Source of the DNA: Zygnema circumcarinatum SAG 698-1b | Taxonomy: Eukaryota > Plantae > Zygnematophyceae | Assembly (NCBI GenBank): GCA_037447605.1 | Contig: CM074819.1 | Location: forward strand, 2,283,580-2,347,579 | Direction of reading: 5' to 3' | Length of the DNA: 64,000 bases | In this document: positions 1-64,000 of the stretch, one piece after another | How positions within the stretch are numbered: the stretch's first letter is position 1 | Layout of the letters: every line of letters begins with the position of its first letter | Position numbers and translations under genes: made by a program | The notes under the pieces: generated by a model | Seen by the model: the letters and a program-made list of their open reading frames with translations, nothing else | Told to the model about the DNA's origin: nothing | Database searches by the model: none

Positions 1-1724
1 ACTTTGGGGGATGATTATGGAAGTGCAGATGATGTGTGGATCAATGTGAGGAGGATACAACAGCAACAGGAGTGAAATTCACAATCAGAATCGCAATACT
101 GTAGCATGTGAATTGATATCCCACCTCTTCCCACGATTCAAAGTGGGGCTGAGCAGCCTGATTGTTGGCACTGATGATTTCGACAGCGTCAGTGAACTCC
201 ATCCCCTTCACAAAGGTCAGGTACCTGGAAAAAATAGAAGCACACGTTAGCCGAGATAAGGAAGAGAGAAGAGAGATGGAAAGGGGCAGAGAGCGAGAGA
301 GGGAGAGAGAGAGAGCGAGAGAGAAGGGGGGGGGGGGCTCACCCTAGAGCCACCAATGGACTGCGGTCCACCCCCGAGGTGCAGCACACGTGCACTTTAT
401 AGCCTAATGCCACGAGCGATGCGACAGCTCTCACAGCCTCCGGCAAAGCAGCAGCCTGTACAAAAAAAATCGCACTTTACACGTAAGGAAATGTTATCCA
501 TAAAGCTACCAGCAGCAGCAGTTCAATCAGTCTGCCATGATCTATGTGCCAATCTGGCCCAACCGCACCTGGTCCTGGTAGTCCCCGTCCCTCATGGAGA
601 TTCTGACGGCCATCAAACCCTTCTGGCTGGCCCTTTCCCGGAACTTTCCCCAGTCGAGGCCGAGTTTGTCACAGCCGTCTTCCGTCTGCAGACCATCAAA
701 AGCAATTGATCAGTTTTCACTAACAGGAGTTGTTAAAAAACGGCCTCCAATGATATTCTTAACTATGTTGCAAGTACGCAGAAGTAGTCAGCGGACGACT
801 GACCTCAAGGAAAAGGAGTGCGGTGGTCTTGGTGTTGGCGAGAAGGACATCGAGATCGCGAGGAGAGCGCGGGCACGGCCCCATGGACAGCTCCTCAGAG
901 AGCACGCTCCATGCAGGGGGCACCGCCTGCGAAGTACCTGAACACTCCAAATGCACTCCAATTCAGAGCCTTCCCCCCGTTTCGCATATCCTTTCTAATA
1001 TCTAACCACCAAAACTCCTCTTTCTCACTTTCAGCCCCCTCCCTTTCCCTACTGTTCCAGCCTTCACCATCTCCTCTCCCTCCCTCTCGAATTCCCATTT
1101 CGTTAGCTTATCTTTCCGACACTGGCCCCCCAATCAATTTTTCCATTCCAATCCATCAACTAATTTCCCTCACAGATATTCTTCTCTCTCAGTTTCTCAG
1201 CCATTTCTTCCTTTTTAAGTCCTTCTCCCTACCACTTCCCCAACCTGTTCCATTTCCCATTCCCCTTTCCCTCCTCCCTCATTCTCTGCTCCCTTTCCCT
1301 TTCCTCTCCTCTGCATTGCCCTCCCTTGCTCCTGTGGAAGTCTCCATTGAAATTTCTACAAGTTCCCCTGCCTGTCCCTCTCCCTCCCCTTCCCCTCCCC
1401 CCTCGCACACACTCTCACTCCCCTCCCCCTTCCGAAAGCGGACAGCTGGACCGCACCCGAAGAGCGCCACGTGGCGACCCCCGTGGACGGCGCCGTGGCA
1501 ACAGCATTGGTCCTGATTGGCGCGCCTCTGCGGGCGGGCGCCTTCCCCGCGCTCCCGCGCACAAGCAGCGGTCGCTGCCGCCCGTGGGCGTGTCGCCTGC
1601 CTAGCACGGGCAGGCCCTGGATGCTGCTGCTGCTGCAGGAGGAGGAGGAGGAGGGCACACCCTTCGCCGCAGCTGTGCTTTTCTCCAGAAGCGCTACCGA
1701 CGAGCTTAGGTTTACTGCCGCCAT
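1..1724 (-). CDS. Plastid-targeted dual-specificity phosphatase of the glucan-phosphatase (SEX4/LSF/laforin) family; 3' end lies outside the window
   Basis: Phase-consistent exons 1724-1457, 937-804, 685-569, 455-343, 224-125. They give a Ser/Ala/Arg-rich transit-like N-terminus, then WSVLSEELSMGPCPRSPRDLDVLL...GLDWGKFRERASQKGLMAVRISMRDGDYQDQAAALPEAV...VHVCCTSGVDRSPLVALGYLTFVKGM. This aligns by eye with the SEX4/LSF DSP domain (D-loop RDxD, CX5R loop). Confidence 0.85.
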
Positions 1725-1971
1725 GCTCTCTATCTTGATGAGCCGAGAAAAGCAGTACAGAGAGAGAGGGGAGGGAGGAAGAGAGAGGGGAGGGAGGGAG
1801 AGGGAGGGGAGGGAGGGGAGGGAGGGAGAGGGAGGGGAGGGAGGGAGGGAGGGAGGGAAAGAGGGAGGAAGGAGGGGGGCGAGGGGCCCGTGCGGCAGTG
1901 GCAGAGCGAGGAGGGCGCTAAGAGGGCCGGACGCAGCGCAGCCGCACGCAGGGCGGGGCCCTGCACGGGCT

Positions 1972-2176
1972 CCACGTGGCGCGGGTGGATAAGGGGCACG
2001 CGGCGGACCGCGTTCCGGCGACGCCCGCGACCGCCGGAACGGAACAGAGCATGGAACCGTCCCCCGCGACTACACGCACATAGCATGGAGTGGGTCCCGA
2101 CCGTTGCGCGCACGTGCGGGAGCCACGTGGCGCGCCGCCCGCCCCACGTCATGGCCCGGACGGGCCAGGACCGTAC
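1972..2176. promoter_or_regulatory. Promoter of the DSP gene with G-box cluster and one CCGTAC site
   Basis: CCACGTGG 1972-1979, CACGTG 2111-2116, GCCACGTGGC 2122-2131, CCACGTCA 2144-2151 and CCGTAC 2171-2176, in a GC-rich island upstream of the ATG at 1724. Confidence 0.55.
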
Positions 2177-4178
2177 TGCGCGCGCAACGGCGCCGGTCGT
2201 GCAGCTCCGTGCGGCGCTGCTCCGTCAGGGACGGGCCTGCGGAACGAACGGGCAGGATCTGTGGCTGGCTCTACGGGCCGTTGGACAGAGAAAGACCAGG
2301 TGAGAAAATAAAAATAAATGGACTGCCGTGGATTCCAAAAATTTGCAAATCATACAAATAGTCCGGTCGCAAATCTCAGCCGTCCGATGGCGTACCGCGA
2401 GCATTGACCAGATGCCGTCGATTCCCCGGCGGAAGGGGGGGAGCAGAGGGATGGATGCGTTCCCAGCCGTCGATCTGCAGCGGGCCGTCGAACAGTCGTC
2501 GGCCGGGCGCGTCGGGACGGCGGAACGGAACGGCCTCCTGCGGGGGCGCCAGCCGTCCGTCCGATGACAGCGCGCGAGCGAGCGCGTCGTCCCGCGCCGT
2601 CGATGACCGCTCGAGGGAGAAAGGGAGGGAGCGGACGGACGGACGGACGGACGCATCGCAGCCGTCCGCTTGCGGCCTCCCTGACGGCTCGCGCCTTGGC
2701 GGGCAGCAACTTCTTCCAGCTCATGACCGCCCGCCGGCCGACACCCGGCCAGGCCATGGCGGAGTCGTCACGAGGACAGCGCAGAGCGGCGTGGCAGGCG
2801 GTCAGCTTCGTCCTTCTTTGATTATTACCGGACGTACGTAATCATGTTTTAACCCTGGTGTTGCGCCGTCGTTACTGGCTGTACCCAGCAGCTGAGATAG
2901 GAAAAACATGGCGTTGCAGAGAATGGTGTGGCATTGGCGTTGCAGCGTACAATAGCTTGTGAACCAAGATGTTAAGAAGTGCTTATGTATTTCCCGCAAG
3001 TCGCAACAGTTATTCACCGACAGGTGCAGGGACATTGAGTATAGGGGACGTGAGGGGGAGCAGGGTGGGAGAGAAAATGGGGAAGAGAGTGAGGGAGAAA
3101 GGAAGAGAATGGGAAAGGAATGAGGAGAGTTTCGCGTTCCCGGTATTAGGCAGACACTCCAAGTTATTGAGTTAACTAGTTACGGAAGAATACACGATTG
3201 AGTAAGATTTTCCCCTATTAGAATTTGAAAAAGGATGTCAGCCATTAGTCGCCTTTGAGGGACTTCAGGTTTTTTGTTCCAACTCGTTAGTCAATCTTCC
3301 CAAAACTGAAGTCTATACTCTCTGCCCCCCCAATTCAGTATCCTCGTTCCGCACCTGTGGTTAACCGTTACAAATGCAAGATAGAGGTTTACCTTCACAT
3401 TTAAATTAATAAGAACTGCGCAGTCTCGACAAAGGAGGTTCTCCAGAGTTGGTGCAACAAACAGACATAATTAACCCACACCGCCTTAAACATGACTTCC
3501 AGATGTCTTTGCAAATTACTTTCACGCTTTTTCGCCTCGGCATCACGTGAGGAAGCCAGTGCCAAATTCACTAACTGCAACAATCTAAGAACGAGCGTTC
3601 CAGCCTCAATCGCCAAAAGCTCGTTAGGACCAGAAGGCCTCCGGTTGGTTAAAAATGTGCTCATTCAAAAGATTGAAACAAAGATTTTCAACTCCGACAA
3701 CATGGCTATCTCAAACACCATCACTCTATCAATGAACTATATCAAAGATGATTCAGTAATCGATGACCTGGCTGCTACTCCGTCACATGCGCTACTCTTT
3801 TAGAATCGCGTATCAGAAAATTAAATTGCGATTAAGCTTTCTCAAAAGACAGTACAAAGTGTTAAGAACTTATGTACTAATTAACTCTCCTAGCATGCAC
3901 TCGGCGTGCTCTGGCCTATCTCACTGACCCCGCACGCCCTATTCTACATGTACTTACAGCCCACATAGGAAAAGTCCGCAATGTGAGAAACTGGCTATGC
4001 AAGTGTTCGAGTCAGACCATTCCGAGCAGTAGCCCCTCGTGTGTGCCGTACAATGAATGCTGGGCCTGCTTGTCCCCACTCCGTGCCTTCCCTCTAGACA
4101 ATGTAACCATTAAACTGCAACCTCTGCGCTTTTGCACTTCAAATCTCACCTTTTTAAAGTCCCAACCCATCACATATT

Positions 4179-4507
4179 TTAGGTTTTGCTCCACCGTGGG
4201 GCTTCAGTCACAATGGCGGTGCCGTTTTGCGATGAGATAAAGGGAACAGCAGTTTTCGAGGCTCCATTGCTCGACTCAGCGGCTATCTCCTCCACCACCA
4301 CCACCTCCTCCCCCTCGTTGGGGACCACGCGGGCCTTAATGCCCTCATGCACGTTCAGCAGCTCCTGCAGCCGCACACGTCACAACCGCATAAGACAACA
4401 TCATTCATACCCAGCTACATAAAGGAACGGGCAACTCCTGAGAAAGAAGTTTATCCAGAACACAAGTTCCTACTATACCGCCTCCCTCCCCCCTCTCTCT
4501 CTCTCTC

Positions 4508-4567
<60 letters not shown>

Positions 4568-4711
4568 CCACTCTCTCCAAATCTCTCTCTCCAAATCTCC
4601 CTCTCCGATATCTCTCTCTCCAATATCTCTCTCTCCAATATCTCTCTCTCCAATATCTCTCTCTCCAATATCTCTCTCTCCAATATCTCTCTCTCCAATA
4701 TCTATCTCTCC

Positions 4712-4760
<49 letters not shown>

Positions 4761-7070
4761 GTCTCTGTCTCTCTCACCTGTGCGTTGGTACGAGCGGAGG
4801 TCGAAATGACGCTGAGAGCGAGGATGGAGAAGGGCTCCTCGATGAGCACTCCGACTTCCTCGACGCAGAAGAGCACCGCCGTGATGATGGCGGTTATGGG
4901 CACAGTGAGCCATCCGCAGGAGTCCCACAGGGCGAGCGGCAGGAAGAGGTGCCACAGCACGAGGAACCGGGAGGTCAGCCGCGTGTACGACAGGGGGATG
5001 GGGGTCTTGAAGATGCGCTCACTGCCTCCAATGTCATCGGCAAAAGTTTGCAGATTGTTGTCCTGCACAAGGTAAAAGGCTAAATTCAGCACCACCAAAA
5101 GAAAAAGACTCAGGTACTCAATTTATTATAATCAATATAAAGCGTTAACGTTAGGGGCATTCAAGGAGAGGCACTGCGCGCACCATGGACAGCTTCTGCA
5201 CGGAGTCGAAGGTGCAACGGCCGATGAGCTCGGAGCACATCTGAAGGATGTAATTAGGGCGGTGGGTGGTCGAAACGCACGCCTTGATCTCCTCCTCCGT
5301 GAGAGAGGTCAGCGTCTGCGGGCCCGCATTTCAAACTGCTTAGCTTCCCAAACAGAGGCTCCGATCCACCACAGCAGACAGAGAGCTGTTTTAGAAATTT
5401 AACCGGCGGCAGATACATTTCCAGTTTTCATAATCCCAGAAGAGCGCTGACCTTCAAATCGTACTCCAAGTCGCCCTCCTGCACCATGTGGTGCTTGTAG
5501 GTGATGGAGAAGGCCTGCAGGTGGCGGATGAACTGCAGCATCTTGGGGCGCTCGTTCTCATACTCCCCGCGCGCCATGTAAGTTAGAGCTTGGCGGGTGA
5601 TATCACGCGTTCTGTTCAACATCAGTCCCCACATTTTGCGGGCCTGCAAACACATTCACCATTTGGAAAAAAAGTCAGGCAATTAGCATAATATTACAAA
5701 CAAGAGAAATCGCAAATTTCAAGCAGGAAACAGTGTCTCGAGATACACAAGGGTGCAGTAATCACCTCATCGAAACGTCCGTAGCTCGCGTTAGTCCGGA
5801 AGACTAGGAGGAAAGAGAGGGCCGGCGAGGTGAGGGAGAAGGGCAGTGCGTTGACGTGCAGGAGTGGGAGCACCACCGGCAGGCTCGCCTGCATTATGAG
5901 AGTGTTGATGGAGCACACGGAGAGGGCGATGCCGGTCATGGCCACCACCGGGGGGACAAGGGACCCGATCACGCGCGAGCTCACAATGGACTGGATGTGA
6001 CGGACATAGCGACCGCTGCTCTTGTGCTTCTGCAGAAACAAAAAAGGAGAGACCTCACTGTGAAATCGGAAGAAAGAAAATAAAATTCGGCTCAGATGTA
6101 CTTTTTCAACTGCATGATAGTGGACTGAATCAACAATTGCAGTCAAGACAACCTCCTATGGCGAATTTTGTTTCCACGGTCAATTCAAAAAAATTCAAAC
6201 GCTTCACTTGTGCTGTACTGATGCAATTGCACTGTACAAACACTCTACATTGCACTGGCGAAGGACGAAGAATTGCATCGAATTGGCATATACAAAGCAT
6301 CGACCGAAACAAACGGTTCCAGCGAAAAAAAAAAAAACAATCTGTCGACGACATTGGAGCGTTCGCCACGAAAAGCAAAGGCGATCTTGATAATCTTACA
6401 GAACCAGAAGAAAACAGACAATAAAGGCGACGACATTGCAGGCCTTGGACCCATAGACAACCCTCATTCAAAGACTTTGAAAGACCCCGCACACCCAAGT
6501 GAGCGCAAAATTCACCCCCCTTCAAGATCGCCAATCAAAACGTAAATTTACCCTAAAATTCAAGAAGGGATCCACACGCACCTTCCAATCGTCGAAGGTG
6601 AAGACGCTGCGGCGGTACGGCATGCCCTCGAACTTGGCGCGGTCGACCTCCGCAATGTCGAGCAGAGCGGTGGTCAGCGGCGACTTCCCCCCCTCTGCGC
6701 GCACACGCGCGCGCCGACCCCCTGCGCCGGTGAGGGGCCGCCGGGACAGCTGGTGGCTCTTCCCCAGGCTCTGCCACATGCCTGACTCCGACCATCCATG
6801 GCTACCGGCGTGCGAGCAGAGGCCGGAGCAGCCGCATGCCTTCTTCAGACAGGCACCGCACTTGCAAGAGGCGGCGTGGCGGACAGAGGGCTTGCACACT
6901 GCGCATTTGCAGGACGCGCCATGGCGGGCAACAGTCCCCACTGCGGAGAGCTGCGCCGCGAGGCTGCCCGCGCATCCGCGACAGCGGCATGACGAGGAGT
7001 GAGAAGACACTTTCCCCGAAACATACAGCTTCATGGAGGTCGCCCCCATCGGACTCAGTGCGGTAGCCAT
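4179..7070 (-). CDS. BST: Thylakoid-type bestrophin anion channel (UPF0187; BST/VCCN family), 6 exons
   Basis: Exons 7070-6582, 6029-5766, 5643-5452, 5315-5184, 5062-4778, 4364-4179, all phase 0 with GT-AG. Family motifs: RRSVFTFDDWKKHKSSGRY, LSFLLVFRTNASYGRFDEARKMWGLMLNRTRDITRQ, HRPNY, PIPLSYTRLTSRFL, EEVGVLIEEPF. Confidence 0.95.
4490..4775. repeat. Compound intronic microsatellite: (CT)n plus about 7 copies of a 15-bp unit CAATATCTCTCTCTC
   Basis: Directly visible in bestrophin intron 5 (4365-4777). Confidence 0.9.
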
Positions 7071-7344
7071 GCCTGCCTCTGCTCCTCGCTCTCCCTCTCT
7101 TCCTTCTCTGTCTTTCCCTTAAAACTCCCTCTTTTTGCCTCTCTCCCTCCCTCTCTCTCTCTCCCGCTCTCACTCGCTACCTGCACACGAATTGCCGTGC
7201 ACAATTGGCGGTGTGGCGCTGATATCTGGCGGAGGGGGGGAAGAGCAGGCTGGGCGGGGGCTGCCCGGGGCCAAGTCCCGAGGCAGGCGCGGCGGCGGCC
7301 CGCCTCGCCTCTGATCGCGACCGCGTGCGCTCCGCCCAGGGCCA

Positions 7345-7841
7345 GCCACGTGGCACCGGTCACGCCCTTACGGTACGGCCGTGCGCGGACTGGCGGACGC
7401 CTCGCGCGTGCGGTAGTACGGACGGCGGCGGCGGAGTGCGCTGGAGTGGGCGGGCGGGCGGGCGGGAGCGTATGACCGCGGCTCCATGGAGCCCTGTTGA
7501 GCGTGGACCAGGTCGGAATCTGGCCAATCGCAGCCAATTTTGACACGAATGTGCCACGTGGCGACCTCGGAGTGGGCGGTGGGCGCCGGGGGCGATCGGA
7601 TCCGCGGCAGTCGGGCGGGGCTTTGGCTCCGAAGGCGAGGCGCGGGGCGGTTCGGGGCCCCGGCCCGGGTCTAGGTCCGGGTCCAGGTCCGGGTCTGGCT
7701 CTGGGCTGGGTTCCGGGCACAGGGGGGTGCTGGCGGGCGGCAGGGCGGCACGGAGTGTCGGCGGGCGGGCGGACGTGCCACGTGGCGGGCAGCGGAGGGA
7801 GGCGGAGGGTCGGCGGCCCCTCGGACTCGGCGCCACGTGGC
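7345..7841. promoter_or_regulatory. Bestrophin promoter: four perfect GCCACGTGGC G-boxes, two GTACGG sites, tandem CCAAT boxes
   Basis: GCCACGTGGC at 7345, 7553, 7777, 7832; GTACGG at 7373 and 7416; CCAAT at about 7524 and 7534. Confidence 0.6.
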
Positions 7842-8803
7842 CGGTCGCGGGCGGCAAGGCAGGTCGGCGGAGATTCGGTGCTCGCCGTGTAGGTGGTTGG
7901 GTGGCACGGGCAGGGTGGTTCGCACGTGCGAGCCACGGCAGTGCGGGTGGAGAGGTTGGCTGCAGGGAGGACTGACTGACTGACTGACTCGCTTCGATGA
8001 AGGACATATGATTTGTTGAGCATCCGCCACGACACGACGCGAGGCAGCTTTGTAACAGAACCACATCTCGCTTGACGGCCAGTTTTTAGGAGACATCGAC
8101 ATCGATGCTGGCTGGCTGGCTGGCTGGCAGTGAGTGATCACTCCCGGCCATCCTGTCCATAACCATTAGACGCATTCTCCACGAACGAACTTGTAAAGCA
8201 TCTCCTGTCCTCCCTCAGTCAGTGCGGAGGAGCTTAGGTCAGGCAGGCAGGCAGGCAGTGGGCACTGATCGCTTTGGCGAGTGAGGGGAGAGAGTGATGC
8301 ATGTGTGAGGAGGGAAACGAGCAGAACTCTTCGCACGTGCCACAAGCGCAATGATAGGAAACAGCTTAAAAAAGGCATGATGCCATCTATTTAGCTCAGA
8401 GCTAGGCTGTTGCTGCTAACAAGGAATCAGGTATCTGCAATCGATCAGCAGTCAGCTGCAGGTTTGGGCCGTATAGCAATTTCCACTACCACGCGTTCCC
8501 GTTCATTCTCTTTACTGTCAGATTTCCGTCCCATTGGGTACTTCGAATTCTGTAAGAAAAGCAGTCTAGAAAGTCGAGGGCTGGCAGATGAGCAGAAAGG
8601 AGATAGATGAACGCTCACTTAGATTAAATATTTGACTGATTTACATTGAACTGGTAACTCCACAACTACTGGCGCCTAACGGGACCCTCCAATTTTGGAG
8701 GGCTGCACGCTGACCTACCCTGCGACTGCTGCCTGACTAGTAATACACAACATGCACAGCCCCCTCCGTCTGCCACGTGTCTCCCCTATCACACTGCCTC
8801 CGC

Positions 8804-11470
8804 CTAAGCAAGGAGTCCTGCGCTGAGAGACTTGATGGTGGTGATCTGGTTCACTTCGCAATGGAGGAGATGGCGCTCTCCGCGGATCACGGCATACCTG
8901 CCACGTCATTTGCGATTGTGCTTGTCAGGCTCAAAATATTCATATAAATTATTTGACTTCTCATTTTTGCGTGAAGAATAGTTTTTCCGGAGAAACTGAG
9001 CACAGAGTTTGACGCCATTCTACACGATTGCACGTTAGAAAAGCATTGCTTGAGCACGGGGAGGTTCCATGCTCACATAGTTCCGGGGGCGACGTAGTCC
9101 ACAGTTCTGTCCAGCCGGAATGGCTCGCCCGGGATCTGGTCCACAGAACCACGAGGACCGACCGCCTCCCATTAGAAAGGAGAAGAGACTCGACTCGTCT
9201 GGGCACTACGATTGAGCTCAATTTACATGTTTACTAGGCGTGGTTCCATGTCTCTCCCCGCCAGAAAAGGCAGAGCCTCCAGGAGAGAGAATAACTATAT
9301 ATCGACAGTGGCAGAAATTTCTACATACAAAAGTGGAGTAACGAGTTAAGACATCCCCAAAGCCTCACCTGGTTGCCAGAGTGGATCTGCACTCCGGTGA
9401 CGACGGCGTAGTCAGATGTCTCGGGGTTGACGGTCTTAGAGATGAGCAGCTCCAAGTCGTCAGTGATCACCTGCGGCAGCATCCTTCACGAATTAGGTGT
9501 CTGCTTCCACCCTACCTCTTCGCTGCAAGCATTCATGGGAATCGGCATTGCAGGTAGATGGACATATGCCTTCAATAACAAAAGTGTCAATGTAAGAACT
9601 TTTAACAACTCACCTGCAGAGCGGCCTTTGTAACGTCGACAAGGCTTGGGCCAGAGGCGGTTTGGCAAGAAGGCTGCAGAAGTAAAGCAAATCCCACAGA
9701 CAAAGTCAACACAAACCAAAAAAAATTATATATATGTATATATATATGTATATACGATTCATTAAACGAGTGGGGAAGCGCTAACAATCCGCAAGTTCCC
9801 TGAGGACGCCTCTCGTACCTGGCTGAGAACCTTCCTCTTGAGCGTGATGTACTCCGCGTCCTCCTCGTCCTCCTCGATCTGCCCCGCCCCGAGCTTGGCG
9901 TCGTTCTTGATGGCGATCAGCGCCCCGCACGCGCTCGAGGGCTTCCCGCGGCCCCGCCGGAGGAGGGACCCGACCTCGCCGCTCTCGCCGATGGACACGT
10001 GCGGGAACGCGAAGAATACATCTGCGGGGAAACGCGCGGAGAGGGGCAGAGAGTTAGGGGCAGAGAGTGAGAGGCAGAGGGAGAGGGGCAGGGACAGGCC
10101 GGCGAAAGGTCAGTCAAAGTGCAGGCGCAGGAACGGGGCGAGGGAGGGGGGCGGGGCGGCACTGACAGCGTTCGCGCGGCTTGCCGTCCTTGTCGCAGGG
10201 GAACTCGGGGCTGTGGGACATGCCGGCCTTGAACCCCGTCTTGCCGCAGTTGATGAGCCCGCCCAGCCCGGACACGTTGAAGGACAGCCCGAACGTCTGG
10301 TCGATGTACGTGGCCAGGGGCCGGCACACCTGCACGCCAAAAAACACTCACGTTCGCTCAGTGCGGGGATGCAATAGGCCAATGCAATGTGCGTTTCAGA
10401 CTGCTGAACATTTCAGTCAATAAATTTTAAAGTAAAGCAAGGTCAGGGCAGCAGGTATTACCTCATCACGGCAGGTGTTCACAAGAGCGATGCAGTTTTC
10501 CCTGCCGGACATCCCAAACCGACCCTCATGTCAGTAGCGAATACGAAGAGCCACCAACATGCTGGAGAAATTCCTCCTCCCTCCCTCCCTCCCTCCCTCC
10601 CTCCCTCCCTCCCACCTGCTGAAGCCGAGGTTGAAGAGCTCCTCCGCCACGGCGGAGACGAAGCTCTCATCCTGCATGGCGTTGGGGAAGTAGTAGCTGA
10701 TGGTCGCCAGCGCCGCGGGCGCCGCCCTCTTGTTGAACTTCGACACCGCGCCGTTCGTGGACTCGGCCGCGGGCGGGGCCGGGGCCGCCGCTACGGGCAC
10801 CTCCTTCGCGGTGAACTTGGAGACCGCGGCGAAGCCCACCGCGCCGAGGACTGTGCCCACACCCAGCAGGGTCGGCACAGGCGCGGGGGCCACGCTGGAA
10901 CTCGCGGAGATGGACGCCACCTGCAGACCTGCAGCAGGGCGCGGGGCAGGGGGGTGAGGAGGGGAGAGGGAAAGATGGCGGGGGAAGTGGAAGGGAGAGT
11001 ACAGGAAGGTGAGCGGCAGAGAGAGAGAAGGGAAATAGAGAGAAAAGAGTACGGACAGGTAGAGTGGGACAGAGAGAGAGATACGTCGCAGAATGCGGGA
11101 AAGGGAGCCTGGGAAAGGGAAAGGTGAATGGAAGGAGCTTGGATGGGAGAGAGGATGAAACGGCTGAAATGTACAGAATATACAGAATGTATGGAGGTTA
11201 TGACAAGGGATGGAGCGAGTACGTGCTGGGGACCGAGCTGAAAAAGGATGGCTAGGGAGCAGGTTGGACGCTGAGGGAGAGCAGCTTACTCTGTGCCGCG
11301 GACATTTGAACGCTCTCCTCTCCTCCAAGAGCAGCGCTCACTTTAGACGCAGTCCATTTCCTAGCGGGCGCTGCAACCACAGCGGTGGCTGCGCTCTTAG
11401 GGGCAGCGCGCAGGCCGGCCCAGGAGGACACCTCCAGCTTCAGGCATGGGCTTCCCAGTGCGGCAGCCAT
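8804..11470 (-). CDS. LCIB: LCIB-family (limiting-CO2-inducible, beta-carbonic-anhydrase fold) protein, copy 1, 9 exons
   Basis: Exons 11470-11290, 10928-10616, 10501-10462, 10329-10167, 10021-9819, 9673-9614, 9470-9369, 9135-9077, 8897-8804, phase-consistent. LCIB motifs: NCIALVNTCRDE, FGLSFNVSGLGGLINCGKTGFKAGMSHSP, RERYVFFAFPH, SACGAL, ITDDLELLI, DYAVVTGVQIH. The Cys/His/Cys zinc ligands are intact. Confidence 0.95.
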
Positions 11471-11711
11471 GGCTTCCTTCTACTGCTGCGTTCCTCCCTC
11501 TCTCTCTCACTGGCTCTCTCTCTCTCTCTCACACTGGATCTCTCTCTCTCACTGGCTCTCTCTCTCTCTCACTGGCCTTCTCTCTCTCGCTCTCCTCCCG
11601 GTTCTTCCACCGCCTCTCTCTCTCTCTCTCTCTATACGCGGCGCGGGGCGCTCTCCGGCTTGGATTTGGGGGCACATGCACATGCACTTCGCCGACACGG
11701 GAGCTGCATCC

Positions 11712-11995
11712 TGATTGGCCGCGCGCCACGTGGCGTCCCCAAATGTGCGGAGACACGTGGCAGGACGGCAGGACCGTACTAAGGGATCATGGCTGTACGG
11801 CTGGACGAAATGCCGGGCGGGAGGGCATGGATCGCTGTACGGGGAATGTAGCGCAGACGGTTACGGCTGTAGCGGAGGGGTACACGTACGGCGGATTCGA
11901 GAATTGTGGCGGCCGTACTGCAGCCTATGCGGATCGGGGGCCGGCGGGACGATGCCACACGTGCGGCGGCTACAGTCGCAGAAGTCACTGTACGG
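11712..11995. promoter_or_regulatory. LCIB copy 1 promoter: six CCGTAC/GTACGG sites, G-box/ABRE, CCAAT
   Basis: CCGTAC or GTACGG at 11774, 11795, 11837, 11886, 11913, 11990; GCCACGTGGC 11725; ACACGTGGC 11753; ATTGG at about 11714. Confidence 0.65.
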
Positions 11996-14191
11996 CGGGT
12001 CCTGTCGTCCACTGTGCGGAAAGTGCACTTGGACAGGGGCCGCCTCTGTTCAAGGAAAGTGAGGGAGGGGAGGGGAGGGGAGGGGAGGGAAGGGGAGGCC
12101 ATGGCGGCTGTGCAGAGGCAAGGGGGGGGGCGGCGGGACAGCGGGCAGCCGAGGCCTGGGAGATTGCAAAGGGACCGTTTTGGAGAGTTGAATTCGATAT
12201 CGCCATTAGAGCGGATTATCTTTTCATTTGACTCCTAACTGTTCACAGGAATCACAAGAGAAGCTCCGCTTAAATTTCCTTCCAGGTTAACGTGAACGTG
12301 CAAGTGACTGCAGCTATCGCAAACAATCACCGCGCCACGCTTGGTTTCTTTCTGTTGCGCATCTACACCATCGCATCGCCTTCTGAACGCGTCCGAATCG
12401 ACTAGGATAGTAGTTGTCAACGTTGCTTCAAGGGTACGAACGTAGCTGACGTGAAATGTGATCACATCCCTGGTATGGATGCTTGAGTGGGATTTCTCGT
12501 TCGTCAATGGACGAGCAGAATAACTTCGCTAACGTTAACAAATTAAGTCACGTGTTTTCTGTGAGACCGCTACGAAAAAGGAACAGTTGTTGCTGGGAAC
12601 ATTATGCATTATAATTTTGGCAGGAATTGACAGATATTCACTTCAGATGTTTTCTACTTCGTCAGTGAGCGTAGCAGACAGCTTCAACTAGTTTCTAAAT
12701 AGAAGTGCAAGTTGAATGTTTTACAACGAATAGAACATGGCATGCTTCGTCAAACCAGCCGTCGATGTCTGCAAGCAGGACTTCCTCAAGACTGGCTGGA
12801 AAGCGCAATGGCTGTTTAGAAACGCACGACAGGTTTCCACCATTAGAGAACGAGCCCTCTTATCGCCATATGCATGTGATGTGACCAGACAGCTGAGGCC
12901 ACTACTATCCCCTGGCAACTATGCGAAAACCTGCGCAGCTTCGCAGCCACAGGAAAGCACGCACGTCTTTCCGGTGTTGTATGGTCGATGCAGGGCACAG
13001 ATATTCTCGCCTCCCTCTTCTGACATGCTCCAGTAGACTTGAAACCTCATTTGTCGAGAGCAGTACAGAACAAAAGCATTACTGACATTAGCGTCAATGC
13101 ATAATAGCAGTGACGCTCTCGCTTTTCCGCAATGCCCATTGCCACCCTTTCCTACTCCCTCTCCCTCTCCGCTGCAGAGACGCACAGCACATCATTCGTC
13201 GCACCTTTCAAGAGAGGTGGCATTTGCTCCTCACAGGGCCTACGTCTACTATATCCCTCACGCTTCCTGTGCGCCAGCCCTTCTTCCTTTCTCGGCCTTC
13301 CCCCATCCGTCTCTCTCGTCCTAGTGCGACCCTTCCTCTCTCTTCCCCCCTCTCGCTCAACCTCGTCACCCCACCTCCACCTCATTCGACATGTCTACCA
13401 CTTTCTGCTTCCCTCTTCTCTTCCAACCCTTAATTTCAACTCATTTCCTCAAAATCTGACAACACCTCCCCAAAATCTCGTTTCTTCTCCATGCCCTACC
13501 TGACTCTTTCCATGCTCCTGTCCTTCCCTTGGTCGCCCACCCTCCTCTAGCCGCTCATCCTTTACATCCTCAATTTGCGAGATTCCTAGGTGTGCATAAA
13601 TCTTCTGCTGCATCTCTCCCGCCACCTCCTTACCCCCTGGCTGAAGCCACTCGTAGCTTCCTCCCCCACCCCTTTTCCCTACCCTTCCTTTTCCCCCGCA
13701 GTGCCTCTATTGCACTTTTTCCCACTCGACCTCTCACATCGTCCCTCCCCATCGCCCATCACCCTCTCCAGTCTGGCCACATCCCGTCCCCCTCTCCCAC
13801 CATCGGCACTCAGACAGTTCATTCCCGTTAGCTACCTCCCTTCCTGCATGATAGCACTCACCTTTCTTGCGAAGGCCGCGTTCCCTCGCTGCTTTCTTCG
13901 CTGAAATCTCAGCTTCTTCTTCTGCTTCTCACCTCCAAATCGAGTCATCAGAAAGTCTCTCAGCATAGACACTTGAGTCGAACATTTGCAGTGCAAACCC
14001 GAAAGAATAAAAACCCCAAAAAAAGACTTCATCAACGTGTAACGTTAGAATAAAGTATTCCAACATCAGAACGGATGTAGAATTTAGGCTAGCATAATTT
14101 TCAGAAGCAGACAAGATTAATAGCCTTTAATAATTAGGCCTTTAATTTTCATCTCATCGTTTCAAAACACATTGCGGATTAGCTTCAGTGC

Positions 14192-14460
14192 AGAAGGCGT
14201 GGCAGTATGGCAGTGAAGTAATATACAATGGAACTATATAAGCTGCACAGGTTATACCGTAGTCCAAAGGGCAACACCGACCTGAATAGTAGAAGGCATT
14301 GCAGTGAACAGTGAAGCAGTTTACAACGAAACAATATAAGCTGCAATGATTGTTCTGTAGTGAGCAGCACTGCAGACCTGAAGTGCAAGACGTGGTATTG
14401 AAGCAATAAAGCAGTATATAACAGTACAATATAACCTGAAGAGATTATTCTGTAGCCAGG
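14192..14460. repeat. Degenerate tandem repeat, three copies of about 95-99 bp
   Basis: Recurring anchors: AGAAGGC (14192, 14291) and ATATAAGCTGCA/ATATAACCTGAA (14236, 14334, 14429), plus repeated TGTAG and GACCTGAA motifs. Confidence 0.65.
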
Positions 14461-14972
14461 GATAATTGTACACACCTCGACTACTGCAATTCCACCAAAA
14501 GCAACCGATCGACTTGATCTGTTACCCATATCGCAATGCCAGTTGACTTTCCACAAACTTTGCACGTCAATATAAGAGCACTTTTCCAACAGCACCATAA
14601 AATTAAAAAACTTTTTGACTTTCCAAATTTTCACACGCCTCTTGGGCGAATGCTCCACTAGTACACATAGACAAGGTACTCAAGATCGCTAGAAAAAACT
14701 CCTTTCCACACACTTCCGCGTCAGAATCTTAAAACCGCCTAATAAGGACTGACACTAATACCTCTCAAGCGTAAGCACTGCTCCCCCTATCTTCAGAACC
14801 TCTCCTGCATGCGCGCAGCACTGGACCCTGCATTGGGCGTTTCCAGCTCGTTACTTTATACAACGGCAATTGGATGTTTCCACAGAGGACAGACCTACTG
14901 TCTGCCCGCACTTCTCTATTCCGTTATTGCACGGAAGCGGAACTACAAGATCCTCAGCAGCACTCGAACTCC

Positions 14973-17331
14973 TCACGCAGACACGAGCTGGGCGCTGACT
15001 GACTTAATGGCGCTGATCTGGTTAACTTCGCAGTGCAAGATGGACTTCTCCCCGCGGATCACAGCATACCTGCAATGCATGCAATGCGCGACCATTGCAA
15101 TCAGTCAGTAGCTAACAAGCAATCTTGCAGAGGCGCAACATTAACTCTTCGTCTGTGTAGGCACTCAGGATTTCTAAATTCACTCACATTGTTCCGGGAG
15201 CGACGTAGTCGACTGTCCTGTCCAAGCGGAAAGGCTCACCGGGAACCTGCACGCAGAAAGAAAACGACGTGAGGGGAAGTTGGACAATGTCGCAAAACAC
15301 ACAGGAAAGAAGACGCGGAAAGAGAGAAAGAAAGGTAAAACAATGAAAGGAGGGGAAGTTTGACCTGAGCGCCGGAGTGAATCTGCACACCAGTGATGAC
15401 AGCGTAGTCTGAGGTCTCAGGGTTCACAGTCTTGGAGATGAGGAGCTCCAAGTCGTCGGTGATAACCTGCAGGGAGAAAAAAAGAGGTTAATGGCTGGAG
15501 AAGAAAAACCACACTGCAGCAAAAGTTTCCCCTATCGAGAACAACTGCTTTTGAAGTCAGAGTCTCACCTGCAGGGAAGCCTTGGTGACGTCCACCAGGG
15601 ACGGGCCAAGAGGACCGGCGTCTCTGCAAACGGGCTGCATAAAGAAGGGAATGCAGGGTTAGAAATGGAAAGCAGACACTGGGAAATGTAACCAGCTGAA
15701 ATCATAGTTGAGTTAAATTTTCGAGCTCAATTACCTGGCTGAGAACCTTCCTCTTGAGCGTAATGTACTCCGCATCCTCGTCGTCATCAGCAATCTCTCC
15801 ATCGCTGGCACTGTTCTTGATGGCGATGAGCGCTCCGCACGCGCTGGAGGGCTTACCGCGGCCACGGCGAAGGAGAGAGCCGACCTCGCCGCTCTCACCG
15901 ATGGACACGTGCGGGAACGCAAAGAACACATCTGCGGGCAAACGCGCGGAGAGGCAGAAGAAGAGAGGCAGAGAGAGGCGGGCAAGAACAGGCCGGCGAA
16001 AGGTTAGTCAACGTGCAGGCGCAGGGAAGGGGCAGGAACGGGGCGAGGGAGGGGGGCGGGGCGGCACTGACAGCGTTCGCGCGGCTTGCCGTCCTTGTCG
16101 CAGGGGAACTCGGGGCTGTGGGACATGCCGGCCTTGAACCCCGTCTTGCCGCAGTTGATGAGCCCGCCCAGCCCGGACACGTTGAAGGACAGCCCGAACG
16201 TCTGGTCGATGTACGTGGCCAGGGGCCGGCACACCTGCACGCCAAAAAACACTCACGTTCGCTCAGTGCGGGGATGCAATAGGCCAATGCAATGTGCGTT
16301 TCAGACTGCTGAACATTTCAGTCAATAAATTTTAAAGTAAAGCAAGGTCAGGGCAGCAGGTATTACCTCATCACGGCAGGTGTTCACAAGAGCGATGCAG
16401 TTATCTCTGCATAACATCCCAATCCGACCCGCTGTCAGTAGCAAATACGATGCACCACCGACATGCATAAGAAATATTTTCTACCTCTGCCTTCGCCTCT
16501 ACCTCCTCCCTCCCGTCCTCCTTGCCTCCCACCTGCTGAAGCCGAGGTTGAAGAGCTCCTCTGCCACGGCGGAGACGAAGCTCTCATCCTGCATGGCGTT
16601 GGGGAAGTAGTAGCTGATGGTCGCCAGCGCCGCGGGCGCCGCCCTCTTGTTGAACTTCGACACCGCGCCGTTGACAACCACGGGAGCCGGAGCCTCCTCC
16701 TTGGTGGTCATCTTCTTGAAGACGGCGTAGCTGGTGGCTCCCAGGAGGCCACCCAGGGCGAGCACAGCGGGGACGGGGGGCTGCGCAGCAGCAGTGCTCG
16801 CGGAGACGGAGGCCGTCTGCAGGCCGGCGAAGGAGACCTCATTGCCTGCCAAGATTGCAAAATACCAATTAATGAAAAAGATTTTCAAGAATCCGCATGT
16901 TCCTTAAGTCTTGTCCCTTTCCTGCATATCATTTGACGGACTACGACAGCTACCTGCACTGAAAATCTTAACTTAAAGGGATTTACGAGTTAGTCTCTAC
17001 CACAATGCCTCTTACTCTAGACCTCCTTCCGGTTCATCACATTGCTATCAACATCGTCCTTGCTAAGGCCATCGTTCTTTGACCATCATTTCTTCCCATA
17101 ACACTTAAACCATTTATCTCCCATTAATACTCTCGTTCTTACAACTTCCCCTCCCACAACAACCGCAAAGCCCTTACTCGCAGCGGAGCTCTCCCCAGCC
17201 TGAGCGAGCACGACGCGAGACACCTTCGCCACTCGCGCAGTCTGTGCCTTGACAGCGACCTCCTTCCCTGCAGAGCGCAGGCCTGACCACTGGAGGGCCT
17301 CCATTCTCAAGCTGGCGCTGGCGGTGGCCAT
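14973..17331 (-). CDS. LCIB: LCIB-family protein, copy 2 (tandem paralog), 9 exons
   Basis: Same intron positions as copy 1 (exon 1 17331-17178, exon 2 16845-16533, exon 3 16406-16367, exon 5 15931-15735, last exon ends at TGA 14973). Motifs NTCRDE, FAFPH, SACGAL, DYAVITGVQIH and YAVIRGE are present. Confidence 0.95.
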
Positions 17332-17556
17332 GGCTTCCTGGAAGAGAAGTGCGGAGACAGACGGGTGGGGAGCGTGTGGGCGAGAGGCTGGCTGGCTAGC
17401 TGCGAGGCGGGGAGCAAGCAGTACTGAGTGCGCGATGGGTCCCCGTCCGGCCTTTAGCGCCTCTCCCTCCCTCCCTCCCTCACGCGGTGGCCTGAGAGCG
17501 CGGCCAAGTGCACGCGCGGACCGGCCCTGGCCCGGGAATGGATGAGGCCGGCCTCG

Positions 17557-17712
17557 CCGTACAATATGTACGAATAGTACGGCCCACGGTGCTGCCAATG
17601 TGCGGCCCTGGAGGCTGCCGTGCGGTACGAAAGGAGCGACGGCCGTACGGACGAGCGAGGGGGGCGCTCTCGCCGGTGCTTGGCGAGGAGTGGACCGCAC
17701 GTGCCGCACGTG
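17557..17712. promoter_or_regulatory. LCIB copy 2 promoter: five CGTAC-core sites and tandem CACGTG
   Basis: CCGTAC 17557, GTACG 17568, GTACGG 17577, GTACG 17626, palindromic CCGTACGG 17643; CACGTG at about 17698 and 17707. Confidence 0.6.
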
Positions 17713-18892
17713 CGGGAGTGGGGGGGACCGGCGTTTGGGGAGAGGGGGAGGGAGGGAGGAGGGTAGGTGAGTGGGCGGGCGTGGGGTCGGGAGGGGGAGG
17801 GGGAGGGGGAGGAGGAGAGGGAGAGGGAGAGGTGGAGGAATGAGGGGGCTTGTGGAGAGAGAGGCGCAGGTGAGGATGAGAGGGAGGGGGACAGTCGATG
17901 GAGATAGGGGAAAGGAGGAGAGGGCTTCGCGGTGGAAACGGAGGGAAGGGAAGGGAGGGTGGAGGGTTGGGCGCAGAGTAGGAGACTTTGATGGCTTTGA
18001 GATTCAGTTGTTACATTCATCCAGCAAACCACCCTTTGACAACTCGTGTGAGGGAAATAATGATTTTTTCTGACTTAAACAAAGTTTGTCCTTCATTCAT
18101 CTACCAAGAGTCTGTCTTAAAATTGGAAAATTTCTCAGTTCAGGAAGTCAGAGTTAACGACTACGTTGACGACTCCTGATGCACATGTTCAATGCACGCA
18201 TTCAAGGTGACTTCGGTGCCGGAAAAGTATTCCGCTATCAGTAGACAATGCAGCATTTCTGTCGTCGGACATAATCCGGCAGCGGGAAAGCGTGTATGCT
18301 GCGAAGGCTTGCGCCCAGTGAGGCGTACGGATGGCCTCGCTCACCGCTGGGGAGCAAGGAGACGTGCGCAGGCAGGCAGGCGTCCAGGCAGGTCCCGTGT
18401 CCAGGCCCCCGCCTCCCCCCGGGCAGCATTGGGCCCCTCCCTGCTCGACGGAGGCCACTTCGCCCAACCCTTGCTCCATGCGCTCAGGGAATGTATGCGG
18501 ATCAGTTCACTACTGGGGAGCAGGAACAGGATCCTCTTCGACAGGTAGGGGTGGGGGTAGGCTTGCAAATCGATGGAGTTTGTTTTGAAGGGCGACTTTT
18601 TTATTCGCAGTTACAACTTGTTTCGCGGGGAAGGGTGCACTGATGTGAGATTCAAAAGTGTGAATGTTTTCGAAGTCTGCAACCCCGAATAGCGTAGGGG
18701 CAGGTCTGCAAAAGGGAGGCCGGAGGTGCAGACGCAAACTGAAACGTCTAGCGCGGTTGGCCGTCCGTGCGAGAAACCTCTTTTCGCGCTCTGCTGACCG
18801 CCTGCTTTTGCAGATCCCTTCCCTCCCTCTCTCTCCCTCCCTCCCTCCCTCCCTCAGTTTGCAGGGCCTACTTTCTCTGGCCCTTTCACTTG

Positions 18893-19378
18893 TCCCGTCT
18901 GCACGTCTGCCCGTATGGCTGACTGGCCGTCTGCCCCCCTGCCCCTCTGCCCCTCGGCCCGCCTGCCCGTCTGCCCGTTTTCCCGTCTGGCTGTCTGGCC
19001 GTCGGCCCCTCTGCCCGTCTGGCCGACTGGCCGTCGGCCCCTCTGCCCGTCTGGCCGACTGGCCGTCGGCCCCTCTGCCCGTCTGGCCGACTGGCCGTCG
19101 GCCCCTCTGCCCGTCTGGCCGACTGGCCGTCGGCCCCTCTGCCCGTCTGGCCGACTGGCCGTCGGCCCCTCTGCCCGTCTGGCCGTCGGCCCCTCTGCCC
19201 GTCTGGCCGACTGGCCGTCGGCCCCTCTGCCCGTCTGCCCGTCGGCCCCTCTGCCCGTCTGGCCGACTGGCCGTCGGTCCCTCTGCCCGTCTGCCCGTCT
19301 TGCCGACTGGCCGTCGGCCCCTCTGCCCGTCTGCCCGACTGGCCGTCTGCCCCTCTGCCCGTCTGCCCGTCTGCCTGT
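18893..19378. repeat. GC-rich minisatellite built of 8-bp monomers, with a 32-bp higher-order unit CTGGCCGA-CTGGCCGT-CGGCCCCT-CTGCCCGT
   Basis: The unit is read directly in several perfect copies at about 19019-19180. The flanks show monomer deletions and substitutions. Confidence 0.92.
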
Positions 19379-19550
19379 CCCCCCCCGAACAGGCAGACGG
19401 GCGGGTCCATTCTCCCCCGCGTGCCGCCCCCCAGGCCGCCACGTGGTGGGCCGGGGGCCGGCCAATCCCCGCTCCGCAGCCCGTGGCCCGCGGGGCTGCC
19501 GTACAGGTTGCCTGGACGTCCTCATACAGTAGTTTGTTCGGACAACCAAT

Positions 19551-19800
19551 TACACCCGATAATGGTTGGCAACCATTGAATTCAAGGTTGTCAACCAAAA
19601 CACACGTACGACCCAATCTTGAACCCACCAACGGTTCCGGACCCCACCAACGGTTCCGGACCATTCCCATGGTTGCCAACCATTGGATCCAATGGTTCTG
19701 AACCATTCAAATGGTTGCCAATGGTTGCTAACCACTCGAATGGATGCTTCGGTTCGGTGGCAGTGGTCTGGACCCATTCGAATGGTTGATCCAACGGTCC
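19551..19800. repeat. Array of short palindromes/inverted repeats built on AACCATT/AATGGTT
   Basis: AATGGTTG-G-CAACCATT 19561-19577, perfect 20-bp AACCATTGGATCCAATGGTT 19678-19697, AACCATT-CA-AATGGTT near 19701, CCATTCGAATGG near 19774. Confidence 0.85.
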
Positions 19801-21352
19801 GCCCTGCGAAGGGAACTGCCCCTTGGTGACTGTTGCCAGAACCGCACCTCCGCTGACCGTTGACCTTTGGAATATTTTTTTTCAAGGCGGAGAAAAGTGT
19901 CGCCAAGCCTTTGATTGGCAGCCTCGAGGTGGGGAAAAAAAAAAGCCGCACACTCCGGAGAGGCGGGAAAATTTTCAGGGGCAGAAAACCTGTCCTGTGA
20001 CTTTCTTCTTGCTAAGTCAGAGATCGCGTGCTAAAGTTAGTAGTGGATGTCAACTCTGAAAACTTGCACGCATATGAAGTTCGAAAGCCGAATGTGAAGA
20101 GGGTCAAAGTTCAGAGCTTCAGCTGTCAGAATCCACAGAATCCGCTCCGCCCTGTTGCATCCCCCAGAACTGCTGCTGGTCCCGCATCATGCGCATGCAT
20201 GCAGGCATGCAGCGGGCTGAGTTCGCCACCGCCGGCGCTGGCCTCTGCCTCTGCCTCTGCCTTTGCAGCGCCAAGAGCAGGCCCGGCCGTGCTGAAGCTG
20301 GCCAGGGAGTGGACCAGCCGCTGGAACGTTTGCCACTCATCGATTCGCGACCCAACCATTGATGATTGGCTTCAACGGCTGCGACGCCGGCGCGGCGGTA
20401 CCGTACGGCTGCGAGGCCCAGAAAGGGGACGGCCAGCCCGACGGCAGTCACGTCACGCGACGCGTGCAGGGCAGGGCGGAACCACGAAGGAAAGAGGGAG
20501 ACGCGCCGCGACAACGGACGGACGGACGGACGGACGGACGGACGGGACCAAGGAACGGCGCAATAGCATTTAGCTTGCAACATAACCACAAACCTCGATA
20601 GTTTTCTGAAAGCCTCGATTCTTCATTCTCCTTTGAACCTGTTTGAAGGCACCCCATGTTTCCACGTATATTTGTATATTTTGGAAGATTAATATTTCCG
20701 GTGCGCGGCGCGGCAGGACTGACTCGGCCGGAAGTGTCTTCTAGTTCGTCCGGTGGCTCAAAGAGAAGCACAACACAACACATCACATCTCATGACAGCA
20801 GTGATAGCGATGATGCGAAGGCCCGCGACGGTGGGTTTCAGTGTTGTCCGTATTCATGTCCGAGTCCAAGCCCCGCGCCTTGCTCGTGTGTCCAGGGGCG
20901 CCACCCCCACCAAGAAGCAAAACAAAGCAACCATTCGCATGCGGAGGGTCAGTCCTGAAGGGGCCAACGGACGATGGCTGCCACGCATACTGTCGGCAGG
21001 CACGCAGTGCTGCACTGCACTGCACTGCGAATGTCAGACTTTCAATCTTTCTCCATGTCCCTTTGAACGCAGACAAGCAAGTTCGCGGGCTTTGAGAAAA
21101 ACAACATGTCATTGAGTTTTGCTTATCACATGTGACATGTGGGTTTGAAGAAAACGTTGAGCATGTTTCGCAGAATCCGATTACCGCCATCACATGACGA
21201 AGTCCCCGGCAACAGCATTCATTAGAATTCAGAAAATTCAAGAGGTGCACATTATATTTTTTAGAGCCCAACGCATCAGGCTTACAAAAGTTTGCTTTGA
21301 CGGCTTCCATACCAGCTTGCGCCCAAGGCAGAAGTGCCCGCCCTATCTGAAG

Positions 21353-24300
21353 CTACTTTTTGCTGTAGTCCCGCCCATAGGGGAGCGGAGGCCATCGCCC
21401 CCGCCCCTGTTGCGACACCCACGCTGCTGCTGCTGCTGCTTGAGTCGAGCGGGAGGAGGACGGGTGTGCGCGGGGCTCCCACTGCTGTGCGGCCACCTGG
21501 GAGGGCGGCTCCAGGTGGGACCGCGTTAGCAGCGCCGCTTCGGCAGAAGGGCGCCACGAGGGGGCCACTGCTGCGCCATCCATTCTAGAGAAGATGCGAT
21601 TGGAGGGGTCAAGATAGTGCGATTCCGGAGGTCTGTTGGCGGAAGTGAGAGCATCGGGCACATGGTGCCACGGCGCACCGAGGACGTGGGTGGCGGGCAG
21701 CTGCGTGAGGCAGCTCGGCGCCATCGTCCGAGGCAGCGGCCCCAAAGAGGCAGATGCAGAGAGGGGAGGAGCAGGCGCCCTCCCAGCAGCCGAAGCGAGT
21801 GCAAGCATCTGCTGAGAGACCCCATGACTAGGACCGGCGGACCCATTCACAGCGGCAGCATTGGGCGGGGGCAGAGGCCCCCCCGATGACACAACGCCAG
21901 TTTCAAAATTGAACTCAGGGAGATCGTCAGTGTCCGGAATTGATCCGCCGCCGCCGCCAGCGGCAGTCCCCCGTGCTGCCACTACATACGCCTGCCTCCC
22001 TGTCCCTGACCTCTCGCTCACGCCTCCGTAAAACCCTCCCTGTTCCTCATGACCCGTCTGGTAATGCGATGGAGGTGCCGAACGTCTCTTGCCTGCCTCC
22101 ACGGGGCTGCCCTCATCCGCCCCTCCCATTCGCCGACGTGGGTCCCGCGCAGCGACTCTCCCTTGAGCATGGCTGCCGGAATGGTCAGAGAGACCACCTC
22201 TACCCTGCGACTTGCGACCCTCGAACCCCGGCGGAAGAGAGAAATTGGGTTTGCTACTGGAGGGTTTTGTCGGACGCGGACTGGACGTCTTCACAGGGGT
22301 CTGGACAGTCTTTTCCTTGTCTGCGCTGGAGGGACCTTGAGCTTCTGTTTCTGAGCGCTGCAGAAACCACGAGGGCATGCGGGATCGCCTGCGAATGAAA
22401 GCCCCAACAAGGAGCTCTCCCCCGGTGGCAGTCCCCTCCCCCAATGGCAACAGGTAGCCATAGCGTCGAAGGAGGTCCACACAATCATCCACCCACGGCA
22501 GAAAATAGAGTTCCCCACCCCCCTCTAACTCTGCAAAACCAACCCGTTCACTTTCACGATACTGTTCCGCTGCCTGCACGTCCACAACCTTGAGTAGGTG
22601 ATCAGTAACAAAATAATAAAGAAACTGCGTTCCCAACAAATACAGATTTTCCCAACATTGCAAAAAAAGTTTGTGCTAAGCAGGGAAATGGCCTCCTCGA
22701 CACTGTTCTAGCTCGCTCTGCTTCTTTCAAACAGGACATCAGTGAGGAAACTCGAACTGATGGAGCGCAATGTGGTCGTCCACAGATCTATTTCAGCCTT
22801 ACCTCTTGCAACAGTTGTTGATTAATCTGCTCCTCAGATTTCCCACTCGCGAGAATTCCAACGACCTGCACAACGCGACAATAGCTGGTTTCAAAAAGGA
22901 GTCCTGAACGAGTTGGAGGGGAAAAACGAAACAAAGTGGGGAAAAAGAAGGAGGGAATCATTGAGTCCCACCATCACAGCCCGAGCCCGGGAGCTCTGTA
23001 AACTCGCAAGGAAACCCTCCATTTCTGCATATTTTACACGGCCCTTCACTTCCACCAGATCTTCCAAGCAGTCCTTCACTGGAAGGCGCTCTCCACTGCA
23101 AAATCACACGAACCCATTGAATCAGATCCTGTAAACCCATCTTTTTTCGTACAATTCTTTCAATCATCACCCACAAATCACCACAACCCAAGAGCTGTCA
23201 GGAGCCCAGCTGCTAAAAGTTGAATCTAATTTGAATTACTGCTTACAAGCACTCCACACAAATACTAAGCATACAAAGCATGTTACCCTAACATTGACAC
23301 TATCTCGAACAGAGACGCGCGCCTCACCTGCGGTATTCTAACCGAACTCTGCAGAGTCCTGCACTGCCAAACTGCAGCCGTCCCTGCCAAACCTCCCTGT
23401 TCTCCTTTTTCGCTAGCCATTCTTCCTTGTCTATCGAAGCAGCAATCGTTTTTCGATTCCGGGGAGTAGTAGGACTGGGTAGGTCGAGTTCAGGGGCTGC
23501 AGAAGGGCTGCTGGGAGGAGTCGCTTCCTGATCTTGCAAAAAATCCTCCTGGACAACTACTGGACTCTTTCGGCTTCCTGTTCGAGCTTCCATATACTCA
23601 TCTAGAGACATGATTGCGGGCAATTTTGCCTCACGTTTGCCTTCTTCCCTAAGCTTTGACTCCTCCTTCACTGCTTGGCCCTCTTCAAAACTGTTATGTT
23701 TGCTTGGAACCTCAGAAAGAGAAGTTGCAGATTCTTCCATTCGCTCCAATGGGACCACCGCTTGTGTCTTTCCCTCGATTCCTGTTTGCTTTGATGGCTC
23801 GGAAGAAATGGGCAATCGGGACGAGCTCAAACCGCCAGCTATAGCTGCGTCGATTGGAACATCCATAGTTTCCTCTCGCTGGAGAAGCACAACCTCTCCC
23901 TTATGCGTTTTCTTTACTACCCGCCACATTGCATCCTCTGATGGTAGCACCACCTGCAGGGCATGCTCCTCAGCTTTGGCGGTACGCCACTCCGCAAGCT
24001 CCCGCGATGCCAGCTGCTCAGCTGTCATAAGGCACAGGGCCTGAGGAGCAATTTCACCACTCATAACGCGCTGCCGCAGCTCAGGGTTCGCCCTATCTTT
24101 GAGATTAAAAAGCAGAGACCGAGCTCTTTCCCGATACTTTTTGCTAGCACCCCCAAATACCGTATACATTTCGTTTTCAATTTCAGCAGCCAATGCAGCA
24201 GCCTTCTTCTTCAGCTCAAACAATTCAGTTAGCTCTTCGATCGTGCGGGCTTGTTCAAGTTTAAGTGGTCCGGCAGTAGCTGCGGAAGGCATAGCAGCGG

Positions 24301-27300
24301 CTGCTTCCACCTCTGCTTTTACCAAAACCGCACCGGATTCAGGACCAGAAAGTTCTCCAGCTGCAGTTAAAGTGTCTGCAGCCTGCTCTCCTAATGCCAC
24401 TACTGACCCCCCCCCTTCTGCAATAAGCATATCCAAACCTTCTCCCTGCTCTATCTCAACACTAGATACAGCTGCGCTCTGCTGCTCAATAGATTCACTT
24501 TGTTCGATGTTTTCTGAAAACTGAACTATAGCATTTGAGGAAATTTCTTGACAAGTGTTCCCAATGGCCTCAACAGAGTCAGACGCCTTAACAGACGTAA
24601 CACCCGTATTATCTGAGACTGTCTCTGTCACCAGAGCAAGGGCAGCCGCAAGTGAATCTCGCAATTTCTGCCTCATAACTACCTGCGAGTTCTCTACTAC
24701 TCGATTCCCTGCACCGGCCAAATTACCGCTGGGGAAAACACCAACTGTCCGCGGTGCTGGCTTAATGACCTCACGAAGTCGACGCTTATTTGCTGCAGAA
24801 TTAACTGTTGTTTCTCTCATCCGTTTCTTAGCCAGTGTCTCCTTCTCTGCTGCTTTCTCGCACTCATTTGAACAGTACCACTGCCTGTCCGTTACCAGTT
24901 TTTCACAACCTAGATAAGCACAGGCTTTCTGTTTGCTACCCCCCGGTGAGCTTCCCAGCTGTTTTGGTGAATCTAAGTCTGCTTTACTGCTCGTCCAGCT
25001 GGTCCCTTGAATATGCATGCCACTCCTTGGACTCACCATGCCCTGAGGTCGAGGACTTGCGAGCCTCTCAGAAGACAAAGGCTCAGTACGAAACGACCGG
25101 CTTCCCATGCTGGAGGCACTTTCTGTCCTCTGCAACGATGCTGCACGTGGAAGAGATTCTTCAGCTTGCCGCTTCACACTTAAATGTGCTCGGATAGCAG
25201 CTGGCACCTCGTCAATCCCCTGAAAGCACACGCGGAACGCGTCAGAATGGACTTCTTATGTTAATCTCAGCAGTACGTCTCTGACTCCAATGTTTAAAGT
25301 AGTACATCAGTACTAAAACTCTATCAAGAAACTGGAAGAAAACTACAAATGCAAATGAGGTTGCTATCAGATACGTAACGACGACCTGAAAACCAACATT
25401 CAACAGTTACAGCCAGGATGTGCGCGGTCAGACATGCTCACCATTGTGACGCTTGCGACAGCTGGTACTACTGTTGAATCTGTCACATAATTGGAGTCAT
25501 GCGTGATATTTGAAGCGGCCATTATGAGAGCCACTTTCTCGACTGTCGCTTCACCCGCCTTTTCAACACTTACTGGATCAACATCTGTCATTGAGGTGAG
25601 TTCCTGCATTGCAAAGGGCCCCAATGGGTTAGAAGTCGAACAGAACAGAGAGCACTTCCAATCTTGTCGAGAGAAGCAACAACTACTTGACACTGCAAAG
25701 GAAGTGTTTCCTTTCTATTGATGGATAAAAAACGACAAATTCCAAACCAATTGACTTTTCTCATTGATCGACACAGATGCATGAGATATACTTGCACGAT
25801 ACCGATGAGCATTGATGCCGAACGTGAAGTGGCATATATCAGGGTATTTGAAAAAAGATCTGACCTTTGTGGCTACATCGAACTCTTTCACGGAAACATC
25901 ACCACCTCCTCCTTCTGACATTTCATTCATATCCACAGGCTCCTCTTCCTGTGCAATATCTGCTGGCGCAAGTGCACTCTGTGCCCCACATCCCAAAAAC
26001 GCCAAATTAGGGCTCGCCGTAGTCGTCATTAAGCAATCTGTGGCAGCAAATCTGACTAGTTCAAGTACTACGTGCAAACAGATTTATGCAGAGCTTGAAA
26101 CAGTGAGAAAGTAATGGCGGGAAGAAGAAAGAGGATGACGAGTGGGTGGGGGCAGGATGTGGGGAGGCGGATGGAGGGAAAGGGGAGATGAGAGTAGGGA
26201 AAGGGAAAGATCAGAAGGAAGAGACTATTCACAGGGAAAAGTCGAAAGAAGAGCATATCGAGTGAACAGTGAGGGAGAGGAGGGAAGGTGTATGCAGACA
26301 AAGCAGGTAAAAGGGAGAGCGGGAGAGGGGATGGGCAGTAGGCGGAAGGAAGGAGGAGAGCGGGGTGGTACGCAAAGACGAAACGGAGAGGGAATGAAAT
26401 ACGAAAGAAAGAGGCGAGAGGAACACACGATTAGGAATTGGAAACAAGGAGAGAGAGAGAGAGAAAAGAGAAAGAATATCTGGGTTGCGAATGCACATTC
26501 TAAAACGAAAAAATGAGCAAACATTGGAGATACCTCTGCCCCGCACGGTAATGCCAGAATCACTTCAGACTCATGTTCTGCAATGCCGTTCGCATGCGGC
26601 TGTACGGCATCATCCTCTCCTCCGCTGCTTAAGCTGCCGGACGGGCTGCCGCTGTGCTGAGGAAAAGCGACTTCATTGCCGGTGATTACAGCTTCAACAA
26701 CTTCAGTTCCGTCCTCCGCTGCACTCTCCTTGTCCATCTGTACGAGATGCCCACGAATTCAATAATCCTAAATAACAGACCATTAACAGCCAAGCACCCA
26801 AGCTCGCTCGTATCTCGTGTGCATGCACATCACCATGACTCCCATCATCACAAACCATCATCGCCACTATATCGTACCTTGTTGTCTCCCTTTCCCGTCC
26901 GCTTCCTTTTGGTACTGCTAGCATTGACATCACATGCAGGGCATATGTAATCCTGAATTCTTCGAGCTTCCTGCACCGCGCATAAGGGAGACAGGATTCA
27001 GCGCTTTGCAAAAGAAACCAGCTAAGACGGGAATTGGAACTTGAACTTAAACTGAAACTAAAAGTGAAATGGAGTGGCCAGTAGGAGATGGGTGACCTGC
27101 GGCGATATGCCAACGCAGGCACCATGGCACCACTCCAGACAATCCGGACTCTTCATGTTTGCATCGCAGGCAATCATGAACTCGCCCTCCTCGTATGGCT
27201 GACGGCAGAGGCAATAAACCTTCTGCGCCTTCTTCTGCGGCAACTCTACTACGTCATCTCGCAGTTTTGCAGGCAGCCGAATTTCTCGCGCCGGCCTGCC

Positions 27301-27312
27301 TTCCCTTCCCAT
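21353..27312 (-). CDS. PHD finger + TFIIS central domain + SPOC domain protein (DIDO1/PHF3/BYE1/BORDER family)
   Basis: ATG at 27312. [21 protein letters not shown]...CLEWCHGAC and next exon YICPAC; CAYLGC...WYCSNEC motif; [36 protein letters not shown]; [12 protein letters not shown]...EVKGRVK...[17 protein letters not shown]; DDLPEFNF motif. Some internal exon borders were not resolved. Confidence 0.88.
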
Positions 27313-27559
27313 GTGCCTCCCACCCCCCCTTTCCCCCTCTCCCTCTCACACCTTTCCTTCCTTTCTCTCCCTCCTGCACTTATTCCCTTATCTTCCTTCT
27401 CCCTCTATCTCTCTCTCCTCCCCCTTCCTCCTCCCACTCCCTCCTCCCTCACCCTCTCCCAACCCTAACCGCGCCCGCCTGAAGCGCGGCTGCCGCTCGC
27501 CCCCACAGCACTACAGCACCGGAGCAGGGCCGCCACTCAGCACTCGCGAGAAAGCCTCC

Positions 27560-28247
27560 GGGAACTCCACGCGCAGAGTGGACTCCACAGTGGACCTAGC
27601 AGATCCACCCTGCCGTACTGCGGTTGATCCCACCGACAGGCACTAGCGTGTGGGCCGGATCCAGTTGGGCCGGCCCTCGTTCCATGTGGCTGCAGCTGTA
27701 CCTCGGATGACGTGTGCATGCCCGCACCGTCAAATGGCGCGCTGCCACGTCCGTCGGCGCGCCTGCCCGCGAAAGGTTCCCCCTCTGCCCGCCCGGCCAT
27801 TCATCCGCGCCACGTGGCTGTGGCCCATTCGCCGACGCAACACGGCCCTCCCTAGGATGCATGCATGCGCGCGTGCATTCCTCCCGACCCGGCAGTTGCA
27901 GTTGCCAATCTGATCCACCCCCCATGGCATGGCATGGTATGGCATGGCATGGCATGTCCTGTGAAACGAGCAAGCCCGGCCCGGCCCGGCCTGGCAGGCA
28001 GGTAGGCTCCGACAGGGCGGGCATGGAACACGACACGGCACGGAACTGCGGGGGACGGAACGGGACGGAACGCAACGGCGTGCGCGGTGATGCCGGGCCG
28101 CGAGGCGAGGCGAGGCGAAGCGCGCTTTAGGGCAGAAGGGGAGGAAGGCTCGAGGGAGAGAGAGCGCGAGGGAGGGAGGGAGGGAGGCGCTGCAGGGAGG
28201 GAAGGAAAGCGGGAGAAAGCCCACGCGTGTTTTCGGAGGCGGCAGCC
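27560..28247. promoter_or_regulatory. Bidirectional GC-rich promoter between the PHD-TFIIS-SPOC gene and VHA-E
   Basis: Divergent ATGs at 27312 (-) and 28248 (+). GGCCCA/TGGGCC site-II-like motifs and (GGCAT)n repeats lie between them. Confidence 0.55.
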
Positions 28248-30514
28248 ATGAACGACGCAGATGTCTCTAAGCAGGTGCAGCAGATGGTGCAGTTCATCCA
28301 GCAGGAGGCTGAGGAGAAGGCCAATGAGATCTCCGTCGCAGCGGAGGAGGTCAGTGGCTCACTTCGTTATTGTATTTCCATCGGACTCTGTAGTGCTGAC
28401 TTTCTCTTCGGTTTTCTACCTTGGATGCATTTTTCATGCCTGCTTGTTTTCCCGTCGTCCAGTCTCCCCTTGCTGTTCGTGGATCTCCCTCGCTATCGCA
28501 CTCGACATTCTGCACCTTCTCTCTCCATATTTTGCTAGTAATAACTTCGTGTCGCTTCCTCAGTCTGTCCTGCACTCCTCCCTTGTCATTTTCTGTGTAT
28601 GGCCAATGAGATCTATGGAGCTGATGAAACGCTTTGGCGATTCTGTTCCATATCGACATTGCTCCGTTTCTCTTTTTCTCTCTCTCTCTCCTTCTCTCCC
28701 TCTCACAGTGTTGATCGTCCCCTCCCACTGCGTAGCTTCCTTTTCTCCTTTCCTCTGGTTGATTCTCACTTTGTTTCTCCTCTGGCTTCTCGCACTCCTC
28801 AAATTTTCTCATTTGTATCTTCATGCCTCGCGCTCTTTCTCGTTTTCTCTCCGCTTCTCTCTTTTCGAGCGTCTCACTTACCTTTCTACTGCACATCGTC
28901 AGTTTTCCTCGTCCTCTTTCCTTCCTTTTATCTGGATCCTCTCCTCCGCTTTCAAGATATTCGGGTTGAGATGGGCTGATGACGGAAATCTCAAAATTTT
29001 GTGCACATTGCAGGAATTCAACATCGAGAAGCTGCAGCTAGTGGAGGCAGAAAAACGGAAGATTCGGCAGGAATATGAACGCAAGGAGAAGCAGGTCGAG
29101 ATAGCGAAGAAAATGTATGGAGTAAAGATTCCGTTGTGTCTCCTGCTTGTCAATCTTATGGTTGATGTTTTCCTTCCGATGCGTGCTGGTTCTTTCTAGC
29201 AGAGTCTTTTTCTTATTTCCTTTGAGTCTTCTTTACTGGGACCGTGTAAATTAGCCATTTTCATGCCTAGACGTAGCTTTTGCTTTAGAACCAACCATAC
29301 ATTTGCTGTTAAGTTCCGCTAGCTTCTGACAATAACTATTTTCGGATGTTTTTTTGGCTCTGCAGCGATTATTCGAAGCAGCTTAACGCCTCTCGACTGA
29401 AGGTCCTTCAGGCGCAAGATGAGATTGTGAAGTCTTTGAAGGCAGGGGCAGAGGCGGAGATTGGCAAGTTCTCTCACAACAAACATGCCTACCATACCCT
29501 GATGAAGGATCTTATTGCTCAGGTATTTCTCTATCTTCTGTAATCTTGTTACATCGTCCCTGTCCCTCTAATGATAAGCGTCTGAGCTAGATAGCTTTAA
29601 GTATAAAGGGTGCGTGGCTCGTTCTTGAATCAGATAATGAGTTAGTCTTGTATGAGTCCTGGCTTTGCAAATATTACATTCTTCAGTCTAGCCGGTAGAC
29701 CAGTGCTTGCACTTTCTGATAGACGCTGTTGGGTGCAGGCATTAATCCGACTTAAGGAGCCGGCAGTTCTGCTGAGATGCAGAGAAATCGATGTTTCCGT
29801 CGTACATTCAGTTCTGAATGGTGCACGAGAAATATATGCTGAGAAGACGGGGCTCAAAGCACCTTCCGTTGACGTCGACCAAAAGAAGTTCCTGCCACCT
29901 GCGCCCGGTCATCATGTTACAGGACCCACCTGGTGAGATTTTGCAACTGAACCTATTGCAAAGCAATTTCTTTGTGCGTTGTTTCTTGGAAGATGAATGC
30001 CGCAATGAAGTTGTTCTTGTTGCTGTGTTGCTGGCATATACGTCGATCATTTTTTCCTACTTTTATTTGTGCATATCATGGATTTTCAGTCCAACTGAAG
30101 CCATGTATTCTCTCGACCTTTTTTGCAGTTCCGGTGGAGTGGTGGTTGCTTCCAAGGATGGCCGCGTGGTGTGCTCTAACACATTGGACGCGCGTCTGGA
30201 GATCGCAGTCCGTCAAAATCTGCCGCTGGTGCGTTGTTTTTTGACAGTGTTTCCACTCCTGTACTGCATATACTGCAGTTGGTTAGGGTACAGGATACTT
30301 CACCTTTTATCAATATCGCTCAATTCAGCATTGTCCTACCAGCATGAAGCTTAATTTTACGGCTAGGTCGTCCTACTTTATGTGAGGACGGCTTTTTTTG
30401 CTTTTCTGACAGTTTGGAATACGGAACGGGCTGATGCTTGAAGGCTTCTCACGGAATGCTGTTCGTTTGCAGATCCGGAAGGCTCTGTTCAAGTCGAGCG
30501 TTGTCTCCGAATGA
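28248..30514 (+). CDS. VHA-E: V-type H+-ATPase subunit E
   Basis: MNDADVSKQVQQMVQFIQQEAEEKANEISVAAEE|EFNIEKLQLVEAEKRKIRQEYERKEKQVE...YSKQLNASRLKVLQAQD...GGVVVASKDGRVVCSNTLDARL...IRKALF, stop 30514; 6 exons with GT-AG. Confidence 0.96.
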
Positions 30515-31435
30515 GCACTCCGCGATGGCCTGTCGAACGGTACTCGGTTTGTTTGGATGTGTTCTGTCACCAGTTGGCGGAAAAAGTTTCCCACTTGGCA
30601 AGCACTTGGTTCCAATGAGGGTGGAACTACTTGTTGCAAAAGCGTAGGGATAGTCCAGGTGGCAGCCCCAATGTCATAGCGGATCACTCCCGCACTGCTG
30701 TGGACCTTTGGAGTGAAGGGCAGCTCCACCCTGCGGCTGCTTCTGTCTGCAGTGGATGACGGGCATGTGGGCGATGCAGCTGCATGCCACATACAGCTAC
30801 AGCTACAGTTACATGTCCACGGTCTGCAGCATCTAAAGAGCATGGTGCAGGATGGTAGGAAGAATGACTTTACATGTCCCATTATGTAATATGTTTCATA
30901 CGTTGTTTACGCTGATTTACTGCACTGTTTTGGGCCGTCTATTGGTTGAGCTGCAACGCAAGGGGAACCTTGTTGTTCCACGCCACAGCCAGTTTGTGGA
31001 TGTCGTTGGCCGTTCCTGCCTTTGTGTAGGCGTGCCCCCTGCCCCCTTTCCCCCCTCCCCGCCTGCTATTGCAGCGCCGCACCGGCCTGTGTCTGTGAAC
31101 AGCGACTCGTCTTGGAAGGCTGAAGCATTTGAATGCGAAACAGGCACGCACACTGGCTGATGCCTTACGCAATTTGAAGGGTTCGCTGGCTGCTCACCGA
31201 GTTGTACCGCAATGCTGCACTGGGCTATCGGAAATGTTTCAGGGCATTGCCGAGCTTCGTTTTTTCAGAACAAGAAGGGGGCGGTGCATGACGCATAGGA
31301 AGGGGTTATGCGGCCCATCAAATGCAATGGCCTCCAACATGATCTCCACTAATAAACAGGACAAACGTTCTTCAGTGGAGTGATCCATTCAGTGGATAAA
31401 AAGGGAATAGAGATTACTAAATGAGTGCTGTTTCC

Positions 31436-33286
31436 TCAATACCCCCCTTGCCTGCGCATGCGGTTCTTTTGATTGCGAGTTTGCCGCTTGCCGTCGTTAT
31501 CTCTCAAATACATAATGGCGAGTAAAATGCCCCAAAACCCGAATGTCCAAAAGAAATTCCCGCCACCGCCCCCCCCTCCCCCACCGCCTCCCCCCTCGCT
31601 CCCGCCACCTCCAGGTCCTCCTTGGTCCAGTTTTGGCGTCATGCTTTTCGCATCTGCAGGCCAGACAGTGCAGCCAGGCAGGGGGGGGTCAGGATCGGGG
31701 GGACAATGAGAAACGGGAGGGGAACTCTGCTGCTGCACCAATACGTTGACGGTTGGGCGCAGCGTGTCCTGACTCTCCGAGGTGGCGTGGTAACAGTGCA
31801 AACTCACCTTGTGGCGTCTTCTTCGCTACAGCCTGCTGCTGTTTCTGAATCGTCTGCTGAGAGGATCCGGATGCCTCACCAGAGCATCGTGTCTTCTGCA
31901 GCAACCAGTCCCAGCGGCAGAAGAGTGACAAAAGTGAGCACGCAACAAGCACACGGCAGCTACAGCATTAGTTTTATATGGTTCGAATGCAGCCATAGAA
32001 ATGGATTGCTTTCGGTCCTTCAACCCCCTACGGACAAAACAAATTGATTCTGCATCCTTAGCAATGGACTCAAAAGAAGGGCAGATGACTCCTTACCGAA
32101 GATGCCTGGCACGCGACAGAAGCAGAAATCGTGTAAGAGGCTGCTAATTGGCACCGTGCAGCTTGTGTCCGCGGCAGGTTAGTGCAGCAGCGGCCAATGG
32201 ACGAAGAATTCAGGTTGACCAACGTAAGAGCTTCTGCGGCCAAGAAGGAACCATTGTGGTGATATGGCATAAGCGGAAGACCAACGGCAACAAATTTCCT
32301 GCACGAATAATGAATTGCAAGTATTCAAAAAAAAAAAAAAAAAACTACCACGTCTTGAAAAGGAAAAGCGCTTCAGCACCGACCCACTCCATTTCTTGCA
32401 GTCATTGATTCCTGCAAGTATCGCGCTTTAACTAAGATTTTGATTTCCACAATTATCAGAAGCTAGTCATGTGAACTGCATAAAAGGAGAACAAAGCACC
32501 CTACCTGCACGACCTAATTGTCCCCGAGAGATCCACACAAAAGCATATCAGTCACAGTGTAAGTTACCATGCAGGCACGCCTTTTGCCACTCTGCATGCT
32601 CCTAAATAACTCGCATCAGTCTGATAAGGAACTGCTGATCATCCCTGAGCGTGCCACTCCATCAGGTTGACCGTGCGGCGGGATGATAAATACAAGCACT
32701 CTATAAAAAAGTTGCCCGCCTAAAGAACTCCTGGAAACTGCACTCAATTCGTTGAGTCTAAATGATGGAGAGCTTTGTTGGGTATTCCTCTTGCCACAGA
32801 ACAACCAAGAAGGCACCAAAAGATGGTCTTGCCTGCTGCAACCATTGATATATATTCAAAATGAATCTTGAAACCAACCTATTCCTCCGGAACTCAACGA
32901 AAATTCGGCGAGACTATGACAAGCTCAAGCGTGAAAATGAAGGAGGGTTAGAATCATTGTAGTAACCCTAATCGCAAAGCAAATTCCTCTTCATCCTAAT
33001 TTCCCCCCCTGCTTTTCCCCTCCCTTCCCTCTCTACACCTTGCCTGTCTTGCCACGCCATCCCAATCTTCTTCTCCCCTCTTCTCTCTCGCTCCTCTTTC
33101 TCGCACTCGCCAATCTTCCCGCTCTCTCCGCTGAATCCTCCCTCTTCCAGAATCCCTCCTCCCTCTTTACGATATCCCTCTCCTTCCTTGTCCAGCCAGG
33201 CGTGTCGACCATTGAACCCCATCCCCCTCCCACGGCCCCCGACGCAGTCCACGGGAGCACTTACTGGTGCACACGGCGGCCTCCAT
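31436..33286 (-). CDS. Small putative plastid-targeted Gly-rich single-pass membrane protein (about 155 aa), family not identified
   Basis: Phase-consistent model 33286-33265, 32233-32097, 31895-31808, 31653-31436. It gives a transit-like N-terminus, then LDQGGPGGGGSEGGGGGGGGGGGG, hydrophobic NFFWTFGFWGILLAIMYL and a basic tail. The first two exons are less certain. Confidence 0.6.
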
Positions 33287-33599
33287 GGCAGGCGAGGCGA
33301 GGCGAGGCGAGGCGCGTCCTGTGCAGCGCGCAGGCAGGCAGAGCTCGGGGACCTCCTCGCGGTCTCGGCCTCCGGCTTCCGGCCTCTGCCCGAGCGCGAG
33401 GGAGAGAGGGAGAGGAGGGAGAATCCTAGCCATCCCTGATCCCTCCCTCGCGCTCGGCGCCCGCCCGCCCGCCCGCCCGACGTCCATCCATCCATCGCAG
33501 AAGAACAACAACAACAGCAACAACAACATGGCCGGCCGCTGGCTGGCTTCGGAAGCCTCTAGTCACTTATGGTGACTACTCTCTGTTAGTCACTAGTCA

Positions 33600-33950
33600 C
33601 CGCCTCCTCGCCAGTCATCACATGCGCCCGCGCCGGTGGCAGCACTCACCAGCCGCGGCCACGTGGCGCTTTCGGGGTTCGCCACGTGGCCGGGCGGGTG
33701 ATGCGCGCGAGCAGGTTCGCGGAAGGCGGCGGCGGCCGGCGGGCGGGCGGGCGGACGGAGGGAGGCAGATGGAGAGAGAGAGAGGAACGCCGCACGCGGC
33801 GCCCTCGCGTTGCGCCACGCGGCGCCTCTCGCTCCCTCTCTCTCTCTCTGGCCCTGCGCGCGCCTCTGTCTGGATCGGCGCCCGCCCTCGTGCGCGGTGC
33901 GAGGCGGCACTGGGCTGCAGAGGGCGTGAGGGAAGGCGTGCGGAGCTGTG
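33600..33950. promoter_or_regulatory. Bidirectional promoter with two GCCACGTGGC G-boxes
   Basis: GCCACGTGGC at 33658 and 33681, between the divergent Gly-rich gene and the PPR-SMR gene. Confidence 0.5.
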
Positions 33951-34529
33951 ACGGGCGAGGAGTTCTGTGGTGATGGATTCTGAAAATGGGGTTCTTGTCG
34001 GCCGCGAAGGACACTCAGAAGATGGTGTTGTCTGCTTGAAGGAGAGGCACATTGTTGCGGAGAAGGGGTTCTAGGTGTTGCAGCGGGTCGGACGGAACCA
34101 TGCTCTCACTGCTGTGCGAGGGAAGGCGGCTCTGCCGTTGTGCGTGTGGCGGATGCCGCGGTAGCGTTAGCAGGGCCCTTACCGGGCTATGATGCTATTT
34201 GGAAGGGCGGGGAGGTCCTCGTGCATTGATTTTCAACGCGCCCTTCTTTTGCAGAGCTTCCGGCAACGGACTTTCCAGCTTGCTCAAGGTGCGGAAAGGG
34301 CTTTGAAATTTCGTCAATTCTGGTTGCACTCACGTCTTTTATTTGCAAGTAAAATTTGCTTTCCTTTTTTGAATTCCGCTTGAGAGGATTATAGGATTTT
34401 AGCTGAGGGTTTCAGGATTTTAGTTCCTTCCCCCACTGGCCAATTTTTTCAATTCCAATTTCGTGAGAGTTGGGAAAGGCAAGTTTCATGGTATCGTGAA
34501 GCTGGCTGGCAGGCTGTTGCGGAGGCGAT

Positions 34530-37500
34530 GTGAGCTGGAAGCAGGGGCGCATGCTCACTCAGCTAGTCGATGATTCTGCTCTAGTGGAGGGGTACACCGA
34601 AAGGGAGCAAATTGTTGTGGAACCGAGTCAGCAGACAACTTCTTCAGCCTATTCGGTGAATTCAGGAAAACAGAACGTATTTGAAGGTGGAATTTTCCCG
34701 AGGAAGGAGTATGACGATTCAATCGGTAGCGACAAAGGACCAATCTCAACTTCAAATAGTGCTAAAACTCGCTACTCACCTTCGTCCCTTGCTGGGACAG
34801 ATAAAGTTTCAGTTCCACACAACTGCAGGCCCAGCTCGCCATTGGGCATTCAAAAGTCTGAACGATCCACAGGCACTGCGGTCAGCCATGGCAGAGGCGG
34901 GTCCAACGAATGGAAAGGAATGCAGACAGATAAGGCCACGGCTAGGGAGTACACCCTTGATACGGAGCAGGTTGACAGGAGCACTGTGATAATCGATGAC
35001 GATATTGCAGAGGAGAATATCAATACAAGTTTAAGGGCGGAGATCCTGGCAGGGGTGACATCTGCTCAATTAAGTTCTCGTAAAACTCCACCGCTGAGCG
35101 AGTCGGCAGAAGCTTCAAAGCTGTTGAGACAAGTGCTTGACATATTGGGGTCTGGAGATGGCTCTGAGGTCACTGAATTGATGACAAATTGGGTTAGGAG
35201 TTTCGCAATACGGAGGAGAAATGCAGCGATGTCAGTGGGAGGTCGAAGTGAGGAATCTGTTTTCAAGAGAACAGAGAGAGTTAAGCAAGTCGATGCTCTT
35301 AGGAAGCTAGCCACCTACGTGCCGTACAAGGCGACAGCAAAGATTGTTAATTGTGTGATGCGGGAGCTTGGCGCGGCGGGACATGAAAATGTGGCATTCA
35401 CAATCTTTAAATGGATGCAGGTAAGCGTGTTAGGCCCATTACTCAAAGTAGGGTTGTTTAAAAAGCGGAGAGAAAAGGAAGAAGCTGTACCTTCCGGGAG
35501 CGTTGCGAGTGAAAAACGGAAGGTTTCAGATTGGGAAAGTAGCTATGGGTCCATCCGGTCTGATGCTACATGCAGCTGCACGCCATTGTCTCAAGATCGT
35601 GCTTACTTAGAGGTCACGTTTGTATGGCTGGAGGCGACATTTTGTAGGCTATTCTCGAAGCTGTCATTGCATAATTGCCTGTTGTTGAGCTGGTATGGCC
35701 GAATTCCGCAGCGTGCAAGGGGGGTTGGCCATTTCAATTTTGATGTGTGTGAATTTTAAAATCGGTGAGGACCTCTTCCTATGTCAGTGTTGCTGGAAGA
35801 GTTATTCACATCTGGAAACCGGGGCATTTTTACAGAGACAAGAGTGGTGTGCGCTGGACCCCCACTTGCACACCACAGTGATGGCGCTATTGGCGGAGGC
35901 TGGCGCCCCTAAACTCGCATCGTTCGTTTTTCGGGAAATGGTCGAAGGAGGGTGCAAGGCTGACATCATCACCTATAATGTGCTTCTTCATTCGCTTTTT
36001 TTGAGTGGATTTTCGGAGGCCGCCATGACTTTGTTCAAAGCAATGAAGCAAGGAGAGGGATCAGTCCTTCTCCCTTATGAAGCGGGGCAGGGGGCGGGGG
36101 CAAAACTATTATTTGAATCTCACATAGGTGAGCATAAAGGAAGAACGCCACAGGCAGAGGGAGGAGTCCGGGAAACCACAGTTGAGCCACAGAAAGTAGA
36201 ACAGAATATGGCCTTCAGCAGCAAGACGGATGATTTGCATGGTGGAACGTGGGTGTTTTCCAGCGACAACATCTGTCAACCTAATACGGGAACGTTCAAC
36301 GTTATCATGAATGCCCATGTGAGGGGAGCACACGGGATCTCAACCTGCCTGTCTCTCTTGGAAGAACTGACGACTCTTGGTCTGGAAATGGACACTATCA
36401 CACTGAACATTCTCATACATGGATACGCTTTGAGCGGTCGAGCACACGATGCTCAAAGCCTCTTTTCCACCCTTTCCGAGAAGAGATTGAAGCCGACTGT
36501 GGTAACATATAGTGCGCTTATCGCTGCATATTGCCGAGCAGGTACGGGGGCCCCGAACGCTGCCATTCGTCCTCGCTCGTCAGCTGCATTGTGTTGCTTT
36601 GCGTTGCGTTGCATTTTTAGTTACCTTGTCTGTCTGTGTTCCTCAAGACTATAGCAAAAATCAGTCTGAGAGTACTTTTTCTGCAGAAAAGTATGCTGAA
36701 CGAGGGGGGGATATATCTCGAAACCTGCAGGAGATCTGGAGTCTGCAATGGATATCCTACAGGAAATGTGCAATGAAGGCTGTCCTCCGAGCAGCATGAC
36801 CTACAGCAGTATCCTGGCAGCTGTTGGGAAGGAGGGAGACACTGTTGAAGCAGAAAGACTTTTGCAGGAGATGCGGAGGGCAGGCATCAAGCCGCACATT
36901 ATAACGTTCAATGCGGCTTTACGGGCTTATGCGGAAGCTGGCGATGTGGAGGGAGCAGAGGGACTTTTGCATCGCTTAAGCCGCGAGGGCTTGAAGCCTA
37001 CCGTGGCTACCTTCACTACTCTGATGGTAGCATATGTAAATGCGGGGCTCTACTCTCAGGTGCGAAAAGTGAAGATGCTTACATTCTGGGAGGGCCCAAA
37101 GGGTAAATGCATCTTCAAACTGTGAAAGGAAGCTGCCCCCTTTCTTGCATGTACACTCGTCCTGGCGCAAGCGGATGGCACAAGAACAAGGCATAGAAGC
37201 TGTCAACTTCGAATGCGACAATGCATAGTGTAGCTCATGGAGTTGTAACTGAATCCCCTGTTTGTGAAGCTGCACAACCTGTCGATGCATGCCTAAAGGC
37301 CCGTCTGTCTGCATGCACTAATCGGCCTACCTTGTGCACACAACCTTGCAGGTGTGGCCCATCCTGGAGGAGATGACCGCCGGCGGGTGTCCCCCCAACG
37401 GTTGGACCTTGACGACGGCCATCCGCGCGTGCGCGGCCGCGCGGCAGCCCCTCCGCGTGGCGGCCCTGCTCGACCGCGCGCGGACCCTAGGGGGCGGGGG

Positions 37501-38699
37501 AGGGGGCATAGGGGGCATAGGGGGCATAGGCCTCGCGCCGGCCACCTGCGCCGCCGCGCTCACCGCCGCGGCGCGCGCCTGCAGCACCAGCACCGCCCAG
37601 GACCTGCACGCGCTGCTCAGGGCCCTCGCCGCTGTGGAGGGACCGCTGGCGCAGGCCAGCTGTCGACTGCTCATGGGCCCAGGGCTGTCAGATGAGCAGG
37701 TGATTGGTTGGCTGGATAGAGAGGGGGGGGGGGGGGNNNNNNNNNNGGGTTGGTGGTTCTAGGGTGGCTTTGGTTGATGCTTCTCCATGGCTGTGGTTTG
37801 GTTCGTCTGCGGGTTTTAGCCATCCTCGAGCTGTTTCTCAACACACTGCCAGCGTGGCGTTGTGTCCTGTACGGTGAGGGTGTTGGAACGCGCTAACCCT
37901 AAGTTGAGTTTGTTTGCGGCCACATTGAGGGCGACTGCAGGTGAAAGCTGAGGTAGGGGGCCTTTTGGCCGCGTTAGGTCCGTCTGATCTGCGCACTTCA
38001 ACGATCTTCACTTCTGCTCTCCTCGATGCTCTGTGGGCTCTCGGATGGCGCCGGAGGGGGGCGCTCGTTCTCGGGGTTTGCATAGAGAGGGGTCTGCATC
38101 AAAACACGGCGTTTCTCTCCTCGAGTGAGCTGAAGCTCGATCTGCGACGTCTATCTGTAGGAGCTGCTCTGCTCCTTTTCCATCAGTGGCTTGCTCGGCT
38201 GTTCGCAGTTGCACATAATGCAACAAACAGTGACATTAGTGGCAGCGTGGAGGAACCTAACCTAGAGATTCTGTTGCCTCTGCTTCTCTCCACGAAAGAG
38301 GGCTGGAGAGGTCTGAAATCGGATCATGATGGTCTCGTAGTCCGTAAGATGGGAGACGACAATGAAAAGCGCCACCAACAACCTATCCCCTGGCAGGATG
38401 CAAGTCCGTATGCTTCAACTCCGGAGACGCTTCCAGAAGTATTGACAGTGGTGGTCGGCTGGGGCAGTCGTAGTCGCACGCAAGGCCAGTCTCTTATCCG
38501 CACGGCTCTCTGCCAAGAGATCGAGCGCCTGAAACTGCCCTTGCGCCCCGTGGAGGCGAACAGTCCCACGTGGGGCCGCCTGGCGGCTCGCGGCGACGAC
38601 CTGCGGCGCTGGCTGACGCGGTCCCGCAGCGCGCTCCAGCGGGCCATGCAGGACCGCCCGCCGCGGGACCAGGGCCTGCTGCCGCCGCCACGTGGCTGA
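34530..38699 (+). CDS. P-class PPR protein with C-terminal SMR domain (GUN1/pTAC2-like); 5' end uncertain
   Basis: PPR motifs such as DIITYNVLLHSLF, PNTGTFNVIMNAHV, PTVVTYSALIAAYCRAG, PHIITFNAALRAYA and PTVATFTTLMVAYV. The C-terminal ALLDALWALG...LDLRRLSVGAA...HQWL...LPEVLTVVVGWGSRS...GRL...WL is an SMR domain. The start may be upstream, possibly the ATG at 34100. Confidence 0.88.
37737..37746. other. Assembly gap (10 N) inside a G-run in an intron of the PPR-SMR gene
   Basis: Ns are visible in the sequence. Confidence 0.99.
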
Positions 38700-40691
38700 C
38701 TCTCGCTGGTCCCAACCCAGGTCTGCGGGGGGTTCAGACCGTCAGACCTTGTGCCCTCGCCAGCGAGGAGCGGCTGGAGCGAGGGGCATGACCGCAGAGG
38801 CAGCGCATTGCTGAGGTGCTTCTGGAGATGGCCATGCTTGCCAGGTCAGCCTTTGGTCGTTTTTGAGCTGTGTGTGGTTGTTATGATGGTCATGGTTTGT
38901 TTCTCGTTCATTGGGAGATGCTTGCAGAGGAAAACATTATTGTTGTTGTTGTTGTTCCTGGAATGTACGGGCGAGTACATCTCACAGAAATATCATGCTT
39001 GAGGTTGATTGAGTGTTTGGCGTGCTTATTGCCCGTTTGTAATGTGTTTGTATGGATTTGCGACAAGTCAAGTTTTATGGAATTTGTTGACTCTTGCTGA
39101 TATTGTCCTTAGCGGGGTGATTTGGGATACAGACACTGTTCTTTAGATGGCTGGGAGTTGGCTGTTCCCCAGTGAGCAGCTGCAGGAGCACTCCGAGGAA
39201 GTAGAGACCCCTTGCGCATGCCGCAAATATCAAAAGCTGTAGATCACATGCTCGTACAGAGGGCAAGGGAGGGAGGGAGGAGAGTGTGGAGGGAGGCTCG
39301 GGCAGAGCGCCTCCATGAAAAGCTTCATGTTGGGCAGGAAGGAGATAAGCGAGGGATTTTGTTAGAGTGGCATGTCTTCCTGCTTGCGTGCCTGGGCAGC
39401 TCCAGAGTGGTAGAAAGTGCCGCCGCTGGCTGCCCACTGACGGGTCCCGGCCGACAGGCCCGGTGAGGGGAGGACAGTTGAAGGAAGCTTTTATTGTTTC
39501 CCCAATATTGATTCATTCATTTTAATTCGTGCAATCTCTCGCAATAAATGGTATGTGCCATTGCCTTACGTAGGCAGCGTGCAGCTCTCTCTGTCGGCCA
39601 GTCAGTCTGTGAGTCAAGTTGCGCGGGTTGGCTGGCTGACCGACTGGCTCGACCATTTGCTGTCTTGAACACGCACGCGCGCGCGCATGCCCCACAGCGA
39701 GAGTAGAGCGGCGCAGCGGAAAACAAATAAACAAACAAACCTCCCTCACGGGGCTTTCGATAAATGAAACGTCACTTTATGAATACGCGACACGATGCGA
39801 CACGGTAATATCGGGCCCTCTCTCCCTCCCTCGCAGGAAAGGGGCGCGGCACGCAGTCGATGCAGCGTCGCGCTCCGAGGGAGGGGACGATACGGTACTA
39901 ACGATATGGTGCGATACGAGGCGGTACCGCCTGGGCCGGGCCGGGCCGGGGCACGCAACTTCCCGCAGCAGCCCGCCCGACCGCCTGCCCTCCCTCCGCT
40001 CCCCTCCCCTCCTCTCGGCTCGGCTCTGCCCTGCTCTTGCGCGGGCACGCTGCTGCCTGCCTGCCTGCCCGCCTGCCCGCCTGCCCGCCTGCCTGTTTGC
40101 CGGCTTGCAACGCATCCGCAACCGCTTTGATCTCCTCTGGGACCAGACGCTGCCCACAGATGGAAGCAGCTGCATTCTTTTGCTCGTAGTCGTACAGGTA
40201 ATGGACAGTGAGTGGCAAACGTCTGTTGCCCGATGATCGGTGAACCTCGTAACGCTAATCCGTTCATAAATGCAAAGCTAATCACGTTCAGCATAACTTC
40301 ATGGTCCCTACTGCACTGAGTTCCTCCTCTACACTGTTGAACAATAATTTTGCTATAAGATCAGGCCTATTTTAACGTTCTAGAGATAACGCAACTAAAC
40401 GAGAAAGCGTAAAGCTTTCGCCAGTGGTCAAAGAAGAAAAGAGCGTCACGCATGGCAAACTTTGAACTATCAGTTCTCTGCTGGCAGTGATTTTTCCGAA
40501 CAACTGTCCGAACTAATCAGAACGCTGATGTGGCATGATGTCAAATTTCGCATTCAATTGTGATTGATTGTAGATTTATAGGCTTTCCATCTTAAGAATT
40601 TCTTCTTTAACATCGACAAGTTTCGTTTTGCAGGGTGCGCTTTGAATGAGCTCCCAACCTTTTGAAATCACTTTTTCTCGCATATTGCATC

Positions 40692-43600
40692 ATGGCGGAT
40701 GCGGGGGGAGCTTTCATCACCAGAGCATTCGAGAAAATGCTCAAAGATGCGGGAAACCGCAAATTTGTGAAGCTTCAACAGGCTTTAAAATCCTATTTAG
40801 GTTTGTTTTAGGAAGAATTTGCTAGTTTCTGCCAGATTAGTGTCATGGCTTTCTCTACATTGGCAAGCTTGTCCTCATAAGCTACGCCATGATCATTATG
40901 TTCCGGTATTTTGACAGAGAAACAAATGTATGCTACATTGTTTGAGCAAGAATATAGTTCAGCATGTTCTCAGTAGCGCTGTAGTTCATTTGGTTTTTGT
41001 TTTAATGGCCATCAGTAACGCACATTGGTCGGTATTTTTGCAGATCGGCCCAAACATGACGTATTTTTGAATCTAGCTATAGATGACGACGGGTGAGTTT
41101 CCCATGTTTTAGCTGCTCTCAGAGCAACGAGGGGATAGTGCCCTTGTCCGATCAAATTCATACGAGGTTAAATGAAGCCGAAAGTTCAACGGCGCATCTC
41201 TTTCCTCGTTTGTTTCACTGGCTTTGTTTTTAACGAAAACATGAAGATAATGCTCTCCTTAACAAAAAACAAATTTAGTAACTTCACTTCACTAGTAATC
41301 CGAGTTTTTTTTTTTCCTTCCTGGCACTCTATTTTTTTTGAAAATGTAACTGCCGGAGGGACTATATGGGTTTTTTCCAGCACAAGCATATGTCTGTCAA
41401 GTTTCGTGTTGAAAGGACCTGTTGCTTTGTTGGCCTTTAGTTACACCTCAAACCTTAATGCCGAACATTGTGATCAGTGTGGAGAAGCAGGAGATACCTG
41501 CTAACGGGGAGGACACCGAGAATGCGTCAGCTGCATCTGCAGCGTCGGCTGCAGGAAGCCTCGAAAAAGATGAACAGTCTCTGCAGCAGAGCTCAGCCAA
41601 TGTCAATGCTGCCGCAACCATGGCAGAAGCTGGACACAAGCTTGAAGGCTACGAATCTGACATCATTATTAACCCCATCCGCTTAGCCATAGAGACTAAG
41701 CAGAGCAAGCTTATCGAAACTGCTCTCGACTGTCTTCATGTATGTTTCACTCCGTACACCACCACAACAGCACTCTGCTGCCAAGCCAGTTTACGGCCAC
41801 TTCGTCAACCAAAATCCCACGCATGCTGGAATGCTTTTATCAAGTGTGAAGGAACCTGTGCCGGTTCTTCAGGAGGCAGGGAATTTGTGAAGTAGTTGTC
41901 TTCTCTAACCATGCCTAGCGCTCCAAAAGACATCCTGATTATTTTTTGGAAGCTTACGTTGTTCTTGCAGAAATTGATAGCCTATGGACATTTGGAAGGT
42001 GAAGCGGGTGTTGAAGGCGGAGCAAATGGTTCTCTCGCAACGGAGCTCTTTCAGCTGGTCTGCAATTGCACTGATCATACTGCAGTCGACAGGTAAAGGA
42101 AAAATAATAGCTCCCTTTTTGCAATAGCCAGACGATATTGCGTTCGGATTTCACTCGTTGTTAGAGCCGACATCTGCAAAACGTGACAATTGTCCTGCTG
42201 TTGTTCTTCGTTTTTTTCCTGTTCAAAGGGTGGTTCATGTCGCTGACTTATCACTGTTCAATTGCTGGTGTGGGTGCAGTGTCGTCTTGCAGGTTATTAA
42301 GGTCATTTTGACGGCTGTTGCATCGACTACCTTTCAAGGTGAGCTTTCTCTAGGACCAGCCTATTCAAAAGATCAAGAGAACCCTTTTCTCCTGTTCATC
42401 GTCCTGGTTTTTTTTTCTCAAGTATGTGGCTGACACGACATGACTTTGCAGTAATGTGTGTATTCCCTCTGTTGCAGTGCATGGAGAATGCCTAATATTA
42501 GGCATTAGGACATGTTACAACATCGTTCTGAACAGGTAAGCTACTTCCTTAGCTTTTATCGCACGAACTTTGTAAATAACCTTCAAGTTTGGCCCATTCC
42601 TCTCTTTTCTGCACCCCTCATTCCCTGGCTGTCCATTTGTGTCATTCTTGCACCTGCCACTGCTGTTTTTTCCGACCTCTTGACAAAGCTCGTCCATGCA
42701 TGCTCCCGCGATAGCTATGTTCTTTCTTCTATTCTTCTTTTATCCTTTATTTGCTGCACTTGGGTCCCTCGTCAGCTAATGCTTCAGTCCCACCCATTGT
42801 TGTCCGCAGCAAGAACCCGGTGAACCTCATGACTGCAAAGGGCACACTTACTCAGATGATCAGTATTGTATTCAAGCGGATGGAGGCCTCTGAGCTGGGA
42901 CTCCCTGTAAGTTCTGCTAGACGCTTGTTTGCCCACATCGTTACTTCACGTGAAGGATTATGCGAATTCTTAGGGGAGCGAATAGGTTGTCCTTTAGTTC
43001 ATAACAAGCAAAGCAAGTGCACAAGCCATTTGTTCATGACGTTCGCTCGAAGGGCAGGTTGCTCGTGTTTCGTCAGACATTCGCTTCAAACTCTGCTGCA
43101 GTTACTAGATGCAAATGAAGTAAGGAGGCATTTTGTCAAAGAAGACTGGATCTTACCTTTGTATTGGTCAGCATCAAGTCCATGCAACCCTGAGGCACTG
43201 AAGAGCTCTCTTCTTGTATGTAGACAAATCAGCCAGTTCGACAGTATTCACAAATTGACCAGCCTTTCTCCCCAATTTCGGTCGACGCACAACGAAGCTC
43301 TGACAACAGCGAAGGAAAGCCACAGTCAGTTAGTATGGAGGACATACAGACTCTTGCAGGCGCGTCCAACATAAGGGGTCTTGAAGCAGTTCTGGAAGAG
43401 GCAGCACGCCCTCTTGGCGGTGGAGATCCAGATCAAGTGTAATTAGCCGGCCGCTCTGTGGATGAATGCTGTTGCTCTTGCCCTTCAGCCTTTAGTCGCG
43501 TAACCCGACTTCCTATGCTGACTGGTTAACAAGGCTGGTTGCCTGACGAATTGTACTGTGAATTGGCAAACAGGGCAATCAAGCTTGAGACCCTCGTGAT

Positions 43601-46600
43601 CAGTCAAAGGGATGCGCTGCTTGTGTTTCGTACTCTCTGCAAAATGGCCTCGAAAGAAGGCAACGAGGAGCTGATTGTGCGAACCAAAGTGTTATCACTT
43701 GAGTTGCTTCAGGTAGGCAGTGACGTTGTCCTTCCATAGGTCTCATCAATGGGCTTAGCCATTTGCTGCAATTGTAATTTGGAGGCCTGCCCACAAAAAT
43801 GAAGCTTTCCTTGGGCAGAACTATCGATTGATAAATTCCAGTTCTGGACTGCAGAAAGCGAATGACTTCCGCACGACACATGCTTACTCGTTGAAATGTT
43901 TTTCTACTGCTAAGGGGCTCGTTGTCAGGCAAAATTTCCAACCTTGCTCGATTCATTGTGCGCAGGGCCTGTTGGAAAGTGTGAGCCATGAGTTCACGGT
44001 CAATTTTGCTTTCATCGACTCCATCAAGTATTATCTATCGTCTGCCCTCGTCAGAGCATATGTGTCAAAGGTTGAGAAGGTTTTCCAGCTGGCGTGCAAC
44101 ATATTCGCTGTCTTGATTTTACGGTTTCGAGAGAGTTTGAAGGCAAGTGACCTCACATTAACCAGCGCCACTGCTACCCGTACCTTCAGAATGGATTAAA
44201 AGGAATGAGCAAGCGTGGTCAAAGGGATGCCCTAGCTCACCTGTGTATGCATGTACAGTCAATTTTTTTCATCGAAGGCAATGGAGTCGTGCAGCCCATG
44301 GCTGTAGGTAACATCTGTCGAGAAAGCCGATGGAATAGATCCGTTTGTTTAACAACAGAGGAAGTGAATGAAAGTAGACATTGGGCCCTCATATTTGAGG
44401 CCTAGCAGCCTGATGATCGATTTGAAATGTCGGCGCTATGCTGGGAGTTCTCTAGTAATCTGAAATCTAGCCCTCAGCTTGAACAGTTGGGAAGCTGCAA
44501 ACGTGGATAAATACAGCATTTTATTGTTCTGCCCGGGTTCTATCTGAAGTCTTCTATTTGTCACTGACGGCAAGAACATGCAGTTCAAGATTGACTTTTC
44601 TGTTTCTTTTAATCCTGTTCTCATTTTTCTTTTTTCTGAGCGTTCTTTACGTCTTTGGTACCTGCAGGCAGAAATTGCAATTTTCTTCCATTTGGTGGTT
44701 TTGCGCTCACTCGACAGTGCCGATGTTACATCCGTCCAGCGAACGATGGTTCTGAAGATGTTGGAAGCTTTGACCAATGACCCACAGATGCTGGCAGATG
44801 TGTTTGTGAACTATGACTGTGACCTTGAAGCGACAAACTTGTTCGAGCGCATGGTGAACTCCGTCTCCCGCATCGCTCAGGGGATGCCGCCCGGGGACCC
44901 GAGCACCCTCGCAGTTGCGCAGAACAAGGCACTGGAGGCTTCATCCTTGCAGGTACCCGCTTCTTCTCTTTTACCATTCTTGAGTATGCCGGCTTGTCAT
45001 ACTTAAGAATGCGTCCGTAAGCGCTTGTACATGAGGATAGTCACTGAAGCTTCTGAAGCTTCTCGTGTAGCTGACAGCAGACTGGAGTGGAGTAGACTTA
45101 ACCGGGCTGACAGGAATGACTGCTAGATGATGGACTGTTTTGAAAAGGTTGGGTTGTGACAAAAGCTTCTTTTGTCCAAGAGAATTCCCGCATATCGCTC
45201 ATTTTTGTGAGTAATTGCTTTTCCATCTCTTTTGTAAGCAGAGAGGACAAAGAGTCAGAGATCAGATTCACTCGTCACATCCTGCCAATTTCCGTTTATT
45301 CACTTTTATGTGTGAATGTAGCTTGTGTCTCTGGCTTGATAAGTTAACCGATATCTGGGGGATGCGAAATCAATCTGCTATGAGGAAAGCATTGAGCTTA
45401 GAAAGATTCTTATATCCCCTCTTGGTCAAATTCCAAATTTCTTGTCTTTGGTTGGCTGCACTGGCTTGGTCAGTGCCTAGTCAACATCTTGGCTTCCCTC
45501 GCTGAATGGAGCAAGCGCAATGAAGGGAAGCTGGACGACGGAGCAGCAGGGGAGGATCTGCCAACCGTGCCTGATGGCTCCGATGTTGTCAGCAAAGAGG
45601 AGGCTAAGGAGGCAAGCAAGAGCATCGGCTCACAAGCTGACCTTTTTGGAAAAGCCAAAGCCCATAAATCTATAATTGAAGCAGCTGTGAATGAGGTAGG
45701 CCATGGTGAAGACTTACATGAGACCCTATTTGTTGATGAAATGTGTTAGAGTACTTCTTCTGCCATTTTGTCTGCGCAATGTGTATGTTTCGCTTGTTAG
45801 TTCTGGGCCGGAGTCTTGACGGTTGCATCATGCCAAGATGAACCCACTACTTTATGCCTAGCTGTGGGACTCTGTGTTTGGGTTTTTAGAAAAGGTCTTT
45901 CAGACCAAGCTACTTCACTAATAGTTTGCCCACCCACTTTTTTGTTTCCCAGTTCAACATGAAACCTTCTAAGGGCATTGCATATCTGGAAAGCCATAAG
46001 ATTATTGGCCGAGAACCGGCAGCAATTGCCAATTTCCTACGTACAACTCCAGGACTTCATAAGGTGTGGCTGGAATGCTAGCTTCAGTTTGCCTGTTTTC
46101 GAAGCCATTACACAGAGGCGTAGTAGGTTAGAATGTTTGAGGAACTTCATTTGCCTTGCACAGATTCCGCTTTTACCAGCAGCGCGGGTTCATGCTTTCA
46201 AGCTCGGTCCTGCCAAAGAACGCTTCAGTGTCTCTCTGATTGATCCAAGGTGGCCGATATGGTGCCAGCAAAGAAGGATATTCTCAGTTTCCAAAGCAAT
46301 ACGCGGTTCTTTTGCCATATTTTGCCATTTAGGCACCAGTCCATGGCCCATTGGCTTGCCGACTGGAACATTGTCCAACTAGTGTTTCCTGTTGCTGCTA
46401 ATACAAAAACGTCAGCAAAGCTGGAGAATTACTATCTTCAATCTGCTATGAATTGGAAATTTCTCCAGGGGTGAACACCGCTGCATGAGACAGTGGCTGA
46501 CTAATAAGGTCTCATGTGGTTGTGGTTCATGATATAGCTCCTCATTGCCTCTCCACTTTCAGCGAGCTAAAACGCATTTATCTGAGACAGTGGTGCTATG

Positions 46601-49600
46601 CTGTCTGACTTGTGTTGCAGACATTGGTGGGAGATTACCTCGGGGAGTATGACGAATTCCATGTGGCTGTAATGCATGCTTATGTGGATAGCATGAGCTT
46701 CGAGAATATGAAATTTGACCAGGCCATTCGTGAGTTCTTAAAGGGATTTCGATTACCAGGGGAAGCGCAGAAAATTGATCGCATCATGGAAAAGTTTGCT
46801 GAAAGGTGGAAGCCATCAGCCATCTTTTTCAATTCATTCGTGGGATCCCGACTAGCTCTCAGTTTTTGCTGTCCTAAGGGTGCTAACATTATTTTGCCGC
46901 CGGTTTTAGGGTGAATCCGCTTGGATATGTCATTCGTTGCTTAGATTGTGGTATTTTTCTGTGCACAGATACTGTCGCGACAATCCCGGAGTTTTTAAGA
47001 CAGCAGACACAGCTTATGTGCTCGCTTACGCTGTCATCATGCTGAACACGGATGCCCACAATCCAGTCGTGACAGCAAAGATGACGAAGGCAGACTTTGT
47101 GCGCATCAACTCAGGCATGGATGGAGAAGAAGGAGCTCCTGTGCCGTTGCTGGAGGAGATTTACGATTCCATCGTTGCTAATGAAATTAAGTTGAAGGAC
47201 GACGGTCCGGCTTCAGGAAAAGGAGCACGGAGGCAGGCAGAAGAGCGAGTGCGAGTGGTGGCCGTTCTGAATCTCGCCACTCCGCGAAAGAGAAGTGCGT
47301 CAGATACTAAGCTGGTGAGTCGTACCTTCTGGGGACCTCGCCAATTGTGCTTGACGAGTTTTAAACGTACGTAGAGAAAGCTGGCTGCAAATGAGTCTAG
47401 GGTAAGTTTGTATACCACCGAAACTTTGCGATGTGCAATGGGGTTGTGTCTCTGCCCAAGTTACAGTTCTGTACAATCATGAGTGTTTCGCTCAATGTTC
47501 TCGAAAAAGTCTTGTCGAGTGATCTAACTCATTCTCAGTATGGCTGAGTCCACCGATAGGGGTAAAAGCCCACAGCCATAGACACTGTTGTCTGGTGTTT
47601 TCTATTGTTCTGCTCACTCCAACAAGTAGACTTTTGAGCTTTTCCGATCATTTGTGGTTGAATTAAAGTGCATAAACCTATTTTGTTATCCGCTTAGTAG
47701 CTGAAAACAAGGAACTAATATTTATTGCCATTTTCCAAGATATGTTAGCCGCTAGTTGTAACAAATAAACTACATGACAAAGCACCGTCATGCTGCTTCA
47801 TTTCACATGCATCGGCTGGTCCATCTGCGCATTTATACGTATGGCATCTCTCAGCATGTTGTTCTTGCGTTAAAGAGAGAAAGGGAATTGCACTCCCTTT
47901 CTTGAGTTACTTGAGTTGGATCTGCTGCTTTCAGGCCCTCCGTGTCTTAAAGTTTCAAAATCACTTGCATTCAGTGGAAAACTGTCTGGCTTCTGCTTGA
48001 ATACTTCTGTGAATTGAACTTTCCTCTGAAGGCTGCCAAGAGCTTCAGCAACTTCTTACGGCAATGCATCCCTTGTTACATAGAAGGTGCTTGCGCCCGT
48101 TGGTTCGTCTTTTCGTCCCTTCCACAAGTGCTGCAAGTCATTTTGCCTCTGCAGGAAAGCGAAGAGATAGTGCGGCGCACGCAGGCGCTGGTGAAGAGCA
48201 GCGGCGCGAAGCGCGGTGTGTTCCACACGGCCCGCCACGCGGAGCTGGCGCGGCCCATGCTCGAGGCGGTCGGCTGGCCGCTGCTCGCCGCCTTCTCCGT
48301 CACCATGGAGGACAGCGAGAGCAGGCCGCGCATCGCGCTGTGCATGGAGGGCTTCAGGCTCGGCATCCATCTCACCAAACTGTTGGGAATGGAAACCATG
48401 CGCTACGCCCTCTTGACTTCGCTTGTGAGGCAAGTGTTGGATGTGCTTTGGGATGGAAAGGTGGTTGCCAGAACACAATGAAAAAAACAATGGCGACTTC
48501 GATTGTGTGTTGTAAAGGCATTCTAAGCTTAATCCTTTTTGTTAAGGTGTAGCCCTCAGATAATGACTGAGAGAATTTGTCTGTGTCCTGCAGATTCACA
48601 TTCCTCCATGCGCCAAAGGAGATGCGTCCCAAAAATGTGGAGGCGTTGAAGACTCTTCTCACAATGGCTGAGCAGGAGCCGGATGCCCTGCAGGTTCGTT
48701 AGGGGCTTCCTCACGTTGACAAGTTCGGCAGGACGGGCACTATAAGGGGAGAAGGGAGCTGATGTGGAGGATTGGTGTTGTTATTCTGTCATTTTTTAAC
48801 TCAGAGAAGTTGTTCTGGATGATTCAGGATGCCTGGAATGCTGTGCTTGAATGCATATCACGCTTGGAGCACATCACTTCTACTCCAGCTCTGTCTGGAA
48901 TCTTGATGGGTACAACCAACCAGGCCTCAAAGGATGCATTGCTCGCTTCCCTGGTGGAGTTGGCAGGCAAACCCTCAGAGCAGGTAGCCGTTAGCTGCCT
49001 CTCGTGCGTACTGCGCCCAATGCCTCGTTTGCAGTTACCGAGTCATGTGACTTCGCAGCAAATTCCAGTTTGGCTCCTTATTACGTTGTGCTTACACTCT
49101 GTTTGGGAAGTGGCTCTTTTGGTTTGGTTATGCAGGTGTTTATCAACAGTTCGCAGCTGCCCAGTGACCAAGTAGTGGAATTTTTTACAGCCCTCTGTAG
49201 AGTATCTGCGGAGGAGCTCAAGCTTGTTCCGGCGCGAGTGTTTAGTTTGCAGAAGCTTGTGGAGATTAGTTACTATAACATGGTCCGCATCCGTATGGTG
49301 CGTCTTCTTGCCTCCAACCCCTTCTGCTGGATAGTCAGTTGTGATTACCTGTTGTTCTCCCTCGACTTCTGAGTTCTATACAGAATGTCACTTTCCCCTG
49401 TGCGTGTGCAAGCTGATCCTCTCGTGCAACCTAGCAAAGGTCTTCAGTTCTGTTTGTTCCGCTATAGCGGACACTGCGTATGTTTTCAGATGGGTGTCAA
49501 TGGAATCTCTTGCGATTATTTTGAGGCCATTGAACAGACTGTATTTCAGAGTCTGATGATCTGTCCTCCTTCGATTCGGCGGAGCAGGTGTGGGCGCGCA

Positions 49601-52600
49601 TATGGGCAGTGCTTTCTGCTCATTTTGTAGCAGCGGGGGGCCATTATGACGAGAAAATTGCTATGTATGCAATTGACTCGTTGAGGCAGCTGGCTATGAA
49701 GTACCTTGAACGCTCTGAGCTTGCACAGTTTACTTTCCAGAATGACATTATGAAGCCCTTTGTGGTGATAATGCGAACGAGCAAGAATTTGCAAATTCGT
49801 GAACTTATTATTCAATGCATTGTGCAGGTGAGAAGGGGACATACTGTCAGAGATAACTTGGAATAACCATGCTGATTAAGCATTGTTGCAATGGAATAAA
49901 GCAGCTACATTAATGAGGAAGTTGCTCTGCACTATTCTTGGCTTGTGTAGAAGTTGAGAACAGAATTGGCCCCAACTTTCCTCTTGCTGCAGATGATTCA
50001 CACGAAAGTGGCCTCCATCAAGTCGGGATGGAAGAGCATATTCATGGTTCTCACGACGGCGGCGGCCGACGTCGTGGTCTCGATTGTGGAAACGGCCTTC
50101 GAGAACGTCGAGCTCGGTAGAGCCCCCCCCCCCCCCCCGGGCTGCGTGCGCTCGGATGAAGCCTTCCTTACCCCCCTCTATGCTGGGCAGGGTTGCCCCT
50201 TCTCGTCACTTTGGAAGGAGCCAAATGCCTGGGGGAGTTTTGCAGGACCGTTGTCTGTTTTTTGGACTGATTTTACACAGTAACTGGTGGCATTGCAGTT
50301 GTTCTGGAGCATTTCGAGCAAGTGATGGGCGACTGCTTTATGGACTGTGTCAACTGCTTAATCGCTTTTGCAAACAATAAAGTCAGTCCCCGAATCAGCT
50401 TGAAGGCCATTGCTCTGCTACGAATATGTGAAGATCGGTTGGCAGAGGTGAAATATTCCCCATAAAAAACCCGTTGATTCTATGCTCCATTCTACGTCTG
50501 CCTACTTACATTTTTTGCTCTGATTGAACCATCAAACAGTTTAGAAAATTTCTCAACGTTCATAACTTCGAATTGGTGCTCCCTCAAGGGTGAATGATTG
50601 TGTGCATCATAAGGATTGGCCTTCACGAGCTTACGGACCTCTTCCTGCACATGCATATGAAGGTTTTTACCTGCTTACACATGATCTGACTGTTGTGAAT
50701 CTCAGGGACGAGTTCCTGGCGGCGCATCACGACCGGTGAATGATGGGGAAAAGGCGAACGACCTTGAGGTGGCCGAGTACTATTGGTTCCCAATGCTGGC
50801 GGGCCTGTCCGACCTCACATCCGACCCTCGCCTGGAGGTCAGAAATTGTGCCTTGGAAGTGCTGTTCGGCCTGCTGAAAGAGAGGGGCCACAGCTTTTCG
50901 ACCCCGTTCTGGGAGACTGTCTTCGAGCGCGTCCTGTTTCCCATCTTCGACTATGTGCGGCACGCCGGCAGCGATGGGGCGAGGCCGGCGTCGGCGGATC
51001 TATGGCTGCTCGACACGTCCATTCACTGCCTCCACCTGCTGTGCGACCTGTTTTGCAGCTTCTATAAGGTTGGCTTTTCAATGCCGTCACATCCTCGAAA
51101 TTTTTATGTTGGTAGTATACGTATAGGGAGCGACAAATTCCGGACGTCCGAACACATCGTGATTCCGCTTCAGAAAGCTATATGTGATGAAGGACGCATT
51201 AAGGAAGTCAACGCCACCATTTATATAAGGGCATATCCATGGTCAAGCTTGTTCCAAGCATCTCGTATGACACTCATGGCTCTCAAATTGCTTTCTTGAA
51301 CTAATCTCCCTAAGCTATATAGGGAAGATGCTCCTTGTTTGTATATAAGTATTGGCAGTCCAAAGCATGTTCAAGTTTGTGGTTTTTCCACCTGTATTTT
51401 CAACAGGCGGTTTCATTTCTTTTGCCGAACCTGTTGGGGCTGCTCTTGGACTGCGCCACTCGGTTGGACCAAGGCTTGGCGGCCATAGCCGTGGGAGCGT
51501 TGCTGCGGCTCATGGACACGGGGGGCGCGCAGTTCAGCGCCGGGGACTGGGAGGACCTGCTCGACAGCATCCGGTGTGCCCCTGAACGCACCCGGAACGA
51601 TTCTGTTGTGATTTTTTCTTGGGGGGGGGGGGGGGGACCGCGCTGTGCATGCCGTTTGCTGTGGCAGCAGGTGATCAGGAGTTGCAAAAGTGTTTCCTAG
51701 CTTCGTTTTCAAAACATTCCGCGGCCTGTAGCTTGCAACTCATCAATGTGTTCTTGCCTTTGTAAGGTCAAATATGTAGCGCACGCCTTAAGAAATTGAA
51801 CATCCAGAAGTTACGAGTGGCGGGGACTGGTATGTAGTCTCCGAAGGTTCTAATTCGAGTCATTGAAGATCATTGGGCATTTCTATTGCCCACTGGTTAA
51901 ACCTCTAAAAGTCGTTTTCATTGACTTTGTCTAAATCCGCTCAGGACGATGTTCTGTCTGTTGAGACAATGGACACGCAATATGAAGGGTTAGTCAAAGG
52001 GGATATAGATGCATGGGCCGGTCAGACGTCATAGAGGCTCGGGAGCCATCATGGAGCAATTTGGGGGTTTATGAATGATCTGCTTTTTTATGAACGTATC
52101 GCGAGTTCACAGATTATCTGTCAGTCTTCGTTTAAAGATACGAGTTCGACTGCTGCAGTTGTGACTCCTTTGTCGGTGGATGTGTCCAGACACGCGAGCA
52201 TGCTGACGCAGCCTTCAGAACTCCTCGACTTGGGAAGTGGGGAGAACGGAGCAGTTGTGAACCGTAGTCCCAATTTGAAACCAAAGATACCTATTCCCCG
52301 TGGCAATGAGGCCGATCACCTTTTCCCTCAGTCAGGTACACAAGGAGAGGAAGCCGTAATCAAGGAGAGTAAGAAAAACAACAATGGCGGGAAAGATCAG
52401 CAAGATCAACTGGATACCGATTTCACGCAGGGTGGAGGGGGAGAGTCTGAGGGAGCAGCTGCCCTCGAGCAGGATACGTCTGCAAATGGAAGAATGGAAG
52501 GGCGTGCAGATACCATCATGTCCTCCAACAACGGGAATGATCCTCAGGCTGGAAGGGTAGCAGAAGGAAACGAAATTGAGCTCTCAGTTGAGTTGAAAGG

Positions 52601-55600
52601 TGAGTTCTGCATGTTTGGAAGGTTGCAGCCATGTCGAAAAGCAGGCAAATGATTGCAAGGGTGCCTCAATTGGTGCGTCTTCTTTCCAGTAGGGCTTTGA
52701 ATCACGCGGTCTTGAAACTTTTGCCTTGTGTGCCTACTTCATTTCGGTTCTCGAAGATTTCAGGAGGCTCAGAAACATCCATCTCCTTGAATTTTGCAGA
52801 TGGCAAAGGATTATTCGGAGGCAGTGCAGCAAGTAAGGGGATTATGGGTTCCATGATGGATTCTTTGCTGCTGAAGAATTTGAATGTTAAAGCCAGCGCA
52901 CAGAATCGCCCCTTGGAAGTTTCGACTTTGCCATCCACCCCTCCAGTATGTCTTCACACCTATAGACCCCGGAATGTCTGCTTGTATGTTTGTGACTGGG
53001 AGTCGTGCGACGCTTGTCAAAGCACCACTGAGTTGATTGTAGGGGGAACACGCTACAACGAGAAGCTTTATGAAAGAACAATGCCGATAATTTCATTGTC
53101 GTAAAAATCAACTTGTTTACCCCGGAAAAGAGAACTTGGGGAGACCTGGGCTCATCTGACAGCACTGCCAGTACGGTGAAACTGAAGAAAGCTGTTGACA
53201 ATAAGGGTGTGATTCCTCGGAAAAGCTGTGATTTGCCATCTTCATTTCTCCGCATTAATGCCATCAGTGATGCCAGAGAGCCTTCCGACTAATGTTGCTG
53301 GCGCAGTTTCACGTCCAATATCCATTTATTCTTATGTTCAGCATGATGTACTTCTGGTATTTCTCCTAGCGTTTTTCAATTGTAGCCTTTCAAGAGGAAG
53401 AAATTTCGTCATCCTCCCAACGAGCCTCCCAAGGCTGGGGCCAGTGATTTCGGAGCAGGAAGCAAAATGGAAATCCATCTGCTTCCTTGTGTTTCTGTGT
53501 TCATACAATTTTGTTCCTAGCTGAGATTCATTCTTCCGTCACTCATGAAATGTGGCATGGATTCCTGCAGGTGGAATCCGGGGAAGAACCTGTGTCAAGT
53601 ACTGAAAATCAGGATACTCATGAAGTCTCTGATGTCATTCGCACCAAGAGCTATGTGCAGCTGCTGCTACTCAATGCCCTGGACCACCTACAGGTGTGCT
53701 GCCAAAATGTCTGCCGGGACTGCTTGTGCTCTCTTCGATGTGATTGTTTTTGCCGGCAGGCCTCTTAACGAGCGTTAAAGATCTATATTTCTTGAATATT
53801 GCACCGGATCATTGGTCAGTACACTGCGAGAGTTTCACTTGGTAAACAATTCCATTTAATATGCGATGACTAAGTTGGGCGAAGGGCAATTCAGACTTTA
53901 AAGCACTTAGTAGTCAATTAGGCAGGGATGTAGGAGAAATTAGGCACTGAAATTTGCCATCCTCCCATATATGACAAGACGGAATCTGCTGGTTGATGAG
54001 GTATACTGAATTGTAATCCTTTCTAGGTTGACCTATCCTGACGCGCTACTCTTTGATTTTCACCTCATGAATAGGCCAAGCACTGGAGCCGGTTGGGAAC
54101 AAGCCATAAACGGCAGCTTCTGGACTATGTCCAAACAATGGTGGAGTTTGCTGCTGCGTACAATTCTCACCAGAACCTTAGGACCCGCATGATGCACACC
54201 TTCGCAGACAGGTGCCTCAGCCGGCCTATACTCAGAAGGGCCTGTCTTGCAAAGTGGCCGTATTTGGCAAGCGGATGTTTAACAGAGTTCAAACAGTTGA
54301 TCGCGTGGAGCTTCAAGTGTTGGATGAACTCTTTGCAGATTTTCACATATCAAGTGTCGAAAAGAGAGAACTCTTTTTTATGCAAAACTAAGCAGATAGG
54401 TGCAGAAGCTTGTCGTCTTAGTCTCATGTCCCCCTTGTCTGAGTTGTCGGCATAATCACCTTGGTTGTGCTTCCTTGTGTGCGACAAGGAATAGGCAATC
54501 TCTTCCTATACATTCACTGACATAGCTTTTGCCCGTTACAGACCTCCTCCCAGCCTTTTGAGGCAGGAAACTGCCGGGACGCAGCTTTATCTCACCACAT
54601 TGCTGCGCGCCATCGATGATCCGGCAGTCGACCAGTTGCCGCCATCATTCGCTGATAAAATTCCGATGGCTGCTGTACCGCTCTTGAAGAAGTTTCAAAT
54701 TCAGCGTGCTAACGGATCAGCTCAGCCTGCAGCAGCAGCAGCACAAGTGTCAAATTCCGAGGACGACGAACTGGCGCTGAGAGGGGAGGCGGAAGAGAGG
54801 CTCCTCAATTTCTGCCGCACCATCCTCGCCTCTGCAGCGTCGTTGCAGCCTAGCTCGGGGGAGGCTGTGGAGGCAGAGATACACCGCTCGTTGGCTTTGA
54901 GAGCCCCCGTGGTTGCCAAGGTATGGGCAGAACTCGTTTCCTGCCGCTGTATGCTCTGCGGACCTGAAGTCTGCTTGCTTGTCTGAGACCCTTAGCAGCT
55001 AATTAATTTTTAACGGCCTTTCGAATGATCTCCTAAGCTTTTGCTCGTGAGGATCTGCATTTGTTCACAACTGTGAATGCGATCCGATGCGATGCGTGAT
55101 CCTGACCAGAGGCCTTGCATTGAATGCAGGTACTATTGACGCTCAGCCATGTGGACAGATCCACATTCAACCGGTTCATTCCAGAACTCTACCCTCAGTG
55201 CACTCGCCTCATCTGCAGTGATCAGGTACAGCTGCAGAAGCGCTTATTTTCTTTAATGAAAGAATGCTTCTCAATTCTAAGCATCACCGCATGGGAACTG
55301 TACCGTGCCTACTGTTCGACTCTCATTCCGACCATCACTGATCACTAACTTGCCAGTCACAATCATCCGTGCTGGCTGCGTTCGGCTTGTGACCCTTATT
55401 GTGCCGCTTGTTGGTTGCACGCTTACAGCTGATTGTGTGTCAAGTTTCGTTGTTTCCTTCACTTTTTGCTGCAAGTATGAGATTCGTTGTCTTGATGTTG
55501 ATCCTGCATACAATGTAAAAGCAGGTCGGCTCTAGGAAGCTAACTTTGAGGCCAAGTACTTGAGAGTCTGCAACAGACGTTCCTAGTTTGTAAGGTACAA

Positions 55601-55779
55601 GCGAAAGGGCTTGACTGTCTCCATTTTCCTTGCGCTTCACCTCTCAATGGTGTGGCAGAAGCGCAGATTTTGTCTTGTCAAACTTAACGGATGCCATTTT
55701 CCTTGAGCGGCCGCAGATGGAGATTCGAAAAGCGTTGGGAGAACTCTTCAAGGCGCAGCTCACCGCTTTGATTCCATAG
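40692..55779 (+). CDS. BIG5: Large ARF guanine-nucleotide exchange factor, BIG5/MIN7 type (DCB-HUS-Sec7-HDS), many exons
   Basis: N-terminus [21 protein letters not shown] and C-terminus [20 protein letters not shown] resemble plant BIG5. [21 protein letters not shown]; Sec7 [20 protein letters not shown] and [18 protein letters not shown]; [22 protein letters not shown]. Confidence 0.93.
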
Positions 55780-56199
55780 CTGGCTTGGGGAGGCTGACGA
55801 CGGAGGACTCAGCCGGCGTAGTGCCAATTGCAAAAGTCGGCCTGTCTCAACGATTTTGCTCGTTTCTATTTCTGTTTTGTGCAAACCGTAGCTTGTCCAT
55901 AATAGATTGCAGGTGACATTCTTGCCAGGAGGCCGCCAGAGGCTCGCCAGGTACTGCAGGTGGATATTTTGCGCTGCCATCTTTGTCATATTGAAGTCGT
56001 GCTGCATCTGGACTTTTGAATGGAAGCACCGGCCTTGTGGCCACATTGGCGTCTGCAATTGCGTGCCATGCTGGATGAGCTTGCGGCTCCTGACCTCCGC
56101 GTGACCTCTCGAGTTCAGCTTTAGTACATAAACCTCATGGGTTCATGAGTTGAGTGACGGCGCACATGTCTGTGCATGTAGCCTTTGGCTGTCGATTTA

Positions 56200-56405
56200 G
56201 TTCACTGTGGGCTGCAACCCAAGCAGAGCAAAGCAGAGCAGAGCAATGCACTAGTATCACAGCAGAGCAAGAGCAGAGCAATGCAAGCAGAGCAGAGCAA
56301 TGCAAGCAGAGCACAGCAAGCAGAACAGAGGAGCAGAGCAAGAGGAGCGGAGCCAGCTGCAGAGCAAAGCAGAGCAGAAATAAAGCAGAGCACACGAAGA
56401 GCATG
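56200..56405. repeat. Imperfect AGCAG/AGCA-rich low-complexity repeat between the convergent BIG5 and TRN1 3' ends
   Basis: Repeated GCAGAGCA/GCAAAGCA units are visible. Confidence 0.8.
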
Positions 56406-57113
56406 GCAAACCAAACACGTCATCAGTGAATTGAGAGCTCACGGGCAGTAGAGCTCTCACAACACAGCACAACGCCGTTGCACGTTGTTGCAATTCAGAG
56501 CGCTTACGCGAACAAAGAAGCTGAAGGTCACAAATGCCTTGCCGGCAGAAAGTGGCGTCCCCTGACCGTCCTCACATGTCCATTCGCTGTCACGGTAACC
56601 CTGACGAGCAACCCGAGGCGCTCCTGCCCCCCTAAAAACCCGACTCGCAATCGGCTCAACAGCAGCAGAGCCAACGAGATGGGGCAAGAAACTGAGGAGA
56701 GCAAAAGTGCAAGCGCTGTTGTCCCCACGGCTGGCGAGGTAGGCATGGCCGCTCCCAGAGGATGGTGCCCCCGACAAGAGATCAAGAACCGCCTTGGTGC
56801 CCTTTATTCCACACCGCTGCTGCACTGAACTGAGCGCACAATTTCCATCGAAATGTGATTCGCTTCTCTTTCTACAATTGAACTCGCGCATCAAATTATG
56901 ACGACATTAAATCAAAGCTGCAACTGTCCTACTACGGTCCCGACTAGCTGCAAGCATCTGCAATCTACAAGCAATGCGCCTCCTGCGCCTTTACCGGTCC
57001 CGGCACAAAGCGCTCGCCGTGAAGGCCCGCAATTTCAGCTGCGTGGCTCCAGCAGGCCGAACCGCCAAGGGCAGGCAGCCGTCCGCAAAACCTGGCATCG
57101 GCACCGCGGCTTG

Positions 57114-60100
57114 TCACACGCTGTACTTTTCTGCAAGCTTTTGCCTCAAAGCAGGATCGAGCGAAGCCATGCACTTGTCCCACTCTCCTCCCATCATCTG
57201 TTTCCACCCCCGCCCCCACCCGCCGCGCTGTTAGTTCCTGTTCACCAAAAGCGAGGGAGACGCCGTGAAGAGGAGTCTCCCAACACGACCTGTTGGTGTT
57301 TCACTCATCAGCGAAGTACAACACACGCGGAGGAGCACAGGTGGCAACATGCCAGGCTTGGAACATCTCGGAACGAGCGTGCAACTATCGACCCTCCGGC
57401 CTGCGCGCAAAGTGAACTTCACCTGTTTCAAGCCCTGCAGCACCTGACCAATGTCTGTCCGCAGGTCTTGCGCATGAATCTCCTGCTTCCACCCATCTTG
57501 CAACGTTAGCACCCGTTCCACGTGCATATGACAGCATGCATGCAGCATTGCAGGCTATGAAGGAAGTGTGCTCATACATGCCAGCTTCCAACTGCCGTAC
57601 ATATATGCACCAAATGTTGCGCTCCGCCTTGGGGAAACACCCGAATCTGCGCTCATGGAGGTAGAAGACCCATCAGCTGACAAGCTGGGGGCTGCTATAA
57701 GCCCATACTATCTCAGAAGGGCACACCTTCAGTTCTAGAACACATGGTTTCGTATCCAAGAGAATCACAGCAGGCATCGTGGCCTTCAACACCTGAAGGG
57801 GACAACCACAGCAGCAAAAACGCTCAACAAGCGGACCCACCATTGCACAAAGGCCTCGAAATGCGTCTTCTTTCTCCACCCCATCACGAATCCTGCACGG
57901 AAAACGAGCCTTCATTTTACTAGGTCCTTGACGCACGGAGGATACTAAAACAGGCCAATTCAAGGTGCTACGTGCTCATTAGTGGAGGTACCACACAACC
58001 GTCGACGAACTTGCGTTTCTCTGGAAAAACAATGGCAGCCCAAACCCAATCCCTATTCCCTCACAGACAAACCCGGCGCAGCACAACACATACGTCCGAA
58101 GGGCTCGACACCATTGCGGCAGAAAGTATGGCAATTGCGGGGCCAGCAGATCCGGACATGCCCATCCCAGGCGGCCAATGGTAATGGCGCTGTTCTCCAC
58201 CAGAGAGGACGGCGGGGGCACCTCCTTCGGCGCCTGCAATGCGCGTAAGCCGTGTCAGAGCGGGCCACAAGATCGTATAAGAACATCACAGAGGTGAAGA
58301 GCACTACAGGTATCAGTCAGGTCACAAAGCAGGTGGTGGTCCCCAAGGAACGCACCTCTTGGGGACCTAGAATGGGCCCAATGCTCTTGAGCATATCCTC
58401 CAGAAAAGGAGCAATCTCTTCCCTCATCTGCAAACAATAAACAAGTTTTAAACATCAACAAACAAATTTCGAAAAATCATGTAACTGATTAGGTCAGGAT
58501 ATATCAGGTCATCAATCCACGGAGCGAATCCAGAAAGATTGCCTCAGTTCGGATACCATTTGAATCCCTGCCAATGATGACTACATACCTTCCCAAAGCA
58601 ATCATTGGGATATGAGATCTGAGATCTTATTGCAAAATAGACATGAACGCCAAGATAAAAACTGCTGACAAGAAATCACTTAGAAAGCCCTTCAGCTAGA
58701 CGAGTAGCCATTGACGACAGCACTCACAACCAGCCAGCCCCCATTACCACAGCTAGCCGTTTTCCACTTCGAATTTAAGTGTTTGAAAACAATAACTGCG
58801 AATGGAATTTTCACATGCCTACGGGACCCCTCCCGAATTTCAGTCTACTTGCATTTCGGAATTCCCATAGATTGTCACAAAATATAGGATTCTATATGCT
58901 GCAGACAGTAAGGGACCCCGGTCCTTGCGGAACAGGCCACTGGCCAAAGGACGGATCCTCAGTTGCTACAAGTGAAAGTGACTCTCCGTCTCCACGCTAA
59001 TGGTCAATGGCGACTGGAAGGAGGCACGTAAGGACTCTACAACTCGGGACCCACTCTCATTCGCAGGCATGTAAGCCAGTAGGGGCCACAGGGCTGCTCC
59101 CCTAAAACAGCTGCCGGATCAGAGCACCCTCTAAGGAAGCGTCCTCAGTTTCCAAGAGAGCCAAAGCAGATGATATACCTCTGACGAAAGGACGGACAAA
59201 AGCTGACGAACAGACTTCAACAATGGGGACGAGGAGAGACAAATGAAACCTTGGTCATCAAAGACACAAGAGGAAAGGGTCCTACTGGTTACAAGCCATT
59301 CCTCGTCCACGCCTTGAGACCCATATGCAACAAAGGGTTTTAGCTCCCGTCCTTCAAAACAACAGAACCGATCCCCTTGCAACTCCAAAGTGTATTGAAA
59401 ATTTAAGCCCTTCAGATAAAAGGCCCACCTGTACTGCCATCTCTCCGATGGCCCAGCAGGCATTGTTTGCGACGCGTGACTTTTCCTCGCTGAAGGAATC
59501 CTCCTGTTTCTGCTTCCCAGGAGAGTCAACGTAAAGGCAGGTCAGAAACACGGAGGTCCGTAAAGGTCAGCGAAAACATGAGCAAACGACGAGGTACAAA
59601 AGAACTACACAGCAGGTCTCCATCAAACACAGCACGCATCAGCTGGATATAACCGAGTCAGCCATCTTCCGGCATACACACGCGTCGTATGAAACCCTCT
59701 CCCTGCAAGCTCACACAACAATGTACTCCAGACCAGTTTTGCCTCAACATTTTCCCGCGCATGCGAGCTTTCATGGATTCCACAAACATTAACAAACAAA
59801 TAAACCTAACCCTTGCATGATTATCAGCCTCTTCAAGCTGTATAGATTTTCGTCAGAGACCCAACCTCCGATAGCATTTCACAGCAGACAAACTCCTCCA
59901 TGGAACAACCTCGCAATAGTCTGGGACAGCTCACGCCTTTCGTCCTCAACCTCACAAAGACAAGATTCCAAAACATGGCAACACTGCTGGAATCTTGGGC
60001 GGTAGAACCCACCAGCTGAACCGTTGCTACCCTCAAAAAGTCGGACAAATGGGGGCGCAAGGAGTTTATGGAAGCCTGCAAACCCCTCCGACCCAAACAA

Positions 60101-63100
60101 CATTTGAATGACAAGTGCATAGACCGACGACAATCTAAGAAGCAAGGTCAGCCAAAAGAAGCAGTAGCTCCTGTTAGAAGTCCTGATGACATTCCAATCG
60201 AAAACTATCCTTGGGCAGTCCCAAGAAAGGGGGACATGCCTTGGCAAGATCGCCGACGAGGGCCAAAGCGCTCTGCCGCACATCGTGTGCCTCCTTGTCG
60301 TTGCAGCACTGCAGCAGCAGCTCGAGCAGGTCGCTCCTCGCCACCTGCACACTCCCTCGCCCCCTCAGAGGCGGCCCTTGCGGGGGGGGGCCCTTCCGCG
60401 GCTGCGTGCGTGCAAGGCCGGCGAGGGCGAGGGCGAGGGCCCACCATAGGCTCCACGGAGGACTGCAGACCCTCCGCAATGCCCGCGAGCAGGTCGAGCG
60501 AGCACACGATGTACTCCTTATCGTAGGCCACTCCCGCCCGCCCAGGGTCCGCCTGCAGGCCCCCACTTGACCCACACGCATGCTGTCAAAACATTTCTCT
60601 ACACTCACTTACTCACTCACTCACTTTCCTTCTTTTCTTTCTTTTCTCTTTCTCTTTCTCTATTTCTCTACAGAAGGTCTGGGAGGCGAAGAGTGAAGAA
60701 CTGCACGTATAACAGATTAGAGCCAAAGCCACAACCACCACTTAAGTGGATGTTGTTCAAGCACAATTCGGCTATACCCGTCCCCTTAGTGACCCCGTCT
60801 CCTTAGTGAGCATCACTAAAGGTCCTCTTTGACATAACTGGTGAAACGGATAAGAGAGGCAGAGGTCCACCTTGGCCAGTAGGTGCGAACGAATAAGGGT
60901 AATACATCGACCAAAAACAGGTTCTGCATAAGGCAAAAATTCTGATCCGAGAGCCTGCATCGCCCATGCAAGTACAAGATTGAAAATCAGCCCTCCTTCA
61001 ATCATAGTACTGCTTCAAGCCTTGACAAAGTCCTCATTGCCTGCTGACATCGAAACGTGCAGGACCTACTTGTTACAACTGGCCAGCAGCTCCCTCACCT
61101 GCGCTATAGATGTAAAGCACTCAAGAAGAGGGAAGAGGTCCTTGTCATTGTCGAGAATTTGATCCCATTTGCGCATTAAGGGAGGCATAAGGATATTCAA
61201 ATACTTGGACTGCAACACAGAGAAACAATTACTCAGAGGAAGAGACTTCCGCGCTACAAATCGTAAAAGCAACGAACTGCAGCATGCTTCACGACCGCCC
61301 ATCCGCCCGAGAATGATGTGCAAAAGTAAGAGCACCCTTTGCTCTCCACACGCAGCCAACATCGGTCACACATTTACACACTTACAGATTTTCAAACATC
61401 GAGAGTGAAAATGAATGTCTCTAATTGGAATGATGTGGACCGCACATCACCGATGCACAATCCCCACAAGAACAGGAGAATGAAGAAAGGCAGTCTCACA
61501 CCCAACAGAAACAATACTTTGCCCGTTACCGCGGGATAAGGCTGCCTGTAATCACCTGGCTCAGCTCTTGCCCTACACATTCAGCAAGTGTGCCAATGGC
61601 GTCGTACAACATACGTAAATTCCGTCTCTGCAGAAACCCCAGAGGTGCTCGTTTTAGACGCACAGCGTTTCAAGGATTTGTCCAAAAAAATGGTCGATGG
61701 ATACAGCAAAAGTGCTCGGATAAAACACCCACAAGCATGCGCATTCAATTTGCTTGAAATTGACTACTCACTGACATACGCAGTAGGGCCTCCAAGAACA
61801 CTTACGTGATACCTATCAAATGCATACATAAGGTGCTGTAGAATGGGCTCCAATCGAGGGGGCAGCTCATCGGCAGCCTCCTGTACACCCAAACCATGCG
61901 ACATAAGGCGAGCACCCGGTTGCTACAGCGCACGCACACACGCCTCCAACGAGCAGGAAGGAAGGGCAGCATGCAGAGAGAGAGAGAGCGCGAGCAGAAG
62001 CGGACCTCCTCCAAGGTGGCGAATGCGGAGCACGCTGCCTCCTGCACGCGCTTGTTGGGGTCCAAAATGCGCTGCAGCAGGCCTGTGAGGACCACGTCAA
62101 ACTGCACCTGCCCCTCGGGGGTCTGCACTGCCTGCAGTTCCTCCCCTCCTTTCCAAGGCCATGTCAGCAACAAACCAGATGCAGCGAGGAGTCGAACGAT
62201 AGCGGGGTGATAGCGTGCATAGACCGCCGCGATTGCTTACCTCCACGAGCCACCGTCCATACCGTGAAAGGGTCCAGCATGTAATACTGCGAACAAGAGG
62301 CCGCCCATCGTCCAACATTGGCAATATGAAGGAAACTATCTGCAGGTCCCTCACTAGCAGTTAAGTCAGCAAAAAAAACGTCAAATTCTGTACCGGTCGA
62401 AGCATCGCCCTATTGGTGGAGTTCAAACTTGGAGTCCCATAAAGGACGCTCCGTAAGTTTTCAAAGATCTGAAAGAACTGCAATGTATCTCAGTAGTGTC
62501 CAGAAAACGACTGGCAACAACTGTGTGGAGCCCGTGACAATGGGTCACTGTCAGTTCCCTTACCTGGGTCAGTGACGGCAGCAGACCATTGATGCAACCC
62601 TCTGCCACTGCCCCCAAGGCCAAAATTGCTGCTTCACGCTCCTTCCATCCAGCATCTGTCTTGTCGGTCATTCGCGTCTGCAATGTCCATTCCTTTCTCA
62701 TTGTTATACTGACCGAAACTAGAGTCTGTCCCTCAACTTGATGCTGCCAGCTCTGGCGATTGATGGGAAGTGGAGAGCACCGACCTGAATGAGAGGCATG
62801 AGAATGGGCAGCAGCTCGTCCCCGAGATGCACGGAGAGGATGTCGAGCCCCGCCGCGCTGCACTTGCGCAGATTCCACACGCTCACCGCGTCATCGTCGT
62901 CCTGCGCGTTTTTAGGGTTTTTAGGGGGTTTTTTTTTTCGCGCGCCCTCAGCAGCTTGGCCGGACGGAACTGAGCGCTGGCACATTCATAGTTGTGGCTG
63001 TAACTCACCTCGCCGTCCTCAACACCATCACTGCCATGCACCCTCATCTTGTGAAAGCGCGGTTTCAAGTCCTGCAGTCCCAATATTCCATTCCAAATAG

Positions 63101-64000
63101 CAGAACGTGACAATCATTAAAACTGTGATGTTTCCATGGTTGAGATGTACGAGTTTGAAAATGGAAAAGCAACGGGATAACTACAATTCTAAGTAATGGT
63201 AGTTGTGTCTGAGTCACTTTGTTAGCTCAGACTTGACTCTTAATAGTCAAATCTATCTCAGGGCCACTTCATATCGACCAGAGCTGCCGGCAATTTATCT
63301 GTGTCCAAAGGCGCCGTTGATTTTTTAGCAGTCCCTGAGTCATAACTTCGGTTGATATGCCTTACAATTACATGACCTTGAGAACACTCTTTCGGCTTCC
63401 CTACCTTCTATGGTTCATGCCATAACGAGTAAGAACCATCGACTTAGACGTAGACCTTTATAACGCAAACTCAGGTCGCCCGATGGTCGAGAGAGACCCC
63501 TCACCTTCCAAATCAACTAAGAGCACGGGTACTATTTAACACCAATTGTAAGGCAGGACATACCACCAGCCAATACTCAGGTCAGCTGACACACATTGCA
63601 CTCTCAAAATACGACACCATGGTGATAAGAAGAGGTGGCATACCTGATCCCTGTCAGGCGCATTGCTGTCCTCCTGAGGACAGCCCACTCCCAAACAGCC
63701 AACAGCCGTCAGTTGCTCCTAACGGCAATGGAAAGCATGCCGTGCTCCTGCAACCACAAAGGGTGGAGTACATGCACACACCTCAACCTCGAGCACCGCC
63801 TCATCATCATCTTCATAAACCATGTTGGAGAGGAGCACCTGCACATGCATCCCCCTCTTTTCCATCAGCTGTTGAAAGTAAAGTTGAGCAAAAAATGCTC
63901 CGTTAAAAGAAAAACTACAAGTCCGAAAAAGGTACAGGTTGCACGGTATCTCACCTCAACCAAGCGAGGCAGAATGTCTCTTAAGAGATTAGGAGGTAGT
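57114..64000 (-). CDS. TRN1: Transportin-1 (importin beta-2); 5' end lies outside the window
   Basis: [18 protein letters not shown] acidic loop, [97 protein letters not shown]. Last exon [27 protein letters not shown] ends at 57114. Confidence 0.95.

Follow-up and report, generated by a model that had tools for sequence, protein, structure and literature searches.

A bestrophin-LCIB gene pair of Zygnema circumcarinatum recurs in other streptophyte algae and is probably ancient

Do neighbouring genes of two unrelated families associated with CO2-concentrating mechanisms (CCM) form a functional unit in Zygnema circumcarinatum SAG 698-1b, and if so, how far does the unit extend? In the window (the whole stretch of 64,000 nucleotides that was analysed; contig CM074819.1, positions 2,283,580 to 2,347,579), positions 1-17.4 kb are filled by four expressed minus-strand genes: a partial dual-specificity phosphatase gene (DSP), a bestrophin gene (BST), LCIB1 and LCIB2. 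Their predicted consecutive order on one strand and their identities (Pfam, homology and RNA evidence) were borne out, and all four are transcribed (RNA contigs or runs). No further gene was recognised between them: the ten intergenic ORFs gave zero Pfam matches, a tRNA search between the genes was also empty, and RNA depth in the DSP-BST interval is 0-15 outside the BST 3' UTR. The N-termini are transit-peptide-like as predicted, judged by composition (23-27 Ser/Thr/Ala and 0-2 acidic residues within residues 1-60 of each protein), and the LCIB and BST products are presumed to be located in the plastid and its thylakoids. The features are as follows.

1..1755, minus strand: DSP, 5' part, atypical LSF-like (spliced RNA contigs from 4 runs with CT..AC junctions; spliced translation)
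1755..1457 (ATG/CDS from 1724), 937..804, 685..569 and 455..343, minus strand: DSP exons (RNA contigs)
224..125, minus strand: probable fifth DSP exon (reading frame and a loose end at 124)
1889..2214, no strand: DSP upstream region with three G-boxes, four CCGCACG and one CCGTAC
2625..7070, minus strand: BST, plastid-type bestrophin (BST/VCCN-like), 515 aa (Bestrophin_2 matches, homology-guided model, RNA contigs)
7070-6582, 6029-5766, 5643-5452, 5315-5184, 5062-4778 and 4364-4179, minus strand: the six coding exons of BST (homology-guided model)
7071..8800, no strand: spacer upstream of BST and downstream of LCIB1, with 2 CCGTAC (7373-7421) and 7 CACGTG (7347-8774)
8804..11470 (CDS 11470..8804), minus strand: LCIB1, 376 aa, nine exons (Pfam LCIB_C_CA, gene model)
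11774..11995, no strand: LCIB1 upstream region with a six-CCGTAC cluster and three G-boxes (11727, 11754, 11958)
14973..17331 (CDS 17331..14973), minus strand: LCIB2, 371 aa, nine exons (gene model, Pfam LCIB_C_CA)
17557..17715, no strand: LCIB2 upstream region with four CCGTAC and two extended G-boxes (CCGCACGTG)

By their sequences, LCIB1 and LCIB2 are intact, tandem, putative LCIB-type (theta/beta-like) carbonic anhydrases. LCIB1 exons match the LCIB_C_CA family profile (PF18599) above the gathering score with E values of 4.5e-12 and 7.7e-10, and core identity to full-length relatives reaches 60-80%. Both models contain the motifs NTCRDE, FAFPHVSIG and SSACGAL, by which protein P0001 is also aligned with Chlamydomonas CrLCIB (5K5W) and CrLCIC (5B5X); in both Zygnema proteins these motifs carry the putative zinc ligands Cys, His and Cys together with the neighbouring Asp, the zinc-binding residues being those reportedly assigned by Jin et al. 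2016. The two proteins share 81% identity and are sisters in the LCIB tree, where they constitute a lineage-specific duplicate pair (97). Both genes appear to be expressed, RNA-type runs containing 0.45-0.60 of the sampled words. Residues 50-68 of LCIB1 form a hydrophobic, Gly-rich helix, which is present in streptophyte LCIBs and absent from the chlorophyte sequences examined.

BST has a complete Bestrophin_2 domain: profile positions 5 to 286 are covered over separate exons (5-81, 81-138 and 189-286), with the middle part recovered through homology. RNA contigs span and confirm four of the exon junctions and show a 3' UTR that extends to about 3063 or 2625; the RNA is abundant (depth 721-6583). 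Its best named matches are the land-plant photoprotective Cl- channels VCCN1 and VCCN2, with 55-65% identity to Arabidopsis/Malus VCCN1 in the large C-terminal exon; unlike these, the Zygnema protein carries a Cys-rich N-terminal extension. In a midpoint-rooted, otherwise unrooted tree that includes no chlorophyte BST, the LCIB-linked algal bestrophins constitute a clade of their own (SH-aLRT 92) that is separate from the VCCN clades of moss and seed plants: the Zygnema, Closterium, L011 (a desmid-like metagenome contig) and L007 proteins group at 100, and the Klebsormidium BST then joins them at 92. Grouping with VCCN1 had been named in advance as a sign against a CCM function; the affinity exists among named matches, but the Zygnema protein clusters with LCIB-linked algal bestrophins outside the seed-plant VCCN1 clade, and the comparison does not discriminate between the alternatives.

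The original prediction held at its core that the two unrelated CCM families are neighbours for a reason, and comparison with other genomes upholds this. At the Klebsormidium nitens locus L006, BST (minus strand, 3550-8471) adjoins LCIB (plus strand, 10001-15181) head-to-head, and a putative alpha-CA gene (PF00194; a Pfam label, the gene being cut by the locus edge) lies just past BST. In L011, BST (minus strand, 6269..3350) and LCIB (plus strand, from about 7.9/8.66 kb) are again head-to-head. L006 and L011 are collinear; otherwise nothing is common with the flanks of the Zygnema genes, and the flanking genes are scrambled. In Zygnema the genes are instead co-oriented in tandem. The adjacency of these non-homologous genes is conserved beyond background synteny for BST and LCIB in Zygnema, K. 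nitens and L011, and not for DSP. The proposed microsynteny was confirmed in K. nitens and L011 only in part of its scope: none of four Closterium loci (L001-L004, other paralog clades) has a BST beside LCIB, nor has the single Monoraphidium locus (L010), and the 46 metagenome loci, for the most part chlorophyte-like (12 are at least 6 kb long), lack one as well, while in Anthoceros agrestis the published gene IDs place LCIB (Sc2ySwM_368.2612) and the tagged bestrophin (Sc2ySwM_362.1957) on different scaffolds. Since the adjacency recurs in K. nitens and L011, we consider it probable that the real unit is an ancient, maintained BST-LCIB gene pair of streptophyte algae and not a four-gene cluster. 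We found no description of BST-LCIB linkage, or of such a pair conserved across algal classes, in the searchable literature.

Only the N-terminal part of DSP lies inside the window: gene and transcript run past its left edge, and of the 3271 nt of the longest RNA contig about 2.5 kb are situated beyond exon 4. A DSP fold with a CX5R P-loop is recognisable: exon 4 contains CTSGVDR (within HVCCTSGVDRS) and gives a weak match to Pfam DSPc, with an E value of 8e-4 and a score that falls short of the gathering score, and the Closterium ortholog (P0196; 38% identity over 145 aa) is nearest to LSF2 and LSF1. This 1143-aa ortholog combines an LSF-like DSP domain, whose nearest solved relatives are LSF2 (4KYQ, E 3e-7) and LSF1 (8J5D, E 4e-7), with a coiled coil of about 900 aa, and it differs from the plant glucan-phosphatase-like group of LSF1, LSF2 and SEX4 in having no CBM48 or PDZ domain. 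The glucan-phosphatase P-loop signature is C-zeta-A-G-psi-G-R. The Zygnema P-loop resembles that of LSF1 (CTSGVDRS and CTTGFDRS, respectively), but Ser replaces Ala and Asp replaces Gly of the signature, the His preceding the catalytic Cys is a Cys, and the P-loop Arg is a Lys in the Closterium ortholog; a CBM48, which beside LSF2-type surface sites and the P-loop signature is a hallmark of glucan phosphatases, was not found by Pfam in that ortholog.

The four promoters had also been said to share CCGTAC and G-box motifs. We compared the four 700-bp upstream regions with local dinucleotide-preserving shuffles (n=1000). CCGTAC occurs 13 times against 0.84 expected, a number reached in 0 of 1000 shuffles, with six copies at LCIB1, four at LCIB2, two at BST (P=0.025) and one at DSP (not significant). 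CACGTG occurs 10 times against 0.47 expected (DSP 3, BST 2, LCIB1 3, LCIB2 2; P<=0.01 for each), and every region has both G-boxes and CCGCACG. The claim thus holds for the enrichment of both motifs and for the G-box at all four genes, but CCGTAC belongs mainly to the LCIB genes. The G-boxes are less specific because further tiles of the window that are GC-rich and promoter-like contain them too. Neither pattern is conserved in Klebsormidium and Closterium promoters; cis-elements are shared within the Zygnema alga and not across species, and the CCGTAC clusters are peculiar to this alga.

A co-regulated four-gene CCM module that includes a starch-phosphatase-like DSP would agree with the consecutive, co-oriented arrangement, with the G-boxes and CCGCACG upstream of all four genes, and with the LSF-type relatives of the catalytic domain in the DSP ortholog. 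We nevertheless regard it as very unlikely: the neighbours of the Closterium DSP ortholog are unrelated, no DSP was found near BST or LCIB at L006, L007 or L011, Pfam finds no CBM in the ortholog, the single CCGTAC upstream of DSP is not significant, and DSP depth does not track that of BST (the ratio of BST to DSP ranges from 1.1- to 8-fold across the coded runs). The membership of a starch-related DSP in the cluster is accordingly abandoned; DSP looks like a bystander neighbour outside the BST-LCIB unit. Also very unlikely is the reading that BST and LCIB came together by chance independently in each genome, with an ordinary tandem duplication of LCIB in addition. The varying orientation, the small number of known positive cases (three) and the lack of linkage at several loci of Closterium and, it seems, in Anthoceros speak for it. 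A rough estimate, for a genome of at least 15,000 genes of which about five are assumed to be plastid BST genes, puts the probability of a BST immediately beside a given LCIB locus below 1e-3; three positives in the few streptophyte loci, when 0 of 17 controls of sufficient length show one, are far above this, and the LCIB-linked bestrophins are orthologous.

A conserved, functional pair might also serve outside a CCM, for example in thylakoid ion/pH homeostasis or VCCN1-like photoprotection; LCIB would then be a source or buffer of bicarbonate and protons for PSII or the stroma. This we hold to be unlikely, yet a serious alternative. VCCN1 and VCCN2 are the best named homologs of BST, hornwort CCM homologs are unresponsive to CO2, and the G-boxes suggest regulation by light over CO2-specific control. 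LCIB, however, was lost in land plants without a pyrenoid CCM and retained in hornworts and algae (PMC8075897), and land plants with VCCN1 have no LCIB; a putative alpha-CA gene adjoins the pair in Klebsormidium, and the linked bestrophins stand apart from the land-plant VCCN clades in the unrooted tree.

Returning to the maintained BST-LCIB pair, we propose that the two genes have been adjacent since before the Klebsormidiophyceae/Zygnematophyceae split, that their original layout was likely head-to-head, with a promoter region of about 1.5-1.7 kb that served both genes, and that in Zygnema the pair would have been rearranged to a co-oriented array (LCIB2 > LCIB1 > BST) with a tandem duplication of LCIB. 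It would comprise an LCIB-type stromal or envelope-side carbonic anhydrase and a thylakoid bestrophin-type anion channel. By analogy with Chlamydomonas and the hornwort LCIB-BST-CAH3 chassis, LCIB would convert CO2 to bicarbonate in the stroma, bicarbonate would enter the acidic thylakoid lumen through the BST channel, and a lumenal alpha-CA would release CO2 near Rubisco. BST and the LCIBs may be co-regulated, and shared cis-regulation or dosage control is the proposed reason why the linkage was kept. That the pair, with the alpha-CA alongside in Klebsormidium, was originally bidirectional, has been selectively maintained and represents the genomic core of a streptophyte CO2-concentrating chassis predating land plants is a tentative proposal, plausible but short of probable. 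If it is true, the linkage itself identifies the clade of LCIB-linked bestrophins as the bicarbonate channels that partner LCIB, and two to three genes under a natural shared promoter constitute a compact module.

LCIB and BST genes lie on different chromosomes in Chlamydomonas, whereas they are neighbours in Zygnema and two other streptophyte algae. The C. reinhardtii system (LCIB/LCIC, BST1-3 and CAH3) otherwise employs the same two protein families with a division of labour like the one proposed here; in alignment with 5K5W and 5B5X the LCIB family motifs NTCRDE, FPH and ACGAL are retained in place, a Bestrophin_2 channel is present in both, and the hydrophobic LCIB helix sets the streptophytes apart. 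A chassis of BST, LCIB and CAH3 has been described as conserved between Chlamydomonas and Anthoceros (doi 10.1101/2024.06.26.600872). Its streptophyte form is the spatial LCIB-BST1-CAH3 model for A. agrestis, which associates LCIB with membranes and places BST1 in the thylakoids, with enrichment close to pyrenoids (Robison et al., doi 10.1101/2024.06.26.600872; Lafferty et al., doi 10.1101/2024.06.24.596764). Linkage of the genes is a subject of neither paper (the strings 'cluster' and 'synten' occur 0 times), and by gene IDs the hornwort CAH3, too, is on a different scaffold from LCIB and the tagged bestrophin.

The current argument that this chassis is ancestral to land plants is based on which genes are present and on where the proteins localise in one hornwort; a BST-LCIB neighbourhood common to Klebsormidium and algae of zygnematophyte grade would be independent evidence, from genomes, that these proteins act together in streptophytes. 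It would also help to tell the clade of likely bicarbonate channels among bestrophins from the VCCN1-type Cl- channel, and experimenters would gain a bidirectional promoter of natural origin and a minimal set of genes for tests or transfer. Because algae and plants have few deeply conserved pairs of non-homologous genes, the pair is relevant to genome evolution as well. Precedents for clustering are the cyanobacterial ccm and sbtAB operons, where sbtA and sbtB are co-induced neighbours, and in Chlamydomonas the CCP2-LCID...CCP1 neighbourhood (Cre04.g2227xx-2233xx) and the BST1-3 tandem array; unlike the Zygnema locus, these join other families (CCP, LCID/E, CAH1/2) or paralogs only.

DSP, BST, LCIB1 and LCIB2 lie in a part of the window that is eukaryotic nuclear DNA, its introns being of the GT-AG type. 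A Pfam scan of minus-strand ORF pieces recognised three Bestrophin_2 exons, two LCIB_C_CA exons and, weakly, DSPc. Gene models were guided by relatives from exon-anchored searches, the database searches being run with single exons or database relatives and not with spliced window proteins.

DSP, minus strand: exons 1755..1457, 937..804, 685..569 and 455..343, from RNA contigs
BST, minus strand: 515 aa, six coding exons, homology-guided model
LCIB1, minus strand: 376 aa, nine exons, homology-guided model
LCIB2, minus strand: 371 aa, nine exons, homology-guided model

A fifth DSP exon (224..125) was deduced from the reading frame together with a loose end at position 124, and the transcript then exits the window; the longest RNA contig over the DSP region is 3271 nt. 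RNA contigs of four runs (window 1-6000) confirmed four BST junctions and revealed a BST 3' UTR of 1.1-1.7 kb, the ends of which differ by run (~3063 and ~2625; window 2625-4178). For BST together with LCIB1, and for LCIB2, 0.45-0.60 of the sampled words were found in RNA-type runs, approximately the exon share. ORFs between the four genes had no Pfam match and no tRNAs were found there. The RNA contigs and words and the empty intergenic ORFs thus show that the four genes are real and expressed, and uphold the original observation that they are consecutive and co-oriented.

The adjacency of BST and LCIB recurs in other streptophytes. In Klebsormidium nitens (locus L006) a 460-aa Bestrophin_2 gene and the LCIB P0066 are arranged head-to-head at a distance of 1.5 kb, both genes being confirmed by models built here. 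On a 14-kb desmid-like metagenome contig (L011) a minus-strand BST and a plus-strand LCIB are likewise head-to-head, their apparent start codons ~1.7 kb apart. This contig is collinear with the Klebsormidium locus, and its BST and LCIB both cluster with Closterium sequences in the trees. The closest relatives of the window LCIBs and BST are from Closterium and streptophyte transcriptomes, those of Klebsormidium being farther off. The window alga is a streptophyte, most likely a zygnematophyte. The window BST groups with the BSTs of Closterium, L011 and a further BST locus, L007 (SH-aLRT 100), and this group joins the LCIB-linked Klebsormidium BST (support 92) in a clade separate from the Spirogloea, moss and seed-plant VCCN1/2 proteins, in a midpoint-rooted tree that included no chlorophyte BST.

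BST was not found within ~10 kb of four Closterium LCIB loci (one of these being a tandem LCIB pair), at one Monoraphidium LCIB locus, or at any of 46 metagenome LCIB loci, 12 of which are at least 6 kb long and all of which are chlorophyte-like or distant bar one short Klebsormidium-like transcript. One Closterium BST locus has no LCIB; L007, with just 2.1 kb of upstream sequence, has no bearing on LCIB linkage. Closterium is not a clean negative, because the LCIBs covered there come from other paralog subclades than the one that holds the L011 LCIB, of which P0037, P0042, P0034, P0040 and P0044 are the Closterium members. In the hornwort Anthoceros agrestis, judged from published gene IDs only, LCIB (Sc2ySwM_368.2612) and the tagged bestrophin (Sc2ySwM_362.1957) are on different scaffolds, and CAH3, which the supplementary table lists as Sc2ySwM_344.4293 and the main text puts on scaffold 228, is apart from both. 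The microsynteny of BST, LCIB and possibly DSP that was proposed for testing across streptophyte algae and hornworts therefore holds for the BST-LCIB pair in K. nitens and L011, but takes in neither DSP at these loci nor, going by the gene IDs, the hornwort.

Could BST and LCIB have become neighbours by chance? No flanking genes are common to the window, the Klebsormidium locus and L011 (tblastx gave spurious short matches only), so that the same two unrelated families are adjacent in Klebsormidiophyceae and zygnematophytes in reshuffled surroundings. By a rough estimate, which assumes a total of at least 15,000 genes, a few of them BST genes, a BST neighbour is expected by chance at <1e-3 per LCIB locus. 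Chance adjacency is thus very unlikely, and the simplest explanation is a BST-LCIB pair of long standing, originally head-to-head and kept by shared regulation; in the window alga an inversion would have turned the pair into a tandem array, and LCIB would have been duplicated. We found no report of this linkage in the literature searched on LCIB with bestrophin, hornwort, streptophyte algae or synteny, the coverage of which is incomplete.

By analogy with the Chlamydomonas and hornwort models (doi 10.1101/2024.06.26.600872), we infer that in these algae LCIB would trap CO2 as bicarbonate, the BST channel would admit the bicarbonate to the lumen, and there an alpha-CA would free CO2. An alpha-CA gene, its class taken from the Pfam label alone (Carb_anhydrase, PF00194), lies tail-to-tail just past the K. 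nitens BST (L006 1-472, DF237159.1; 379 aa, clipped by the locus edge). The long ORFs of the window showed no alpha-CA.

The original prediction included DSP in a four-gene CO2-concentrating module and called it starch-phosphatase-like. Single DSP exons gave nothing useful against PDB and NCBIfam, and DSP could be classified only by way of its Closterium ortholog; the ESM Atlas returned generic DSP labels only. When the P-loop exon was searched exhaustively, eight matches came up, the full-length one being Closterium CLOM_g4069 (1143 aa), which shares 38% identity with the window DSP over the available 145 aa and has in common with it the odd loop HVCC(S/T)xGxD(K/R). Among solved structures the DSP domain of CLOM_g4069 is nearest to LSF2, LSF1, laforin and SEX4, but Pfam found no carbohydrate-binding module in the protein, only a weak DSPc and a coiled-coil-type match; the starch-phosphatase label thus suits the catalytic domain but not the rest of the ortholog. 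Against membership in the module stand the unrelated neighbours of CLOM_g4069 in Closterium, the absence of a DSP near BST or LCIB at L006, L007 and L011, and a BST/DSP RNA depth ratio that varies from 1.1 to 8 across runs, contig depth being a poor measure of expression. We treat DSP as a bystander. The window P-loop (343-455) is atypical, in that the catalytic Cys follows another Cys instead of a His, and the Arg follows an Asp. In the Closterium ortholog P0196 (residues 190-206) Lys replaces the P-loop Arg, and ~900 aa of coiled coil follow; the protein may be a pseudophosphatase scaffold. No described protein was found to match the DSP plus coiled-coil architecture.

The four promoters had been proposed to share CCGTAC and G-box (CACGTG) motifs. 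In the whole window CCGTAC occurs 30 times (10.7 expected) and CACGTG also 30 times (12.2 expected). The four 700-bp upstream regions (GC 64-72%) were compared with local dinucleotide-preserving shuffles:

CCGTAC upstream: observed 13, expected 0.84 (DSP 1, BST 2, LCIB1 6, LCIB2 4)
CACGTG upstream: observed 10, expected 0.47 (DSP 3, BST 2, LCIB1 3, LCIB2 2)

CCGTAC is the most enriched hexamer once low-complexity ones are set aside. No DNA alignment was obtained between the LCIB1 and LCIB2 promoters, therefore the sites they share are not simply left over from the duplication. G-boxes turn up in further GC-rich tiles of the window too, and in Klebsormidium, Closterium and Monoraphidium the sequences upstream of LCIB or BST show enrichment of neither motif. 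The enrichment is thus confirmed, but the strong signal is limited to the LCIBs and to this species. Among five BST and LCIB upstream regions k-mer sharing was not above that of shuffles; the only string recurring among them, ACGTGCGG/CCGCACG, is a lead and no more. CCGCACG (22 in the window, 6.2 expected) has one copy each in the Klebsormidium and L011 BST-LCIB intergenic regions and is also encoded by conserved FPHV codons in LCIB exons. An extended G-box, CCGCACGTG, recurs upstream of DSP, LCIB1 and LCIB2.

Extended G-box and CCGCACG sites: window 2113, 11960, 17695-17715, 9996 and 15906; L006 9315; L011 7341

LCIB1 and LCIB2 are sisters in the tree (support 97) and 81% identical. A ~940-bp tract (LCIB1 9816-10755, LCIB2 15732-16672) has 89% DNA identity over 964 aligned positions, two introns included, and outside it the copies align in exons only, at 81-83%; this pattern looks like recent duplication, gene conversion or uneven divergence. 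Every streptophyte LCIB examined (both window copies, Closterium, Mesotaenium and Klebsormidium; P0001, P0006, P0010, P0053, P0066) has, after the transit-peptide-like start and ahead of the CA domain, ~19 residues that form a hydrophobic, Gly-rich stretch (window 10822-10872 and 16700-16760). This stretch is absent from the chlorophyte LCIBs P0072 and P0074 and is in keeping with the chloroplast-membrane location published for hornwort LCIB. Closterium genomes have at least 10 LCIB paralogs, Closterium sp. NIES-68 has a co-oriented tandem pair (CLOM_g534 and g533; L004 10001-15128), and in several Closterium gene models LCIB is fused to an adjacent gene (DRG GTPase, PHO4 and EMP24 among them), which together indicate that LCIB expanded and dispersed in desmids.

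The N-terminal extension of the window BST (6798-7001) bears repeated SC(K/R)C/CxxC motifs, an extension that the BSTs of Klebsormidium, Closterium and L011 do not have; a short SCKC motif occurs N-terminally in the Closterium LCIB P0006. The last BST intron (window 4400-4750) is filled with GA/CT microsatellite and a 15-nt tandem repeat. The rest of the window (23327-63100) contains ordinary genes and an assembly gap of 10 N at 37737-37746:

23.3-27.3 kb, minus strand: long ORF gene with a PHD-like exon
28.2-30.3 kb, plus strand: V-ATPase subunit E
34.5-38.7 kb, plus strand: PPR protein
41.4-55.3 kb, plus strand: Sec7 ARF-GEF
57-63 kb, minus strand: transportin-like gene

Follow-up and report, generated by a model that had tools for sequence, protein, structure and literature searches.

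We identified two tandem LCIB genes, both on the minus strand, in the window, a 64-kb stretch of Zygnema circumcarinatum DNA. The window copies were searched exon by exon, and database homologues served as queries otherwise. Single exons matched the Pfam family PF18599 (LCIB_C_CA, cut-off 25 bits) at 45.7, 49.7 and 25.5 bits in copy 1 and at 46.8 bits in copy 2. The exons of the window contain T-C-R-D-E, S-H-S-P, F-P-H-V and S-A-C-G-A-L, and in a 42-sequence family alignment the C-R-D-E, H and C columns, which hold the Zn-ligand Cys/His/Cys and the catalytic Asp-Arg pair, are invariant. As judged from these matches and motifs, both genes encode LCIB, a member of the theta/beta-type carbonic anhydrase (CA) family, and both products are predicted to be chloroplast-targeted and to have carbonic anhydrase activity. 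The exon pieces of a bestrophin-like gene (5431..6155, minus strand) follow copy 1, with matches to Bestrophin_2 (PF25539, cut-off 27) of 60.5 bits at 5697-6155 and 35.3 bits at 5431-5655. Pfam scans of neighbouring open reading frames (ORFs) returned PPR, TFIIS_M and a weak V-ATPase E match, and an Rfam search gave no match.

The first exon of copy 1 (11342..11470, 43 codons; all LCIB features described here are on the minus strand) encodes a transit-peptide-like N-terminus that is net basic, rich in Ser, Thr and Ala, and carries an S-W-A-G-L-R motif. It ends in phase 0 with ...A-S-K, read in the sequence just before gtgagc, and it can be aligned to the start of transcript-derived homologues, which have Q-W-E-G-L-K. 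Exon 2 opens with a 16-residue uncharged Ser/Ala/Pro tail (10873..10920), V-A-S-I-S-A-S-S-S-V-A-P-A-P-V-P, which includes a conserved A-S-[IV]-S motif and ends in P-V-P. The tail leads into the hydrophobic core TLLGVGTVLGAVGFAAV (10822..10872; 17 residues, predicted residues 60-76), a candidate transmembrane anchor with small-xxx-small spacing. Next come the basic juxtamembrane stretch S-K-F-T-A-K-E and an Ala/Pro linker that reaches the start of the domain (10756..10821, read from the sequence). The catalytic domain of copy 1 (8804..10755), delimited by tblastn against homologues, sequence reads and PF18599 matches of single exons, begins within exon 2 (10755 to 10616) and continues through exons 3-5 (10462-10501, 10167-10329 and 9819-10021) and exons 6-9 (9614-9673, 9369-9470, 9077-9135 and 8804-8897, including the stop codon), giving a predicted product of 384 residues.

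Copy 2 begins with a transit-peptide-like exon of 36 codons (17224..17331) with a Q-W-S-G-L-R motif. Its second exon starts with an uncharged Ser/Ala/Pro tail (16769..16816), T-A-S-V-S-A-S-T-A-A-A-Q-P-P-V-P, that also ends in P-V-P, and passes through the hydrophobic core AVLALGGLLGATSYAVF (16718..16768; 17 residues, predicted residues 53-69) to K-K-M-T-T-K-E-E and a short Ala/Pro linker (16673..16717, read from the sequence). The catalytic domain (14976..16672) comprises the remainder of exon 2, to 16533, and later exons; every homologous exon piece was found, and the domain is known as these pieces, not as one joined frame.

A K-[FM]-T-x-K-E motif is common to the window copies and the homologue P0068. 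The Ala/Pro linker measures 7-15 residues in the window copies and is longer in many homologues, and the whole N-terminal extension before the domain is ~90-97 residues long. Exon 2 encodes the hydrophobic segment together with the opening 47 residues of the catalytic domain, so the segment is part of the polypeptide; transcript-derived homologues have it within the LCIB ORF. The first-pass annotation had reported, for both paralogues, a hydrophobic helix-like segment past the transit peptide, with G-x-x-L-G-A, a following Lys and an Ala/Pro linker, and we read all of these, the segment in exon 2 of each copy. Two of its details needed correction: the coordinates 10872-10822 and 16768-16718 span the 17-residue core and not the 23 residues quoted, and the uncharged run, given as 17-19 residues, is 33-34 residues long in both copies, from the start of exon 2 to the first Lys.

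The N-termini of the two paralogues differ at near-saturated dS (1.2-1.5) and a dN of 0.43-0.54, whereas dS is 0.03 in the adjoining part of the domain, and identity between the paralogues at the DNA level starts exactly at 10755 in copy 1 and 16672 in copy 2. As these values indicate, the N-termini are old and the catalytic part is homogenised by gene conversion. The segment had been described as kept in spite of diverged surroundings, and this is borne out: since the pattern is retained at such a high N-terminal dS, it has survived a long divergence.

Hydrophobicity profiles support a membrane-anchor character for the segment. The Kyte-Doolittle 19-residue maxima, 1.89 for copy 1 and 1.69 for copy 2, both exceed the classical threshold of 1.6, and the Eisenberg mean hydrophobicity is 0.71 and 0.67, respectively. 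The hydrophobic moments are low (0.13 and 0.09), indicating that the window segments are not amphipathic. The Wimley-White octanol values are marginal (-1.0 kcal/mol for copy 1 and -2.5 for copy 2, in a family range of +1 to -7), as is the plain Hessa sum (+1 to +3 for the window segments). AlphaFold2, run with the family alignment on the full-length homologue P0068 and the hornwort protein P0092, modelled the catalytic domain confidently and the entire N-terminus at low confidence, with no helix and a pLDDT <50 for the segment in each protein. The marginal Wimley-White and Hessa values, the many glycines and the lack of a helix in AlphaFold2 would be compatible with a segment that is retained and does not span the bilayer, acting instead as a Gly/Ala-rich hydrophobic patch through which LCIB oligomerises or associates peripherally or monotopically with a membrane. 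We consider this extremely unlikely, given that ~19-21 uncharged residues, a near-zero hydrophobic moment and asymmetric flanking charges are typical of a spanning segment.

Shuffling within each sequence gave weak evidence for hydrophobic clustering (p = 0.14 for copy 1 and 0.10 for copy 2) because the N-termini are Ala-rich. With p just ~0.1, per-sequence shuffling was dropped as the main argument for significance, and the segment is taken as non-chance because it is conserved in position and pattern.

The first-pass annotation had pointed to an alignment of streptophyte and hornwort N-termini, and this places the hydrophobic segment at the same aligned position in 35 streptophyte-type LCIBs. 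The carriers include Klebsormidium nitens, K. subtile, Coleochaete scutata, Netrium digitus, Closterium spp. and Mesotaenium, and the hornwort Nothoceros aenigmaticus (P0092). Among the 35 homologues, Kyte-Doolittle 19-residue maxima are 1.5-2.4, Eisenberg means 0.58-0.84 and hydrophobic moments 0.01-0.17, and the segment lies 23-36 residues ahead of the domain start in most (extremes 18-66). The block, the prolines, G-x-x-L-G-A and the basic flank are all kept from Klebsormidium to the hornwort; the region before the segment is variable, with a separate V-R-A-type processing-like motif well upstream. One or more prolines occur at -12 to +4 of the hydrophobic window in 33/35 homologues, and the tails average 65% Ser/Pro/Thr/Ala. 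No such segment was found in four chlorophyte LCIBs (from Volvox, Monoraphidium and two more; Kyte-Doolittle maxima 0.7-1.5), and the alignment to the crystallised Chlamydomonas LCIB begins only past it. On the LCIB-domain tree the trait requires just 2 changes, versus a mean of 5.6 when shuffled, and 0/500 shuffles were as low. By these alignments, the segment is a streptophyte-wide trait and is not peculiar to this genome or its two paralogues, and the anchor seems to have a single origin in the streptophyte LCIB lineage, with losses in a few paralogues.

Localisation data come from a hornwort. In Anthoceros agrestis, LCIB::mVenus overlaps TIC40::mScarlet at the chloroplast envelope, is termed membrane-bound, and forms a thin ring beneath the envelope (2024 preprints, Robison et al., Lafferty et al.), which agrees with the mention in the first-pass annotation of a hornwort LCIB at the chloroplast membrane. 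The LCIB imaged in A. agrestis is AagrBONN_evm.model.Sc2ySwM_368.2612.1. Neither 2024 hornwort preprint gives a transmembrane or hydrophobic segment or a sequence basis for the location of LCIB, and a literature search turned up no description of a transmembrane helix or domain in LCIB. The segment itself was read in the hornwort Nothoceros, and the localisation is that of the hornwort Anthoceros agrestis; a word-based search starting from the Nothoceros protein returned no additional hornwort LCIB.

In length the N-terminal extension is compatible with a long transit peptide, it is modelled entirely as disordered by AlphaFold2, and its hydrophobic clustering is weakly significant per sequence. 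The segment could be no more than the far end of such a transit peptide, or could assist import or sorting in some other way, its removal leaving a stromal LCIB that is soluble like that of Chlamydomonas. However, transit peptides evolve fast and without conserved hydrophobic blocks, whereas the LCIB block is kept from Klebsormidium to a hornwort, downstream of a variable region with a processing-like motif of its own. Chlorophyte LCIBs, moreover, get to the stroma without the segment, and a soluble protein would leave the envelope ring of Anthoceros unexplained. We therefore regard removal of this kind as rather improbable.

Cleavage could also occur if the segment were the H-domain of a bipartite presequence to the thylakoid lumen, with a soluble mature LCIB, as for the lumenal theta-CA of Phaeodactylum. 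A stromal transit peptide followed by a hydrophobic stretch is the order seen in lumenal proteins, A-x-A closes the segment in some homologues, and a lumenal enzyme of the LCIB family is cited for diatoms (Kikutani 2016). A lumenal destination nevertheless seems highly improbable. A twin-arginine motif occurs in 0/35 sequences, and the 15 residues preceding the segment mostly have no Lys or Arg, the basic residues coming after it. A-x-A is present in less than half of the homologues, as expected of Ala-rich sequence, and in neither window copy; a linker of 7-50 residues is conserved after the segment; and the hornwort fusion protein is at the envelope, not the thylakoids.

The proteins are laid out as a transit peptide with F/W-x-G-L-K/R, an uncharged Ser/Pro/Ala tail ending in prolines, a Gly/Ala-rich hydrophobic segment of ~19 residues, a positive flank, a flexible Ala/Pro linker and the catalytic domain. 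Mean net charge is -0.74 over the 30 residues upstream of the segment versus +1.03 over the 15 downstream, and in 30/35 homologues the more positive flank is the downstream one, suggesting by the positive-inside rule, a rule of thumb, that the catalytic domain is stromal. In the window copies, cleavage by the stromal peptidase at upstream V-x-A-like sites would leave 2-3 basic residues ~20 residues ahead of the segment, which makes the topology argument weaker for these proteins.

We propose that a single-pass membrane anchor at the N-terminus is probably retained in mature LCIB, whose catalytic domain would face the stroma; the likeliest site of the anchor is the inner envelope, via Tic40-type reinsertion. 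The membrane-anchored LCIB put forward in the first-pass annotation stands in part: a conserved anchor-like segment that is absent from chlorophytes speaks for it, AlphaFold2 and the two marginal scales speak against it, and its retention and its membrane are what we infer. Once the protein has been imported and its transit peptide removed, the hydrophobic segment would insert into a chloroplast membrane. The short tail would then project to the intermembrane (or lumenal) side, and the linker would hold the enzyme at the stromal face. Tethered in this way, LCIB would catalyse the hydration of CO2 to HCO3- at a fixed surface, whereas the soluble LCIB of Chlamydomonas relocates. Through their small-residue face (G-x-x-x-G, G-x-x-L-G-A), anchors may pack against one another in an LCIB oligomer. 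We favour the inner envelope, which would be reached by Tic40-type post-import reinsertion, because the Ser/Pro-rich-plus-transmembrane-domain (TMD) layout fits the Tic40 signal and because hornwort LCIB co-localises with TIC40.

The segment might also be retained as an anchor in the thylakoid membrane, at the stromal face and possibly near a bestrophin HCO3- channel, as sequence alone presumably does not separate envelope from thylakoid proteins with a single N-out/C-in span. The bestrophin-like gene comes directly after LCIB copy 1 on their shared strand, an arrangement compatible with co-regulation. Our literature search found no LCIB localisation data for any streptophyte alga, zygnematophytes included, and the terms 'LCIB' and 'Zygnematophyceae' together had a single match, the Anthoceros genome paper. 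We judge a thylakoid location unlikely, however, since in the only experiments on a streptophyte-type LCIB the protein was seen with TIC40 at the envelope and apart from pyrenoids and thylakoids, and since the Ser/Pro-rich-plus-proline feature was described for inner-envelope reinsertion (PMC2667645). Adjacent genes, in addition, tell nothing of protein adjacency. The first-pass annotation had suggested that the CA could sit next to the bestrophin, but such a physical arrangement finds no support: only the genes are adjacent, and the hornwort preprint reads the localisation of BST1 as HCO3- transport into the thylakoid lumen, with LCIB at the envelope.

An inner-envelope anchor, if retained as we propose, would bear on how CO2-concentrating mechanisms (CCMs) are built. 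Reaction-diffusion modelling, as quoted in the hornwort preprint, finds envelope LCIB optimal when thylakoid stacks act as a diffusion barrier, and such models, so far as they are quoted there, count LCIB placement among the few parameters that decide whether a pyrenoid-based or 'passive' CCM works. The hornwort papers report envelope LCIB without a mechanism, and a short conserved anchor encoded in the sequence would provide one. If true, the fixed-CA design would date back to streptophyte algae, and crop engineers would gain a compact module with which to place carbonic anhydrase at the inner envelope. We speculate, with more doubt than confidence, that membrane tethering via a Tic40-like Ser/Pro-plus-TMD signal-anchor is the ancestral streptophyte state, dating from before Klebsormidium, Zygnematophyceae and land plants diverged, that the hornwort 'passive' CCM layout, in which CA is fixed at the envelope, was thus inherited from algae and not invented anew, that the module, ~40 residues long, is a portable tag that could fix any stromal enzyme, Chlamydomonas LCIB in crops among them, to the inner envelope, and that LCIB acts here jointly with the product of the neighbouring, possibly co-regulated bestrophin gene.

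Among known systems, the Phaeodactylum theta-CA Pt43233 is reportedly a lumenal LCIB homologue that is placed at a fixed sub-chloroplast site by its N-terminal extension; the window LCIBs differ in being without lumen-signal features (a basic N-region and a consistent A-x-A). With Chlamydomonas reinhardtii LCIB/LCIC (PDB 5k5w, 5b5x; PF18599) they share the same catalytic domain (P0068 versus 5k5w, E = 1.6e-54). Chlorophyte LCIBs, in contrast, are without the hydrophobic N-terminal segment (Kyte-Doolittle 0.7-1.5 versus 1.89 and 1.69 in the window proteins), and chlorophyte LCIB/LCIC are soluble proteins that move between the stroma and the pyrenoid periphery, according to literature quoted in one of the hornwort preprints.

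The Tic40 reinsertion signal is a Ser/Pro-rich region before the TMD, and in Tic40 and Tic110, unlike in stop-transfer proteins, TM1 has conserved prolines in front of it (PMC2667645). The layout of Tic40 and Tic110, with a transit peptide, a Ser/Pro-rich region with prolines, a single N-terminal TMD and a large stromal C-terminal domain (PMC2667645), is like that of LCIB, and the window tails, ending in A-P-A-P-V-P (copy 1) and A-Q-P-P-V-P (copy 2), have prolines of the Tic40 type. This is a likeness in layout only, with no sequence homology. Relative to A. agrestis, for which a single LCIB is reported, the window holds two, and its exon 5 is 43% identical to Nothoceros versus 73-78% to the best algal matches, nearer to zygnematophyte-type LCIBs. 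The A. agrestis protein is of the streptophyte type, and its envelope location is what an N-terminal anchor would give.

We identified two tandem LCIB genes on the minus strand, about 5.9 kb apart. Splice-site reading, combined with tblastn using transcript-derived homologues, gave nine exons for copy 1 (exon 1, 11470-11342, 43 codons; exon 2, 10920-10616; seven further exons down to a stop at 8804) and a predicted 384-residue product. The structure of copy 2 is the same (exon 1, 17331-17224, 36 codons; exon 2, 16816-16533; later exons to about 14976). Single exons of both copies match PF18599 (LCIB_C_CA) above the cut-off, and the catalytic and zinc-ligand motifs occur in the window exons. 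By their catalytic domain the two copies are ordinary members of the LCIB family. Our searches used single exons or database homologues as queries.

The next gene downstream of copy 1, also on the minus strand, is bestrophin-like; two exon pieces match PF25539 (Bestrophin_2; 5431-6155, 60.5 and 35.3 bits), and the gene probably extends from about 4000 to about 7100. Together with the two LCIB genes it makes up a cluster, some 13 kb long, of genes of the carbon-concentrating mechanism (CCM) type. The first-pass annotation had envisaged LCIB placed physically next to the bestrophin, but the adjacency is genomic only. A 2024 hornwort preprint takes the localisation of BST1 to mean that HCO3- is transported into the thylakoid lumen, and places LCIB at the envelope. 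A physical neighbourhood of the two proteins is unsupported, although it may occur in this alga. Elsewhere, the window contains a long minus-strand ORF with a TFIIS central domain (23327-25255), whose third-position GC (0.44) is far below that of the LCIB exons (about 0.8), pieces of a P-type PPR gene on the plus strand (35689-37122), and an assembly gap (a run of N) near 37740.

The exon 1 products are basic, with many Ser, Thr and Ala residues, and contain a W-x-G-L-R motif that aligns with Q-W-E-G-L-K of the transcript-derived homologues. In both copies exon 2 opens with 16 uncharged residues, an A-S-[IV]-S-A-S... tail that terminates in P-V-P. The hydrophobic segments claimed by the first-pass annotation are confirmed by the minus-strand translation, where they follow this tail; the positions it gave (10872-10822 and 16768-16718) span only the 17-residue core, and the uncharged run, put at 17-19 residues, is really 33-34 residues long. 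After the core come a basic stretch (S-K-F-T-A-K-E in copy 1, K-K-M-T-T-K-E-E in copy 2), an Ala/Pro linker (15 residues in copy 1, 7 in copy 2) and, from 10755 and 16672, the catalytic domain, of which exon 2 encodes the first 47 residues. Since a single exon encodes both the segment and the domain start, there is no doubt that the LCIB polypeptide includes the segment. In most homologues an F-A-S-V-S-Q motif precedes the Ser/Pro tail (family alignment A3), with a V-R-A-type motif farther upstream; the window form of the former, x-A-S-[IV]-S (10909-10920 and 16805-16816), stands directly behind intron 1. Processing in one or two steps, as for Tic40, may take place at these motifs.

Hydropathy alone makes a moderate case that the segment is not a chance feature. 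Kyte-Doolittle maxima over 19 residues are 1.89 (copy 1) and 1.69 (copy 2), mean hydrophobicity on the Eisenberg scale is about 0.7, and the hydrophobic moment is near 0.1. The segments are marginal on the Wimley-White and Hessa scales (octanol free energies of only -1.0 and -2.5 kcal/mol on the former), and hydrophobic clustering reaches p ~0.1 against shuffles of the Ala-rich N-terminal parts. AlphaFold2 models of P0068, an LCIB-family homologue, and of P0092 from the hornwort Nothoceros have a confident catalytic domain and a wholly unstructured N-terminus. The alignments have little depth and many gaps over this part, and AlphaFold2 does not model a membrane; we read the outcome as no support rather than as a refutation.

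By blastn, 10755-9816 and 16672-15732 are 90% identical, introns included, and no DNA similarity was detected upstream of 10755 and 16672; the boundary is sharp and starts at the first codon of the catalytic domain. Nei-Gojobori estimates give dS = 0.03 for the 47 domain codons of exon 2 versus dS = 1.2-1.5 (dN = 0.43-0.54) for the tail and hydrophobic segment, implying an old duplication whose catalytic part was later homogenised by gene conversion. Although the N-termini have diverged to this extent, both retain the prolines, G-x-x-L-G-A, the uncharged run and the basic flank. Retention of the pattern suggests that selection has acted on the segment's physical character.

Conservation across streptophytes, as read from sequence, settles that the segment is more than chance. 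With exon 2 as the query, HMMER found only 17 matches among 1.84 billion representatives, and the full-length ones have the same segment. Among about 100 LCIB-family proteins gathered by word searches, each anchored on a domain HMM, the named members that carry it are Closterium species, Mesotaenium, Netrium digitus, Coleochaete scutata, Klebsormidium nitens, K. subtile and the hornwort Nothoceros aenigmaticus. The aligned consensus is roughly [LIV]-[LIV]-P-x-[IVL]-[LV]-G-A-G-x-[LV]-G-x-A-x-[FY]-A, with Lys after it. Segment-bearing homologues have a 19-residue window of hydropathy 1.5-2.4, mostly 23-36 residues upstream of the domain start (extremes 18-66), usually with no Lys or Arg in the preceding 15 residues and 1-3 in the following 12 (none in a few). 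Nothing comparable was found in four chlorophyte LCIBs (Volvox, Monoraphidium and two more). On a maximum likelihood tree built from the catalytic domain only, two changes are needed to account for the trait (0 of 500 label shuffles gave as few changes): one on the long, fully supported branch between streptophyte-type and chlorophyte-type LCIBs, and the other a loss in the clade with a second Coleochaete paralogue. The window LCIB exons are 73-92% identical to EukProt and Logan sequences, the nearest named taxa being Netrium, Coleochaete and Mesotaenium, versus only 43-70% to Nothoceros; the source is probably an alga of zygnematophyte-like character. The literature searched yielded no description of a hydrophobic or transmembrane LCIB segment, nor of a streptophyte anchor variant.

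The segment-less sub-clade comprises P0077 (Coleochaete scutata) and P0008 (Logan). Coleochaete also keeps P0082, a paralogue with the putative anchor; soluble and anchored forms may therefore coexist in one species. Two LCIB-domain proteins of the lycophyte Diphasiastrum complanatum (NCBI; P0131 and P0132, 269 and 256 residues) begin directly at the domain, without transit peptide or hydrophobic segment, and join the hornwort sequence on the tree, both on long branches. In P0099 (Logan, 524 aa), an LCIB-family protein without a place in the family, the N-terminal region is far more hydrophobic (hydropathy 2.25), perhaps forms two segments and is spaced differently from the domain; this LCIB may have become membrane-bound independently.

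The segment is a poor match to a cleavable lumen signal: it lacks a twin arginine and an adjacent basic N-region, A-x-A occurs inconsistently across the family and in neither window copy, and the positive charges come after the segment, not before it. Mere removal along with the transit peptide is likewise a poor fit, as the block is conserved between lineages as distant as Klebsormidium and hornworts, whereas the region before it varies freely and has its own V-R-A-type motif in homologues. We consider it reasonably probable that the segment is a retained membrane anchor of the window LCIBs, most likely in the inner envelope.

Tic40 is an N-terminally anchored inner-envelope protein whose reinsertion signal is a Ser/Pro-rich region before the transmembrane domain; Tic40 and Tic110 have conserved prolines ahead of the first such domain, and stop-transfer proteins do not (PMC2667645). 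The LCIB N-terminus has the layout reported for Tic40, with prolines directly before the segment in 33 of the 35 segment-bearing proteins and a C-terminal flank more positive than the N-terminal flank in 30 of them. By the positive-inside rule this asymmetry predicts a stromal catalytic domain. Segment-bearing LCIBs appear to be a conserved, streptophyte-wide variant with a Tic40-like N-terminal anchor module. The hornwort membrane location cited in the first-pass annotation is borne out by two 2024 preprints on Anthoceros agrestis: in one, LCIB co-localises with TIC40 at the envelope and is described as membrane-bound, and in the other it forms a thin ring just beneath the envelope. No hydrophobic or transmembrane segment is mentioned in either. 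In this comparison the segment is known from the Nothoceros sequence and the location from Anthoceros agrestis. The proposed anchor would explain a published and so far unexplained envelope localisation.
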